From Pedosphaera sp. (GTDB taxonomy: Bacteria; Verrucomicrobiota; Verrucomicrobiia; Limisphaerales; SIBH01): DNA of 52,977 nucleotides. Below, one piece after another: positions 1 through 52,977 of the stretch. Positions within the stretch are counted from its first letter, which is position 1, and the number at the start of each line of letters is the position of its first letter. Position numbers and translations under genes: made by a program. The notes below the pieces were generated by a model. The model was not told the DNA's origin and did not search any database. It saw only the letters and a program-made list of their open reading frames with translations. The stretch spans positions 1 to 52,977 of the forward strand of contig JANOQV010000165.1 in NCBI GenBank assembly GCA_031414955.1, read 5' to 3'.

Positions 1-268
1 TGGGCCGGGGCTTGGGCGCGGGACTGGGTTGACTTGGGGGCGATGCTTTTTTCATGTGACGACACGACAGCCATGTTCTTGTTTTTGCCGGTCGAGGAAC
101 CGTGACCACCTCACTTTAAGAACAGTGTCAAGATGCACCCCCGGTGCCCGGCCGTGCTTCTTGAGCGTTGGCAAAACTTTGGGGGTTGGGCATGATGCTC
201 CGCAATCTGAACAGCGAGCCTTCAACACTTCTTCGCGCGCCGGGCAACCAGGCCGGCGTTTGCTGCTG

Positions 269-1477
269 ATGAAACGAACCCTCTCGCCCGCCGGGCTGCT
301 CTGCATCCTCACCGGTCTGAACCTGTTCAACTACCTCGACCGCTCGGTGCTCTCGGCCGTGCTGCCGGAGTTGCAGAAATCGCTGGGCCTGAATGACGAA
401 CAGGGCGGCACGCTCGGCACGGCCTTCATGCTCGGCTACTTTCTCACCTCGCCCCTCTTCGGCCTGCTCGGGGATCGGCTGCCGCGCAAGTGGCTCATCG
501 CCTTCGGCATTTTCATCTGGAGCGCGGGCACGGTTTTGAGCGGGTGGACGAATGGCTACTGGAATCTGATCTGGTTTCGCGTCCTGGTGGGCGTGGGCGA
601 GGCCAGCTACGCCACCATCAGCCCGAGTTTGATTGCCGACAGTTTCTCCGGCCCCAAACGCAACACCGCCATCACGATTTTTTACGTGGCCATTCCGGTG
701 GGCGCGGCGCTGGGATTTGTCCTCGGCAGCCAGATTGCCGCGCAGTGGGGCTGGCGGCATGCGTTCATTTGGGCGGGTGCTCCGGGCCTGTTGCTCGCGC
801 TCTTGCTCCTGCCCTTCGCCGACACGCCACGCAGCGCGACGCCCGGCTCGGCCAAGCCCACCGTGCGGGATGCCCTGCGCCTGTTTCTTTCGCCGGACTA
901 CATGCTCGTGGTGCTGGGCTACACGGCTTACACCTTTGCGCTCGGCGGCTTTCAGCACTGGGGGCAAAGTTTTCTGGTGCGGGAACACGGTTTGAGCCTG
1001 GCCCGGGCCGGGACTTTCTTCGGGCTGACCATGGTGGTGGCCGGGTTGGCGGGAACTTTTCTGGGCGGCCTGGCGGCCAGCGCGTGGCGCCGACGCACCC
1101 CGGCCGGATACGCCTTGTTGCTCGGTTGGTCCATCGTGGCGGCCACGCCTTGCGCGTTCCTTGCCCTCACTTCGACCAACACCACGCTGGCCATGGCTCT
1201 GCTCAGCCTCACCATGTTCCTGCTCTTCCTCTCGATGGGGCCGGTCAACACGCTCATCCTCGAAACCGCTCCGGCCCAGTTGCGCGCCAGCGCCATGGCC
1301 GTGTCCATTTTCATGATTCACCTCTTCGGCGATCTTTGGTCGCCTAAGATCGTCGGGGCCATCGCCCATCAAAGTTCGCTCGGGCGCGGGGTGCTGGTCC
1401 TGCCTGTGGCCCTCATTCCGGCCGCGCTGCTCTGGCTGCTGCTCGCGGCCCGGATGAAGCGGGTGGCGCGTTCTTGA
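269..1477 (+). CDS. MFS transporter (spinster-like)
   Basis: About 12 hydrophobic segments; NLFNYLDR and GLLGDRLPRK (MFS motif A); GVGEA. Start moved to ATG 269 (MKRTLSP). Confidence 0.88.
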   Translation: MKRTLSPAGLLCILTGLNLFNYLDRSVLSAVLPELQKSLGLNDEQGGTLGTAFMLGYFLTSPLFGLLGDRLPRKWLIAFGIFIWSAGTVLSGWTNGYWNLIWFRVLVGVGEASYATISPSLIADSFSGPKRNTAITIFYVAIPVGAALGFVLGSQIAAQWGWRHAFIWAGAPGLLLALLLLPFADTPRSATPGSAKPTVRDALRLFLSPDYMLVVLGYTAYTFALGGFQHWGQSFLVREHGLSLARAGTFFGLTMVVAGLAGTFLGGLAASAWRRRTPAGYALLLGWSIVAATPCAFLALTSTNTTLAMALLSLTMFLLFLSMGPVNTLILETAPAQLRASAMAVSIFMIHLFGDLWSPKIVGAIAHQSSLGRGVLVLPVALIPAALLWLLLAARMKRVARS

Positions 1478-1508
1478 ATTCCAGGCGCGCTTCCCGCCGT
1501 GCCCACGA

Positions 1509-1537
1509 TTGCTTCGCCCCTGGATGCAACCTAGCCT
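1509..1537 (+). promoter_or_regulatory. putative sigma70-type promoter for ltaE (leaderless)
   Basis: TTGCTT-17 nt-TAGCCT, 6 nt before ATG 1544; no Shine-Dalgarno. Confidence 0.5.
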
Positions 1538-1543
1538 CGGCCC

Positions 1544-2638
1544 ATGTCCACGCCGACCACCAACGAAAGTCAGAGCCGCGTTCTGTTGAATCGCGCTCCT
1601 GCTGATGCCCGCCGCCAGTTCGCCAGCGACAACTACGCCGGCGTCTGCCCCGAGGCCTGGGCCGCCACCGAGGAAGCCAACGCCGGCCACCAGCGCAGTT
1701 ACGGCGACGACAAATGGACCGAGCAGGCCGCGAATCTCATCCGTGACATCTTCGAGGCCGACTGCGAAGTGTTCTTCGTTTTCAACGGCACGGCGGCGAA
1801 CTCGCTCTCGCTCGCCTCGCTCTGCCAGTCCTATCACAGCATTCTCTGCACGGAACTGGCCCACGTCGAAACCGATGAATGCGGCGCGCCGGAGTTTTTC
1901 TCCAACGGCACCAAGGTGCTGCTTGTGCCCGCGACCAACGGCAAGATCGATCCGGCCGGCGTGGAACGTATGGTGAAGAAACGCACTGACATCCATTACC
2001 CGAAGCCGCGCGTCGTGAGCATCACGCAGGCGACGGAGGTCGGCACGGTGTACACGCCGGATGAAATCAAAGCCGTGTGGGCCAAATCCAAATCCCACGG
2101 CTTGCGCATGCACATGGATGGCGCGCGCTTCGCCAACGCCGTGGCCTCGCTGGGCTGCGCGCCCAAGGAGATCACCTGGCAGGCCGGCGTGGACGTGCTC
2201 TGTTTCGGCGGCACGAAAAACGGCATGGCCGTGGGCGACGCCGTGGTGTTCTTCAACCGCGAACTGGCCGCCGAGTTCGATTACCGCTGCAAACAGGCCG
2301 GCCAGCTTTCCTCCAAAATGCGTTTCCTCTCCGCCCCATGGGTCGGGATGTTGAAAGATGGCGCGTGGTTACGGCACGCCCAGCACGCCAACACCATGGC
2401 TGATTTGCTGGAGAAGAAACTGGCGGCGCTGCCCGGCGTGAAGCTGCTGTTCCCCCGGCAGGCCAATGGCGTCTTCGCCGAATTACCCCGGCCAGCTATC
2501 GAGGGACTGTGGAGCAAAGGCTGGCTGTTCTACACCTTCATCGGCGCGGGCGGCTGCCGCTTCATGTGTTCGTGGGACACGAGCGCGGAGGATGTGGACA
2601 AGCTTGCGAATGATCTGCGCGGGCTGTTGCAGCTGTAA
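1544..2638 (+). CDS. ltaE: low-specificity L-threonine aldolase (PLP-dependent)
   Basis: FASDNYAG, FNGTAAN, ETDECGAPEFF, HMDGARFANA and FGGTKNG (PLP lysine) motifs. Confidence 0.92.
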   Translation: MSTPTTNESQSRVLLNRAPADARRQFASDNYAGVCPEAWAATEEANAGHQRSYGDDKWTEQAANLIRDIFEADCEVFFVFNGTAANSLSLASLCQSYHSILCTELAHVETDECGAPEFFSNGTKVLLVPATNGKIDPAGVERMVKKRTDIHYPKPRVVSITQATEVGTVYTPDEIKAVWAKSKSHGLRMHMDGARFANAVASLGCAPKEITWQAGVDVLCFGGTKNGMAVGDAVVFFNRELAAEFDYRCKQAGQLSSKMRFLSAPWVGMLKDGAWLRHAQHANTMADLLEKKLAALPGVKLLFPRQANGVFAELPRPAIEGLWSKGWLFYTFIGAGGCRFMCSWDTSAEDVDKLANDLRGLLQL

Positions 2639-2704
2639 CCACACCCCTCATAGCGGGCGAGACCCAGGGCGGACGCATCTAAATCCCCCATCGGTGAAAG
2701 TCAG

Positions 2705-2825
2705 AAACACCAAACTCCAAACATCAAACGGGCGGTCGCTGGGGAACCTGCCCAGCACTGGAACCTCTTCTTGGAGCTTGGTGTTTGGAGCTTCTCTGGT
2801 GTTTGAAGTTTGATGTTTGGTGTTT
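2705..2825. repeat. inverted arrays of heptamer repeats (AAACACC/AAACTCC/AAACATC ... TTGGAGC/GTGTTTG)
   Basis: Left arm aaacaccaaactccaaacatcaaac (2705-2729); right arm ttggagcttggtgtttggagc...gtttgaagtttgatgtttggtgttt (2771-2825) is complementary to it. Confidence 0.75.
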
Positions 2826-2937
2826 CGGACCGCAGTTCACCTTGTGTTTGGATCCATCTGCCCTCGGGCGCGACCAATCGTTCCTTTACAGCCGAAGGTC
2901 TTGAACTATTCTCCGCCGCGCAACCCTGAGACGAATT

Positions 2938-3660
2938 ATGGCACGAGGCCCCGCGGAAATGTTGATCGAGTCGGTGAAGCTGGAATTACCCGATACCAAG
3001 ACCATCCACCTCAAGTGGCCGGACGGGCAGGATTATGATTTTAAGACCGGCCAGTTCATCACCGTGTACTGGCCGGACACCACGAATTACAAACGGGCCT
3101 ACTCCCTTTCCTCCTGCGCCCTCGACCGCAGCTTCTTTGAGGTCACGGTCAAGCGTGAGGGCAAGATGGGCACGCGCATCGTCGATTGGGCCAAGGCCGG
3201 CGACAAGATGATGGTCCTGCCTCCGACCGGCCGGTTCCTCCCCGTCTTCGATCCGCCGGGGAAGCATCTCATCTGCATCGCGGGCGGCTCGGGCGTCACG
3301 CCGTTCCGCGCCTTCGTGCGCGAGGCCACCCGGCGCAATCTCGATACTCGCATCACCATCCTCTACAGCGTGCGCACGACCCACGACATCATCTTCAACG
3401 AGGAGTTCCGCCAGCTCGAAGCGGAGAACCCCCGCTTCAAGTTCCTCGTCACCTGCACGCGGCTGGAGCCGACCGATCCCTGGACGGGACGGCGCGGGCG
3501 CATCACGCCGGAGTGGACCAAGGAGATCGCCGGGAGCGACACGGCGAATTGTTATTTTTATGCCTGCGGACCGAACGCGCTGGTGGACAGCGCGGAGCAT
3601 CTGGTCCTCAAAGACCTCGGCCTGCCCAAGGAACAACTGCGGCTGGAGAAGTGGGGCTAG
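2938..3660 (+). CDS. FAD/NAD(P)-binding oxidoreductase, ferredoxin-NADP reductase-like (no 2Fe-2S domain)
   Basis: FKTGQFI, RAYSLSS (FAD), IAGGSGVTPF (NAD), YACGP and terminal EKWG. Confidence 0.88.
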   Translation: MARGPAEMLIESVKLELPDTKTIHLKWPDGQDYDFKTGQFITVYWPDTTNYKRAYSLSSCALDRSFFEVTVKREGKMGTRIVDWAKAGDKMMVLPPTGRFLPVFDPPGKHLICIAGGSGVTPFRAFVREATRRNLDTRITILYSVRTTHDIIFNEEFRQLEAENPRFKFLVTCTRLEPTDPWTGRRGRITPEWTKEIAGSDTANCYFYACGPNALVDSAEHLVLKDLGLPKEQLRLEKWG

Positions 3661-3708
3661 TCATGGAACATCACACCGGTCCCCGGTGATTCGAGGGACA
3701 CACCTGTT

Positions 3709-4845
3709 ATGACATTGAAACGCACTCCCCTTTTCGCCGCGCACCAGCGGCTCGGCGGCAAACTGATCGAATTCGGCGGCTGGGAGATGCCCGTGCAGTA
3801 TTCCAGCATCACCGATGAACATCTCTGCGTCCGGAAGTCCGCCGGCATCTTCGACATCTCGCACATGGGCGAGTTCATGGTGAGCGGCCCGAGCGCAGCG
3901 GCCTTTTTGAACCATGCCCTGACCAACGACATCCGCAAGCTCGCCATCGGCCAGGGCCAGTACACGCTGATGTGCAACGAGCGCGGCGGCGTGGTCGATG
4001 ATCTCTACGCCTACCGTCTCGCCGAGGAGGATTACCTGCTCATCGTCAACGCCTCGCGCATCGACGCGGACTGGGACTGGTTGCAAGGACAGTATGACAG
4101 CGGCGCGGTGGCCGGGGAGATTCGCATCCGCAATGCGTCGGAGGAGTTCGCGGCCGTGGCCATCCAAGGACCTCGCGTGGTGGAGTTTATCAACAAGGTG
4201 GCGCCGGGCGGTTCGATCAGCGGCACGTTCGTGAGCAAGGTCTCGGACCTGAAGAAGAACGAACTGGGCGTGTTCATGTTCGACGCGGCCTCGATTTACG
4301 TGGGCCGCACCGGTTACACGGGCGAGGACGGCTTCGAGATCGTGGCCCCCAACGACCTCATCGAAGCGGTGTGGAATCGCGCGCTGGCCGTGGGCCATCA
4401 GGGCTGCCTGCAACCCGCCGGGCTGGGCGCGCGGGACACGCTGCGCACCGAGGTGTGCTATCCGCTTTACGGCCACGAGCTGGACGAGAACACGACGCCC
4501 ATCGAGGCGGGCGTGGGGTTCTTCGTGTCGCTGGACAAGGGCGAATTCGTGGGCCGCGCCGTGCTGGCCGATCAAAAAGCCAACGGCACGAAGAAAAAAC
4601 TGGCCGCCTTCAAGATGATCGAGAAGTCCGCGCCCCCGCGACCGCACTATCCCATCCACATCGGCGGCGCGCTGGCCGGCGAAGTGGTGAGCGGTACGCA
4701 AAGCCCCTCGCTCAGTCTCGGCATCGGCCTGGGCTACGTGCCAACCGCATCGGCCAAGGCGGGGACGAAGATCGAGATTGAGATTCGCGGGAAGAAGTTC
4801 GCTGCGGAAGTTGTGGCCAAGCCGATTTACAAGAAAGTCAATTGA
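3709..4845 (+). CDS. gcvT: glycine cleavage system aminomethyltransferase T
   Basis: LKRTPL, FGGWEMPVQY, FDISHMG, RTGYTGEDGFE, GLGARDTLR and LYGHE motifs. Confidence 0.97.
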   Translation: MTLKRTPLFAAHQRLGGKLIEFGGWEMPVQYSSITDEHLCVRKSAGIFDISHMGEFMVSGPSAAAFLNHALTNDIRKLAIGQGQYTLMCNERGGVVDDLYAYRLAEEDYLLIVNASRIDADWDWLQGQYDSGAVAGEIRIRNASEEFAAVAIQGPRVVEFINKVAPGGSISGTFVSKVSDLKKNELGVFMFDAASIYVGRTGYTGEDGFEIVAPNDLIEAVWNRALAVGHQGCLQPAGLGARDTLRTEVCYPLYGHELDENTTPIEAGVGFFVSLDKGEFVGRAVLADQKANGTKKKLAAFKMIEKSAPPRPHYPIHIGGALAGEVVSGTQSPSLSLGIGLGYVPTASAKAGTKIEIEIRGKKFAAEVVAKPIYKKVN

Positions 4846-4919
4846 GGTAAAACAGCGTCCGAACAGCCGTTCTGAATGCGCTTCGCCAGCGAATGATCAA
4901 CATCGGTGCCGCCGTGCCG

Positions 4920-5177
4920 TCATTTCTGTTCCAACTTCTTCTCCAGTTCGCTTACTCGCTCCTGCAATCGCAACAACTCACGGCAGAGGAAATGCAGCGT
5001 GGGAATCACCAGGAAGCAAAGTGGAATCCATGCTGCCCAAATCAACGGAACGCCCGTGAACGGGCTGGCAATACTGGTCCCACCGCCTAGCACAGCGAAG
5101 AAAGTCGCGATGCCCAAAACTGTCCGCGAAGAGCGTCTCCCAAGGCCTTGAATGGTTTCTTCACAGTAGTCTTTCAT
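4920..5177 (-). CDS. small hypothetical membrane protein (2 TM + coiled coil)
   Basis: 85-aa ORF filling the gap between gcvT and the hydrolase; two hydrophobic stretches, then LLRLQERVSELEKKL; lower GC than the flanks. Confidence 0.5.
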   Translation of the reverse strand: MKDYCEETIQGLGRRSSRTVLGIATFFAVLGGGTSIASPFTGVPLIWAAWIPLCFLVIPTLHFLCRELLRLQERVSELEKKLEQK

Positions 5178-5226
5178 AAATGCTAAAACGGATTGAAGTC
5201 AGCCTGACTTGAACTGGACGACCGCC

Positions 5227-7251
5227 CTACCTCTTGCTGTTCTCCACGAATTCCCAACCCTCGCCGAAGAAGCCGGCCTCGACCACTTTGCCCGGCCAGC
5301 GCGAAGAGGGCGGCGTATCGACATCCACCACCGCCCAGTCGGGCAGCTTCGGCACCTGGCGGGCGTTGTTCAGGTAATCGTATTCGCGGAAGGTGAAGCC
5401 GCTGTTCAGCACCACGTAGCGGCTGGGATTGAGCGGATTCGGCTGGATGAGCAGCGGCACATGATTGGCCGCCGCGAAGGACTTGGTGCCCAGCTTCACC
5501 GACTGCACTGTCCATTGCAGCGGCAGTTTGTCGAGCAGCTTGGGCAGCAACTGGTTGGACTGCGCGTCGCCCCAAAGGATCAAATTGTGCGCGGCCATGT
5601 CGGCTTCGGTGATGGCGGTGTCGTCCTTCACCCGGGCGTCGCCGCGAAAGTGACGGCGCCATTCGTTGGTGAAGTGGGCCAGTTCGGAGGCGGTCCAGGC
5701 GGCGATTTTTTCGTTCATGGCCTGGCCGGTCGGACGCACCACGAGGAAGCTGCCCATGAAGGCGTCATCAATCGGCCCTTGCAGACCGCGCTTCTTCATC
5801 AGTCCCTTCTCCGGCGACTCGCCGAAATACCAGCGCGTGCCGAGCTTGTAGAACGCCGCCTCATAGGAACGATCCGAGCCGGGCTTGGGCGCGGCCAGTT
5901 CCACGTCGTCGATGATCACGCGCACTTTGTCCCGCAGATCGAAAGAGCAAAGCCCGGCCGGCATGTCCACGCGGAAGGCCGAGACGTTCTCGGTGCTGAT
6001 GCGCAGCGAATTGCCGCCGGAAATGTCCGCGTTGATCCGCGCACGCGCCCAGTGCTTGCCCAATTGCTCGACGGTGAGCCAGGAGCAGAGGCTGTAGCGG
6101 AGCGTCCAGGTGGTGAACCGAAGCTGCTTCGGCAGTGGGTCGCGGCCCTGCGCAGCGATGCTGTCGATGCGGCGGTTGATCTCCTGCTTGGCGGCAGCGT
6201 GGTAGGAGTGCTTCGTCCCCGGCCCGATGACGTGCGTGAGTTCGAGGCCCTCTGCGGTCATGGCTTTGGCCATGACGTCGGCGGCCTGCTTCTGTCCATC
6301 GAGTTCACCGCTGTAAGCCACGGTGGGGAGATTGTAGAAATTCATGGCGTAGTCGGTGGCGTTGTATTGATGCCACAGCGCCTGCTCGTACCAGGTCGGC
6401 TCCATCTTTTCGTTCTGCCACACTTTGAGGAAGTCCGGCGTTTCGGAGAAGCCGGCCCCTGGCGCGGCCGCGGCCCAATGACCCGGATAATGCGCCGCGA
6501 TCTGCCAGCAGGCCGCGCCGCCCAACGAGAACCCGCGGACCACGATCCGGTTGTCATCGATGAGATAATTCTTCCGCACATCGGCCAGGGCCTCGAAGAC
6601 ATCGACCTCGCCGGCCAGCTTCTGGCCGTTGCAGTACCGGCTGAAAGTGTGGAGCACGATGGTGTTGGGCGGCGTGAAGTCGCCGGAAGACTTCTGGCGC
6701 TGGGCGAGGAAGTTCAGCTCGCTGAGCTTCTCATCGCGGCCGTGAAACCAGAAATCGAGCCGCCATGGGCGCGGGGAGTTCGGCGAGAAGCTGGCCGGCA
6801 CCACGAGACCGTAGGGCTGCACCGAGCCATCGAGCCGCGAAATGTAGCCGCGGACCACCAGCCCGGTCGCGGCGATCCATTGCGGGCGGCCCTCGCGCAG
6901 TTGCTGCACGCGATCGAAGCCATTCTTGAGCAGCGCGCGGGCGGCGTTCACCTCGTTGGTCGGATTGAAGATCTCGTCGTAGCGCACCGCCCAATCGACG
7001 GCCTTGTGGAAGATCTCGATGTCCGGCAGCAGGGCGAGCGAAGCGGGCTTGGACTTCAATTCACCGCGCAACTTTTCAATCTCGCCCCGAAGCTTCTCCG
7101 TGCCCGAGGTCAGTTCGGCGCGCACGTCGTCGGAAATCTTCGCGCCGGGCGGCGGCACAGGCCGGACCTTTTCGGGAATGTTGTCGGCGGGTCCGTCGGC
7201 CAGCACGGCGCTGGCGAGCGCCGCCATGAAAAGCAAAAGCGTCTTCCCCAT
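5227..7251 (-). CDS. secreted prolyl-oligopeptidase-family serine hydrolase
   Basis: Signal peptide MGKTLLLFMAALASAVLA; GFSLGG nucleophile elbow; WFHGR; YSGELD and HSYH candidate triad residues. Confidence 0.75.
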   Translation of the reverse strand: MGKTLLLFMAALASAVLADGPADNIPEKVRPVPPPGAKISDDVRAELTSGTEKLRGEIEKLRGELKSKPASLALLPDIEIFHKAVDWAVRYDEIFNPTNEVNAARALLKNGFDRVQQLREGRPQWIAATGLVVRGYISRLDGSVQPYGLVVPASFSPNSPRPWRLDFWFHGRDEKLSELNFLAQRQKSSGDFTPPNTIVLHTFSRYCNGQKLAGEVDVFEALADVRKNYLIDDNRIVVRGFSLGGAACWQIAAHYPGHWAAAAPGAGFSETPDFLKVWQNEKMEPTWYEQALWHQYNATDYAMNFYNLPTVAYSGELDGQKQAADVMAKAMTAEGLELTHVIGPGTKHSYHAAAKQEINRRIDSIAAQGRDPLPKQLRFTTWTLRYSLCSWLTVEQLGKHWARARINADISGGNSLRISTENVSAFRVDMPAGLCSFDLRDKVRVIIDDVELAAPKPGSDRSYEAAFYKLGTRWYFGESPEKGLMKKRGLQGPIDDAFMGSFLVVRPTGQAMNEKIAAWTASELAHFTNEWRRHFRGDARVKDDTAITEADMAAHNLILWGDAQSNQLLPKLLDKLPLQWTVQSVKLGTKSFAAANHVPLLIQPNPLNPSRYVVLNSGFTFREYDYLNNARQVPKLPDWAVVDVDTPPSSRWPGKVVEAGFFGEGWEFVENSKR

Positions 7252-7317
7252 AGATGAGTGACGAGTGGAAACCAAAGAATGCGCCAAGCCAATGGGAATC
7301 GAAAGCGCCCCCGGGCG

Positions 7318-8757
7318 TTACTCCTCCGCCGAAAGCCGCCGGTAAAGAGTGGCGAGGCTGATGCCGAGTATTTGGGCGGCCTTCTCCTTCTCGCCGCCGG
7401 CCTGCGTCATGGCGCGGTTGATGAAGGTCAGCTCCTGCGCCCGCATGAAATCCTTGAGGTTGGCGGGCTGCGCAGGAGCCTGGCCGAGCTGGGTCTGGCC
7501 GGGAGCGGACATGGATTCCTGGGCCGGCAAATCAAAGAACTTGGTGTCGGTGACATTCTTGTCCGGCGGCTGGGCGCGCCCGGCGTCGGCCACGCGCGGC
7601 GGCAGGCTGTCGAGTTTGATGGTCTCGGTGTCGCTGAGCACGGAGGCACGCTCGATGGCGTTTTCCAGTTCGCGCACATTGCCCGGCCAGTCGTAGGTCG
7701 CGAGCGCGCTCATGGCCTGGCGCGTGACTTGAAACGGCTGGCCCGTGCGGGCGTGAATCTTGTCGCGAAGAAAACGCGCCACGAGCAACGGGATGTCATC
7801 GCGGCGCGCGCGCAGCGGCGGCAGCTCGATGGGGATGACATTCAGGCGATAGTACAAATCCTCCCGGAAACCCCCGGCCTTGATTTTCTTCTCCAGCGGC
7901 TCATTGGTCGCGGCCAGCACGCGCACGTTCACATGAATGGAATTATTCTCGCCCACCCGGCGCACTTCGCGATCCTGGAGCACGCGGAGCAGGCGGCTTT
8001 GGAGCAACGGGGGCATGGAACCAATCTCATCGAGGAAGATGGTCCCGCCATCCGCTTCCTCGAAGAGACCCTTCTTGTCGTTGAGGGCGCCCGTGAACGC
8101 GCCCTTGCAATGGCCGAACAGTTCCGACTCGAGCAGGTTTTCTGGCAGCGCGGCGCAATTGATCGGGATGAACGGGGCGAACTGCCGGCGGCTGTTGAAG
8201 TGCAGCGCGCGTGCGATCAACTCTTTGCCCGTGCCGCTCTCGCCGAGGATGAGCACGGTGCTGTCCGTGTCGGCCACGCGCTCGACCATCTTGAAGACCT
8301 CCTGCATGGCGGGTGAGAGGCCCACGATCTGATCGAAGCGGTACTGATGCTTGAGCTGGCGCTTGAGGTAAACATTCTCCGAGACCGCCTCGTTGTAGGA
8401 GAGCGCGCGGTGGATGGTGAGCTTGAAATCTTCGAGGTTGAACGGCTTCTGCAAGTAGTCGAACGCGCCCGCCTTCATTGCATCCACGGCCGTCTGCACG
8501 GTGGCAAAGCCGGTGATGACAATGACCACGGCGGGCGGATTGAGCGCGCGGGCCTTGGCCAGCACGGTGAGGCCAACCGGTTTGGATTTCTCGAGATACA
8601 GATCCGTCACGACCAGTTCTGGCTTGTGCGTTTCGAGCAGCGCCGTCGCCGTCTCGATGTTACTGCACGGAAACACCTCGTGCCCTTCGGCGCGCAGCAG
8701 CTCCGAAGTAATCTGGATCATCGTGATCTCGTCATCCACGACGAGGATTTTAGACAT
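7318..8757 (-). CDS. sigma-54-dependent response regulator (NtrC family: REC-AAA+-Fis HTH)
   Basis: KILVVDDE receiver; GESGTGKEL, ESELFGHCKGAFTGA, FLDEIG, WPGNVRELEN; AAQILGISLATLYRR. Start at ATG 8757. Confidence 0.95.
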   Translation of the reverse strand: MSKILVVDDEITMIQITSELLRAEGHEVFPCSNIETATALLETHKPELVVTDLYLEKSKPVGLTVLAKARALNPPAVVIVITGFATVQTAVDAMKAGAFDYLQKPFNLEDFKLTIHRALSYNEAVSENVYLKRQLKHQYRFDQIVGLSPAMQEVFKMVERVADTDSTVLILGESGTGKELIARALHFNSRRQFAPFIPINCAALPENLLESELFGHCKGAFTGALNDKKGLFEEADGGTIFLDEIGSMPPLLQSRLLRVLQDREVRRVGENNSIHVNVRVLAATNEPLEKKIKAGGFREDLYYRLNVIPIELPPLRARRDDIPLLVARFLRDKIHARTGQPFQVTRQAMSALATYDWPGNVRELENAIERASVLSDTETIKLDSLPPRVADAGRAQPPDKNVTDTKFFDLPAQESMSAPGQTQLGQAPAQPANLKDFMRAQELTFINRAMTQAGGEKEKAAQILGISLATLYRRLSAEE

Positions 8758-8764
8758 GCGCGGG

Positions 8765-8793
8765 AGGTTACGGAACCACCCCCGCAGCGGCAA
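8765..8793 (-). promoter_or_regulatory. putative sigma70-type promoter for the NtrC-like gene (leaderless)
   Basis: Minus strand TTGCCG-17 nt-TAACCT, 7 nt before ATG 8757. Confidence 0.5.
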
Positions 8794-8829
8794 GCGGTGA
8801 AAAAGACAGCGGTGAAAACGCGCGCGTCC

Positions 8830-8860
8830 AAAAAAAGCCGCCGCCCGGAGAGGGCGGCGG
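8830..8860 (-). terminator. rho-independent terminator ending the lipoprotein operon
   Basis: Minus strand CCGCCGCCC-TCTCC-GGGCGGCGG-C-TTTTTTT. Confidence 0.8.
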
Positions 8861-8885
8861 GCGGCGGTGCGCGTCGGCGCACGAA

Positions 8886-9473
8886 TTAGAAACCAACGGC
8901 CGGGCGATCTCCTTGCTTGGTGATTTGACGTTCAAATTCCCAGAGGGCGACGGCCAGCGAACCGGGGGCAGTGAGGGACAGTTGAAAGGTGTAGGTGGCC
9001 TCGCGAATCTTTCCCGCGCGCACCTGCGTTTTGAGAATTTTACCCGACAGGGTGAAGTCCGGGTTCTTCGCGACCTTCTTGTCCTCCAGGAACCTTTGTT
9101 CGGCGGCGAGGCCTGTTCCTTGCGGATCTTCACCGGCGGGGGTGGCCGTCAAGGCCTTGCCGCTCTGGCTGATGGCGACCCGAATTTTCTTGGTCAGCAA
9201 CGAGGTGTCGTAATGAAGACCGGTGCGGTTTTGGATCAAACTCACGGCCACAATTGCCGGCGGGGCCGCCACTTTGTCCAGCGCGCCCGAGGCTAGCAGC
9301 GAGTTGATGGCGTCCGTCGCCGCCGCCGTGAAGTCCTTGTCGTTGATGTCACCCACGGTGGTGATGCTTTCGCGGCCACCCGTATCGATGACGCGGGCGT
9401 TGTTGGTGGCGCACCCGGTGAACCCGAGGGTCACGGCGGAACAAGTGGCCAGCAGGAGAAGTTTTGTTTTCAT
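8886..9473 (-). CDS. LpoB-family (penicillin-binding protein activator-like) lipoprotein
   Basis: Lipobox FTGC; INDKDFTAAA...SLL, IQNRT...DTSLLTKKIRVAI and PDFTLSGKI match the LpoB-like pattern. Confidence 0.8.
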   Translation of the reverse strand: MKTKLLLLATCSAVTLGFTGCATNNARVIDTGGRESITTVGDINDKDFTAAATDAINSLLASGALDKVAAPPAIVAVSLIQNRTGLHYDTSLLTKKIRVAISQSGKALTATPAGEDPQGTGLAAEQRFLEDKKVAKNPDFTLSGKILKTQVRAGKIREATYTFQLSLTAPGSLAVALWEFERQITKQGDRPAVGF

Positions 9474-9486
9474 AAGCTTACGTTTG

Positions 9487-9909
9487 TTAGTCGGATTCGA
9501 TGAGTTTTAGACGGAAATCCTGGGCCGATGGATTAGGCGCGACGGACTGAAGAAACAGGCTTTCGCCCGCCTCGATGCGACGCGTCATCAGGCCCGCCGC
9601 CGGCGATGAGAGTTGCATCGCCTGGGCGTCGAACCACTCGAACTTGAAGGCAAACCGCTGGGCGGATCGAGTCCGGTTCAGCAATTCAACCTGGACTTGC
9701 ACCAGTCCGCCGGCCGTCCTCGAGTCGTTCACGCCCACGATATAGACCTTGCGCGACAGGCTGGCGTCGGTGAGCACGCGTTTATCGGTGACCATCTGGC
9801 GCTGGCCGACGGGTTGGGCCCGTTCGACGGTGTTCATGGAGGTCCGGCAGCCGGTGAGCATCAGGGCCCCGAGGGCGAGGGCGAGTTTGAATCCGAAGTG
9901 TGTTTTCAT
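9487..9909 (-). CDS. YcfL/DUF1425 family lipoprotein
   Basis: Lipobox LTGC; FKFEWFD, SVAPNP and DFRLKL. Start ATG 9909 overlaps the upstream stop (ATGA). Confidence 0.8.
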   Translation of the reverse strand: MKTHFGFKLALALGALMLTGCRTSMNTVERAQPVGQRQMVTDKRVLTDASLSRKVYIVGVNDSRTAGGLVQVQVELLNRTRSAQRFAFKFEWFDAQAMQLSSPAAGLMTRRIEAGESLFLQSVAPNPSAQDFRLKLIESD

Positions 9910-11312
9910 TTCAATTTGAACTGGGAAACGATCAGCGGGGTGGCCGGGCCGATGGAACGCACGTAGACGACGTTGACGAGGCCGTCTGCCAAAGTCACCG
10001 GAACCTTCTGCCCGTTGGGTGTTTGAAGTTCCAGCCGGCGATCGGGCGGTGTGGCCAGGCGACAGTACTGAAACTCCTTGGGCAGGGTGGTCCAAGTGCG
10101 CGTGTCCGCGATGTTGACCGCGACTCCATAGGCAATCGAGCCGACCGAGGCCAGAATTCCGCCAAGATCGCCGCCGGCCTGCTGGGCCGCTTGCTTGGCC
10201 GCGTAGGAGGCTACGGCTTTGGTTACGGTTGAGATGACCGTGCGCGTGATGATGGAGGGGAGTTCGTTCTTGAAGGCGGTGCCCACGACAGAATCCATTT
10301 TGGCGATGAGGGCGGTGGACTCGGAACCATTGGTCGTCGTGACGGTCAGGGAAGGAGCGTAATCGTTTTGAAGCTCGAGCTTGGGAAAGGCCGCGCCGAC
10401 ATAACCCGGACCGATGAACACCGGCACGTCGATCCGGATCTGCCCTCGGATCGGAGCGCGGCCAGTCTCGAAGATGACATAGGTAGTCGGGGTCATGGGC
10501 CGACCTTGGACGAGGCTTTCCGTTGTTTCCAGATCGAGCTTCAAGAATTTGTTGTCCGCACTGAAGCTGATGGAGCGGTTGAAAGAATTACGCGCACGAT
10601 CGAGGTCTTCGTTGCCGGAACTCATGTTCATGTACAACAGTCCGTCCATGAAAACAGTGAACGGATTCACGTAGTCGCTGTAGGTCTGCATCGAATCAAG
10701 ATCCCCAAAATTCGTGGCATACTGGCTCTTGAACTTCTCGTCATTCTCGGCCTGCTCCACCTTGTCCTTCTCCTTGCTGTTCTCCTTTTCCTGCTGCGCC
10801 TTCTCGATGCGGCGCTTGTTCTCCTCCACGGCATCCTGCTGCCGCTGGTAGGCGCGGATGATTTCCGTGCGGGCCTCTTCCTTCTGGCCCAGGGCCAGAT
10901 AGTCGAGCGCCTTGTAGGTGTTCATCATGATGTTGTCGTAGTCGCGCCCCTTGTACTCCGCCTGGGCCTGGTTGGAGAACGTCTTGCCGGCTTCTCCGGA
11001 GAGGCTGGTCTTGGCGGCCTCGGCGTATCGGTTGATTCGTTCCTCGGCGACGCTGAAGCTCTTGAGGCTCTCCTCGTACTTCCCCACTGCGCGCAAGACC
11101 GTGGCTTGTTCGAGGTAGTTGATCACGCCATCGCGCTGCACATGGCTGGAAAGCTTGGCGGTGGCCTTCTGCTCCGCCCCGGCCAGATCACCGGCCTGCC
11201 AGTGTTTCAGGACGACATTGCCAGCCTGGTAGGTCTGGCAACCGGTCAGGGTCGATACGGCGGCGAGCGCGAGGAGGAGCGGCCCTGCGGCGCGTTTAAT
11301 TTTGTGGATCAT
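9906..11312 (-). CDS. COG3014-like TPR/helical lipoprotein
   Basis: Lipobox LTGC; YKGRDYDNIMMNTYKALDYL, YVNPF and ADTRTWTTLP; context next to YcfL and LpoB. Confidence 0.75.
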   Translation of the reverse strand: MIHKIKRAAGPLLLALAAVSTLTGCQTYQAGNVVLKHWQAGDLAGAEQKATAKLSSHVQRDGVINYLEQATVLRAVGKYEESLKSFSVAEERINRYAEAAKTSLSGEAGKTFSNQAQAEYKGRDYDNIMMNTYKALDYLALGQKEEARTEIIRAYQRQQDAVEENKRRIEKAQQEKENSKEKDKVEQAENDEKFKSQYATNFGDLDSMQTYSDYVNPFTVFMDGLLYMNMSSGNEDLDRARNSFNRSISFSADNKFLKLDLETTESLVQGRPMTPTTYVIFETGRAPIRGQIRIDVPVFIGPGYVGAAFPKLELQNDYAPSLTVTTTNGSESTALIAKMDSVVGTAFKNELPSIITRTVISTVTKAVASYAAKQAAQQAGGDLGGILASVGSIAYGVAVNIADTRTWTTLPKEFQYCRLATPPDRRLELQTPNGQKVPVTLADGLVNVVYVRSIGPATPLIVSQFKLK

Positions 11313-11372
11313 GTGCCGCCTGTTGATTTGGTGTTTCCCTGCTGGTTGCGGCCCGGTTTTTGGGCCGCAGGT

Positions 11373-12257
11373 TCAAGGGCGGTTGAGGACTGCCCCGACG
11401 ACGATCCCTGTGCCCTCGACAACATCGCCTTGGGAATAAGTCGCCTCGACGCTGGTGATCTTCACCTTTCCGAGCAGCGCACCCTTGCGTTTAATCTCCG
11501 CGCCGCTATCCGGATCTTTGATGGTTTTGGTCGGGCCGTAGGCCAGCCAGACTTCGCCGACTTTGATCGGCATACCATCGCCTCGATTGATCGTCACCAA
11601 CTTGTCCTCCTTGTCGATGATCTTGGCTGGGAAAATCACATCCACCGTGCGCGCCGCGATTTTCTCCGCCAATTCTTTCGCCAGGGCAGGCATCGCCTCA
11701 TCGTTGCGCTTGGCGTCCGTCTTGAGACCTGGTTCGACGATGCTCGGGTCCACCTTTTCCAACGGAATGTTGGGCGCGTCCAATATCTCGCCGGTAGCGC
11801 AATCGTAAATTTTGGCCTGCGCGGAAATCTGCAGCCGGCGTTTGATGCCTTTGCGGCCTGTGCCCGGAAACTCCATCTCTTCATTCGCATCGAGAAAGTG
11901 ATCCACCGAGGTCACGACGGCATATTTGAGCCCCTTGATTTTTCCGCTCGCCGCCGCCGTGGCCAGATCGACGTTGCCGGAATCACCCAACCCCTGCTCC
12001 CGAAGCAGCTTCGAAAGGTCGCTGCGGGCGATCACGCTGTACTTCCGAATTCCAGTAAAGGCGCTAATGAGATGCCCATCCATGCCTTCCAGCACGCGGC
12101 GCATCTCGATGGACTTGCCCTGACGGGCGAGATCCTCTTTCAGAGCCGGGGTCGCTTCGACTGCGGCGATGCCCAGGGTTTCTTTTTGAGCCTGCGCTGG
12201 GAACGTGGCGAGCGCAAAAAGCGCTGCGGCGATGGCGAGAGAGAAGGGAGATTTCAT
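11373..12257 (-). CDS. CsgG/HfaB-like protein with FlgT-C-like beta tail
   Basis: Signal peptide; YSVIARSDLSKLLREQGLGDSG...AAASGKIKG (CsgG-like); C-terminal VTINRG...DPDSG...GKVKITSV. Confidence 0.75.
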   Translation of the reverse strand: MKSPFSLAIAAALFALATFPAQAQKETLGIAAVEATPALKEDLARQGKSIEMRRVLEGMDGHLISAFTGIRKYSVIARSDLSKLLREQGLGDSGNVDLATAAASGKIKGLKYAVVTSVDHFLDANEEMEFPGTGRKGIKRRLQISAQAKIYDCATGEILDAPNIPLEKVDPSIVEPGLKTDAKRNDEAMPALAKELAEKIAARTVDVIFPAKIIDKEDKLVTINRGDGMPIKVGEVWLAYGPTKTIKDPDSGAEIKRKGALLGKVKITSVEATYSQGDVVEGTGIVVGAVLNRP

Positions 12258-12263
12258 GGTGTG

Positions 12264-13415
12264 CTAATCGACGGAGTAGATGCTCTTGGTGACTTTGATG
12301 TCGGGGGCTTGGGTGGTGTTGACGCGGTAATCGAAGACGTAGTGGCTGTTCTTGAAGTAGGTCGCGATCCCGCGGATTCGTTCCGCTTCCGCGTCCGTCA
12401 TCTTGCGGCTGGTATCCAAGCGGTTGAGGAACTGGCGAATGTCTTTCCAACGTGCCAAGCCCTCCGTGCTCATCTGCATTCCGGGACTGAGCGCAAGACC
12501 CTCCACGGCGTTGATGGTCAGCTCAACCGGTTCAAATCCCACCCGGCTCAAACGCAGCTTGTGCGGACCAGGCGCTACTTTCAGTTGGGCCGGAGTCGTC
12601 CCGCTGCCGAAACCATCGATCTCGATGGTCGCGCTGACCATCATTGGCAGTGTTCCGCCGCCGGCGACCTTCCCGTCGTCGCCGACCCGAAGGTCAGGCA
12701 GGCTGATCTCCTGCCCCTGGAGATCCTTCGCCGTGGCTGCAATCGAGAGGGTGACGTTCGCACCGCGCGCCTCCAGCGGCGGCAGTTCCTTGCCGGCCAT
12801 GCTCTTGGCCATCTTGTTCGCCGCATCGTCGAACAGTTCGTTCAGCAGATCCGTGTTCTCCGTCTGCAACGTCTCGGTCTGGCGAACTGACTTTGCCGAG
12901 ATGAACGACTCTCCCACCAGGGTTCCACCCGTCACTCCATCAAGTAGTTTGTAGCTGGTCCGCAGGGTGAACACCGTGAGCACCGTGTTCACGCCGAGGC
13001 TCGGGTCGTTGAATTTTTTTGTCTCCTTGCCGAAGGAATTCACCGTGGCGATCAGCAGTGCATCCGCGCCCATGTTCTGCGCCAGGCGCACCGCCGATGA
13101 ATTATCGCTCAACAGCCGGTCGGCCTTTGTCCCCAGGGTGTTTCGGTCGGCCGGGCCAGCTTGAACGGCCGGGTACACCTTGACCGCGTTGAGCACGTCG
13201 CCCCTGCTGATGAATGAGAGTGCTTGGCCGGCCGCACGACTGGCGATCAGATCTTCAAACGCCGGCAGCTTCTCATTCAATTCTGCGCCCCCGCTGTTCT
13301 GGACGAACAGGGCTGTCTTTCGGGCGGATGGAGCCTTGGCTTTCTCCTCCGCAGCCGGCAGCGCGTCAAGCCCGAGCGCCAGGATGCAGGCGGCGGTGAA
13401 AATAGTATTTCTCAT
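12264..13415 (-). CDS. exported PEGA-domain protein
   Basis: Signal peptide; ATIEIDGFGSGTTP...VAPGPHKLRLSRVGF (PEGA); N-terminal LAQNMGADALLIATV (CsgG/LpoB-like fold). Confidence 0.7.
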   Translation of the reverse strand: MRNTIFTAACILALGLDALPAAEEKAKAPSARKTALFVQNSGGAELNEKLPAFEDLIASRAAGQALSFISRGDVLNAVKVYPAVQAGPADRNTLGTKADRLLSDNSSAVRLAQNMGADALLIATVNSFGKETKKFNDPSLGVNTVLTVFTLRTSYKLLDGVTGGTLVGESFISAKSVRQTETLQTENTDLLNELFDDAANKMAKSMAGKELPPLEARGANVTLSIAATAKDLQGQEISLPDLRVGDDGKVAGGGTLPMMVSATIEIDGFGSGTTPAQLKVAPGPHKLRLSRVGFEPVELTINAVEGLALSPGMQMSTEGLARWKDIRQFLNRLDTSRKMTDAEAERIRGIATYFKNSHYVFDYRVNTTQAPDIKVTKSIYSVD

Positions 13416-13454
13416 AGAATCTGGAGCCTTGGAAGAGCGGTCAGGTTTTGGGAA

Positions 13455-13772
13455 TTATTTGCCGTTCTCGTTGACCACGATGTCTTCGGGAACCTGGATC
13501 GTGCGGCCGTCCGCAGTCACCACGGTCTTCCAGCGGCGCACCACGGTGGTCTTGTTGTCGAACGGCTTCTTCGCTCCCGCCACCACGCCTTCGCCGACCC
13601 CCACCACTCCCCCCGCCACATTCCCTCCCACCACTCCGACGGCACCGCCGATCGCGCGACCCGCCACCGGCCCGGGTTGAGTGGTGCTGGTGACCCCGAG
13701 GCGATTGGGATCGGAACAACCGAGAAGAAAAAGTGAGAACAAGGCCGCCGCAGAAGAAAAATTCTGTTTCAT
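13455..13772 (-). CDS. small glycine-zipper lipoprotein
   Basis: Lipobox LLGC; GRAIGGAVGVVGGNVAGGVVGVG; first gene of the operon; start ATG 13772. Confidence 0.7.
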   Translation of the reverse strand: MKQNFSSAAALFSLFLLGCSDPNRLGVTSTTQPGPVAGRAIGGAVGVVGGNVAGGVVGVGEGVVAGAKKPFDNKTTVVRRWKTVVTADGRTIQVPEDIVVNENGK

Positions 13773-13886
13773 GGTGTCTTGTTTTGATTTGCCGTCACCC
13801 CGCACGAACCGAAGTGCTTGGGTATTAAATCCAATGATTGGTCTAGGCAACACAAATCACCGTCCGAGAACCCCTGGCTCCAGATG

Positions 13887-13921
13887 AAAATAAAAGCGCG
13901 CGCAGGATGGCCTGCGCGCGC
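13887..13921 (-). terminator. rho-independent terminator after pilC
   Basis: Minus strand GCGCGCGCAGG-CCAT-CCTGCGCGCGC-TTTTATTTT. Confidence 0.8.
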
Positions 13922-13946
13922 CGAAGTTATAGGCGTCGAGCGCCGC

Positions 13947-15158
13947 TTAATGCTGCGGGTTGACGAGTTCTGACAGCTTGAAGATCGGGAGGAACATGCA
14001 AATGGCAATGCCGCCGACCGTGATGCCTAGGAACACGATCAGCAACGGCTCGATCAGGGAGGTCAGGCCGTTGAGCGTGGTCTCGATTTCTTCGTCCAGG
14101 AAGTCCGAAATGCGCTCCAGCATGCCTTCGAGCTTACCCGTCTGTTCGCCGGCGGTGACCATGCGGATGATCATGGGCGGGAAAACGGGATGTTTGCCCA
14201 GCGCGGCCGCGATGCCCTCACCCTTCTCGATGTCACTGGCCGAGGCGCGAATGGCCTTCTCCATGATGACATTGCCCACCGTGTTGCAGACGATGCTCAA
14301 CACTTCCAGAATCGGCACGCCGGAACGAATCAGCGAGGCCAGGGTGCGGGTGAAACGGGCCAGGCAGATCTTGTGCGCGATCTGTCCGAAGATGGGCAGC
14401 TTGATGCGCAGGCCATCCCAGAACTCGCGGCCCTTCTTGGTCTTGATGTAGGCAAACCAGCCGTAAACCGCCGCGCCCCCCGCCGCCAGGAGATAGAGCA
14501 GGTAAGCCTGCACGAACTCGCTGAAGTTGATGAGCATCTGGGTCGGAGCGGGAAGCTTGGAGCCGAAGCCCTTGTACACATCGCCGAACACCGGCACGAC
14601 CTTGACCAGCAGGAAGATGGTGATGCCGATGGCCACCACCGTCACCACGGTCGGATACATGCAGGCCGACTTCACTTTCCGGCGCAGGCGGGCGGTGTTT
14701 TCGAGGTAGGTCGCCAGACGGGCCAGAATTTCCGCGAGCAAACCGCCGCGCTCACCTGCCGAGACCATGCAGACGAAGAGACGGTTGAAAACTTTCGGGT
14801 GCTTGGCCAGCGCCTCCGAGAAACTGTCGCCGCCCTCGACCCGCGAACAGACATCCTTGATCACGTCCTTCATCACCTTGTTCGTGGTCTGTTCGGCCAG
14901 CGCCTGGAGCGATTGCACCATGGCCAGACCGGCGTCCACCATGGTGGCGAGCTGGCGGGTGAACACCACCAGATCGCTCAGGGCGACGGTGCCCCCGGCG
15001 GCCTTGCCCCGCCGCGCCATCTTTTCCTGGATGGAAATGACGAGCATGTTGCGGTTGAGCAGGGTCGCAATGGCGGTCTGTTCGTTCAAGGCGTCCAGCG
15101 TGCTGCGAATCTCGCGACCGCTGCTGGCCTCGCGGGCCACGTAAGCAAATGACGGCAT
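13947..15158 (-). CDS. pilC: type IV pilus / T2SS F-family inner membrane platform protein
   Basis: FTRQLATMVDAG, AGERGG, ARFTRTLASLIRSGVP, GEQTG and LIEP motifs. Confidence 0.92.
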   Translation of the reverse strand: MPSFAYVAREASSGREIRSTLDALNEQTAIATLLNRNMLVISIQEKMARRGKAAGGTVALSDLVVFTRQLATMVDAGLAMVQSLQALAEQTTNKVMKDVIKDVCSRVEGGDSFSEALAKHPKVFNRLFVCMVSAGERGGLLAEILARLATYLENTARLRRKVKSACMYPTVVTVVAIGITIFLLVKVVPVFGDVYKGFGSKLPAPTQMLINFSEFVQAYLLYLLAAGGAAVYGWFAYIKTKKGREFWDGLRIKLPIFGQIAHKICLARFTRTLASLIRSGVPILEVLSIVCNTVGNVIMEKAIRASASDIEKGEGIAAALGKHPVFPPMIIRMVTAGEQTGKLEGMLERISDFLDEEIETTLNGLTSLIEPLLIVFLGITVGGIAICMFLPIFKLSELVNPQH

Positions 15159-15380
15159 AATCTGTATTTAAGCGTTGTCTTCTGAGCGGGGGCCGGTCTG
15201 ATTCCGACTCCTCGCTTCAACCCCATCGGCACAACCTGGCAGAATCTTCAGTGCGATTCTTGACGGGACCAGGCTGGAGGAATGTCAGCCCGGTCGGGAG
15301 CGTTTTTCCGACTCATCAGCCGCATCGAGCAAAGGATTTTGGAGTGGACGACTCCGCGCCGGAGGCTTTCAGTCAGCCGC

Positions 15381-16298
15381 ATGAATCTTCCTTCGACGAT
15401 CGCCTTGGTGGGCGGCCTCACCCTGTTCTGCTCCATGCTCCGGGCTGCGGAACTGCCCGTCTTTCCGCTCTGGCCCGGTCTCGCCCCTGGCGAGAGCAAC
15501 AAGCTGGGCGAAGAGAAAGACCTGACCAAGCCCACCGATGGCAAGATTGCCGACCGCGCCGTCATCCGGCTTGGCAACGTCTCCACACCCACCCTCACGA
15601 TGTATCGCGCGCCCCAGGACAAGGACAGCGGCGCGGCCGTGGTCGTGTTCCCCGGCGGCGGCTACAACATCCTCGCCCTGGACCTGGAAGGAACGGAGGT
15701 CTGCGAATGGCTCAATTCGATTGGCGTCCACGCCGTGCTGCTCAAGTACCGCGTGCCCAAGCGTGCCGGCTTGGAGAAACACACCGCCGCGCTTCAGGAC
15801 GCTCAACGCGCCGTTGGCTTGGTCCGTTCCCGTGCGAAAGAATTCGGCCTTGATCCCCAACGCATCGGCGTGCTCGGTTTCTCGGCGGGCGGACACCTCG
15901 CGGCGGCTCTTTCCGCCAGTGCGCCGCAACGCACCTATCCCGGCGTCGATGACGCAGACCAGACCAGTTGCCGCCCGGATTTCTCCATCCTGATTTACCC
16001 GGCCTACCTCACGCTCAAAGACCAGGGCGACAAAATCAATCCCGAGACCGCCGTGAACAGCAACACCCCGCCGACCTTCATCGCCATGACGCAGGATGAT
16101 CCGGTGCGCGTGGAGACGGGCTTGTTCTACTCGGTGGCGTTGAAGCAATCCGGCGTACCCTTTGAACTGCACATCTATCCCAAAGGCGGCCACGGCTATG
16201 GACTGCGCCGCACGGAGAATCCGGTCACCGCCTGGTCGGATCGCGCGGCGGAGTGGATGAAGGCGCGCGGCGTTTTGAAAAAACCGGCGTCGAACTAG
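15381..16298 (+). CDS. secreted alpha/beta hydrolase (esterase, BD-FAE/xylan esterase-like)
   Basis: Signal peptide from ATG 15381; FPGGGY, GFSAGGHL, RPDF and GGHGYG. Confidence 0.85.
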   Translation: MNLPSTIALVGGLTLFCSMLRAAELPVFPLWPGLAPGESNKLGEEKDLTKPTDGKIADRAVIRLGNVSTPTLTMYRAPQDKDSGAAVVVFPGGGYNILALDLEGTEVCEWLNSIGVHAVLLKYRVPKRAGLEKHTAALQDAQRAVGLVRSRAKEFGLDPQRIGVLGFSAGGHLAAALSASAPQRTYPGVDDADQTSCRPDFSILIYPAYLTLKDQGDKINPETAVNSNTPPTFIAMTQDDPVRVETGLFYSVALKQSGVPFELHIYPKGGHGYGLRRTENPVTAWSDRAAEWMKARGVLKKPASN

Positions 16299-17059
16299 CC
16301 GTTTTTCCGCGCCACGAGAAAGGAGTTGAACATCAGGTAGCGCCACGGGCCGAGGTTAAGCAGTAACTCCACCGGCTTCGCCACGTAACGGTCGGTGCAG
16401 GCCACGCTCAACACTTTGCACCCGGCACGTTCGAGAAAGAACTCCATCTCAGCCGCGTTGGTGGCCACGATGGCGTCGTCGTCGGGCGTGAACGGCTCCT
16501 TCACGATGGGCGTCATGCGGTCGAAGCGCACCGCGTCCGGCGTGGCGCGCATCTGGGCGCGCTTCGCGCGCAGACGTTTCCAGTTGGCCAGCTTGTGGCC
16601 GACGCCGCGCATCTTCGGGTGATAATCGCGGAAGCCAAACACGCGGAAAAAATTCGGGCTGGAGAGCACGACCTTGCCGCCCGGTTCGACCACGCGCACG
16701 AGTTCGCGGATGAAGGCCTCGGGTTCATCGACGTGTTCGAGTACGTTCAATGCGCCGGCGCTGGCGAAGTGATTGTCGGGGAAGGGAAGCTGCTTCCCAT
16801 CATAAAGCTGGCAGCGCTCGGAGACTTTTTTGGCGCGTTCGATGTTGGGCTGCGAGACATCGACACCGTGAGCCTCGAACTGCGCGGTCATCAACCGCCC
16901 CACGACCTGGCCGACGCCGCAACCGACGTCGAGCGCGCGGGCACCGGGCCGGGCTGGCCTCAACTGGTCGGCGTACTTGGCGTAGAGGTTCGCATCCCAC
17001 GCCGCAAGATGCTCGGCGTAGGCTTCGTTGTTTTTGTAGTAAGAATCCTGGTGGCCCAC
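16295..17059 (-). CDS. class I SAM-dependent methyltransferase
   Basis: ALDVGCGVG, LPFPDNHF, NVLEHVDEP and PGGKVVLSSPN. Confidence 0.9.
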   Translation of the reverse strand: MGHQDSYYKNNEAYAEHLAAWDANLYAKYADQLRPARPGARALDVGCGVGQVVGRLMTAQFEAHGVDVSQPNIERAKKVSERCQLYDGKQLPFPDNHFASAGALNVLEHVDEPEAFIRELVRVVEPGGKVVLSSPNFFRVFGFRDYHPKMRGVGHKLANWKRLRAKRAQMRATPDAVRFDRMTPIVKEPFTPDDDAIVATNAAEMEFFLERAGCKVLSVACTDRYVAKPVELLLNLGPWRYLMFNSFLVARKNG

Positions 17060-17074
17060 GGCGGGAGTTGGAAG

Positions 17075-19708
17075 TTACGAGTTCCGGGTTCCAGGTTTCG
17101 AGCTGGCGACCTGCTTCCGTTTCGCGCTCCAGACCACGAAGCCGAGGATGGCCAGGCCGGCGAGATCACAGCCGAGCACAAGGTAGAATCCGCTGGCCTT
17201 CATCTCGTACTTGAACACCACGTTGTGCTTGCCGGCCGGAACGTGAACGCCGCGCATCAGGTAATTGGCCCGCAGCACGGCCGCGGCCTGGCCGTCGATG
17301 TAGGCGTGCCACTCGGGTTCGATCTTGTCGTTGAGCAGCAGCAGCGCAGGAGTGGTGCTGGTCGTTTCGATCTCCATCAGCTTGGTCGTCGGGTTGCGCA
17401 GAATCACGGCCGTGCCGGGCGCGGCGTTGGTCGCGGTGGGTTTGGGCGCGTCCTGCGAGAGGAGCACGCTCTGCGCGGGGTTCCACGCCGGATCACCGAG
17501 GCGCGCGAGCAACGCCTTCTCTTCGGTGATGACTTCCCAGTCGCTGTAGAGCTTCGCCCGGGGCAGAGCGCCGCCGAACTCGATGAGCGCGACGGGACCA
17601 GTGGTGTTCGTCTCGGTGACGATGTAAGGGCTGCCCGGTTTGCGGAAGATGGTGAAAGCCGTGTGCTGGCGGAAACTTTTTCCCACCGGGTCCACGTCGC
17701 GGTTCAGCATGTCGGTGAACGGTCCGCCCGCCATGCCCAGCACGTAGCGCGTGTTGGTGAGCTGCCAGAGCCGTCCGATGTTCTTGGCCAGCGCAGTGCG
17801 GTAGGCCTGCTTGTCGGCGGGCAGGCGCGGCTCTTGCGGGATGTCGATGGATTGGATGCCGTAGTAAGGGAATTGCCGCTGAATCCACTCGCCTTGATAC
17901 AGGCTTTGCAGTTGTTCAGCGCCCACCGTGACGCGGTGCTCATGCGGCTTGTCGCGCAGCACGTCGAAGACACCGTTGGAGGCGTATTGCTCCTTCCAGT
18001 TGTCGTAGCGAATCCACGGCATGTTCGCGCGCGACAAATCAACGACGAGAATGGTGCCCAGCAGGAAGGCCGCCCAGTTCGCGCGCGCGCCGGCGAACGC
18101 GCCGCTGATGATCAGCGTCACCACCAGCACACACACCGCGAGTGTGATGACGAACAGCAGCACTTCGCGGATGCTGAAGCTGGCGATGCTGGCGGCGAGC
18201 TGCTGGTCGTTGAACCCCCACTCCATGAGATGCTTCACCACCGAACTCTTGGAACCCAGGTAGCCAAACCAACCAACCGCGCTCAAGGCGACGGCGGCGA
18301 TGCAGCCCCCCGTCCAGAGCTTCTCGTGCGCCGGCCCTTTGGCCCACCACGCCTGGAGTTGACCGAGGATGGACAGACCCTTGCCCGGCACTTCGAGATA
18401 ACGGCGGTTCAGGCCGATCAGTCCGTAGGCGAAGAGCACCATCAGGCACAGGTCGAACACATGGAACAGCTTCATCGGATTGCGGATGGTCGAGAAGTAG
18501 GGCAGCGCGTAAACCAGCCGGTAGAACGGCGCGTGCCGTCCCCAGCCCAACAGCATGGCGACCAACGCCGCCCCGGCCCAGAACCAGATAATCTTCCGCT
18601 CGGTGTCCGTGAAAATCTGTCCCTTGCGCCGCAACGCCTCGACGATGGCCCAAAGACCGATCAGCACCACCAACACGCCGGCATATTCACCCGCGCCGGA
18701 GGAGCGGGATTGGTTGGCGACGATATTTGCCACCTGTTCGCGCACTTGCGGGTCCGGATCATTGGCGCGCTTTTGAATCTCCACCACGGCGGGGTTCTGT
18801 CCCACGCTGCCCCAGTACGATTGCTCGGGTGACTTCGCATACGGCAGCATGTGATAGCCAAACACACCGGGAATGATCACTCGCAATGTCTCCAGCTTGG
18901 GCAGGCTCCACATGGTGTTACCGTCCCACTTCTGTTCCTTGGTCAGATTGTCCTGCCCCGTGCCGACCACGCCCGTGACGGCGGTGCGGGCAAAGACGCC
19001 GAGAATCTGGCTGGCCATGATGCCGGCGCACACGGCCATCACGGCCACCTTGCCCACGCCCCAGGCCAGCGCCTTGCTGCGGGACGGAGTGGAAATCACG
19101 GTGCGCCAGAAAGCGTAGGCGGCGATGAAAACGCAGAAGAAGGCGCCATTGTCGCCGCCCTCGGTGACGGACATGCCAAGGGCCAGGCCGGCGAGAATGC
19201 TGGTCAGCACCGGTTGCACCACGAACCCGGTCTCGATGGCCGCCAGCGCGAGAAAGGCCGCGCCGAGCGACAGGCTGCGCGTGCCCAGCCCCCAGGCGGC
19301 GTTGGAGAAGAAATTCATGTTCAGGGCGGCGGCGAGGGCGGCGAGGATCGAGACGCGTGAATTGCCTCCGATGCTGCGGAAGAAAATCCAGGCGCAGACG
19401 CCAAGGATGAGAACGGCCGTGGGGCAGTAAAAGTTCACGCGCGCGACGCCTTGATAGACCCAGTGGATGAGACCGCTGAAATTCGGCGCAAGGTTTCCGT
19501 TGTAGGCTCCGATCCAGAAGTTGTCGTTCCAGATGCCGAAGAACGCCCCCGGCATGTCGATGGGGCGCGAGAGGATCGCGCCGAGCGGGCCGTCGTTCGA
19601 GAACAGTGCCTGGCCCGGCACGAAGCTCCGGTGGAAAAGGAAACAAAGCGTCGCGCCCAGGAAGACGACCAGCAGCAGCAGGCTTTTGAGGCCGGGTTTT
19701 CGGTTCAT
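17075..19708 (-). CDS. YfhO-like polytopic membrane protein (putative GT-C glycosyltransferase)
   Basis: Many TM segments; C-terminal LLLNDKIEPEWHAYIDG...RANYLMRGVHVPAGKHNVVFKY typical of YfhO. Confidence 0.8.
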   Translation of the reverse strand: MNRKPGLKSLLLLVVFLGATLCFLFHRSFVPGQALFSNDGPLGAILSRPIDMPGAFFGIWNDNFWIGAYNGNLAPNFSGLIHWVYQGVARVNFYCPTAVLILGVCAWIFFRSIGGNSRVSILAALAAALNMNFFSNAAWGLGTRSLSLGAAFLALAAIETGFVVQPVLTSILAGLALGMSVTEGGDNGAFFCVFIAAYAFWRTVISTPSRSKALAWGVGKVAVMAVCAGIMASQILGVFARTAVTGVVGTGQDNLTKEQKWDGNTMWSLPKLETLRVIIPGVFGYHMLPYAKSPEQSYWGSVGQNPAVVEIQKRANDPDPQVREQVANIVANQSRSSGAGEYAGVLVVLIGLWAIVEALRRKGQIFTDTERKIIWFWAGAALVAMLLGWGRHAPFYRLVYALPYFSTIRNPMKLFHVFDLCLMVLFAYGLIGLNRRYLEVPGKGLSILGQLQAWWAKGPAHEKLWTGGCIAAVALSAVGWFGYLGSKSSVVKHLMEWGFNDQQLAASIASFSIREVLLFVITLAVCVLVVTLIISGAFAGARANWAAFLLGTILVVDLSRANMPWIRYDNWKEQYASNGVFDVLRDKPHEHRVTVGAEQLQSLYQGEWIQRQFPYYGIQSIDIPQEPRLPADKQAYRTALAKNIGRLWQLTNTRYVLGMAGGPFTDMLNRDVDPVGKSFRQHTAFTIFRKPGSPYIVTETNTTGPVALIEFGGALPRAKLYSDWEVITEEKALLARLGDPAWNPAQSVLLSQDAPKPTATNAAPGTAVILRNPTTKLMEIETTSTTPALLLLNDKIEPEWHAYIDGQAAAVLRANYLMRGVHVPAGKHNVVFKYEMKASGFYLVLGCDLAGLAILGFVVWSAKRKQVASSKPGTRNS

Positions 19709-19730
19709 AAATTGGCAGGCATGGTTTCGC

Positions 19731-20489
19731 TCACGACTGCGCAGGTTCGCGGCGCTTGATGGAAATTCTCCCGGTATAATCGAGCCGGTTTAACAAAGGA
19801 CGATGGGGCTGCGCCGCGAAGTATTCATCCACGGCTTTGCGTGCGCCGAGCCAGTGGCCGTAGTCGTCGATGATGAGCACGCCATCGGCCGTGAGGCGCG
19901 GGTAGAGGTGCTTCAATTCGTGCGCGGTCGATTCATACCAGTCGGTGTCGAGCCGCAGCAGAGCAATCTGGTCGGGAGCCTGGCCGGGCAAGGTGTCTTC
20001 GACCTTGCCCTTGATGAAGTGGAGTTTTTCCTTCGGGTAGCCGGTGGAATAGAGATTGCGCTTCACGTCCTCAAGGCCAGCGAAGCACCAGTAGTTGGCG
20101 TGGTCCTCGGTGGGCTTTTCCAAGTCGAGGAGAGCCTTGGCCGTCTGGCCATCGAACATCACATCGTCCGCAGTCGGGGCGGACATGCCCTCGAAGGTGT
20201 CGAAGAGATAGAGATCTCGGGACGTGTCACCGCGCTGCATCAGCGCCAGGGCCGCCGCCATCGTGCTGCCCCCACGCCAGACGCCGCACTCCACGAAAGC
20301 CCCGGGAATCTTGTTGTCGCAAATGTATTCCACCGCGGAAACGAGGCCGGCCTGCCGCTCCAGGCTGGTGGCCGTGTAAGGCTTGATGGCGTCAAATATC
20401 TTGAGGTGCGCCGGGGAGTAGCCAGCCGTGTAACGGATCACCGCAAAACCGCGTGCGTTGAGAAATTTTTGAATCGCGCCTTTGATCAT
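19731..20489 (-). CDS. TylF/MycF/NovP-family (macrocin) O-methyltransferase
   Basis: PGAFVECGVWRGG, LFDTFEG, IALLRLDTDWYEST and IIDDYGHW; start ATG 20489. Confidence 0.93.
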   Translation of the reverse strand: MIKGAIQKFLNARGFAVIRYTAGYSPAHLKIFDAIKPYTATSLERQAGLVSAVEYICDNKIPGAFVECGVWRGGSTMAAALALMQRGDTSRDLYLFDTFEGMSAPTADDVMFDGQTAKALLDLEKPTEDHANYWCFAGLEDVKRNLYSTGYPKEKLHFIKGKVEDTLPGQAPDQIALLRLDTDWYESTAHELKHLYPRLTADGVLIIDDYGHWLGARKAVDEYFAAQPHRPLLNRLDYTGRISIKRREPAQS

Positions 20490-20566
20490 TCTTGTGAGGC
20501 GAAATTGTCGCCTTCGCTGCAAAGGCGGGTCAACTTGAATTCTGGCACCGTTCCCTCCGGGGCTTC

Positions 20567-23500
20567 TTATGGGTGCCGGGGCGTGGTCAGGCGGTAGAAG
20601 CGGCTGGCCGGGAGCGCGGGAACGGAGTTGGTCACGGCCACCAGCCGGTTGCTCGGCGCGGCGGAGACGTGCAGCCGGTTGCTCCAGACACCGCCGAACG
20701 GCACATCCGACCACAGCACCGTGTAGGTCTTGTTCGAGACGGCCGTGAATGTGAGACGAAGTTCGTTTGAACCGGATGGGACCGGCGCGGCATTCAGTTT
20801 CAGCCAGTCATTCTCGTTTGTCGGATCGGTGCCGGCCAGAAACTCCTGCCAGTTGGTGAAGCCGTCATGATCGTAGTCCGCCGCGCCGTCCTCCTGCTCG
20901 GGATCGAGGTGATAAGAATTTTCCCAACCGTCCGGCATTCCGTCGCCGTCGCTGTCGAGGTAGTCGGGCGCCAGTGGCCCGCCGGGCGTGGGTGGTGCGG
21001 CGATCCAGTTCGCGGCGTTGGTCACGGAACGGGTGAAATTCATGCGCTGCAACGAGAGGCCAGTGTTGTCCGCGTCGGTCGGCCAAGGCGCGGCGTTGTC
21101 GTAGGCGACATCCAGAATGGTCGCGCCCGAGGGCAGGTGCAGCGAAATCCTTTCCCCCGCATTGTCGAGCTTGCCGGTGTACAGGCCGCGTAACGACACA
21201 CCCGGATAGCGGATCACGAACTGGGCCGCATTGCGGGCCATTACGAAATACTGGCCCGCACCGAGGAACGTGTCGTTCGTGAAGGTAAAGTTGATGCCGT
21301 TGCTGAACACCAACCCACTCAGATCGAGGGTCGTGCTCCCGATGTTGCGGAATTCAAGGAACTCAAATTCGTCGCCGTCGGTGGTGTCCAGCTTGGGCGG
21401 GTTGTACATGATCTCGCTCAACTGGAGTTTGCTGAAGTCCTGCGGCGGCACGAACTGCGCCTCGACCAAGGCGCTCCAGTTGGTGCCGTTCTTCACCCGC
21501 GAGCGGACCACAGTGGGAGAGGCAATCGGGACGGGGCTACCGTAGGTCTGCGCCGTGCCGGAAACCGCGCCGCCCCGCTGGCGGGGATCCGTGCCGTCTG
21601 CGGTGAAGTAAATCGTCCCGGCGAGGTTGGTGTGGGTGATGCCCAGCATGAACCCCTGCGGCACGTCGCCGCCGAACTGGCTGAAGTTCGGCGCGCCAAG
21701 GTTCGGATAAAGGCCGACGTTGCGGAACCGCTTGAGGGCGAACTGCGCGTTGGACGGGAAGTAGGTGTTGACCATGAAGTTCGATTTCCCCACCCAGTTC
21801 GTCTGGCGGTTGTAGGCCGGGCTGTGCGCCGCGTCGCCCCAGCGGGCCGATTCGCCGACGATGGCCTGGTCGATTTCCGCCGAGCGGGCGGCCCAGCGCG
21901 AGATGTTGGATTGGAGCGTCAGCACGCCGCCGTTGAACATGTGTTGCTGCACGCGGTCGCCAAACATGACTTTGAACTCCTGGTCGCGGCGCAGCCCGTC
22001 ATAGACCTGGCCGACGGTGTTCGGCTCATAGACCTGTTCGATCATGGTCGGCGCGTTGCCCCACGTCCCGGTGCTGTCACGATCAAGCCGGTCGATGGCG
22101 ACCTCCTGATCCCAGGTGAAGAAGCGGAAGCCGTCGCTCAACGGCCCGGTGTGCCGCGCCGCCCACCAGTTGCGGCCCGGCCAGTCGATGGCCGCGGCGT
22201 GGATGTGCAGCACCATGTAATCCATGAAGTTGTCCATGTTGATCAGCACGGGGTAGTTGGTGTTGCGCGCGCCGTCCGGGTTCAAACCCTGCACCTGGGT
22301 GAAGATGTTGGTGTTGCTTGCGGCCTGACCGGAGAGCGTGAGGAGTTGTGTCCACATCGCCCGCGTGCCCGAGACCGCCACGCCGGCGAAGTCCGTCACC
22401 ACGTCGTATTCCTCCTTCTGTCCGCCCAGCCGGTCGGCGAAGAACGTGTCGTTCAATTTCTCCGCCAGGTTGTAGAGACCCCAATAGACTCCGTTGATGT
22501 AAAGCTGCACATAGGTTCCGCGCGCGGCGGTCTGCCCCATCGCCAGATGCGCGTCGCGCATCCACTGGTCGCGCAGATAGGTGGCGTCGTAGTTGCGCCA
22601 GATGAAGTCCACCAGATTCTGGATCGGCCAGGAGTCCGTGGAACAGGCGCGCAGCACCAGTTGATCGAATTTGTTCACCGGGCCGGGGAAGAGCGGGTGC
22701 TCGAACTTGTTCATCCCGTACTCCTCGCGGAACAGGATCCGGAGCGGATGCTTGGGCGTGGCGTGCGGAAGCTCGCTCACCGCACCGTGAATTTGCACGC
22801 CGGCTCCGACGTGAAATCCCTCCCGGCCATTGGGGTAAATCATTTCCACGGACGCGCGGCGTTCCCAGTTCGTGCCCTCCATCAAGGGACGGGTGTATAT
22901 GCCATTCGTCGGGCCGAAGACTCCGTCCATCGGCGTGACGATGCTGATGGTCGGAATTGCGGTGAGCGCGTTGGTGAAACTGTAGTATCCGGTCGCCGCC
23001 GTGACCACGGAGGCGTCCACGGTGAAATCGGCCGGGTAAGACTGGCCGTTGCCGGGCGGGTCTTCGATCCACGTCGCAGAGGCGCCGGGCGGGCGGGTCT
23101 GGGCCGCCACCGAGTCGGGCAGGACGTAAGTGTGAGTGTCCACGTCTGTGGGTGCCCAGCCATCCTTGAACGCCGCGACCCGGAGCGTCTTGGTGGCGGC
23201 GATCTGAATCGTGCCGGTGGGCGCGGTGTTTGCATCCGGCGGAGCGATGAGGAGTCCCGAGGCCAGCGTGGGGATGTTCCCGTTGGTGGTGTAGGCAATC
23301 GTTGCGCCCGGCGTCGTGCAGTAAACCTCCAGGTTGAACGGCGCGAAGAAGAATCCGCGGTTCGTGCTGAGCTTCGTGTCGGCCACGTAGCCGAGCACGC
23401 CGGAGTTGTTGGCCGCGCCTGGCGTGGGCAGGGGAAAAAACGCCGGGCCGCCGGAGAGTCCGTAGGAAACATTCGCGCGCTGGGCCGGGTAGTTGGTCCA

Positions 23501-26305
23501 CTCGCTTGCGATGGTCACGCCGTCGGCCATGACGAGCGCGAGGTAGCCGCCGCTGTTCGCAAGCCGGAAGCTGGCGTGCAACGGCGCACCGGGCACCCGC
23601 CGGTCCTTGCCCGAGGCGAACACCAGCAGGTAGCCGTTGGCCGCGAGGTTCGTGGCCGGGAACCGCCACTGGGTCAGGTTGGTGGCGTTGTCGGTCAGAG
23701 ACCAGTTCTCCAGGTTCACCGCGCCCAGGCCAGGGTTGAACAGCTCGATCCAATCGGGAGCCTCGCTGTCTTCATCGAGCAGGAACCCGTCGTTCTCGGC
23801 CATGAACTCGCTGATGAGCGGATGGGCGGAAGAGAGCACTGTCACCACGGCGGAGGAACTGGTCAGGGAACCGGAGAAGTTCGAGACGACGACCGAGTAA
23901 CGTCCCGCCTGGCCGGGGGTAATTCCCACGAGCACGAGATTGCTCGTCGTCTGGCCGGGCAACACCGCTCCGTTGTACAGCCACTGGAAGGTCAGCGGCG
24001 GCGTGCCGCGCCCGGCGACATTCAGACTGACCGTGGCTCCGGCCAACACCATGGTGTGTTGCGGTGGCGTCAGGATCGAAAGTGGTTGCAGCACCACGAG
24101 GAGGGCGACGGCGCTGGCCACCGTGCCCGTGGCGTCCGAGACCTGCACAAAATAATTTCCGGCATGGCTCAGTTGCACGCTGGCGAAGGTGAACACTGGA
24201 TTGGTCAGACCCGCCAGCGGATTGCCGTTCTGGAACCACTGGTAAGTCAGCGGCGGCGTGCCCTGGGCGACCACGGACAGGCTCACCGAATTGCTTTCGA
24301 GCACGGTCGCGCCCTGCGGCTGAACCAGGATGCCGAGCGGTTGCGGCGTGCTGCACTTGCCCTCCGATCCGGCGGTGTAAATGGCGGCGACCTCCGATGC
24401 GTTGAGGACGCGGGTATAAAGCGTGAGTTCATCGATGACTCCGGGGAACGCGGCGGGCGCGAAGAAACCGGACTTCCGGATGCCGACTTGCAATGGGTAG
24501 CTGGTCTGCGGCGTGAAGATGCCGAGGTTCGTGGAGCGGATGAGCGAGCCGTTCAGGTAGAGCGCCGCCAGGCCCGTGATCTGGTCATAGGTCAGCGCGA
24601 AATGCTGGAAGGTGTTGTCCACCAGCGCGCCGGAACCGGTGTAGATCTGGTGGCTGACGTCGGCGGTGTCGATCAGGTTGGCGTACAAATCACGAGTGCC
24701 AGTGGTGGAAGTCGAGATGTGCATGCCCAGGCCGCCACTCCCGTTGTTCCATTCCAGAACCGTGCCCAGTTCGGCGGCGTTGTAGGGGTTGAACCACGCC
24801 TCGATGGTCAGGCCGGAATTGGTGCCGAGGTTGACGGCGGACGAGGCTGGCGTTTCCGAGTACTGGCTGCTGCCGTTGACCAGCAATCCCTGCCCGACGC
24901 GCCCGACCGTGTAGCCGGCCCCGCCGATGAGGTTCATGGTGGCGTTGCCCACCACGCTGGTGCCGCTGTTCTCGTACTTCCACCAAGCCGTCATTCCATT
25001 GGCCAGCGAACCGCAAACGGGCGGCGGCACGACGGTCAGCGTGGCGACGAGACTCGTGATGGAGCCGGAGATGTCGGTCACGACCACCGAGTAACCGCCT
25101 GCGTCCGTGAACTGCGCGTTGGTCCGGTTCAGCATCGTCTGGGCCTGGCCGGCGAGGTTCGTGCCGTTGAAGCGCCACTGGTATTGCAGCGGCGGCCTGC
25201 CCTGCGCCACCACGGAGAAGCTGGCATTGTTGCTTACCTGCACCGTGACGCTTTGGGGTTGAGTCAGAATCGCCAGCGGCACCTGGGTGACGGTAAGTGT
25301 CGCGACCGAACTGGTGATCGAACCCGTGACGTCGGAGACGACCACGGAATAACCGCCGGCCTGCGACAACTGCAAATTGGTCAGGGTCAACTGTGAGTTG
25401 GTCCGGCCGCTCATGGGGCTGTCGTTGAACCGCCAGGCGTAGAGCAGCGGAGCCGTGCCTTGGGCGAGAACATTGAATGTCGCGGTCCCGCCTTCCGCCG
25501 CGCTGACGTTCTGCGGCTGCGTCAGGATCGCAAGAGTTGCGGCAGCGCACTTGCCCGCCGCGCCGGCCTGGTAAATGGCCAGCACCTCGTTGGAACTGAG
25601 CACGCGGCTATAGAGGGTCAGCTCATCAATGATGCCATTAAAGTAGGTGCCCGAAACCGGTCCGGCCGGCCGGTTCCCGACGTAAAACGGATACGTGGTC
25701 TGCGGGGTGAAGCTGCCGAGGTTCGTGGACCGAATAAGCGAGCCGCTGAGATACATGGCCGCTTGGCCGGTGATCCGGTCGTAGGTGAACGCCACATGCT
25801 GAAAGACGCCGTTGGTGAGCACGTTTGGACCGGAGGAGACCTGATGGCTCCCGCCCGAGGTATCCACGAGGTTGGCGAACACGTCGCGGGGATTTCCCGA
25901 AGAGGTCGCCAGGTGCGCGCCGATACTGCCGTTGTTCCACTCCACGAAAGTGCCGACCGCCGCCGCATTCGCGCACTTGGTCCAGAACTCGATGGTCAGG
26001 CCGCTGTTGGTGCCGATGTTCAGCTTCGCGTTGGCGTTTGCCCGGGCGTAGTCATTCACGCCGTCCAACGATAAGCCCTGACCGACCTTGCCCGGAGCGT
26101 AGGTCGCGCCGTTGAACAAGGTCAGGGTCGAGACACCGAGCACGTCGGTCGGCACGTTCTGGAACTCCCACCAGGCGTTCGCTCCCGCTGGCGCGGAACC
26201 GCACACCTGAGCCGTGACGGACGAAGGCGGTATGAAGAGGCTCAACACCCCCAGAAGCACCAACAGAACTTTCCGGCCGGCAGGAACTTGAGGTGGCGCT
26301 TTCAT
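20567..26305 (-). CDS. giant secreted protein: 2x LamG, 4x Ig-like, lamin-tail domains, FN3/chitobiase-like, CotH kinase-like, DxDxDG Ca-binding, C-terminal FYRL tail
   Basis: Signal peptide from ATG 26305; duplicated LamG (FQHxAxTYD...GxIDELTLY); ILxxPQ Ig repeats; LISEFMAEN and LSEIMYNPP (LTD); YINGVYWGLYNLAE, DWPGRNW and WDQE (CotH); DSDGDGMPDGWE; PASRFYRL. Confidence 0.85.
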   Translation of the reverse strand: MKAPPQVPAGRKVLLVLLGVLSLFIPPSSVTAQVCGSAPAGANAWWEFQNVPTDVLGVSTLTLFNGATYAPGKVGQGLSLDGVNDYARANANAKLNIGTNSGLTIEFWTKCANAAAVGTFVEWNNGSIGAHLATSSGNPRDVFANLVDTSGGSHQVSSGPNVLTNGVFQHVAFTYDRITGQAAMYLSGSLIRSTNLGSFTPQTTYPFYVGNRPAGPVSGTYFNGIIDELTLYSRVLSSNEVLAIYQAGAAGKCAAATLAILTQPQNVSAAEGGTATFNVLAQGTAPLLYAWRFNDSPMSGRTNSQLTLTNLQLSQAGGYSVVVSDVTGSITSSVATLTVTQVPLAILTQPQSVTVQVSNNASFSVVAQGRPPLQYQWRFNGTNLAGQAQTMLNRTNAQFTDAGGYSVVVTDISGSITSLVATLTVVPPPVCGSLANGMTAWWKYENSGTSVVGNATMNLIGGAGYTVGRVGQGLLVNGSSQYSETPASSAVNLGTNSGLTIEAWFNPYNAAELGTVLEWNNGSGGLGMHISTSTTGTRDLYANLIDTADVSHQIYTGSGALVDNTFQHFALTYDQITGLAALYLNGSLIRSTNLGIFTPQTSYPLQVGIRKSGFFAPAAFPGVIDELTLYTRVLNASEVAAIYTAGSEGKCSTPQPLGILVQPQGATVLESNSVSLSVVAQGTPPLTYQWFQNGNPLAGLTNPVFTFASVQLSHAGNYFVQVSDATGTVASAVALLVVLQPLSILTPPQHTMVLAGATVSLNVAGRGTPPLTFQWLYNGAVLPGQTTSNLVLVGITPGQAGRYSVVVSNFSGSLTSSSAVVTVLSSAHPLISEFMAENDGFLLDEDSEAPDWIELFNPGLGAVNLENWSLTDNATNLTQWRFPATNLAANGYLLVFASGKDRRVPGAPLHASFRLANSGGYLALVMADGVTIASEWTNYPAQRANVSYGLSGGPAFFPLPTPGAANNSGVLGYVADTKLSTNRGFFFAPFNLEVYCTTPGATIAYTTNGNIPTLASGLLIAPPDANTAPTGTIQIAATKTLRVAAFKDGWAPTDVDTHTYVLPDSVAAQTRPPGASATWIEDPPGNGQSYPADFTVDASVVTAATGYYSFTNALTAIPTISIVTPMDGVFGPTNGIYTRPLMEGTNWERRASVEMIYPNGREGFHVGAGVQIHGAVSELPHATPKHPLRILFREEYGMNKFEHPLFPGPVNKFDQLVLRACSTDSWPIQNLVDFIWRNYDATYLRDQWMRDAHLAMGQTAARGTYVQLYINGVYWGLYNLAEKLNDTFFADRLGGQKEEYDVVTDFAGVAVSGTRAMWTQLLTLSGQAASNTNIFTQVQGLNPDGARNTNYPVLINMDNFMDYMVLHIHAAAIDWPGRNWWAARHTGPLSDGFRFFTWDQEVAIDRLDRDSTGTWGNAPTMIEQVYEPNTVGQVYDGLRRDQEFKVMFGDRVQQHMFNGGVLTLQSNISRWAARSAEIDQAIVGESARWGDAAHSPAYNRQTNWVGKSNFMVNTYFPSNAQFALKRFRNVGLYPNLGAPNFSQFGGDVPQGFMLGITHTNLAGTIYFTADGTDPRQRGGAVSGTAQTYGSPVPIASPTVVRSRVKNGTNWSALVEAQFVPPQDFSKLQLSEIMYNPPKLDTTDGDEFEFLEFRNIGSTTLDLSGLVFSNGINFTFTNDTFLGAGQYFVMARNAAQFVIRYPGVSLRGLYTGKLDNAGERISLHLPSGATILDVAYDNAAPWPTDADNTGLSLQRMNFTRSVTNAANWIAAPPTPGGPLAPDYLDSDGDGMPDGWENSYHLDPEQEDGAADYDHDGFTNWQEFLAGTDPTNENDWLKLNAAPVPSGSNELRLTFTAVSNKTYTVLWSDVPFGGVWSNRLHVSAAPSNRLVAVTNSVPALPASRFYRLTTPRHP

Positions 26306-26445
26306 TTGGAGCAAGAGATTGATAACCCACCAGGCTTGGAACGCAATCCGGCGTTCGGCCTTTCCCACACTCGACACGCCGCTCGCTGTTCCAATACAAA
26401 CACCGGATTCATTCGCGGCCCGGCGGACGGGCGCGCGGCAGCAGC

Positions 26446-27189
26446 ATGATTGTCAAAGCCTTGCAGAACATGGTCGGTGGCGCGCACGCCCGGAGTTGCC
26501 AGCGGTGCAACGACTGGAGCGGCCAGGCCGTCGCGCGCCTGCGTCCGCAGTCGCTGCTCGACGTGGGCTGCGCGGACGGCGCGTTCCTTTTCAACTACCT
26601 CGACTACAAGCCACAACAGTTTTGCGGCATCGAGGCCGCGCCGGAGTTGATGAAGCAGGCCCGCGCCCGCGGCATTGACGTGCAGTCGGTTGATCTCAAC
26701 GGGGTCTGGCCCTACGCGGACAACAGCTTCGAGGTCGTGCATTGCGCGCAGGTCATTGAGCATCTGCACAACACGCGGCTCTTCGCGGCGGAGATTTTGC
26801 GCGTGCTCAAGCCGGGCGGCACGGCGCTCATCACTTCCGAGAATCTCACCAGCTTCCTCAACACTTTCGCCATGATGATGGGCTACACGCCCTTCACCCT
26901 CATGCGTTGCTGCGGTTGGTACATGGGCAATCCGCTCGGGCTGCACTCGGGCGAGCATGTGCCGGAAGGCGTACCGATTACAGACCCGGCGTTTGCCGGG
27001 GTCACGGGGCATGTGCGCGCGCTGTCCGTCATTCAGGCGCAGGAGTTGTTTGAGAAAGTCGGTTTCGTAAACGTGCGCGCCTCGTCCATCGGACTGATGC
27101 CGCTGCCGGATTTCCTGGGCCGTGCCCTGGAGAGCACCATGTATCGGCGCGGGCATTTGCTGCTCATCGAGGCACAGAAGCCGAAATAA
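26446..27189 (+). CDS. class I SAM-dependent methyltransferase
   Basis: LLDVGCADG, QVIEHL and RVLKPGG. Confidence 0.9.
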   Translation: MIVKALQNMVGGAHARSCQRCNDWSGQAVARLRPQSLLDVGCADGAFLFNYLDYKPQQFCGIEAAPELMKQARARGIDVQSVDLNGVWPYADNSFEVVHCAQVIEHLHNTRLFAAEILRVLKPGGTALITSENLTSFLNTFAMMMGYTPFTLMRCCGWYMGNPLGLHSGEHVPEGVPITDPAFAGVTGHVRALSVIQAQELFEKVGFVNVRASSIGLMPLPDFLGRALESTMYRRGHLLLIEAQKPK

Positions 27190-27190
27190 A

Positions 27191-28078
27191 ATGGGCCTGG
27201 ACGTCAATGCCGTGAAGTTCCTGATCGCCGCGCGCAAAAGCGGCGTCGAGTTTGGCGATGTCGTCACGCTGGGCCGGCAGGACTTGAACGTATATCCCGC
27301 CAAGTTGAAGGCGCTGCTGGAGTCACACGGCTTCTCCGGCGAGGCGTTCGCTCCAGGCGCGGCCGACACGGGTTTCGCGGAACCGGTCTTCAAGGCGCTC
27401 GGGGCCAAGAGTGTTGCGTCGCTGGATTTCTCCGACTTCGAGGGCGCGGAGTTCGTGCATGATTTGAATCAGCCGTTGCCCGAGAACTTGAAACAGAAGT
27501 TCGACACGGTCATCGACGGCGGCACGCTCGAACACGTTTTCCATTTCCCGCAGGCACTCAAGAACTGCATGGAGATGGTGCGAGTGGGCGGGCGCTTCTA
27601 CACGCACGCGCCTGGAAACAATTGGTGGGGGCACGGCTTCTACCAGTGCAGCCCCGAGCTTTTCTACCGAACTCTCTGCCCGGACAACGGCTTCCAAGTC
27701 GAGCGGATGATCACGCACTTCGTCGGGCCGTATGGGCGCTGGTATGAAGTTTCCGATCCCGATGTCATCCGCGCCCGGGTCGAAGCGATCACGTTCGGAC
27801 CCCAGCAACTTCTTGTGCAGGCGAAGCGCACGACCGTGGTGCCGATCTTCGCCAAGACGCCTCAGCAGAGCGATTACAACAAGCGGTGGGAAGATCCGGC
27901 GGCGGCCAGCGCGGCCGTCGGCGTGGAGCGCAAGGCCTGGTCCGCCACTCGGCCCAAGCTGGCCCGGGTGCTGCCGGGACTGACCCGTCTGTTGCACGTC
28001 GCGAAAATTGGTTTCCTCACTTACTACAATCTCTCCCTGCGGAACCGGCGTAACTTCAAACCGGTGAAGAAGCCCTGA
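27191..28078 (+). CDS. SAM-dependent methyltransferase (glycan-locus type)
   Basis: TLGRQ, DFSDFEGA, HDLNQP, FDTVIDGGTLEHVF and GHGFYQCSPE; start ATG 27191. Confidence 0.8.
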   Translation: MGLDVNAVKFLIAARKSGVEFGDVVTLGRQDLNVYPAKLKALLESHGFSGEAFAPGAADTGFAEPVFKALGAKSVASLDFSDFEGAEFVHDLNQPLPENLKQKFDTVIDGGTLEHVFHFPQALKNCMEMVRVGGRFYTHAPGNNWWGHGFYQCSPELFYRTLCPDNGFQVERMITHFVGPYGRWYEVSDPDVIRARVEAITFGPQQLLVQAKRTTVVPIFAKTPQQSDYNKRWEDPAAASAAVGVERKAWSATRPKLARVLPGLTRLLHVAKIGFLTYYNLSLRNRRNFKPVKKP

Positions 28079-28079
28079 C

Positions 28080-28940
28080 ATGCTGCGACGATTCCTCAGA
28101 AACACCGCGCTCGGACGGATCGTGATGATTCCCGGCCGCTTCGTGCTCATCGCGTTGCCGCAACTCCTGCGACAGGCTGGACTGATGGTGAAGTGGGCCT
28201 TCACCTCGAAGGAGTATTACAACCACACCTATCATCTCACCGAGTTGAACCAGCAGTATCTCGCCAGCTACATCGCGGCGGTCTGCGGCCACGACGTGAA
28301 GGTGATCGAGGGCTACATCAACGAACTGGCCAACGACACCGCGCTCCGTGACCTGCTCATCCAGCGGACGAACGACAGCCGTGATCGCCACAACTCCGAC
28401 GCCGAACCGCGCTACAATCGCCGTCTCGGCTGGTATGCCCTGCTGCGGGCCACCAAACCGCGTGTCGTGGTCGAGACCGGCATCGATCGCGGCCTGGGCA
28501 CCGTGGTCATGGCCGCCGCGCTCAAGCGTAATCAGGACGAAGGATTTCCCGGACTCGTGTACGCTACGGACATCGTGCCGGATGTCGGGCACCTGCTGGC
28601 CGAACCGTACAGGAGTTTCTGCCGTGAACTGATTGGCGACTCGGTGGAGAGCCTGAAGAAGTTCCAGCAACCCGTGGATGTGTTCCTGCACGACAGCGAC
28701 CACACTCCCGCCTACGAGTGGGCGGAGTTTCTGGCCATCGAGCCGCGACTCCACGCGTCGTCCATTGTGTTGAGCGACAACTCGCAACAGACCTCGAAGC
28801 TGCGCGAATTCGCGGTCCGCCTCAGCCAGTCGTTCCTCTACTTTCAGGACACGCCGCGCGATCACTGGTGGCCCGGCGACGGCATCGGGGCCGTGTTTCA
28901 GCCCGGCCAGCGTTACTATTTCCCCGACGAGAAGCGATGA
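28080..28940 (+). CDS. class I SAM-dependent methyltransferase (Methyltransf_24-like)
   Basis: KPRVVVETGIDRG, IGDS, VDVFLHDSDH and LSDN. Confidence 0.85.
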   Translation: MLRRFLRNTALGRIVMIPGRFVLIALPQLLRQAGLMVKWAFTSKEYYNHTYHLTELNQQYLASYIAAVCGHDVKVIEGYINELANDTALRDLLIQRTNDSRDRHNSDAEPRYNRRLGWYALLRATKPRVVVETGIDRGLGTVVMAAALKRNQDEGFPGLVYATDIVPDVGHLLAEPYRSFCRELIGDSVESLKKFQQPVDVFLHDSDHTPAYEWAEFLAIEPRLHASSIVLSDNSQQTSKLREFAVRLSQSFLYFQDTPRDHWWPGDGIGAVFQPGQRYYFPDEKR

Positions 28941-29710
28941 CTCCCGGCAGTTCAGCGATTGTCACCGTCGCCTTCGGCCATTCGACCGAACATCTCGACT
29001 ATACCTTCCTGAGCTTCGCGGAGAAGAACCCCGGCGTGCCGCTCCACGCCTTCATCATCGGGAGCAAACTGCCCGAGCGCCGGCTGCCGCAGATCACTTA
29101 TCACCTCGTCGCGCCCGTTCCTGATTTCTCACACCCGTTGCGCGAGATTTACTTCCGCCGCCACGAGCTAATCGACCAACTCGACGTGGAGTTCGCGCTC
29201 ATCGTGGATTCGTACGACGTGCTGTGCCTGCAACCGCTGCCGCCGTTTGGGAAGATTCTGGCCGGCTTCGACATGGCGGCGGCAACGGAGGTCAACGGCT
29301 CCCGATACTTGTTGGGTCAGGGCCATACGGCGAATTTCCTGAACGGAGGCGTGACCTTCTGGAACCTTCCCAAGAGCCGGGAGATCCGGGCGGAGATTAT
29401 TCGGCGTGGCAAAATCCGCTTTCGGCTCGTGGCTGACGATCAACTCGTCATCAATGAAGTCGTCCAGACGAAGTACGCGGATCGGGTGCGGATCTTGCCG
29501 TGTCAGTACAACTTTCGTCCGTTCTTCAGGGCCGGAGTTTGGCAACGAATCAAACCGTTGTTTTTCAACCTGCACCATCCGTCCAACTGGCGCATCTGGC
29601 CGAGTGTGGATCATTTGGACGGGGTGCTCATTTACCACAACCTGACCTCGATGGATCTGGTGAAGTCGCAGCCGGCGATGAATCCCCAGGCAATACTCCC
29701 AGAGCCATAG
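28937..29710 (+). CDS. GT-A fold glycosyltransferase (GT8-like)
   Basis: IVDSYDVL (DxD-like), FLNGGV, DDQLVIN and LPCQYN; ATGA overlap with the upstream gene. Confidence 0.7.
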   Translation: MTPGSSAIVTVAFGHSTEHLDYTFLSFAEKNPGVPLHAFIIGSKLPERRLPQITYHLVAPVPDFSHPLREIYFRRHELIDQLDVEFALIVDSYDVLCLQPLPPFGKILAGFDMAAATEVNGSRYLLGQGHTANFLNGGVTFWNLPKSREIRAEIIRRGKIRFRLVADDQLVINEVVQTKYADRVRILPCQYNFRPFFRAGVWQRIKPLFFNLHHPSNWRIWPSVDHLDGVLIYHNLTSMDLVKSQPAMNPQAILPEP

Positions 29711-29756
29711 TCCCGAGGCCGAGACATAGGAGCGACCACCCAAGCGCGGGTAAATC

Positions 29757-30572
29757 TTACGCCGTCTTCCGAAACGTGAGGAATGACCCTTCGTCGTTGT
29801 GCCGGACGAACTGGTAAAACTTAAGCCCCAGATCGGCGGGCTTCAGTTCCGGAAAGTTTTTCCCCAGCCAGGCTTTCCATTCGTCATTGGTCCACTTGGT
29901 CTGATGAAGATCAACCCCGTCGTGAATGTCAGGCCGCGAAGTGGTCGTGGCGGCGAAGTATCCGCCGGAGGCGAGATGGGCGGTGATGTTCTGAAACAGT
30001 TGCGGAAGGTCGGAGGTCGGAATGTGTTCCAGCACTTCCCACATGGTGATCAGGTGAAATTTCCCCGGCTCTCCGCTCAACCGGACGGTAAAGGGCTTGG
30101 TCACGTCGCAGGTGAAGAGGTTCTTGTGGGCCAGCGCCGGCCAGTTGGCGCGCTTGTGTTTGAGGGAGAAGTCCGAGCCTTCCAATCCGCACGCTGCCCA
30201 CCCCAGTTCCCGGTAGTCCGCCACCAACTGTCCCCCTGAGCAACCGAGGTCCAGCGCCCCGAGCACCTTGCCCGGATTATCCCGCCCGATGAGCTCCGCC
30301 ATGTGGGCGACGAACTTCTTGTTGGTGCTGTTGTCCCGGCTGGTGCCCCAGGGAATCAGGTGGTCGGGCGACTCGAAGGCGATGGGATTCTTGGTCTCGA
30401 GCGTAATGGTGCCTTCAAACGCCCTGCTGATCTGTTGCAGGCGGCGGCGACGCGAGGGGTAAATCCATTCCTGCGCTTGCTTGTAAAAGCGCATCCAGAT
30501 CTCCTTGAGCAGGAACTTCGTTTCGCCCTGCCGAACGAGTGAAAAGGCCCATTTCGCCGCTCTGAAAATCAT
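29757..30572 (-). CDS. class I SAM-dependent methyltransferase
   Basis: ALDLGCSGG, GLEGSD, FTCDVTKPF and WEVLEHI. Confidence 0.85.
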   Translation of the reverse strand: MIFRAAKWAFSLVRQGETKFLLKEIWMRFYKQAQEWIYPSRRRRLQQISRAFEGTITLETKNPIAFESPDHLIPWGTSRDNSTNKKFVAHMAELIGRDNPGKVLGALDLGCSGGQLVADYRELGWAACGLEGSDFSLKHKRANWPALAHKNLFTCDVTKPFTVRLSGEPGKFHLITMWEVLEHIPTSDLPQLFQNITAHLASGGYFAATTTSRPDIHDGVDLHQTKWTNDEWKAWLGKNFPELKPADLGLKFYQFVRHNDEGSFLTFRKTA

Positions 30573-30815
30573 AAAAGAGGGCGACGATATGGGCCGATTT
30601 GTCGGGGCACCAGCGATTTTTTCCTCTGCGCACGGCCCACGGTCCGGGTCTCACAGCGTTGGTCGGGGGGGGCTGGAGAACCTGACAGTTTGTTGTCCCG
30701 CTCCACGGATTTTTGAATCATCGACCATCGGCGCTTCCGTCTTGGAGTAACCAATCCTTTCCCTTTGCTTTCCCCGGGCCGTCGCCGTACGCCGGTCGAA
30801 ATCGGTGTGCCCCCT

Positions 30816-31904
30816 TCATTTGTTCCCCTTCTTCAGCACCTCCGCCATGGCCCAGCCCAGAGCGTTGCCGACTTCCATGAAGGTCTCGGCGTTCCGATTG
30901 TAGTGATAGCCCTGATTTTTCGGGGAAACCTCAACCTCCCGCCAGAAATCGCGGACGTCCACGCACTTCACGTTGCCGGCGAACTCCGGATGCTTCCTGG
31001 CGTCATTCAGCGCAAGCTGCGCTTCGGCGATCTGCAGCCCGAGGCCCGAGCGCCCGGGGTTCCCGCAGCCCGTGGCCAGCACAAACGGCGCGTTCGGCGC
31101 GTTGAAATCTTTTCGCAGCATCTTGATCAACTGCGCCAAGTTCTGTTCGTAGCGGCTGGCGTGGACCGGATTTTGATCCTTGTTCCCCTGCCACCAGACG
31201 AACCCGGTGACCTCGTATTTTTCGGCTCCAGGGTAATATTTACCGACCTCACTCAAGACCTTTTTGGCGTTGGCGGTGTCGTCGTCGTTTTGCTTGCCGG
31301 CGTACCACGCGACCTCCTTCTTGGGCTGACCTTCGATCCACGAATCGGGTGTGTCCTTGTATCCGGCGTAGGTCTTGCCCTCGACCGTGTACCGCGCGCT
31401 GCCGGGCGGAAGAAGATCCCAGCCCAAGCTGCGGTTGCCGATACAGGATTTAAGAATCAGCACCGAATCCTCCAGCACCTGGCCCATAATGTGACCGAAC
31501 TGCAACTCCGGCCCGATGGTCTTGCCTTTGACCGTCAGTCAGTCCTTTTGCACCAACTGCATGTGGCCGCGGTTTTGCATGACAAAGACGTGCCGAACAT
31601 CACTGCGCGCAGTCCACCTGCCGGCCTCATCCGACAAGTGGGGATACCGCTTTTCCTTCTTCGTCAGATACTCCAGCGTGCCATGAGTCGTCTCCGGCCC
31701 AACGTCTCCCATCCCGACCATGTTCGACTGCCCCAGCAGGATGAACACCTTGACCGGCTTGTTCGTGTCCGCTGCCTTGGCCTCCGGCCTCGGCAATGGG
31801 TGTTTCGGATTCGTATCGAACTTCTCCGCCGCCGAGGCGCTGGCGGCGCCCAGGACCGCGGCCGCCAGCAGCGAGACCACGGCGAATAGCGATTGGTTGT
31901 GCAT
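30816..31904 (-). pseudogene. sialate O-acetylesterase/SASA-family SGNH esterase interrupted by an in-frame TGA at 31539-31541
   Basis: Signal peptide; VFILLGQSNMVG; then QKD*LTVKGKTIGPELQFG continues in the same frame into GFVWWQG and YHYN. Confidence 0.85.
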
Positions 31905-31929
31905 AATTGTTTCCAGGTTGCGTGGTTAA

Positions 31930-32025
31930 TTACTTGGAAAGGGTCGGGCGCGCCAGTTCGGTGAAGCGGTCGGTCTGCCGCTGCCAGGCTTGGGCCAGTT
32001 CCTTCACCTTCTCCGGCAGCTTCGC
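31930..32025 (-). pseudogene. C-terminal remnant of a sulfatase-like gene
   Basis: AKLPEKVKELAQAWQRQTDRFTELARPTLSK* resembles the sulfatase terminal helix (compare ATRPEIVERLTKSL in 41521..43119); upstream sequence is the repeat array. Confidence 0.5.
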
Positions 32026-32033
32026 GATGCGGC

Positions 32034-32193
32034 AAAACCTAATGAAATTCCGGCACTCAGCGCGGCGGGGCGACGAAAGGGCGGCGCTGGGTGTGGGCGG
32101 AGCGGAGTCCTCAAGCCGGAAGGGGTGGCGGCAAACAGGCGGCGGCACGCGCGGGTTTCACGGCCGGGGGCGGCAAAACTTGCCGGCTTGAGG
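32034..32193. repeat. repeat A copy 1 (unknown ~160-bp G-rich structured repeat)
   Basis: Core cagcgcggcggggcgacgaa...gcggagtcctcaagccggaa...ggtggcggcaaacaggcggcgg..acgcgcgggtttcacggccggg shared with 34010 and 35040. Confidence 0.92.
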
Positions 32194-32233
32194 GAGGGAT
32201 GGGCCAGCGTGACGAGTTTGGCACGCCGCATTC

Positions 32234-32425
32234 TCAGCGCTGAAGGCGCGGTATTCGACAGCCCAGGGCAACGCCCTGGGTTGGCGATGCACAAGAATTC
32301 TCCAGCCCTTGAAAGGGCGGAACAACGGCGCGCTGAGTGACGCCTCTTCAGGGCTGGTTTGGTTTTGCGGACTCGCACCCAGGGCTTTGCCCTGGGCTGA
32401 CGAATGACGGCCCTTCGGGTCTGAA
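32234..32425. repeat. REP-doublet/MITE-like palindromic element B copy 1
   Basis: Nested hairpins cccagggcaacgccctggg, gcccttgaaagggc, cccagggctttgccctgggc and cccttcggg; second copy at 34863. Confidence 0.85.
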
Positions 32426-32434
32426 TCTGGGTTC

Positions 32435-32463
32435 TTGTTCCCGTTGAGGCGCCGCGTTACCGT
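32435..32463 (+). promoter_or_regulatory. putative leaderless promoter of TA module 1
   Basis: TTGTTC-17 nt-TACCGT, 6 nt before ATG 32470. Confidence 0.5.
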
Positions 32464-32469
32464 CCCGCC

Positions 32470-32757
32470 ATGAAGACGCTCACGGTTCAACTCGCGAAAG
32501 AGCAGTTCAGCCGCATCCTCACCGAAGCGAATCGCGGAGATGTGATTGTCCTCACGGATGGAGATCGGCGAATGGAGTTGGAAGCGACTCCACCCCACGG
32601 CGGTGCGCTTCCGTTCGATTTGGACGAGGACAGCACGGAACTGGAAGCAGAACTGCTCAAAGCCGTCAAAGGGCCGCACGCCCCCTTCTCCGAGGCGGAA
32701 CTGCGCGGCATCGCCGACCGCGCCTTGCAAGAGCACCGGACGAAGCGCGCCGAATGA
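32470..32757 (+). CDS. antitoxin with Phd/YefM-like N-terminal domain
   Basis: MKTLTVQLAKEQFSRILTEANRGDVIVLT; acidic C-terminal half; ATGA overlap with the toxin. Confidence 0.78.
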   Translation: MKTLTVQLAKEQFSRILTEANRGDVIVLTDGDRRMELEATPPHGGALPFDLDEDSTELEAELLKAVKGPHAPFSEAELRGIADRALQEHRTKRAE

Positions 32758-33089
32758 GCCTGGCGCTGCATCGTTCGGATTACTTCAACGAAGACTTCGA
32801 CCTGCAATACCGGTGGTATCTGCGCGAGGCGGGCGAGGAAATCGCCGAACGGTATTTTGCCGCCGTGCTGGCGAGCGTGCGCGAACTGGCGCGGCATCCC
32901 GGACTCGGACGTCAGCGGAAATTCCGGGACGAGGCGCTCCAGGGCTTGCGTTCTTTTCGCGTGGATCATCCGTTCCATCGCCACCTCATCTTCTATCGCG
33001 CCACGGAGAACGAACTGTTCGCCGAGCGAGTGATGCACGGCACGCGCGATTTGCCCCGGCGATTGCGCGAGGTGCCCGGTTCGGAATGA
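32754..33089 (+). CDS. RelE/ParE-family toxin
   Basis: YLREAG..IAERY, LARHPGLGR, LRSFRV..FHRHLIFYR and RVMHGTRDL. Confidence 0.88.
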   Translation: MSLALHRSDYFNEDFDLQYRWYLREAGEEIAERYFAAVLASVRELARHPGLGRQRKFRDEALQGLRSFRVDHPFHRHLIFYRATENELFAERVMHGTRDLPRRLREVPGSE

Positions 33090-33215
33090 GCCTCGTCACC
33101 TCGTCTGCTACGGCTTCCCCGGCTGCACCACTGAGATCACAAACTTCTCCGCGCTCAGGTATTGCTTCGTGAGGCGGCGGATGTCGTCGAGGGTCACGGA
33201 CTCGTAGCGCGCGTC
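33088..33215 (-). repeat. diverged duplicate of the M16 peptidase 3' end (35 codons + stop) plus GTAG-REP
   Basis: 120/128 nt identical to 36982..37109 by hand alignment, no indels; encodes DARYESVTLDDIRRLTKQYLSAEKFVISVVQPGKP*. Confidence 0.95.
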
Positions 33216-33224
33216 ATTTGGAAG

Positions 33225-33252
33225 TTGTTTCGGCGGAGTGGGCGATTACCTT
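33225..33252 (+). promoter_or_regulatory. putative leaderless promoter of TA module 2
   Basis: TTGTTT-16 nt-TACCTT, 7 nt before ATG 33260. Confidence 0.45.
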
Positions 33253-33259
33253 ACCGGCC

Positions 33260-33499
33260 ATGAGCGTGCTCGAATTGACGGATGAGCAGGTGATTTCGCT
33301 GGTGCGGCAACTCCCAACTGAGCGGAAGCGCAGCGCGCTGTTCGTGCTGGCCGGGGAAACCCAGGCGCGACGCGATGAACGCCTTCGTTTCGGCGAGGCG
33401 CAGTTGCGGCAGCTTTGCACGGCGCGCGGGCTGGATTGGGACCGGCTCTCGGAAGATGAGTGCGAAGATTTCGTGAACCGCCTGCTGCACGAGAAATAG
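33260..33499 (+). CDS. putative antitoxin (partner of the PIN toxin)
   Basis: 79-aa ORF MSVLELTDEQVISLVRQLP...LSEDECEDFVNRLLHEK directly upstream of, and overlapping, the PIN frame. Confidence 0.7.
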   Translation: MSVLELTDEQVISLVRQLPTERKRSALFVLAGETQARRDERLRFGEAQLRQLCTARGLDWDRLSEDECEDFVNRLLHEK

Positions 33500-33923
33500 C
33501 GCGGCTCTCACCGTCGTCTTCGATACGAACATCCTTTTCTCCGCCACCGGCTGGCGAGGCAATCCCTTTCAATGCGTCGAGCATGCCCGCACCGGGCGAA
33601 TCAATGCCGTGACTTGCCCTGAGTTAATGCAGGAACTCGCCGAGAAACTGGACACCAAGTTGAAGTTCTCTCCCGATCAAACCACCGAGACACTGGCTGA
33701 TTACTTGAGCTTTCATCGGTTGGTCAGCATTCCAAAAACACTCAATGCCGTCCCGCGCGACCCGGACGATAATGCCGTGCTGGAGTGCGCGCTGGAAGCT
33801 GGAGCCAGCCACATCGTCACGGGCGACGATGATTTGCTCGTGTTGAAGGAGTTTCGTGGAATCCAGATTGTCCGTGCGAGTGAGTTCCTCCGAATCTTCA
33901 CAGCGCAGCTCGGTTCAGAGTGA
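33489..33923 (+). CDS. PIN-family toxin (TIGR00305/PIN_3-like) lacking a canonical start; ACG at 33489
   Basis: Frame reads TVVFDTNILFSA...RDPDDNAVLECA...IVTGDDDLL. No ATG/GTG/TTG lies between the in-frame stop at 33474 and the DTN motif. Confidence 0.8.
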   Translation, partial: TRNSAALTVVFDTNILFSATGWRGNPFQCVEHARTGRINAVTCPELMQELAEKLDTKLKFSPDQTTETLADYLSFHRLVSIPKTLNAVPRDPDDNAVLECALEAGASHIVTGDDDLLVLKEFRGIQIVRASEFLRIFTAQLGSE

Positions 33924-34009
33924 GCCTTTCTACTGCGGCTGCTACTTTCCCGGCTGCACCACCGGGATCACGAACTTCTCCTGCTCAGGTACGGCTTCGT
34001 GATACGGCG
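33922..34009 (-). repeat. second, more degenerate duplicate of the M16 3' end plus GTAG-REP
   Basis: gagcctttctactgcggctgctactttcccggctgcaccaccgggatcacgaacttctcctgctcaggtacggcttcgtgatacggcg aligns with 36982..37073, with a 3-nt and a 1-nt gap. Confidence 0.9.
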
Positions 34010-34168
34010 AAACCCAACGGGATTTTGACACTCAGCGCGGCGGGGCGACGAAGGGGCGGCGCTGGGTGGGGAGGAGCGGAGTCCTCAAGCCGGAAAGGGT
34101 GGCGGCAAACAGGCGGCGGGACGCGCGGGTTTCACGGCCGGGCGGCAATCCTGGCCGGGTTGAGGAAT
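34010..34168. repeat. repeat A copy 2
   Basis: Aligns with 32034..32193 and 35040..35200; directly abuts the M16-tail copy. Confidence 0.92.
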
Positions 34169-34210
34169 TAAATGCCGGTGTGCGGGCGATGATTGCCTAA
34201 ACACGCTGCG

Positions 34211-34239
34211 TTGCATTGCCGGTCCAGACGGAGTATCAA
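34211..34239 (+). promoter_or_regulatory. putative leaderless promoter of TA module 3
   Basis: TTGCAT-17 nt-TATCAA, 6 nt before ATG 34246. Confidence 0.45.
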
Positions 34240-34245
34240 GGACGC

Positions 34246-34476
34246 ATGACTTTCACGCGCATCACCAGCGACCCAAAGCGGATGAATGGGCAGCCCTGCA
34301 TCCGAAACTTGCGGCTGACGGTGCGCCGCGTGGTGGAAGCGGTCGCCACCTACCCAAACCGCGACGAGCTGAAGCGCGAATATCCTGAGTTGCAGGAGGA
34401 AGACATTCGCGAAGCGCTGGCCTACGCGGCGGCGAACCTGGATGACAAAGTGATGGAACTGGCGGTCGGCCCGTGA
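34246..34476 (+). CDS. DUF433-family antitoxin
   Basis: RITSDPKRMNGQPCIRNLRLTV...YPELQEEDIREALAYAA. Confidence 0.92.
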   Translation: MTFTRITSDPKRMNGQPCIRNLRLTVRRVVEAVATYPNRDELKREYPELQEEDIREALAYAAANLDDKVMELAVGP

Positions 34477-34482
34477 TGGCGG

Positions 34483-34847
34483 ATGAAACTGCTGCTCGAC
34501 CAAGGCACACCCGCAGCGCGGCCCCGCTTTTATGCCGCGCCGGATTCGATGCGGTTCACACCGGCGACATCGGAATGGCGGCGGCGGGCGACGAAGTAAT
34601 TCTCCAGCGAGCCGTCGTTGAAGATCGGGTTGTCGTCACCCTGGACGCGGACTTTCACGCCCTGCTCGCGCACTCGGTCGCCACGAGACCGTCCGTGATT
34701 CGCGTTCGCATCGAAGGCTTGCGCGCGGAAGAATTTGCCAGCCTCCTGCCACGAGTGATCGGGCAATGCCGAAGCGATCTGGAAAGCGGTGCGATGGTTT
34801 CGGTGCAAGAAGGTCGCATTCGTGTGCGCCGACTACCGATGGCGTGA
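34483..34847 (+). pseudogene. DUF5615/VapC45-like PIN toxin with a 1-nt frameshift near 34510
   Basis: MKLLLDQGTP from ATG 34483; the rest (RSAAPLL..AGFDAVH..DEVIL..RVVVTLDADF..PSVIRVR) is in the -1 frame. Confidence 0.82.
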
Positions 34848-34862
34848 GGGATGTGACCGCGT

Positions 34863-35042
34863 TCAGCGCTGAAGGCGCGTCATTCGACAGCCCTGGGTGG
34901 GCGATCTTCAGAAGCTCCCCAGCCCTGAAAGGGCGGAACAGCGGCGCGAGGAGTGACGCCCCTTCAGGGCTAATTGGGTTTGGCGAATTCTCACCCAGGG
35001 CTGTGCCCTGGGCTGACGAATGACGGCCCTTCGGGCCTGAAA
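34863..35042. repeat. REP-doublet/MITE-like element B copy 2
   Basis: Same element as 32234..32425, with a 12-nt deletion (agggcaacgccc) between gccc microrepeats. Confidence 0.85.
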
Positions 35043-35200
35043 CCTCGGCGCGATTCCGGCACCCAGCGCGGCGGGGCGACGAAGGGGCGGCGCGGGGTGG
35101 GGGCGGAGCGGAGTCCTCAAGCCGGAAGGGGTGGCGGCAAACAGGCGGCGGGACGCGCGGGTTTCACGGCCGGGCGGCAAGCCTGGCCGGGGTGAGGAAT
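35040..35200. repeat. repeat A copy 3
   Basis: Aligns with copies 1 and 2; begins exactly where element B copy 2 ends. Confidence 0.92.
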
Positions 35201-35362
35201 GAATTGGTCACCGTGCTCAGGGTGGCTCGGACCGGGCAGAACTGGACTGATGGATGAGGTAATGTTTGAGTGACGCGAATGCTTGTTTTGAGATTCTCAA
35301 ACCGGAAATTGCGGAAACAGTCCGGTTGCATTAAAAATTGGCGCTGTTAGGAGAATATCTGA

Positions 35363-36343
35363 ATGCACGAGAATCAACTCCAATTATCAGAGGTGCGCAC
35401 GAATCAAGCGCGCACGCTTCGAGTGTTTGACTACACCATTACCTTGGCTCCGGGAGTTGTACGGTATCTTGGAGTCGCCAATTTTTTGGACGCAGACGTC
35501 GAACGCTCGGTTGACCTCGTGCGCAGTTCTTCGGCTCAACCTAAGATTCAGATCCCGCGAGACGAATTTGTTGTCGAGACGGATCAATTCAACCCAGGTT
35601 TGAACCTGGAAGAGATTGACGAATTGTTTCCAAACATCGGCTGGGAAGAGAGGCTACGGATACACCATGCACTTGGCAGGGCTTACAAAGAACACGGGAT
35701 GCCATCGTGCGTCTATGGTTGTTTTCATCGCGAACTCAAGTTGACAGAACTAACCACCGCCGCCTGTCTTGACGCGTGGGTGAAAAAAGCGTGGCACGAT
35801 AATGATCTGACGGAATCCTTCACTGGTGTATCGGACTACATGGTGCTGACATCCAATGCCTACAGTTCACGCTGTGTCTTTCGGAAAACTCACCTCATCG
35901 TGCATCGGCTCGGAGAACTGGAGCGAGAAGCCGAGGGAAAAAAAAGACGAGAACAAGAAGCAATTGCTTCAAGAGCCACACTTGGAGAATTGGAGCGCCT
36001 CAGAAAAAGTAGTTTTTCCACGTTTGTTTACCTGATGGAAGATTTGCGGAATGGGCATTTCAAGATTGGGCGGAGCGCCACACCAGGAAAGCGCGAACGG
36101 ACTCTGCAATCAGAAGTGCCGCAGATCGTTTTGCGTTTCTCGATACCCGCCAATGTCGATCACGAGCGAGAATTGCACGAGCGTTTCGACGATAAACGAC
36201 AGCGAGGAGAATGGTTTGCCCTCTCGCCTGACGACCTGCTCTGGCTCATGTCCTTCCTGAAGCAACACGGGGACGGGGCGCGCGTCGCTGTCGATCACCA
36301 GTGGTTCACCAATATATTTTTTAACGGTGCCGGACAACCTTGA
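35363..36343 (+). CDS. protein with C-terminal GIY-YIG nuclease (T5orf172/MUG113-like) domain
   Basis: FVYLMED..GHFKIGRS..PGKRERTLQ..ERELHERF..KRQRGEWF; N-terminal ~210 aa not recognised; low GC. Confidence 0.82.
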   Translation: MHENQLQLSEVRTNQARTLRVFDYTITLAPGVVRYLGVANFLDADVERSVDLVRSSSAQPKIQIPRDEFVVETDQFNPGLNLEEIDELFPNIGWEERLRIHHALGRAYKEHGMPSCVYGCFHRELKLTELTTAACLDAWVKKAWHDNDLTESFTGVSDYMVLTSNAYSSRCVFRKTHLIVHRLGELEREAEGKKRREQEAIASRATLGELERLRKSSFSTFVYLMEDLRNGHFKIGRSATPGKRERTLQSEVPQIVLRFSIPANVDHERELHERFDDKRQRGEWFALSPDDLLWLMSFLKQHGDGARVAVDHQWFTNIFFNGAGQP

Positions 36344-36349
36344 CTGGTC

Positions 36350-36973
36350 TCAGTCCCCCGCTGGCTCCTTGCCGTTTTGGATCATTTCAACTCCCAGTAG
36401 GATGCGAAACTCGCGCTGCAACTTCTGAAGGATCGGCGGGCATTTTTTGGAGAAAGCATCCCAACTTTTCTGCCAAGCATCGTCCCTTGATTCGTAATTT
36501 TTCGGCAGTTGTCGCATTTCAGCCATGTTCATCAGGTTGTGGAACTTGTACGTTTCTCGCCAAAGTTCCTGAACAAACGCTTCGATTTCGTTCGCTAGAT
36601 CTTCGCTCAGATAAATTTTCTTCTTCTCAAACGAAGTAACAAAGCTCTGCGTTGCAGACAGCGCAGCGCGGGCGTTTTCCATACGAGCGGTTTCAAATTC
36701 TTCGCCCTGAAATGGCGTGATGACCTTGTTCACCGCACGAAATGCATCGACCAAATCTCCGTGCATAGCTTCAACCATTTCCGCGCGCTTCTCGTGGAGC
36801 AACTTGAAGCGGACCTCATGCTCAACTCCGGTCTGCCGAAGAAACTGTCTGAATCTTTCAAGCTGTTTGGCGTCCCGGTGTGCGATTGCAGATTTGAGAT
36901 ACCAACCGACTGCACCAACCAAGACCGCATTGCCTGTGAGGGTTGCTACTACATCTGGCCAATTGAAGTTCAT
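36350..36973 (-). CDS. hypothetical protein (N-terminal TM anchor, helical body)
   Basis: 207-aa ORF with N-terminal hydrophobic helix; RFKLLHEKRAE..LQREFRILLG; low GC; starts 8 nt after the REP downstream of M16. Confidence 0.7.
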   Translation of the reverse strand: MNFNWPDVVATLTGNAVLVGAVGWYLKSAIAHRDAKQLERFRQFLRQTGVEHEVRFKLLHEKRAEMVEAMHGDLVDAFRAVNKVITPFQGEEFETARMENARAALSATQSFVTSFEKKKIYLSEDLANEIEAFVQELWRETYKFHNLMNMAEMRQLPKNYESRDDAWQKSWDAFSKKCPPILQKLQREFRILLGVEMIQNGKEPAGD

Positions 36974-36981
36974 ACTGATCA

Positions 36982-37005
36982 GAGCCTTGTCACCTCGGCT
37001 GCTAC
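36982..37005 (-). repeat. GTAG-capped REP overlapping the M16 stop codon
   Basis: Minus strand GTAGC-AGCC-GAGGTGACAA-GGCT-C; the TAG of GTAG is the stop. Variants at 33088-33111 and 33922-33945. Confidence 0.75.
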
Positions 37006-38291
37006 GGCTTCCCCGGCTGCACCACCGAGATCACGAACTTCTCCTCGCTCAGGTATTTCTTCGTGATGCGGCGGATGTCTTCGAGGGTCACGGACTCGTA
37101 GCGCGCGTCGTCCTTGTCGCTGCGGTCGTAGCCGAGTCCGTAGAGTTCATCGAGCGCGGCGGCCATGGCGTAGCCGCCCAAATCCTGCCGGGCGATTTTC
37201 TTCTGGCCCACCACCTTGGCCTTGGCCCGGGTGAGCTCCTCGGCGGTCAGGCCGTCGGCGCGCAGGGCGGCGGCTTCCTTGAGCATCTCGGTTTCGACTT
37301 GCGCCACCTTCTCCGGCTCGGTGCCGGTGTAGAAGGCGAAGTAGCCGGGCGTGAGTCCGAGAAAATTCTGCGCGCCCACGTAGTAGGCCAACCCGAGCTT
37401 CTCGCGGATGCGCGTGAAGAGCCGCGAGCCAAGATCGCTGAGGGATTCCTGCAACAGCTCCAGCGCGTAACGGTCCTCGCTGAAGATGTCCGCGCCGGGA
37501 TAGCCGATGAGCAGCACGGCCTGCTTCTTGTCGCGCGTGTCGCTGACACGCTGGGTGGCGGTGAGCGCGGGCGGCACGGTGGCTTCGGGCAGCAACGAGT
37601 GGTTCTTCCACGCGCCGAACTTCTGCGTGATGGCCTTGCGCACGTCTTCCGCCTTTACGTCGCCGAAGATGGCGATGACGCAATTGGTCGGCGCGAACAG
37701 TCCCTCGTAGAACTTCTGCGCATCGGCGACCTGGAGCTTGGAAATGTTTTCCTCCGTGCCTTGGCTGTCGAGTCCGTAGCCCTGGTTGCCGAAGAGCGCG
37801 CGGCGCATGAGGCGTCCGCCGCTCTGGAGCAACTGGTCGCGTTGCGCGCGAATGGCGGAGAGCTGCATCTCTCGCTCGCGCTCGAAGGCGTCCTTCGGAA
37901 ACGCCGGATGCAGCAGTACGTCGGCGATGATGTTCAACCCGGTCGTGAAGTCCTCGGTCATCACCTCGGCGTTCACGCCGAAACTGTTGTTGCCGCCGTA
38001 GCTGTCGATGGAGCCGCCCATCGATTCCATTTCGCTGGCGATTTGCTCGGCGCTCCGCGTCTTGGTGCCTTGCAAAAGCATCTTGGCCATGAGCAGGGTC
38101 ACGCCGTTGTTCTCGGGCGTCTCGGCCAGCACGCCGCCGCGCAGCACGGTGCGAATCTCCACGAAGGGCAGGCGATGGTCTTCCTTCACCAGCAGGCGCA
38201 GGCCGTTGGCGAGTTCGAACTTTTGAATCGGCTGCGGTTGAACTGGTTTGAGTTCAGCAGTCGCGGTCGGAACGGCGTTGGCGATTTCCAT
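37002..38291 (-). CDS. M16 (pitrilysin/insulinase) family protein, non-catalytic subunit type
   Basis: LANGLRLLVKEDHRLP, LLQGTKTRSA and SRLFTRIREKLGLAY (R/Y pair); HXXEH replaced by LLMAK. Confidence 0.9.
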   Translation of the reverse strand: MEIANAVPTATAELKPVQPQPIQKFELANGLRLLVKEDHRLPFVEIRTVLRGGVLAETPENNGVTLLMAKMLLQGTKTRSAEQIASEMESMGGSIDSYGGNNSFGVNAEVMTEDFTTGLNIIADVLLHPAFPKDAFEREREMQLSAIRAQRDQLLQSGGRLMRRALFGNQGYGLDSQGTEENISKLQVADAQKFYEGLFAPTNCVIAIFGDVKAEDVRKAITQKFGAWKNHSLLPEATVPPALTATQRVSDTRDKKQAVLLIGYPGADIFSEDRYALELLQESLSDLGSRLFTRIREKLGLAYYVGAQNFLGLTPGYFAFYTGTEPEKVAQVETEMLKEAAALRADGLTAEELTRAKAKVVGQKKIARQDLGGYAMAAALDELYGLGYDRSDKDDARYESVTLEDIRRITKKYLSEEKFVISVVQPGKP

Positions 38292-38299
38292 GCGCGTGA

Positions 38300-38328
38300 A
38301 AATTACTGGTGGAACGAAGCGAGGGGAA
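38300..38328 (-). promoter_or_regulatory. putative promoter for the M16 gene (near-leaderless)
   Basis: Minus strand TTCCCC-17 nt-TAATTT, 8 nt before ATG 38291. Confidence 0.4.
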
Positions 38329-38482
38329 GAACTTAGCCGCGCAGTGTCGTGTGGTTTTCAAAATTGGAAAGGCGTCTGCGAACAGATGAGGTGCGGTTGA
38401 AAATGGCGGCCAGGGACGGCTCACCCTGTCGTCTCGCCGTCTGGATCGCTACTTTCAATCGCCCTCGCCCTGGTATGGATAC

Positions 38483-38511
38483 TTGACGCAGTGTGACCAC
38501 TTGACTAGAAC
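38483..38511 (+). promoter_or_regulatory. putative promoter for tRNA-Glu
   Basis: TTGACG-17 nt-TAGAAC, 13 nt upstream of the tRNA. Confidence 0.45.
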
Positions 38512-38524
38512 AGCCATGCTTTTT

Positions 38525-38599
38525 GGCGCGTTCGTCTATCGGCTAGGACATGGCCCTCTCAAGGCCGAAAGACGGGTTCGATTCCCGTACGCGCTACCA
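38525..38599 (+). tRNA. tRNA-Glu (CTC)
   Basis: GGCGCGT acceptor stem, TGGCC-CTCTCAA-GGCCG anticodon arm, GGTTCGATTCC T arm, encoded CCA. Confidence 0.96.
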
Positions 38600-38650
38600 A
38601 TGGCCAAATAGTCAAAATGTTCGGGATCTGAGTACGAATTGTTCTACGCC

Positions 38651-39022
38651 ATGCTTCCATTTCAGATTATTTTCAATCCTACGAGTGCGGCGGAGCTGTC
38701 CCGCATGCCCAAAGATCTGCAATTGGATATCCTGGGCGAGTTCAGCGGCATGCCCCTCCAAGTAATCAGCACGGAACTTGAGCGATACGGCAAACTTGAG
38801 CGGGAAGGAAAGACCCTGCACCGATTTCGTATTGGGGATTACCGTATTTATTTTGAGAGGCACGAATTGGGCCTGCTCGTCCATCGAGTTCTAAGCAAGA
38901 ACTCACTCAAGGATTTTCTTTTTCGGTCCAGTTTGCCTTTGGGTGAAGACGAAGTTCTACAGCAGAATCCAAAGTTTTGGGATCTGATCGAATCTTCCAA
39001 GCAGTCGGCTTCGCGCCCCTGA
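38651..39022 (+). CDS. RelE/StbE-like protein with no adjacent antitoxin
   Basis: FQIIFNPTSAAELSRMP...GKL...LHRFRIGDYRIYFE...VHRV. Confidence 0.72.
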   Translation: MLPFQIIFNPTSAAELSRMPKDLQLDILGEFSGMPLQVISTELERYGKLEREGKTLHRFRIGDYRIYFERHELGLLVHRVLSKNSLKDFLFRSSLPLGEDEVLQQNPKFWDLIESSKQSASRP

Positions 39023-39087
39023 GTCACACCTTTGCGTTTTCCAAATTTCCCGGGTCAGACGTAGCCACGTTTTCCGGTGAAGAAATA

Positions 39088-39425
39088 GTTCTTCCGGGAG
39101 GAGCGTGGGGCTAGTTGGAGACCTCCGCCATGGAACCAGACGGTGGCATTGAAGCGTTCGCAGTTGCGGGAGTCGATGGCCCGTTTGATCATTCTTTGGA
39201 TTGTAGGGTTGAATCCCTCCTGCGTCCCGTGGGTGAGTCGGTGCGCAAACTAGGTCAAAATGTTCGGCAGAAGACGTTTCAACATCTGCGCCACTTTGTT
39301 CTGCGGGAGCAGCCGGCTGTGGACGGCCGGGTTTTACCACCACGAGAAGAACGCCCGTCCTTCCGCCAGGTCGGCGCACTGCCACAAGTCCAGTAACGCT
39401 ACTTTCAGACACCACGCCTGGCCTG
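39088..39425 (-). mobile_element. ISL3-family transposase relic (C-terminal part, two in-frame stops) with right end
   Basis: Hand translation: AWCLKVALLDLW..FFSWW*NPAVHSRLLPQNKVAQMLKRLLPNILT*FAHRLTHGTQEGFNPTIQRMIKRA..RNCERF..WFHGGGLQLAP, followed by CCCACG..CCCGGAAGAAC (ISL3-like terminal repeat). Confidence 0.82.
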
Positions 39426-39550
39426 GCGCAGACGCTGGGGCCCGGCGGGACAGTCTGGATTTGCGAGTGAGAAGCGGCCTTGGGAGGCCATTCCTCGTGG
39501 CTCGACTCCCGTCCGGCTGCTGTCCATCATCCGCCCGCCGGTGAAATCTT

Positions 39551-41512
39551 ATGAACAAAACCAGCAGTGAATCGGGCGCGGGCACGCCGGAAAGTGATTC
39601 CGCCTCCGAGACCAAGGCCACCGGAACGGCCGGCGCTCATCCCCGCTCAAAGAAGTTCATGCTGGCACTGGCCCTGGGCGCGCTGGGCGTGGTGTATGGC
39701 GACATCGGCACCAGCCCGCTTTACGCCCTGCGCGAATGCTTCCACGGCGCACATGGCGTGACCGTGAATCGGGAAAATGTCCTCGGCGTGCTCTCGCTTG
39801 TCTTCTGGACGCTGACCATCATCATCTCGATCAAGTACATCGCTTTCGTGCTGCGCGCGGACAACAAGGGCGAAGGCGGGGTGCTTTCGCTGCTCTCGCT
39901 GGCCTTGCCGGAGAAGAAGGACCAGCGCACGCGCGGTTGGCGCGGATTCGTGATGCTGCTGGGCGTGTTCGGCGCGGCCTTGCTTTACGGAGATGGCATC
40001 CTCACGCCGGCGGTGTCCATCCTGAGCGCGGTGGAGGGGTTGAAACTGGCCACGCCGGCCTTCGAGCCTTACATCCTTCCCATCACCATCGGGATCATCA
40101 TCGCCCTGTTCGCGGTGCAAAGCCGGGGCACGAGCAAGATGGGCGCAATCTTCGGTCCGATCACGCTGGTGTGGTTCCTCGCCCTGATCGCCCTGGGAGT
40201 GCGGGGCATCTTGCAGGATCCTTCGGTGTTCGCCGCGATCAATCCCGCCCACGGGCTTCACTTCCTGCTCTACTCGGGCCGGGCCGGCCTGGTGGTGATG
40301 GGCGCGGTGGTGCTGGTCATCACGGGCGGCGAGGCGCTGTATGCAGACATGGGCCACTACGGACGCGGCCCCATCCGGCTGGCCTGGTACTTCCTCGTCT
40401 TCCCGGCGCTGGTGCTGAATTACTTCGGACAGGGCGCGTGGCTGCTCACCTACCCCGAGGCGAAGGAGAATCCCTTCTTCAATCTGGCACCGTCGTGGGC
40501 CCTCTATCCGATGGTCGTCATCGCCACCAGCGCGGCCATCATCGCCTCGCAGGCGCTCATCTCGGGCGCGTTCTCGCTGACCATGCAGGCCATTCAACTG
40601 GGCTACTCGCCGCGCATGAGGATCGACCACACGTCGTCCCACACCCGCGGGCAGATTTACATGCCGCACCTGAACTGGGCGCTGATGCTGGCCTGCATCG
40701 GGCTGGTGCTGGCCTTCCAAACCTCCAGCCGCCTGGCTTCGCTCTACGGCGTGGCGGTGACCATCACCATGTTCATCACCACCATGCTGTTTTACTTCGC
40801 CTCGCGGCGGTTGTGGAACTGGTCACGATGGCAGGCCGGGCTGCTCTGCGGATCGCTGCTCGTGCTGGAGGGCGTCTTGTGCCTGTCCAATCTGTTGAAG
40901 ATTCCCCACGGCGGCTGGTTCCCCCTCGCGCTGGCGGCGATCATCTTCACCCTCATGGCCACCTGGAAAACGGGCCGCCGCATCCTGGGCGAACGGCTGC
41001 GCGGCAGTTTCATTCCGCTTAATCTGTTCCTCGATGACGTGGCCGCCAACCCCCCGGTGCGAGTGCCGGGCACGGCGGTGTTTCTTTCCAGCAATGCCGA
41101 GTCCACGCCCCTGGCGATGCTGCACAATCTCAAGCACAACCGCGTCCTGCATCGGAGCGTGGTCTTCCTCACCATCCAGGTGGAGGACGTGCCGCACATC
41201 CAGGCCGGGCGCATCTCGCTCGAAAAAATGCGCGACGGATTCCACCGCGTCATCGCACGCTACGGCTACATGGAAGAGCCGAACGTGCCCGAGGTACTGG
41301 ACCAATGCCGCCCGCTCGGGCTGGAATTCGAGTGGATGAGCACGACGTTCTTCCTCAGCCGTGAGACGATCATCCCGTCCAAGAAGCCGGGCATGGCGCT
41401 CTGGCGGGAGATGATCTTCGCGTTCCTGTCGCGCAACTCACAGCGTCCGACGGATTTCTTCCGCATCCCGGCCAACCGCGTGGTCGAGCTGGGGATGCAG
41501 GTGGAGATGTAA
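39551..41512 (+). CDS. kup: potassium transporter Kup
   Basis: GALGVVYGDIGTSPLY, ADNKGEGG, GGEALYADMGH, GQIYMP and FFLSRET. Confidence 0.97.
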   Translation: MNKTSSESGAGTPESDSASETKATGTAGAHPRSKKFMLALALGALGVVYGDIGTSPLYALRECFHGAHGVTVNRENVLGVLSLVFWTLTIIISIKYIAFVLRADNKGEGGVLSLLSLALPEKKDQRTRGWRGFVMLLGVFGAALLYGDGILTPAVSILSAVEGLKLATPAFEPYILPITIGIIIALFAVQSRGTSKMGAIFGPITLVWFLALIALGVRGILQDPSVFAAINPAHGLHFLLYSGRAGLVVMGAVVLVITGGEALYADMGHYGRGPIRLAWYFLVFPALVLNYFGQGAWLLTYPEAKENPFFNLAPSWALYPMVVIATSAAIIASQALISGAFSLTMQAIQLGYSPRMRIDHTSSHTRGQIYMPHLNWALMLACIGLVLAFQTSSRLASLYGVAVTITMFITTMLFYFASRRLWNWSRWQAGLLCGSLLVLEGVLCLSNLLKIPHGGWFPLALAAIIFTLMATWKTGRRILGERLRGSFIPLNLFLDDVAANPPVRVPGTAVFLSSNAESTPLAMLHNLKHNRVLHRSVVFLTIQVEDVPHIQAGRISLEKMRDGFHRVIARYGYMEEPNVPEVLDQCRPLGLEFEWMSTTFFLSRETIIPSKKPGMALWREMIFAFLSRNSQRPTDFFRIPANRVVELGMQVEM

Positions 41513-41520
41513 GGGGCTGG

Positions 41521-43119
41521 CTACGCGCCGATCTTCACCGCAGTTGGGGCGGGTGGTCGCTTCCGAATCTTCACCGGCACCGTGTTGGTCTGCGGCACGC
41601 CCGGCGTGCTTCGTCCCCGCGCCACTTGCTCTTCCAGCGACTTCGTGAGCCGCTCGACGATCTCCGGACGCGTCGCGACCAGGTTGTTCGTCTCGCCGGG
41701 GTCGCGCGACAAATCGTAGAGCTGCGTGGCCGGAAGATTCTTCTCCGCCGGCGTGCCCGGTTTCGGCGCGCTCCACCCGCCGGAGCCGGCGCACAGTTCC
41801 AGTTTCCATTGGCCTTGGCGGATGGCGAACGAGCCATTGATGGAATGATGCACGAGCGTATCGCGCACCGGCTGCTTGGCGCGGCCCAGCAGCACGGACA
41901 GGAAACTCACGCTGTCCTCGCCCGCCGTGTCGGGAAGTTTCGCGCCGAGAAGATCCGCACAGGTCGCCATCAAGTCGTTCAGGCAAATCAACTGGTCCGT
42001 CGTGCTCCCCGCTTTCACTTTCCCCGACCAGCGGGCGAGGAATGGCACATGGTGGCCGCCATCGAAGATGTCCGCCTTGGTGCCGCGAAAAATGTGACTG
42101 GGATCGTGCCCGTGCTTCGCCAGCGCCGGGTAATCCGCCTCCGGCGAGCAACCATTGTCGCTTGTGAAAATCACCAGCGTGTTTCCAGCCACTCCGTTCT
42201 TCTCCAGCGCCCCCAGCACCTCGCCCACCGTCGCGTCCGTCTGCATCACAAAGTCGGCGTAGGGATTGAGGCCGCTCCGGCCCTGCCATTCCTTGGTCGG
42301 CGCGATGGGCGTGTGCGGCGCGTTGAGCGGCAGATAGAGGAAGAACGGCCGGCCTTGCTTCGCCTCGGCCGCGCGTTGCCCGATGTAATCGACGGCCCGG
42401 CGCGTCAGGGTGGGCAAGACTTCTTCCACGGTGAACCTCTCCGCCGCCGGCCCGCGCCGCGTGAGCTTGTTGGTTCGTCCCAGCATCATCGGGAAGGCCG
42501 CTTCGGTCGTCGGCACGACGGTCACGCGATCATTTTCGATGAACGTGTACGGCACCATGTCGAGGGAGGCCGAGATGCCGAAGTAGTAATCGAAGCCGGC
42601 GCTGTTCGGTCCGTTGCGAATCGGCTTGGTGAAATCCACCCGGCCAGCCTGCGCGGGTTTCTCAATCTCATCGGTGAACTCACCCTGACTGTTCTTCGAC
42701 GCCCAATCCATTCCGACATGCCATTTCCCGATGGCCGCCGTGTGATAGCCGTGCTGCTTCAGAAACGCCGGCACCGTCAACCGCCCCGGCTCGATCAGTG
42801 CCGGGCTGAGTCCGCCGAGCACACCGCTCTGGAGTCGCGAGCGCCAGTTGTAGCGCCCGGTGAGCAGACCGTAGCGCGTGGGTGAGCAGACGGCGGAACT
42901 GGAATGGGCCTCGGTGAAGACCATGCCTTGGGTCGCGAGTCGATCAAGGTTGGGGGTGGCGATTTTGCCTTTCGGATTCAGGCAGCGGACATCGCCATAG
43001 CCCAGATCGTCACACAGGATAAACACGAGATTGGGTTTCTCTGCCGCCCGGTCGTTGAAAACCAGGAGGCACAGTGATACGGCCACAAGGCACCATCGAA
43101 ACAAGCGCTTCAAGGACAT
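41521..43119 (-). CDS. secreted arylsulfatase (formylglycine-dependent)
   Basis: KPNLVFILCDDLGYGD, CSPTRYGLLTGRY, IGKWH, FTSDNG and LYDLSRDPGE. Confidence 0.95.
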   Translation of the reverse strand: MSLKRLFRWCLVAVSLCLLVFNDRAAEKPNLVFILCDDLGYGDVRCLNPKGKIATPNLDRLATQGMVFTEAHSSSAVCSPTRYGLLTGRYNWRSRLQSGVLGGLSPALIEPGRLTVPAFLKQHGYHTAAIGKWHVGMDWASKNSQGEFTDEIEKPAQAGRVDFTKPIRNGPNSAGFDYYFGISASLDMVPYTFIENDRVTVVPTTEAAFPMMLGRTNKLTRRGPAAERFTVEEVLPTLTRRAVDYIGQRAAEAKQGRPFFLYLPLNAPHTPIAPTKEWQGRSGLNPYADFVMQTDATVGEVLGALEKNGVAGNTLVIFTSDNGCSPEADYPALAKHGHDPSHIFRGTKADIFDGGHHVPFLARWSGKVKAGSTTDQLICLNDLMATCADLLGAKLPDTAGEDSVSFLSVLLGRAKQPVRDTLVHHSINGSFAIRQGQWKLELCAGSGGWSAPKPGTPAEKNLPATQLYDLSRDPGETNNLVATRPEIVERLTKSLEEQVARGRSTPGVPQTNTVPVKIRKRPPAPTAVKIGA

Positions 43120-43246
43120 GGCATCAGGGTGGGGAAATAACCCCGCAATATCAATGCCGCGTTGGACGGACGGCGCGCGCTCCGCCCGTCAGGAGTCGCA
43201 ATTCTTCCTGGCGGCATCGAAATGGGGTTGGACCTGCTGTTGAAGA

Positions 43247-43323
43247 TGGTGCGCGCGGCGGGAGTTGAACCCACAACCTTCGCCTTCGGAGGGCGCCACT
43301 CTATCCAATTGAGCTACGCGCGC
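43247..43323 (-). tRNA. tRNA-Arg (CCG)
   Basis: Minus strand GCGCGCGTAGCTCAATTGGATAGAG..GCC-CTCCGAA-GGC..GGTTCAACTCC..CGCGCGCACCA. Confidence 0.96.
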
Positions 43324-43393
43324 ACTTTGCAGAACAAGTCCGACGCTAGGCGACGGCGGAGTTGTTGTCACCCGGTTTTCTTTGCCAGGCGCG

Positions 43394-43420
43394 GCGCAGA
43401 TAACAGCGCAGATAACAGCG
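43394..43420. repeat. 12-bp tandem direct repeat
   Basis: GCGCAGATAACA x2 plus GCG, in the divergent intergenic region. Confidence 0.8.
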
Positions 43421-43475
43421 TTGACCAGCGAACCTCAGGCAGACATTTTGCAGAAAACCAAAACTGGAGCGCACC

Positions 43476-44222
43476 ATGATTATCCCGCCGACCTGGAACC
43501 TCCCTGAAGCCATCCGGGCGCGACTGGGCCAAAGTACTTACGGACGCCAGCGCGCCATCGTGGAGGAAGGCCATCTGCTGCTGGTCTTGCACAGGACGCC
43601 CGGCCCGGATGATCGCGGGCGCGAGGGCGTGCTCTTCTGGCGCAATCCCGCCGGCGAATGGCAGTGCAATCGCGGCGGCCCCGGCTCCGGCACCTTGAAA
43701 CGCCATGTGCAGTCGTACGTGGACGTCGAAGGCAAGCTGACCCAGGACTACGACGCCGCGACCGCGGTAGGCGGGCTGTTTGACTTGCAGGAGGCGCTGA
43801 CGCCGCTGGCCCGCGCCGCGTGCAACATGCACCACGCCCTGCAAGCCGCGCGCGAGTCCATCAAGCAGGACTTGTTCATCATCGAGGTGCGCGACCTGGC
43901 CTACGAGGTGGAGCGGAACCTGGAGTTGCTGCTGGAGGATGTGCGCAACGCGATCCACCAGGCCACGGCGCGCGAGGCCGAGGCGCAGTCCCAGGCCGGC
44001 CGGGAAGCGCTCAAGGCCAGCCACCGGTTGAATGCCCTCGCGGCGTTGTTCCTTCCGCTGACCGCCATCACCAGCCTGTTCAGCATGAATTTCGAGCACG
44101 GGCTGAATGAGCGCAGCCCGACCCTCTTCTGGCTGATCTTCGCCGGCGGCGTGCTCATCGGTTTCGCGATGAAAAGCTGGGTGACGGCGAAGCCGAAAGC
44201 CGTCCCGCCGCCCAAGCTGTAG
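43476..44222 (+). CDS. CorA-like divalent cation transporter family protein
   Basis: Helical cytosolic part, then LNALAALFLPLTAITSLFSMNF and a second TM helix. Confidence 0.7.
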   Translation: MIIPPTWNLPEAIRARLGQSTYGRQRAIVEEGHLLLVLHRTPGPDDRGREGVLFWRNPAGEWQCNRGGPGSGTLKRHVQSYVDVEGKLTQDYDAATAVGGLFDLQEALTPLARAACNMHHALQAARESIKQDLFIIEVRDLAYEVERNLELLLEDVRNAIHQATAREAEAQSQAGREALKASHRLNALAALFLPLTAITSLFSMNFEHGLNERSPTLFWLIFAGGVLIGFAMKSWVTAKPKAVPPPKL

Positions 44223-44294
44223 CTAATGCTGGCTGGGAGTGCCGGCGAAATGAGCCGCAGCGCGGGCGCGCCGCGCTTCAACCGCACGGAGCTT

Positions 44295-44525
44295 TCAGCC
44301 GTCGTTCCCAATCGTTTCAGTCGGGCAGCCATTCATCGCTTCCGTGGCTGCTTTGAACTGCTCCGGTGTGAGCGGTTGGTGATAGGCGATGCTGAACCCG
44401 GTTTCGTCGTTGCGACGGAATGTTTCGGGAGCCGTGTCGCGGCACAGGTCGCAATCGATGCACGAGGAGTCCACGTAGAACGGTCCCGGCACGTTGCCCG
44501 GCTGCTTGTCATTTTTGTTTGCCAT
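44295..44525 (-). CDS. ferredoxin (single cluster)
   Basis: FYVDSSCIDCDLCRDTAP...CPTETIG; start ATG 44525, hidden at the end of a long shadow ORF. Confidence 0.92.
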   Translation of the reverse strand: MANKNDKQPGNVPGPFYVDSSCIDCDLCRDTAPETFRRNDETGFSIAYHQPLTPEQFKAATEAMNGCPTETIGNDG

Positions 44526-44594
44526 AACGATGTGAGCATCTGGCGGCATCGTGGTTGCGTGAAATTCATTGCGCTCGTTACAGTGATGCTCGCG

Positions 44595-45512
44595 ATGAAT
44601 GAATTCCTCGCCACTGGCCCGTTCGACCTTTACGAACTGCAACTCTTCCACCTCGTTGCGGAGCATCGGAATTTCACGAAGGCCGGTCGCGCGGCGGGGC
44701 TGACGCAGAGCGCCATCACGCGGCAGATTCGCGGGATGGAAGATCGCCTCGGCGTTTCCCTGTTCGAGCGCACCACGCGCTCGGTCCACCTGACGCCGGC
44801 GGGCGCGGCCTTGCATGCCCGCTCCGGTGCGATTCTCTCCGGCGTGAACGATGCCGTCAGCGCGTTGAAAGATGGCTTCAATCTCGCACCGAAGACGCTG
44901 CGTGTTGGAATCGCGCGCACCATTGGCCTCGCTTATCTGCCGGGCTTTTTCCGGCGCTTCCAAACCCGGTTTCCGCGCGTGCAGGTCCGCGTGTCGCATG
45001 AGTCGGGCGCGTTCATTCTGGCGGCGGTGGAAAGCGGGGAACTCGACATCGGCATCGTCGCGGCTCCAGCCCAAATGTCGCGGGCGCTCACGGTCACGCA
45101 TCGGTTCGTCGATGAGTTCGTCGCCATTGCGCCGCCCCGGCTCCGGCTTTCGGGAGCGGTGCAACGAGTGCCACCCGTTGACTTGCCCAAGATTTTCGCG
45201 CGCCAACGCTGGTTGCTCATCAGCGATGACACGAGCACGGGCAAGCGATTGCGCGCGTGGCTCACGCGCCATCAAGTGAAGCTGGAAACGGCGATGGAGG
45301 CGGACAACTTCGATCTGATCGTGAATCTCGTTTCGCTGGGTCTCGGCGTCAGCATCGTCCCGCACCGGGTGCTGGCGCTCCATCCGCAGAGCCGCCCGGT
45401 GCAACGCGTCAGCACCGCGCCCAAATTCACCCGCGAATTGATTGTCGTAGTCCGCCGCCAACCGAAGCTGCCCAGCACCCTGGCCAGCTTCGTGGAGAAC
45501 ATTCTGTTTTGA
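44595..45512 (+). CDS. LysR-family transcriptional regulator
   Basis: NFTKAGRAAGLTQSAITRQIRGMEDRLGVSLFERTTR HTH; GELDIGI; GLGVSIVP. Confidence 0.93.
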   Translation: MNEFLATGPFDLYELQLFHLVAEHRNFTKAGRAAGLTQSAITRQIRGMEDRLGVSLFERTTRSVHLTPAGAALHARSGAILSGVNDAVSALKDGFNLAPKTLRVGIARTIGLAYLPGFFRRFQTRFPRVQVRVSHESGAFILAAVESGELDIGIVAAPAQMSRALTVTHRFVDEFVAIAPPRLRLSGAVQRVPPVDLPKIFARQRWLLISDDTSTGKRLRAWLTRHQVKLETAMEADNFDLIVNLVSLGLGVSIVPHRVLALHPQSRPVQRVSTAPKFTRELIVVVRRQPKLPSTLASFVENILF

Positions 45513-45635
45513 GCCTCTGGCCCGTTGGCCGGCCCGGCCCGGCTGGTGGGATGCCCGGACGGTCGCCAGTTTGGCGCTGATGTCCGTCCGTGCGGCTTAA
45601 AGTCCGCCACGCATTCCGCCGTTGTCATCCTTGCC

Positions 45636-46628
45636 GTGCCAATTGCCAGACCAAGCGGAGACTACAGGCTTGTGGTGGTGTCGCCCGTTTACGACGACGC
45701 CGCCGCTGCCGTGCAGTTGCTTGGGCACTTGCAGCGCGTGTTCGCCGGGTCGGATGTCCGACTGCATGTGCTCTTCGTTGACGACGGCTCGCCGGTGCCT
45801 CTGACCTATCAGCTTCATCCGCCGGAAATTACCGCCGGCGTCCAGGTGGACATCCTCCGCTTGCGCAGGAACGTCGGCCATCAACGCGCCATCGCCCTGG
45901 GCATCGCCTACGTGCATGAGCATATTCCCTGCAACGGCGTTCTGATCATGGATGCCGATGGCGAGGATCGCCCCGAGGACGCCGCGCAGTTGGTCGCGCT
46001 CTGCCGCGAACAGGACAACGACCGCATCATTTTCGCCGAGCGCACACGGCGCAGCGAGTCGGCGTTGTTTCAATGCTTTTATCGCTTTTATCAGTTGCTG
46101 CACTGGGTGCTCACTGGCATCCGGGTGCGGGTGGGGAATTTCAGTGTCGTGCCCGCCTCGCACTTGCCGGCACTGGTCACGCTGCCGGCGCTCTGGAATC
46201 ACTTTGCCGCCGCCGTCTTTCAGGCCCGGCTGCCGCATGATTCAGTGCCTACCGTGCGGGCGCGGCGTTACAGCGGGCAATCCAAGATGAACTTCATCTC
46301 GCTCGTGATTCACGGTTTGCAGGCACTTTCTGTTTTCATTGAAGTGGTGGCGGTGCGGCTCTTGATCGCGGTCTTTCTTTTCGCCTGCGGATGCGCGGCC
46401 CTGCTGGCCGGGGCGTTTCTCGCCAACCTTCAGACGGGCGGCATTGTGACCATGCTGGTGCTCGCGCTCGCCGTTCTGCTCGGTTCCTTCTCCCTGACGC
46501 TGGGTTTTCTGAACCAGCGCAACAGCCTCGATTTCATTCCCATCCGTGATTACAACTTCTTCGTCGAAGCCCTGCATTCCGTCTCCATTCCTGATGAACA
46601 CGCTCAACTATGTGGGCGAGGAGCTTGA
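45636..46628 (+). CDS. GT2 glycosyltransferase (GtrB/DPM1-like, C-terminal TMs)
   Basis: VVSPVYDD, FVDDGS, RNVGHQRAI, IMDADGEDRPE and RYSGQSKM; start uncertain (GTG 45636). Confidence 0.88.
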   Translation: MPIARPSGDYRLVVVSPVYDDAAAAVQLLGHLQRVFAGSDVRLHVLFVDDGSPVPLTYQLHPPEITAGVQVDILRLRRNVGHQRAIALGIAYVHEHIPCNGVLIMDADGEDRPEDAAQLVALCREQDNDRIIFAERTRRSESALFQCFYRFYQLLHWVLTGIRVRVGNFSVVPASHLPALVTLPALWNHFAAAVFQARLPHDSVPTVRARRYSGQSKMNFISLVIHGLQALSVFIEVVAVRLLIAVFLFACGCAALLAGAFLANLQTGGIVTMLVLALAVLLGSFSLTLGFLNQRNSLDFIPIRDYNFFVEALHSVSIPDEHAQLCGRGA

Positions 46629-47301
46629 TCTCTTCGCCCATGCCCATCATTGGAAAAGTTACTGGGCCTCGCGCTTGCGTCCTTGCATTCGGGGCGAGGT
46701 TTTGGAGGTCGGGGCTGGTCTGGGCGTAAACACCGCCTTGCTGCGCAACGGCACCGAATCCCGCTGGGTATGTCTCGAACCCGATCCAAAACTAGTGGCC
46801 CGCCTGCAAGAGACCCTTGCGGGTTCGACTCATATCGTCGCCTGTGAAGTGGTGACCGGCACAATTGATTCGCTGCCGGCGGATCAGAAATTCGACACCG
46901 TGCTATATATCGACGTGCTGGAACATATCCCAGGTGATCGCGCTGAAGTGCAGCGTGCCGCCGCGCGCCTTAAACCAGGCGGACGTCTCATCGTCCTCTC
47001 CCCGGCGCACGGTTGGCTCTACAGTCCTTTCGATCAAGCCATCGGCCACTGCCGCCGTTACACCATCCGTAGGCTGACGAGTCTGACGGCGGCCAATCTT
47101 CGCGTGGCCCGGGCCTTCTATCTCGATTCCGTGGGCTTGTTCGCTTCGGCGGCGAATCGCCTGTTGCTGCGACAATCCATGCCCAAGGCGGGCCAGTTGC
47201 GCTTTTGGGACAACTGCCTGGTGCCTTGCTCGCGCGTGCTGGATGCGCTGACGGCCTATCGGTTCGGCAAATCCGTGGTCTGCATCTGGGAGCACAACTG
47301 A
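46594..47301 (+). CDS. class I SAM-dependent methyltransferase
   Basis: VLEVGAGLG, YIDVLEHI, LKPGG and FDQAIGHCRRY; start ATG 46594. Confidence 0.9.
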   Translation: MNTLNYVGEELDLFAHAHHWKSYWASRLRPCIRGEVLEVGAGLGVNTALLRNGTESRWVCLEPDPKLVARLQETLAGSTHIVACEVVTGTIDSLPADQKFDTVLYIDVLEHIPGDRAEVQRAAARLKPGGRLIVLSPAHGWLYSPFDQAIGHCRRYTIRRLTSLTAANLRVARAFYLDSVGLFASAANRLLLRQSMPKAGQLRFWDNCLVPCSRVLDALTAYRFGKSVVCIWEHN

Positions 47302-47303
47302 AC

Positions 47304-49178
47304 ATGCAGGCCATCTCCGCTCCAAACTCAGCCCTGCGCTGGCCGCTGATCCTGACTTCGGTCGCCGCGCTCGCCATCGCCGTCGCCTACACGTTCTTCT
47401 TCGTCTTCAGTCGCTCGATGTCGCTCGATGAGGGCTACTTGATGATCACCGTGCAAGGCTTCAACAGCGGCCATGCCCTCTACGACGACGTGTTCACCCA
47501 GTACGGCCCGTTTTACTACTTCTACGAATGGCTGCTGCACTCGGTGCTGCGCCTTCCTCTCACCCATGACGCCACGCGGTTGCTGTGCGCGTTCCATTGG
47601 ATTGCCGCCGCGGGCTTGCTCGGGGCGGCGGCCCGGCAAATGACGCGCTCGGCACTGGCCGGAATCTTCGTCGCCATGCAGTCACTCGTCCATTTGTCAT
47701 CCCTCGCGAACGAGCCGGGGCATCCGCAGGAACTGGTGGTTGTGCTCGTCGCCCTGGGCCTGCTTGCGGCCACCCGCCTCGCCTCCGGCGGGCCTTCGCT
47801 GGGGGTGCTGGCCGTCCTCACCGCGCTGCTCGCTTTCACCAAGATAAATGTCGGCCTGTTCTTCGGCTTCGCCTTGCTGCTCGCCTTGCGCTGCCACTCG
47901 GCCGATCGCTGCGCGCGGGGCGCTTGGAACTGGCTGCTGCTGGCGATTAGCGCTTTGCTCCCCGTGCTTCTGATGCGCCAGCATCTTGCGGCGGAATGGT
48001 GCCGCAACTTCGCGCTGCTGGCCGCTGGCGCGACGCTCACGATTCTGTTCGTGGCGCAACGGACCGCAGATGCAGGCCGTATCGGGGTAAAAAATCATCT
48101 CACGATGGCAGCGGTCTTTGGTGTCACCTCCGCCCTGCTGCTTGCCATCACGCTGGCGACCGGCTCTTCCGTCCGTGGGCTGATCGACGGACTTCTGCTC
48201 ACGCCTTTGAGAATGGCGAGCGTCGCGCTCTTACCGCTGCCTTTGCCCGGGGCGGCTTTGGTCAGCGCCTGCGCCTCACTGGTCGCGGCAGTGTTCGTGC
48301 TCTGGAAACGAGATGATTCGCGCGTCGCCGCCGGCGTGCCCGTGTTGAAACTGCTCTTCGCCCTGACCGGCGGGTTCCTGTTGCTGGGCGAAGCCAAACT
48401 TCAAATCGCGTTTCTGCTCCCGTGGGTCTGGCTCGTCATGCTGCCCGCCGGCCACGCTGATAAGTCCCAGGCTTTTGCGCGCGTGTTCCTCTCGCTGGTG
48501 GCCGTCTGGCAATCGCTCCAGGCCTATCCCATCGCCGGAACCCAGGCGACACTGGCCACGTTCCCGCTGGTGCTGGCTTTTGGTATTTGCCTTTCGGACG
48601 CGCTCCGCTCCATCGCTCGATGGCCCCGGCCGGCGGCAAGGCTCTCCGAGATCACACCCGCGACTCGACGACTGTCCGGAGCGCTGGCGTGCGTGGCCCT
48701 GCTCTTCGTATTCACCAATACCTGGTGCAAGCTGCCCGAGGTGCGCCGCGAATACGCGCGCCTGTGGCCGCTCGATTTGCCCGGCACCCGCTGGGTGCGG
48801 ATGAACGAGGAACTCACCGCGCTGAACCAGGGTCTCGCGCGCTACCTCAGTGCCGAGTGCGACACCTTCGTCAGCTATCCCGGCATCAACAGCCTTTACT
48901 TCTGGGCCGAAAAAACGCCGCCCACGCAAATCAACAGCACCGGCTGGGGACAACTCAGTTTCGCGCAGCAGGAAAAAATCCTTGGCTCGTTGCGCACTGC
49001 CCCAAGGGCGAAGCTCGTGGTCACGGAAGCGATGATGCAGAGTTGGGGCACGCCTTACGCCGATCCGATTCGTCCGCTGGTCCGATTCGTCGAGGAGGAA
49101 TGCCGGCCCATCCGCCGGATCGGGCGCTGCCTCATTTTCGAACTGAAACCCAAATCTGAAATCAGCCTCGCGCCCTGA
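47304..49178 (+). CDS. polytopic membrane protein, putative GT-C glycosyltransferase
   Basis: DEGY after TM1, LYDDVFTQYGP, many TMs, FTKINVG and a periplasmic C-terminal domain. Confidence 0.7.
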   Translation: MQAISAPNSALRWPLILTSVAALAIAVAYTFFFVFSRSMSLDEGYLMITVQGFNSGHALYDDVFTQYGPFYYFYEWLLHSVLRLPLTHDATRLLCAFHWIAAAGLLGAAARQMTRSALAGIFVAMQSLVHLSSLANEPGHPQELVVVLVALGLLAATRLASGGPSLGVLAVLTALLAFTKINVGLFFGFALLLALRCHSADRCARGAWNWLLLAISALLPVLLMRQHLAAEWCRNFALLAAGATLTILFVAQRTADAGRIGVKNHLTMAAVFGVTSALLLAITLATGSSVRGLIDGLLLTPLRMASVALLPLPLPGAALVSACASLVAAVFVLWKRDDSRVAAGVPVLKLLFALTGGFLLLGEAKLQIAFLLPWVWLVMLPAGHADKSQAFARVFLSLVAVWQSLQAYPIAGTQATLATFPLVLAFGICLSDALRSIARWPRPAARLSEITPATRRLSGALACVALLFVFTNTWCKLPEVRREYARLWPLDLPGTRWVRMNEELTALNQGLARYLSAECDTFVSYPGINSLYFWAEKTPPTQINSTGWGQLSFAQQEKILGSLRTAPRAKLVVTEAMMQSWGTPYADPIRPLVRFVEEECRPIRRIGRCLIFELKPKSEISLAP

Positions 49179-49316
49179 ACCCTGCCGCCCCGCGCGCCGA
49201 GTGGGCCGAGCGTTGACAACCTTTCCTCGCTCATGAGGTCGCTTCGCCCGACTTGGATCGATTGATTCAGCACCACAAGTGTCACGCCCGCAGAAAATCC
49301 GAAGGCGGGCCGCACT

Positions 49317-50252
49317 TCATCGCCCGCGATTCCGCAAACTCTCCAGCAGCACGGCCACGAAAATCACCGCGCCCGTGATCATCGGGTAGAGGTAGGGATT
49401 GGCATTCACGATCACGAGGCCGTTCTCAATCGTCTGGATCAACAACACGCCGAGCAATGTGCCGGGCAGCACGCTGCCCCGTCCGCCAAACAGGCTGGTG
49501 CCGCCCAGCACCGCCGCCGCGATGGCGGCAAATTCCTTGCCCTCACCAAACTTCGGCGACACCGCGCCAAGCTGACCAAGCGTGACCATCGCGGCCACGG
49601 CCGCGCACAGGCCGCTGATGAGATAGACGACGGTGAGAATTGTCCCCGTCCTGACGCCCGCCTTCTTTGCCATCTCCACATCGTGCCCTACGGCAAAGAC
49701 CTGACGCCCGAAAGGCGTGCGCGTGAGCACGAGGTGCGCGAGGACGAGCGTGGCCGCGAACAGCCACGCCGGCAGCGGCACGCTGAGAAAGCGCGCCGAG
49801 CCAAGCTGGAGAAAACTGTCCGGCAGATTCATCGCCCGCGTCTCGGTGATGCGCAGCCCCAGCCCGCGCCCGATGAACAGCATGGCCAGCGTGACGATGA
49901 AGGCCGCGACGCGCACGCGCGTGATGAAGAGTGCGTTCACCGCGCCAAAGACCAGCCCCACCGCGAGCATGGCCAGCAACGCAAACGACAACGGCAGTCC
50001 CCCGAGCGCAATTTTTCCCGCGACCGCCGCCGCGACAAACATTATCGCGCCCACCGACAAATCCACGCCTGCCGTCAGCAGCACGAACGTCATCCCCACC
50101 GCCACGATGCCCGTCGAAGACGCCTGCACCACGATGTTCACGAGATTGCGCGGCTCCAGAAATTTTGCGGATTGCGATCCGAAGATCGCCAGCACCACGC
50201 CGAAGAGCAGCAGCGGTGCGAAGTCGAGCAAGCGTTGGGCAAGCCGGTTCAT
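49317..50252 (-). CDS. sugar ABC transporter permease (RbsC-like)
   Basis: GVDLSVG, FIVTLA, TPFGRQVFAVG and IAAAVLGGTSLFGGRG. Confidence 0.93.
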   Translation of the reverse strand: MNRLAQRLLDFAPLLLFGVVLAIFGSQSAKFLEPRNLVNIVVQASSTGIVAVGMTFVLLTAGVDLSVGAIMFVAAAVAGKIALGGLPLSFALLAMLAVGLVFGAVNALFITRVRVAAFIVTLAMLFIGRGLGLRITETRAMNLPDSFLQLGSARFLSVPLPAWLFAATLVLAHLVLTRTPFGRQVFAVGHDVEMAKKAGVRTGTILTVVYLISGLCAAVAAMVTLGQLGAVSPKFGEGKEFAAIAAAVLGGTSLFGGRGSVLPGTLLGVLLIQTIENGLVIVNANPYLYPMITGAVIFVAVLLESLRNRGR

Positions 50253-51910
50253 CGCGCCGCCTCCACTGCGGTTCCCAGCGCCGCGCGCAAAATGCGTTCA
50301 CGATCAAACTCCGCGCGCGGCATTTCATCCACCAGCCTTCCGCCGCGCATCACGAGAATGCGATCGCACAAGCCGATCAGTTCCTCCATCTCCGACGAGA
50401 TGACCAGCACGCCCGCGCCGCCGTCTGCGAGTTCGTGGATGAGCCGGTAGATTTCAAACTTTGCACCCACATCAATGCCGCGCGTCGGTTCGTCGAGGAT
50501 GAGAATTTTTGGTTTTCGCAGGAGCCACTTGCCCAGCACGACCTTCTGCTGGTTGCCGCCGCTCAAGGTGCGCACGGCCTGCGTGTCCCGCGCCTTCGCA
50601 TCGAGCTTCACCACCTCACGGATGCGCGTCACAGCGGCGCGCAATGACTCCCGCGACAGCCAGCGCAAGGGTGTGCTCGCGTGGACCGGCAAGGTCGCGA
50701 GCACAAAATTGTCCGCGACGGACGCGTCCATGCACAATCCTTCGGCCCGGCGGTTCTCGGTGAGGAAGGCGACACCGCGCTCGATGAGTTCCCGCGGCGC
50801 GAGGCGCGGCAACAGTTCGCCATCCAACCGCACTTCCCCCACGGCCCGTGGATCGAGTCCGAAAAGAATGCGCGCCAGTTCCGAACGCCCCGCGCCCATC
50901 AGACCGGACAGCCCCAGCACTTCGCCGCGATGCAGGGTGAACGAAATGTTCTCCACCACACCCGGCTGCGAGACACCGCGCACTTCCAGAAGCGGCCCGG
51001 ACGCGCTGGTCTTTCTCCCTCTCCCCTCAACGGGGAGAGGGCCGGGGTGAGGGGTGGGGACGCCGGAAGCCTCACTCCTTCCCAAGCGGGCTTGCCTATT
51101 CCACCCCTCACCCTCATTCCCTCTCCCCGTTGAGGGGAGAGGGAGGTCTGATCCCCGGCGCTCCGGGAAAAGCTGGCTCATCGTCCGCCCGACCATCAGC
51201 GAGACGAGTTTTTCCGTCGTGAAGTTCTGCACCGCGTCCACGCCCACGACCTCGCCATCACGCAACACCACGACTTCATCACAGAGCCGGAACACGTCGG
51301 CCAGCGTGTGCGAGATGTAAATCATCGCGATACCGCGCGCGCGCAACCGGGCGATGAGCGCAAAGAGGCGCTCCGTCTCACGCACGCTCAACGAAGTCGT
51401 CGGCTCATCGAAAATGATGAGCCGCGCGTCGATGCTCAGCGCCTTGGCGACCTCGACGAGTTGCCGTTCACCGGCGGAGAGCGTCTCCACCCGGCGCGCA
51501 GGAGGAACGTCCAGGCCGACTTCGCGAAGCAATTCCGCCGCGCGACGCTGCAACTCGCCCCGCGCAATCCACGGCAGCGCGCCAGCGCGCGGAAACTTCG
51601 TCAGGAAAAGATTCTCCGCGATGCTGAGATTCGGAAACAGATTCAGCTCCTGATGAATGAACGCAATACCGCGCCGCGCCGCGTCCTGTGGACTCTGCGG
51701 CGCGAACTTCGCATCCTCGAACCGCATCGCGCCCGCGTCCGCACGCAGGTTGCCTCCGAGGATGTTCATCAACGTGGATTTCCCCGCGCCATTCTCGCCG
51801 ACCAGCCCGACCATGCCGCCCGCCGGCACGCTGAAGCTCACGCCCTTGAGCACCTTCACGCCGAAGAAGGATTTCTCGATGCCGTTGAATTCTAAGAGCG
51901 TCCTGCTCAT
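50249..51910 (-). CDS. sugar ABC transporter ATP-binding protein (RbsA/MglA-like, two ABC domains)
   Basis: GENGAGKSTL, IFDEPT, GLMGAGRSE, LSGGNQQK and LDEPTRGIDVG; start ATG 51910. Confidence 0.95.
   Translation of the reverse strand: MSRTLLEFNGIEKSFFGVKVLKGVSFSVPAGGMVGLVGENGAGKSTLMNILGGNLRADAGAMRFEDAKFAPQSPQDAARRGIAFIHQELNLFPNLSIAENLFLTKFPRAGALPWIARGELQRRAAELLREVGLDVPPARRVETLSAGERQLVEVAKALSIDARLIIFDEPTTSLSVRETERLFALIARLRARGIAMIYISHTLADVFRLCDEVVVLRDGEVVGVDAVQNFTTEKLVSLMVGRTMSQLFPERRGSDLPLPSTGRGNEGEGWNRQARLGRSEASGVPTPHPGPLPVEGRGRKTSASGPLLEVRGVSQPGVVENISFTLHRGEVLGLSGLMGAGRSELARILFGLDPRAVGEVRLDGELLPRLAPRELIERGVAFLTENRRAEGLCMDASVADNFVLATLPVHASTPLRWLSRESLRAAVTRIREVVKLDAKARDTQAVRTLSGGNQQKVVLGKWLLRKPKILILDEPTRGIDVGAKFEIYRLIHELADGGAGVLVISSEMEELIGLCDRILVMRGGRLVDEMPRAEFDRERILRAALGTAVEAAR
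51015..51145. repeat. palindromic element (CCCTCTCCCC..GGGGAGAGGG doublet) inside the ATPase coding frame
   Basis: Arms 51015-51057 and 51101-51145 are inverted repeats, and each arm is itself a hairpin. Confidence 0.92.
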
Positions 51911-52887
51911 GTGCTCTGGAGGTTGAAGCGCTGCCGCACGGCATCCAGCACCGCCGCGAACAAAATCACCGCGCCCTTCGCGATGGTGACGGAGAATTGC
52001 GAGAGACTCAGGAGATTCAGCGCATTGTCCAGCACGGTGAGGAAGAGCACGCCAAAGAAGGTCCACGCAATCTTGCCCTTGCCGCCGAACAGGCTCGTGC
52101 CGCCCACGACCGTCGCGCCGATGATGTCCAAGAGAATCTCCCGGCCCAGCACCGGCGAACCGGTTTCCAGTCGCCCCGTGAGCATCACCGCCGCCAGCGC
52201 CGCGCAGAATCCAGACGCGACGTACGCTGCGAAGGTCATCGCGCGCACCGGCACGCCGGAGATGTGCGCGGCGGTGGCGTTCTGTCCGGTCGCGTAAAGC
52301 CAGCGGCCACACACTGTGCGGCGCAATAGCAGGTGCGCGACCACCGCCACGAGGGTCGTGATGACGAGCGCAACCGGCAATCGCTGACCAAGTGCGAGAA
52401 ACGACGGCGGCAATCCATAAATATTTTTCGACTGCGTGAACCAGACCGCGAACCCGCTGAGAAACATCATCGAGGCCAGCGTGACGATGAAGGCCGGCAA
52501 CCGCAGCAGCGTGACAACCGCGCCGTTCACCGCGCCCAGTCCCGCGCCGAGTGCGAGCATCGCGAGCACGCCGAACGGCATCGCCACGCCTTGTTCGCCC
52601 ATGAGCTTCGCCCCCACCACACTCGTGAGCGCGATGATGGACGTGACCGAAAGATCAATCCCGCCCGTGATCATCACCAGGGTCATGCCGATGGCGACGA
52701 TGAAGAGCGGGAGCAGGTAGCCAAGGATGTTGAGCAAATTTGCCGGCGCGGTGAGTCCGGGCGTGAACGGCGCAAGGGCAAGGAACAGAAGAACAGTGAG
52801 ACCGAGCACGAGATACTCGGAGAGAAACCAGCGGGCGAACGAGTTCGTGGAGCGTGGGGTAGGAGGCGTGATAACGGGCGCGGTCAT
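51907..52887 (-). CDS. sugar ABC transporter permease (RbsC-like)
   Basis: GGIDLSV, LPAFIVTLA and IGATVVGGTSLFGGKG; start ATG 52887. Confidence 0.92.
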   Translation of the reverse strand: MTAPVITPPTPRSTNSFARWFLSEYLVLGLTVLLFLALAPFTPGLTAPANLLNILGYLLPLFIVAIGMTLVMITGGIDLSVTSIIALTSVVGAKLMGEQGVAMPFGVLAMLALGAGLGAVNGAVVTLLRLPAFIVTLASMMFLSGFAVWFTQSKNIYGLPPSFLALGQRLPVALVITTLVAVVAHLLLRRTVCGRWLYATGQNATAAHISGVPVRAMTFAAYVASGFCAALAAVMLTGRLETGSPVLGREILLDIIGATVVGGTSLFGGKGKIAWTFFGVLFLTVLDNALNLLSLSQFSVTIAKGAVILFAAVLDAVRQRFNLQST

Positions 52888-52977
52888 GAAGGAAAAGCGG
52901 GGCGAAAACGACCCCACACCAAACGCAGGCGCGCAGCACCAGACGCCACTGGACACGCGAAGCGGTTGGAGTGCGGT

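What the first reader, a model, noticed from the sequence alone, without database searches (positions are those of the whole stretch)
32020..37109. Integrase-free cassette array built on repeated copies of the M16 peptidase 3' end
Seen: the end of the M16 gene plus the REP on its stop codon (36982-37109) recurs at 33088-33215 (120/128 identical, no indels) and 33922-34009 (degenerate), with a possible 14-nt trace at 32020-32033. Reading away from the gene, each M16 tail + REP is followed by different cargo: an unknown protein + GIY-YIG + DUF433/DUF5615 TA, then a PIN TA, then a Phd/ParE TA. Repeat A (3x) and element B (2x) are interspersed. No integrase, transposase, attC or CRISPR repeat is present in the window. 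The 33108-33215 copy differs from the live gene by 2 synonymous and 4 mostly conservative changes (E>A, K>Q, I>L, E>D), as expected for a once-functional or orthologous gene end rather than neutral decay. Inference: cargo arrives on DNA carrying an allelic M16 tail, recombines into the gene end, restores it and pushes the old tail and its cargo downstream. This resembles orphan CdiA/Rhs C-terminal cassettes but is anchored on a housekeeping gene and collects TA or defence modules. Caveat: divergence is not ordered by distance from the gene.
Basis: partly seen in the sequence, partly recalled or inferred. Interest (0 to 1): 0.88.

Follow-up and report, generated by a model that had tools for sequence, protein, structure and literature searches.

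The report
Displaced gene tails bracketing toxin-antitoxin cassettes
Behind a peptidase gene of an uncultured Verrucomicrobia bacterium, small toxin-antitoxin gene blocks sit between left-over copies of the gene's end, and the same scar marks over twenty unrelated genes in this genome, which points to genes being collected by ordinary recombination at gene ends rather than by an integrase.

Summary
Two M16 tail copies (120/128; 84%) bracket three TA blocks, and error-free contigs of two runs bridge both copies. It is not M16-specific: 23 of 3029 genes here (lepA, lysS, thrS, ispH, gcvP, glmS, asd) have a free tail copy downstream, against 2-4 for inner gene parts. The cargo is often TA or restriction-modification, never a recombinase. 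Five of 11 congeners carry a second M16 tail with other cargo; lysS does so in 14 of 99 genomes of the order. Tail swapping is shown: G008's live tail is foreign and its displaced copy is the resident type; likewise lysS. Best reading: integrase-free, homology-anchored tail displacement, as proposed for rhs, here on ordinary genes. Circles and RecA dependence are inferred, not seen. Corrections: the gene is only the non-catalytic half of M16, the REP is not required, and two of the three toxins look inactivated. The scan noted this pattern before at single loci in other genomes. New variant of a known kind.

The parts
37002..38291 (-). M16 peptidase, C-terminal (non-catalytic) half, 429 aa; the anchor gene
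   Evidence: PF05193/PF00675; N-half with HVLEH is a separate ORF on C89; orthologue begins at the same point in G008 and L055
36982..37109 (-). Live tail: last 108 coding bases plus a GTAG-type REP whose TAG is the stop codon (36982-37005)
   Evidence: REP family has 26 copies at up to 3 mismatches and 51 at up to 5, many as inverted pairs
36350..36973 (-). 207-aa protein of unknown function, first cargo gene
   Evidence: no Pfam hit under E 0.04, no NCBIfam or PADLOC hit; Atlas look-alikes at 0.96-0.97 are all hypothetical proteins
35363..36343 (+). 326-aa protein with a T5orf172/MUG113 domain (GIY-YIG-like; that link is recalled)
   Evidence: PF13455 E 6e-9, PF10544 E 2e-6
35049..35205 (+). 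Repeat A3, structured non-coding repeat
   Evidence: no Rfam match; in L055 it lies next to the end of the convergent icd-like gene (gene name recalled from the sequence)
34863..35041 (.). Element B2: inverted pair of Acido-Lenti-1 hairpins, REP-like
   Evidence: RF01687 at 34865-34897 and 34994-35038; B palindromes flank a Y1 transposase on C90
34246..34847 (+). DUF433 antitoxin + DUF5615 (PIN-like) toxin; toxin frameshifted near 34510
   Evidence: the reading from ATG 34483 stops early; related strains in runs X3/X4 differ by a one-base indel at 34509
34010..34174 (+). Repeat A2, joined directly to the start of the 33.9 tail copy
33922..34009 (-). Displaced tail copy 33.9 (starts 72 bases before the end of the stop), degenerate, with REP overlapping the PIN stop
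   Evidence: 83.7% with gaps; same tail+REP+PIN linkage in G001, G003, G004, G005
33216..33923 (+). Antitoxin (79 aa, no family) + PIN_3 toxin whose start codon reads GCG; block ends sharply at 33216
   Evidence: 85-90% to blocks in G001, G005, G009, all ending at 33215-33216
33088..33215 (-). Displaced tail copy 33.1 (starts 108 bases before the end of the stop), with REP overlapping the ParE stop
   Evidence: 120/128; 4 of 6 coding differences are bases seen in live alleles of relatives, 2 are private
32470..33089 (+). Phd-like antitoxin + ParE toxin, apparently intact
   Evidence: 78% to blocks behind M16 in G006 and L053
32234..32425 (.). Element B1: inverted pair of Acido-Lenti-1 hairpins
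   Evidence: RF01687 at 32236-32280 and 32378-32422
32034..32211 (+). Repeat A1
   Evidence: folding z -3.4
32020..32033 (-). 14-base trace of a third tail copy, fused to a 34-codon gene-end remnant (31930-32034)
   Evidence: resemblance of the remnant to a sulfatase end is recalled and found no support

Best explanation
Integrase-free gene-tail displacement. Donor DNA from a related or distant Verrucomicrobia cell carries the last 40-400 bases of a conserved gene plus what follows it, mostly 0.5-2 kb: a TA pair with its promoter, a restriction-modification pair or a single gene. Host recombination (RecA inferred) crosses it into a conserved block near the resident gene end. The gene stays whole with the donor's tail, the cargo follows, and the resident tail is left behind the cargo as a direct repeat. 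SHOWN: the repeats, foreign live tails with resident displaced tails, variable cargo and copy start, the 3' bias, no recombinase in the cargo. INFERRED: first capture by a one-sided homologous, one-sided illegitimate joint or by a re-ligated fragment; later spread by crossovers between tails (a circle excised between two tails, or a linear piece that already has a tail at each side); 3' ends dominate because only they leave the gene and its promoter intact; TA and RM cargo is enriched because addiction opposes loss between the repeats. For M16 I favour the single-crossover, tail-to-tail route; for lysS the insertion-deletion route. In the window, 33216-37001 probably came in as one block carrying the older 33.9 scar and displaced 33.1.
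For: Tail/body incongruence at M16: tails fall in two clades (100/98); G008 and G009 have bodies of the G000 side but tails of the other clade, G008's copy groups with G000, and the switch lies about 130-97 bases before the last codon, overlapping the copy start. lysS: live tails of G000, G003, G007 are mostly 72-90% to the common allele, displaced copies 86-100%; divergence begins about 640 bases before the stop, copies start at -372 to -321 and -78. Genome-wide: free tail copies 23 of 3029 genes vs 4, 2, 2 for three inner positions; 29 vs 2 of 3295 by BLAST (p 4e-7). Copy vs live: 305 synonymous, 88 non-synonymous in 28 copies, neutral share 0.25; 18 of 28 end within 12 bases of the stop. 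Private changes in 7 M16 copies: 23, 18, 5 from the 5' to the 3' third, as expected if the 3' part is renewed by crossovers. No recombinase in 129 cargo ORFs or by tblastn in any bracket. ComEC and DprA present. In E. coli, re-circularised fragments gave 109-950 bp gene-end duplications by single crossover (PMC3240628).
Against: No circle or excision joint was seen among the 15 joints listed (23 more not shown; contigs drop rare forms). RecA dependence and competence are untested; ComEC and DprA occur in 10-11 of 14 control genomes too. Copy starts cluster per gene (M16 about -141 to -125 in 5 copies, lepA -61 to -41, lysS about -89 to -74 in 8 loci), which a site-specific enzyme would also give. 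The PIN block ends at the same base before four different neighbours, unexplained by random joints. Two of three toxins here look inactivated, so addiction does not hold those blocks now. Without the paralogue filter a sample gave 12 tail vs 12 middle hits of 1008. In G000 itself both M16 tails are of one allele type, so the swap is shown only in relatives. No Ku found.
Confidence: 0.63

Rival explanations
1. Remnants of site-specific integrative elements (CIME-type accretion): phages or ICEs integrate in the gene end, restore it, decay to their TA module, and new elements pile up at the same att site; or an integrase acts in trans.
For: Copy starts cluster per gene. TA modules outlast decayed elements (established knowledge). 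Tandem accretion at gene ends is described (PMC5704250). G000 has 8 tyrosine recombinases.
Against: It needs about 25 different target specificities with no integrase remnant in any bracket; none of the 8 recombinases lies on a contig of the 29 loci; no serine recombinase found. Starts differ by tens to hundreds of bases at one gene; at lysS the foreign tract begins about 270 bases upstream of the longest copy. No shared junction motif was visible by eye.
Confidence: 0.17
2. REP-guided mobilisation: a Y1/RAYT transposase cuts at the GTAG-type REP or at the B hairpins and moves the neighbouring TA block.
For: REP at all three M16 tails; 12 Y1 transposases in the genome, one flanked by B palindromes; the sharp end of the PIN block.
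Against: Only 5 of 3295 genes have the REP at the stop. The M16 brackets of G008, G009, G011, L047 and L049 lack it at the displaced copy where sequence is available. None of the 12 Y1 genes has the GTAG REP within 1.5 kb.
Confidence: 0.07
3. Local tandem duplication of the gene end with later cargo insertion and neutral decay.
For: In G000 both copies are closest to the G000 live tail (94%, 85%), and 2 synonymous of 6 changes fits neutral decay.
Against: G008 and lysS copies are closer to other genomes' live alleles than to their own. Strong synonymous excess genome-wide and similarity ending at the stop codon.
Confidence: 0.06
4. Homing-endonuclease-driven tail replacement: a nuclease in the cargo cuts the naive allele and repair copies in tail plus cargo (lead from earlier findings).
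For: T5orf172 protein here; HNH in the first slot of L055 and behind the aldehyde dehydrogenase.
Against: Most brackets hold only a TA pair of 0.5-0.9 kb with no such nuclease. The T5orf172 gene is second in its block and faces the anchor.
Confidence: 0.05
5. Chimeric assembly of several strains.
For: The genome has 313 contigs and 5.8% contamination; the runs hold related strains.
Against: Contigs without a single difference span 32390-33292, 33419-34061 and 35151-37346 in X2 and 33186-33976 in X1 at even depth (X1 8-10.5, X2 12.7-16.6). The same anatomy recurs in independent genomes. The A repeats are not bridged by the listed pieces.
Confidence: 0.02

Closest known systems
C-terminal displacement at rhs loci (Jackson et al. 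2009, PMC2935791, passages read); similar arrays at mafB (same paper), cdiA (recalled) and V. cholerae T6SS effector-immunity loci (Kirchberger et al. 2017, PMC5361080, passages read)
   Same: An incoming 3' end displaces the resident one, which stays downstream; fragments of variable length; no integrase; homologous recombination with a circular intermediate (rhs) or homology-facilitated illegitimate recombination (T6SS) proposed.
   Different: The anchors are ordinary conserved genes; the new tail encodes nearly the same protein end, not a new toxin tip; the gain is the hitch-hiking TA or RM block; it occurs at over 20 unrelated genes of one genome.
Homology-facilitated illegitimate recombination and single-crossover integration of re-circularised fragments (PMC3240628, passages and Discussion read; the Streptococcus, Acinetobacter and Pseudomonas originals seen only as cited there)
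   Same: One homologous anchor; about 1-kb inserts; duplications of 109-950 bp from trimmed circles; RecA-dependent.
   Different: Laboratory events at very low frequency with engineered donors; not reported, in what I read, as a natural genome-wide source of TA arrays behind housekeeping genes.
CIME/ICE/IME tandem accretion at gene 3' ends (PMC5704250, passage read); displaced gene ends beside prophages such as e14 in icd (recalled; also named in earlier findings)
   Same: [quoted passage not shown]
   Different: Those need a cognate integrase and fixed attL/attR. Here none was found, the repeat length varies, and the blocks are mostly 0.5-2 kb.

Membership tests
rhs/CDI/T6SS C-terminal displacement arrays | Anchor is a polymorphic toxin gene with a variable toxin tip and immunity gene | tested here: not met
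   Anchor is an M16 half; tails encode near-identical peptide ends; other anchors are lepA, lysS, thrS and the like
rhs/CDI/T6SS C-terminal displacement arrays | Incoming 3' end displaces the resident end, which is kept downstream | tested here: met
   G008 M16; lysS of G000, G003, G007
rhs/CDI/T6SS C-terminal displacement arrays | Displaced fragments of variable length, no integrase | tested here: met
rhs/CDI/T6SS C-terminal displacement arrays | Circular intermediate (proposed) | tested here: inconclusive
   No tail-to-tail joint among the 15 joints listed; only contigs were available
CIME / integrase-dependent island accretion | Cognate tyrosine or serine integrase at or targeting the site | tested here: not met
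   action in trans cannot be excluded and the genome is a 96% complete draft
CIME / integrase-dependent island accretion | Fixed crossover point (invariant att core) | tested here: inconclusive
   Starts cluster per gene but vary: M16 -141 to -42, lysS -372 to -39, lepA -61 to -41; erosion could blur a fixed site
Homology-facilitated illegitimate recombination | Long homologous anchor with a deletion of recipient DNA between anchor end and joint | tested here: inconclusive
   Fits lysS (foreign tract from about -640, copies from -372 or later); at M16 switch and copy start overlap
Homology-facilitated illegitimate recombination | RecA dependence, linear donor, 3-10 bp microhomology at the joint | not testable with these tools
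   Donor molecules unknown; organism uncultured
Integron / CALIN cassette array | attC sites and integron integrase | tested here: inconclusive
   No tyrosine recombinase on this contig; attC was not modelled; the repeats are a coding gene end and a genome-wide REP
REP/RAYT (TnpA-REP) system | Y1 transposase flanked by the cognate REP | tested here: met
   Met for element B (C90 Y1 gene, 5 palindrome matches), not for the GTAG REP (0 of 12 Y1 genes); concerns passengers, not the tail mechanism

The most novel reading that the evidence does not exclude
A lineage-wide pool of minimal 'gene-tail cassettes' (a housekeeping-gene end plus a promoter-bearing TA or defence block) circulates as small circles among Limisphaerales-type Verrucomicrobia, even across families (lysS tails 92-96% identical between families), with dedicated processing of the ends by an unidentified host or trans-acting enzyme, which would explain the per-gene start clusters and the base-exact end of the PIN block. 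It would be an integron-like gene-collecting system whose att sites are conserved gene ends.
Probability: 0.17. Interest if true: 0.86.

Novelty: new variant of a known kind. Interest (0 to 1): 0.6.

Why it matters
Many chromosomal TA, restriction-modification and defence genes lie far from any mobility gene, and how they arrive is an open question (my knowledge of the field). Here each arrival leaves a readable scar with donor and recipient alleles side by side, at over 20 genes of one genome and at lysS across an order. That turns integrase-free acquisition into something that can be counted, dated and tested, and it extends the rhs displacement model from toxin genes to ordinary genes. It also warns that the 3' ends of marker genes such as lysS and lepA can be foreign in these lineages.

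Tried and rejected
M16-specific system: rejected. 'Tail + REP' as the unit: rejected. Strictly genus-limited: the 60-aa search gave one match in nearly all of 301 order genomes but missed the known G009 copy; the DNA self-comparison found 3 more cases among the distant loci, so it is rarer outside the genus, not absent. Duplicated 5' heads: 31 vs 12 in the first rough scan fell to 12 vs 7 after better gene calls; not claimed. One search missed M16 itself through a gene-calling fault. In one search, 7 of 34 rows aligned to themselves; redone, where 4 genes (6 rows) were dropped as paralogue-like. One search had no paralogue filter and showed no excess (12 vs 12 of 1008); one search repeated it with one filter for all positions. 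In neighbourhoods from other genera, 3 of 203 genes had a tail copy, all three M16: too small for a rate. Repeat A as a known RNA: no Rfam match. Remnant at 31930-32034 as a sulfatase end: no alignment (one search used a wrong frame). PADLOC: 0 of 9 window proteins hit. Ku and serine recombinases not found. No RNA holder listed; small-share runs were not used for habitat. The sequence look-up in earlier findings gave nothing. Paper searches listed nothing on genome-wide tail displacement behind housekeeping genes with TA cargo; the library is open-access only and supplements were not read, so absence from print is not shown.


Full report
Setting. The window is the whole contig C165 of G000, a draft genome of 6.55 Mb in 313 contigs, 95.9% complete, 5.8% contaminated. 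Titles of most related records name Verrucomicrobiota, many of them Limisphaerales or Pedosphaera.

Observation. The end of the M16 ORF plus REP (36982-37109) recurs at 33088-33215 (120/128, no gaps) and at 33922-34009 (83.7%, gaps); no other long copy exists in the genome. Counted from the end of the stop codon the copies start at -108 and -72. The trace at 32020-33 is a 13/14 match at the same junction with repeat A as the 33.9 copy. Cargo is as described. In runs X1 and X2 (two samples of one study, possibly the source) contigs without any difference span 32390-33292, 33186-33976, 33419-34061, 34119-35033 and 35151-37346 at even depth, so both tail copies and their neighbours lie on one chromosome type; the three A repeats are not bridged by the listed pieces.

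Corrections. The ORF is only the C-terminal half of a two-domain M16 peptidase; the N-half with HVLEH is a separate gene on C89. The REP belongs to a GTAG-type family with 26 copies at up to 3 mismatches. It travels with the 3' end of the PIN and ParE blocks rather than with M16, since several relatives' tails lack it. Element B is an inverted pair of Rfam Acido-Lenti-1 hairpins (listed for Acidobacteria and Lentisphaerae in a table of PMC2864571), and its palindromes flank a Y1 transposase on C90. Repeat A folds better than shuffles on the + strand (z -2.2 to -4.9), has no Rfam match, and was found in 3 of 14 family genomes, one of them marginally, and in L055, where it abuts the end of the convergent neighbour gene. 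It may be a scar from the other side of the same hotspot (inference). The PIN toxin has GCG where G001, G005 and G009 have a GTG start, and DUF5615 is frameshifted near 34510; only ParE looks intact.

Relatives at M16. A second tail was found in 5 of 11 congeners: G008, G009, G005, G011 (partial, at a contig end) and G003 (on another contig). G007 shows an empty site; G001's contig ends in repeat A. Of 10 metagenome loci, 2 have a second tail (L047, L049); some of the others repeat genomes already counted. What follows the stop differs from genome to genome: ParE plus addiction-module antitoxin, PIN pair, AbiU2, HNH, unknown ORFs. In G009 the displaced tail abuts the gene that follows M16 directly in G007, so 2.3 kb were inserted at the gene end. 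Among 74 of 80 further loci with enough downstream DNA, 6 had a tail copy and none a middle copy: 3 among the closest (L160-L168) and 3 among the distant ones.

Tail swap. Tails fall into two clades (100/98 support; the bootstrap had not fully settled). G008 and G009 have gene bodies on the G000 side but tails of the other clade; G008's displaced copy groups with G000. G008 is 88-98% identical to G000 in 50-base blocks up to -100 and 66% in the next block; its copy is 91% like G000's tail and 71% like its own. The switch lies between about -130 and -97, overlapping the copy start. In G000 both tails are of one type, so the swap is inferred there; 4 of the 6 coding differences of copy 33.1 are bases found in live alleles of relatives, but 2 synonymous of 6 is not significant (p 0.46). 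Private changes in 7 copies number 23, 18 and 5 from the 5' to the 3' third; 23/193 vs 5/315 gives p 2e-6, and 13/133 vs 5/315 after trimming the first 10 bases p 2e-4 (coverage counted by hand, copies not independent). This fits repeated renewal of the 3' part by crossovers, or gene conversion.

It is genome-wide. Of 3295 called genes, 29 have a tail copy within 12 kb downstream outside long genes and repeat families, against 3 upstream and 2 and 1 for gene middles. An independent aligner run gave 23 free tail copies in 3029 genes against 4, 2 and 2 for inner positions, with paralogue hits level at 14-22; without that filter a sample showed no excess (12 vs 12 of 1008). Anchors include lepA, lysS, thrS, ispH, gcvP, glmS, asd, an rmuC-like gene, an aldehyde dehydrogenase and thiH. 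After dropping 4 paralogue-like genes, 28 copies at 25 genes remain: median start -108, median cargo 1.24 kb, 18 ending within 12 bases of the stop, 305 synonymous vs 88 non-synonymous changes against a neutral share of 0.25 (153 vs 57 without two lysS copies and one poorly aligned row). Of 28 other loci, 7 have a TA-family hit, 2 methyltransferase or restriction genes, 2 an AAA_14/DUF4143 gene; none of the 74 ORFs scanned is a recombinase (the three longest loci were scanned only in part or not at all). None of the genome's 8 tyrosine recombinases lies on these contigs, no serine recombinase was found, and tblastn with the 8 hit no bracket among 203 loci.

Other anchors in relatives. An extra lepA tail piece occurs in 5 of 11 genomes with a match, starting at -61 to -41, with PemK or RelE-like cargo. 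Extra lysS 3' pieces occur in 7 of 9 genus genomes with a match, and as close copies on one contig in 14 of 99 genomes with a match out of 121 searched in the order, 11 of them outside the genus (at most 6 candidates scored per genome). All 13 loci fetched confirm this, 9 with a TA-family hit. In G000, G003 and G007 the live lysS tail is mostly 72-90% like the common allele while the displaced copies are 86-100% like it. Divergence begins about 640 bases before the stop, at the end of a block 92-100% conserved across the genus, whereas the copies start at -372 or later. G009's lysS tail is 92-96% identical to tails in six other families, which suggests exchange across families.

Mechanism. The common factor is homology at a conserved gene end, not a site or an enzyme in the cargo. 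I infer that donor DNA bearing a gene tail and its downstream block is crossed into the resident end, keeping the gene whole and stranding the old tail. lysS fits an insertion-deletion from a linear donor; M16, where switch and copy start overlap and the 3' part looks renewed, fits a single crossover from a circle or from a piece already bracketed by tails. Both routes are known experimentally: in E. coli, trimmed and re-circularised fragments gave 109-950 bp duplications in 56 of 60 clones, ten times more often than homology-facilitated illegitimate recombination (PMC3240628, passages and Discussion). The 3' bias follows from selection for an intact gene, and the TA/RM excess from addiction opposing loss between direct repeats (both inferred; broken toxins here show the hold is not permanent). 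The inner copy can be older than the outer one if 33216-37001 arrived as one block. Unexplained: per-gene clustering of starts, and the PIN block ending at the same base before four different neighbours. These keep an integrase in trans (0.17) or a dedicated end-processing step alive.

Comparison. It works like C-terminal displacement at rhs loci, for which excision and re-integration of circles by homologous recombination was proposed (PMC2935791, passages), and like T6SS effector-immunity displacement, for which homology-facilitated illegitimate recombination was proposed (PMC5361080, passages). It is not a member: the anchors are not toxin genes. It resembles CIME accretion (PMC5704250, passage) but lacks the integrase. 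A survey of small variable segments in three species found most flanking repeats under 30 bp (PMC2884548, passages), shorter than the 40-370 bp here. Seven searches listed no paper on this genome-wide pattern. Earlier notes of this scan describe the same anatomy at single genes in other bacteria and archaea; they are unchecked leads and do not count as support.

Verdict. New variant of a known kind; interest 0.6.

Noticed in passing
window 37002-38291 and G000:C89:10599-11968: The two-domain M16 peptidase is split into two genes on different contigs; the C-half also starts as a separate gene in G008, L055, L054 and L038.
   Followed up: partly
L122-L129 (lysS, about 640-550 bases before the stop): lysS carries an in-frame insertion of different sequence and length in G007, G010, G006 and G004, and a frame-broken one in G002, right after a block that is 92-100% identical across the genus.
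   Followed up: partly
window 33216 and L032, L034, L040: The PIN toxin-antitoxin block ends at the same base, just upstream of a likely -35 box, before four different neighbours; a related contig in run X3 also stops matching at 33215.
   Followed up: partly
window 30816-31904 (-): A SASA-family esterase is split into two ORFs (121 and 229 aa) next to the far end of the array; probably a broken gene.
   Followed up: no
window 38525-39022: tRNA-Glu upstream of M16 is followed by a 127-aa ORF without a family hit whose sequence recalls RelE-type toxins (recalled, untested); a possible second insertion spot.
   Followed up: no
G000:C90:7100-9730: A Y1 transposase flanked by Acido-Lenti-1-type palindromes suggests that this Rfam 'sRNA' is a REP-like DNA repeat of a Y1/RAYT enzyme.
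   Followed up: partly
G000:C83:1-11169 (L084, L085): lysS and thrS face each other across about 10 kb filled with displaced tails of both genes, a PIN pair and restriction-modification genes: a two-sided hotspot.
   Followed up: partly
G000:C56:89977-104370 (L079): Two convergent transporter genes each have a displaced tail on the far side of the same 9.6-kb block.
   Followed up: no
L055:8439-8597 and L031:10724-11877: In the closest split-gene relatives an icd-like gene converges on M16; in G000 that gene is on C275 without repeat A, so the window's far neighbour has been rearranged.
   Followed up: partly
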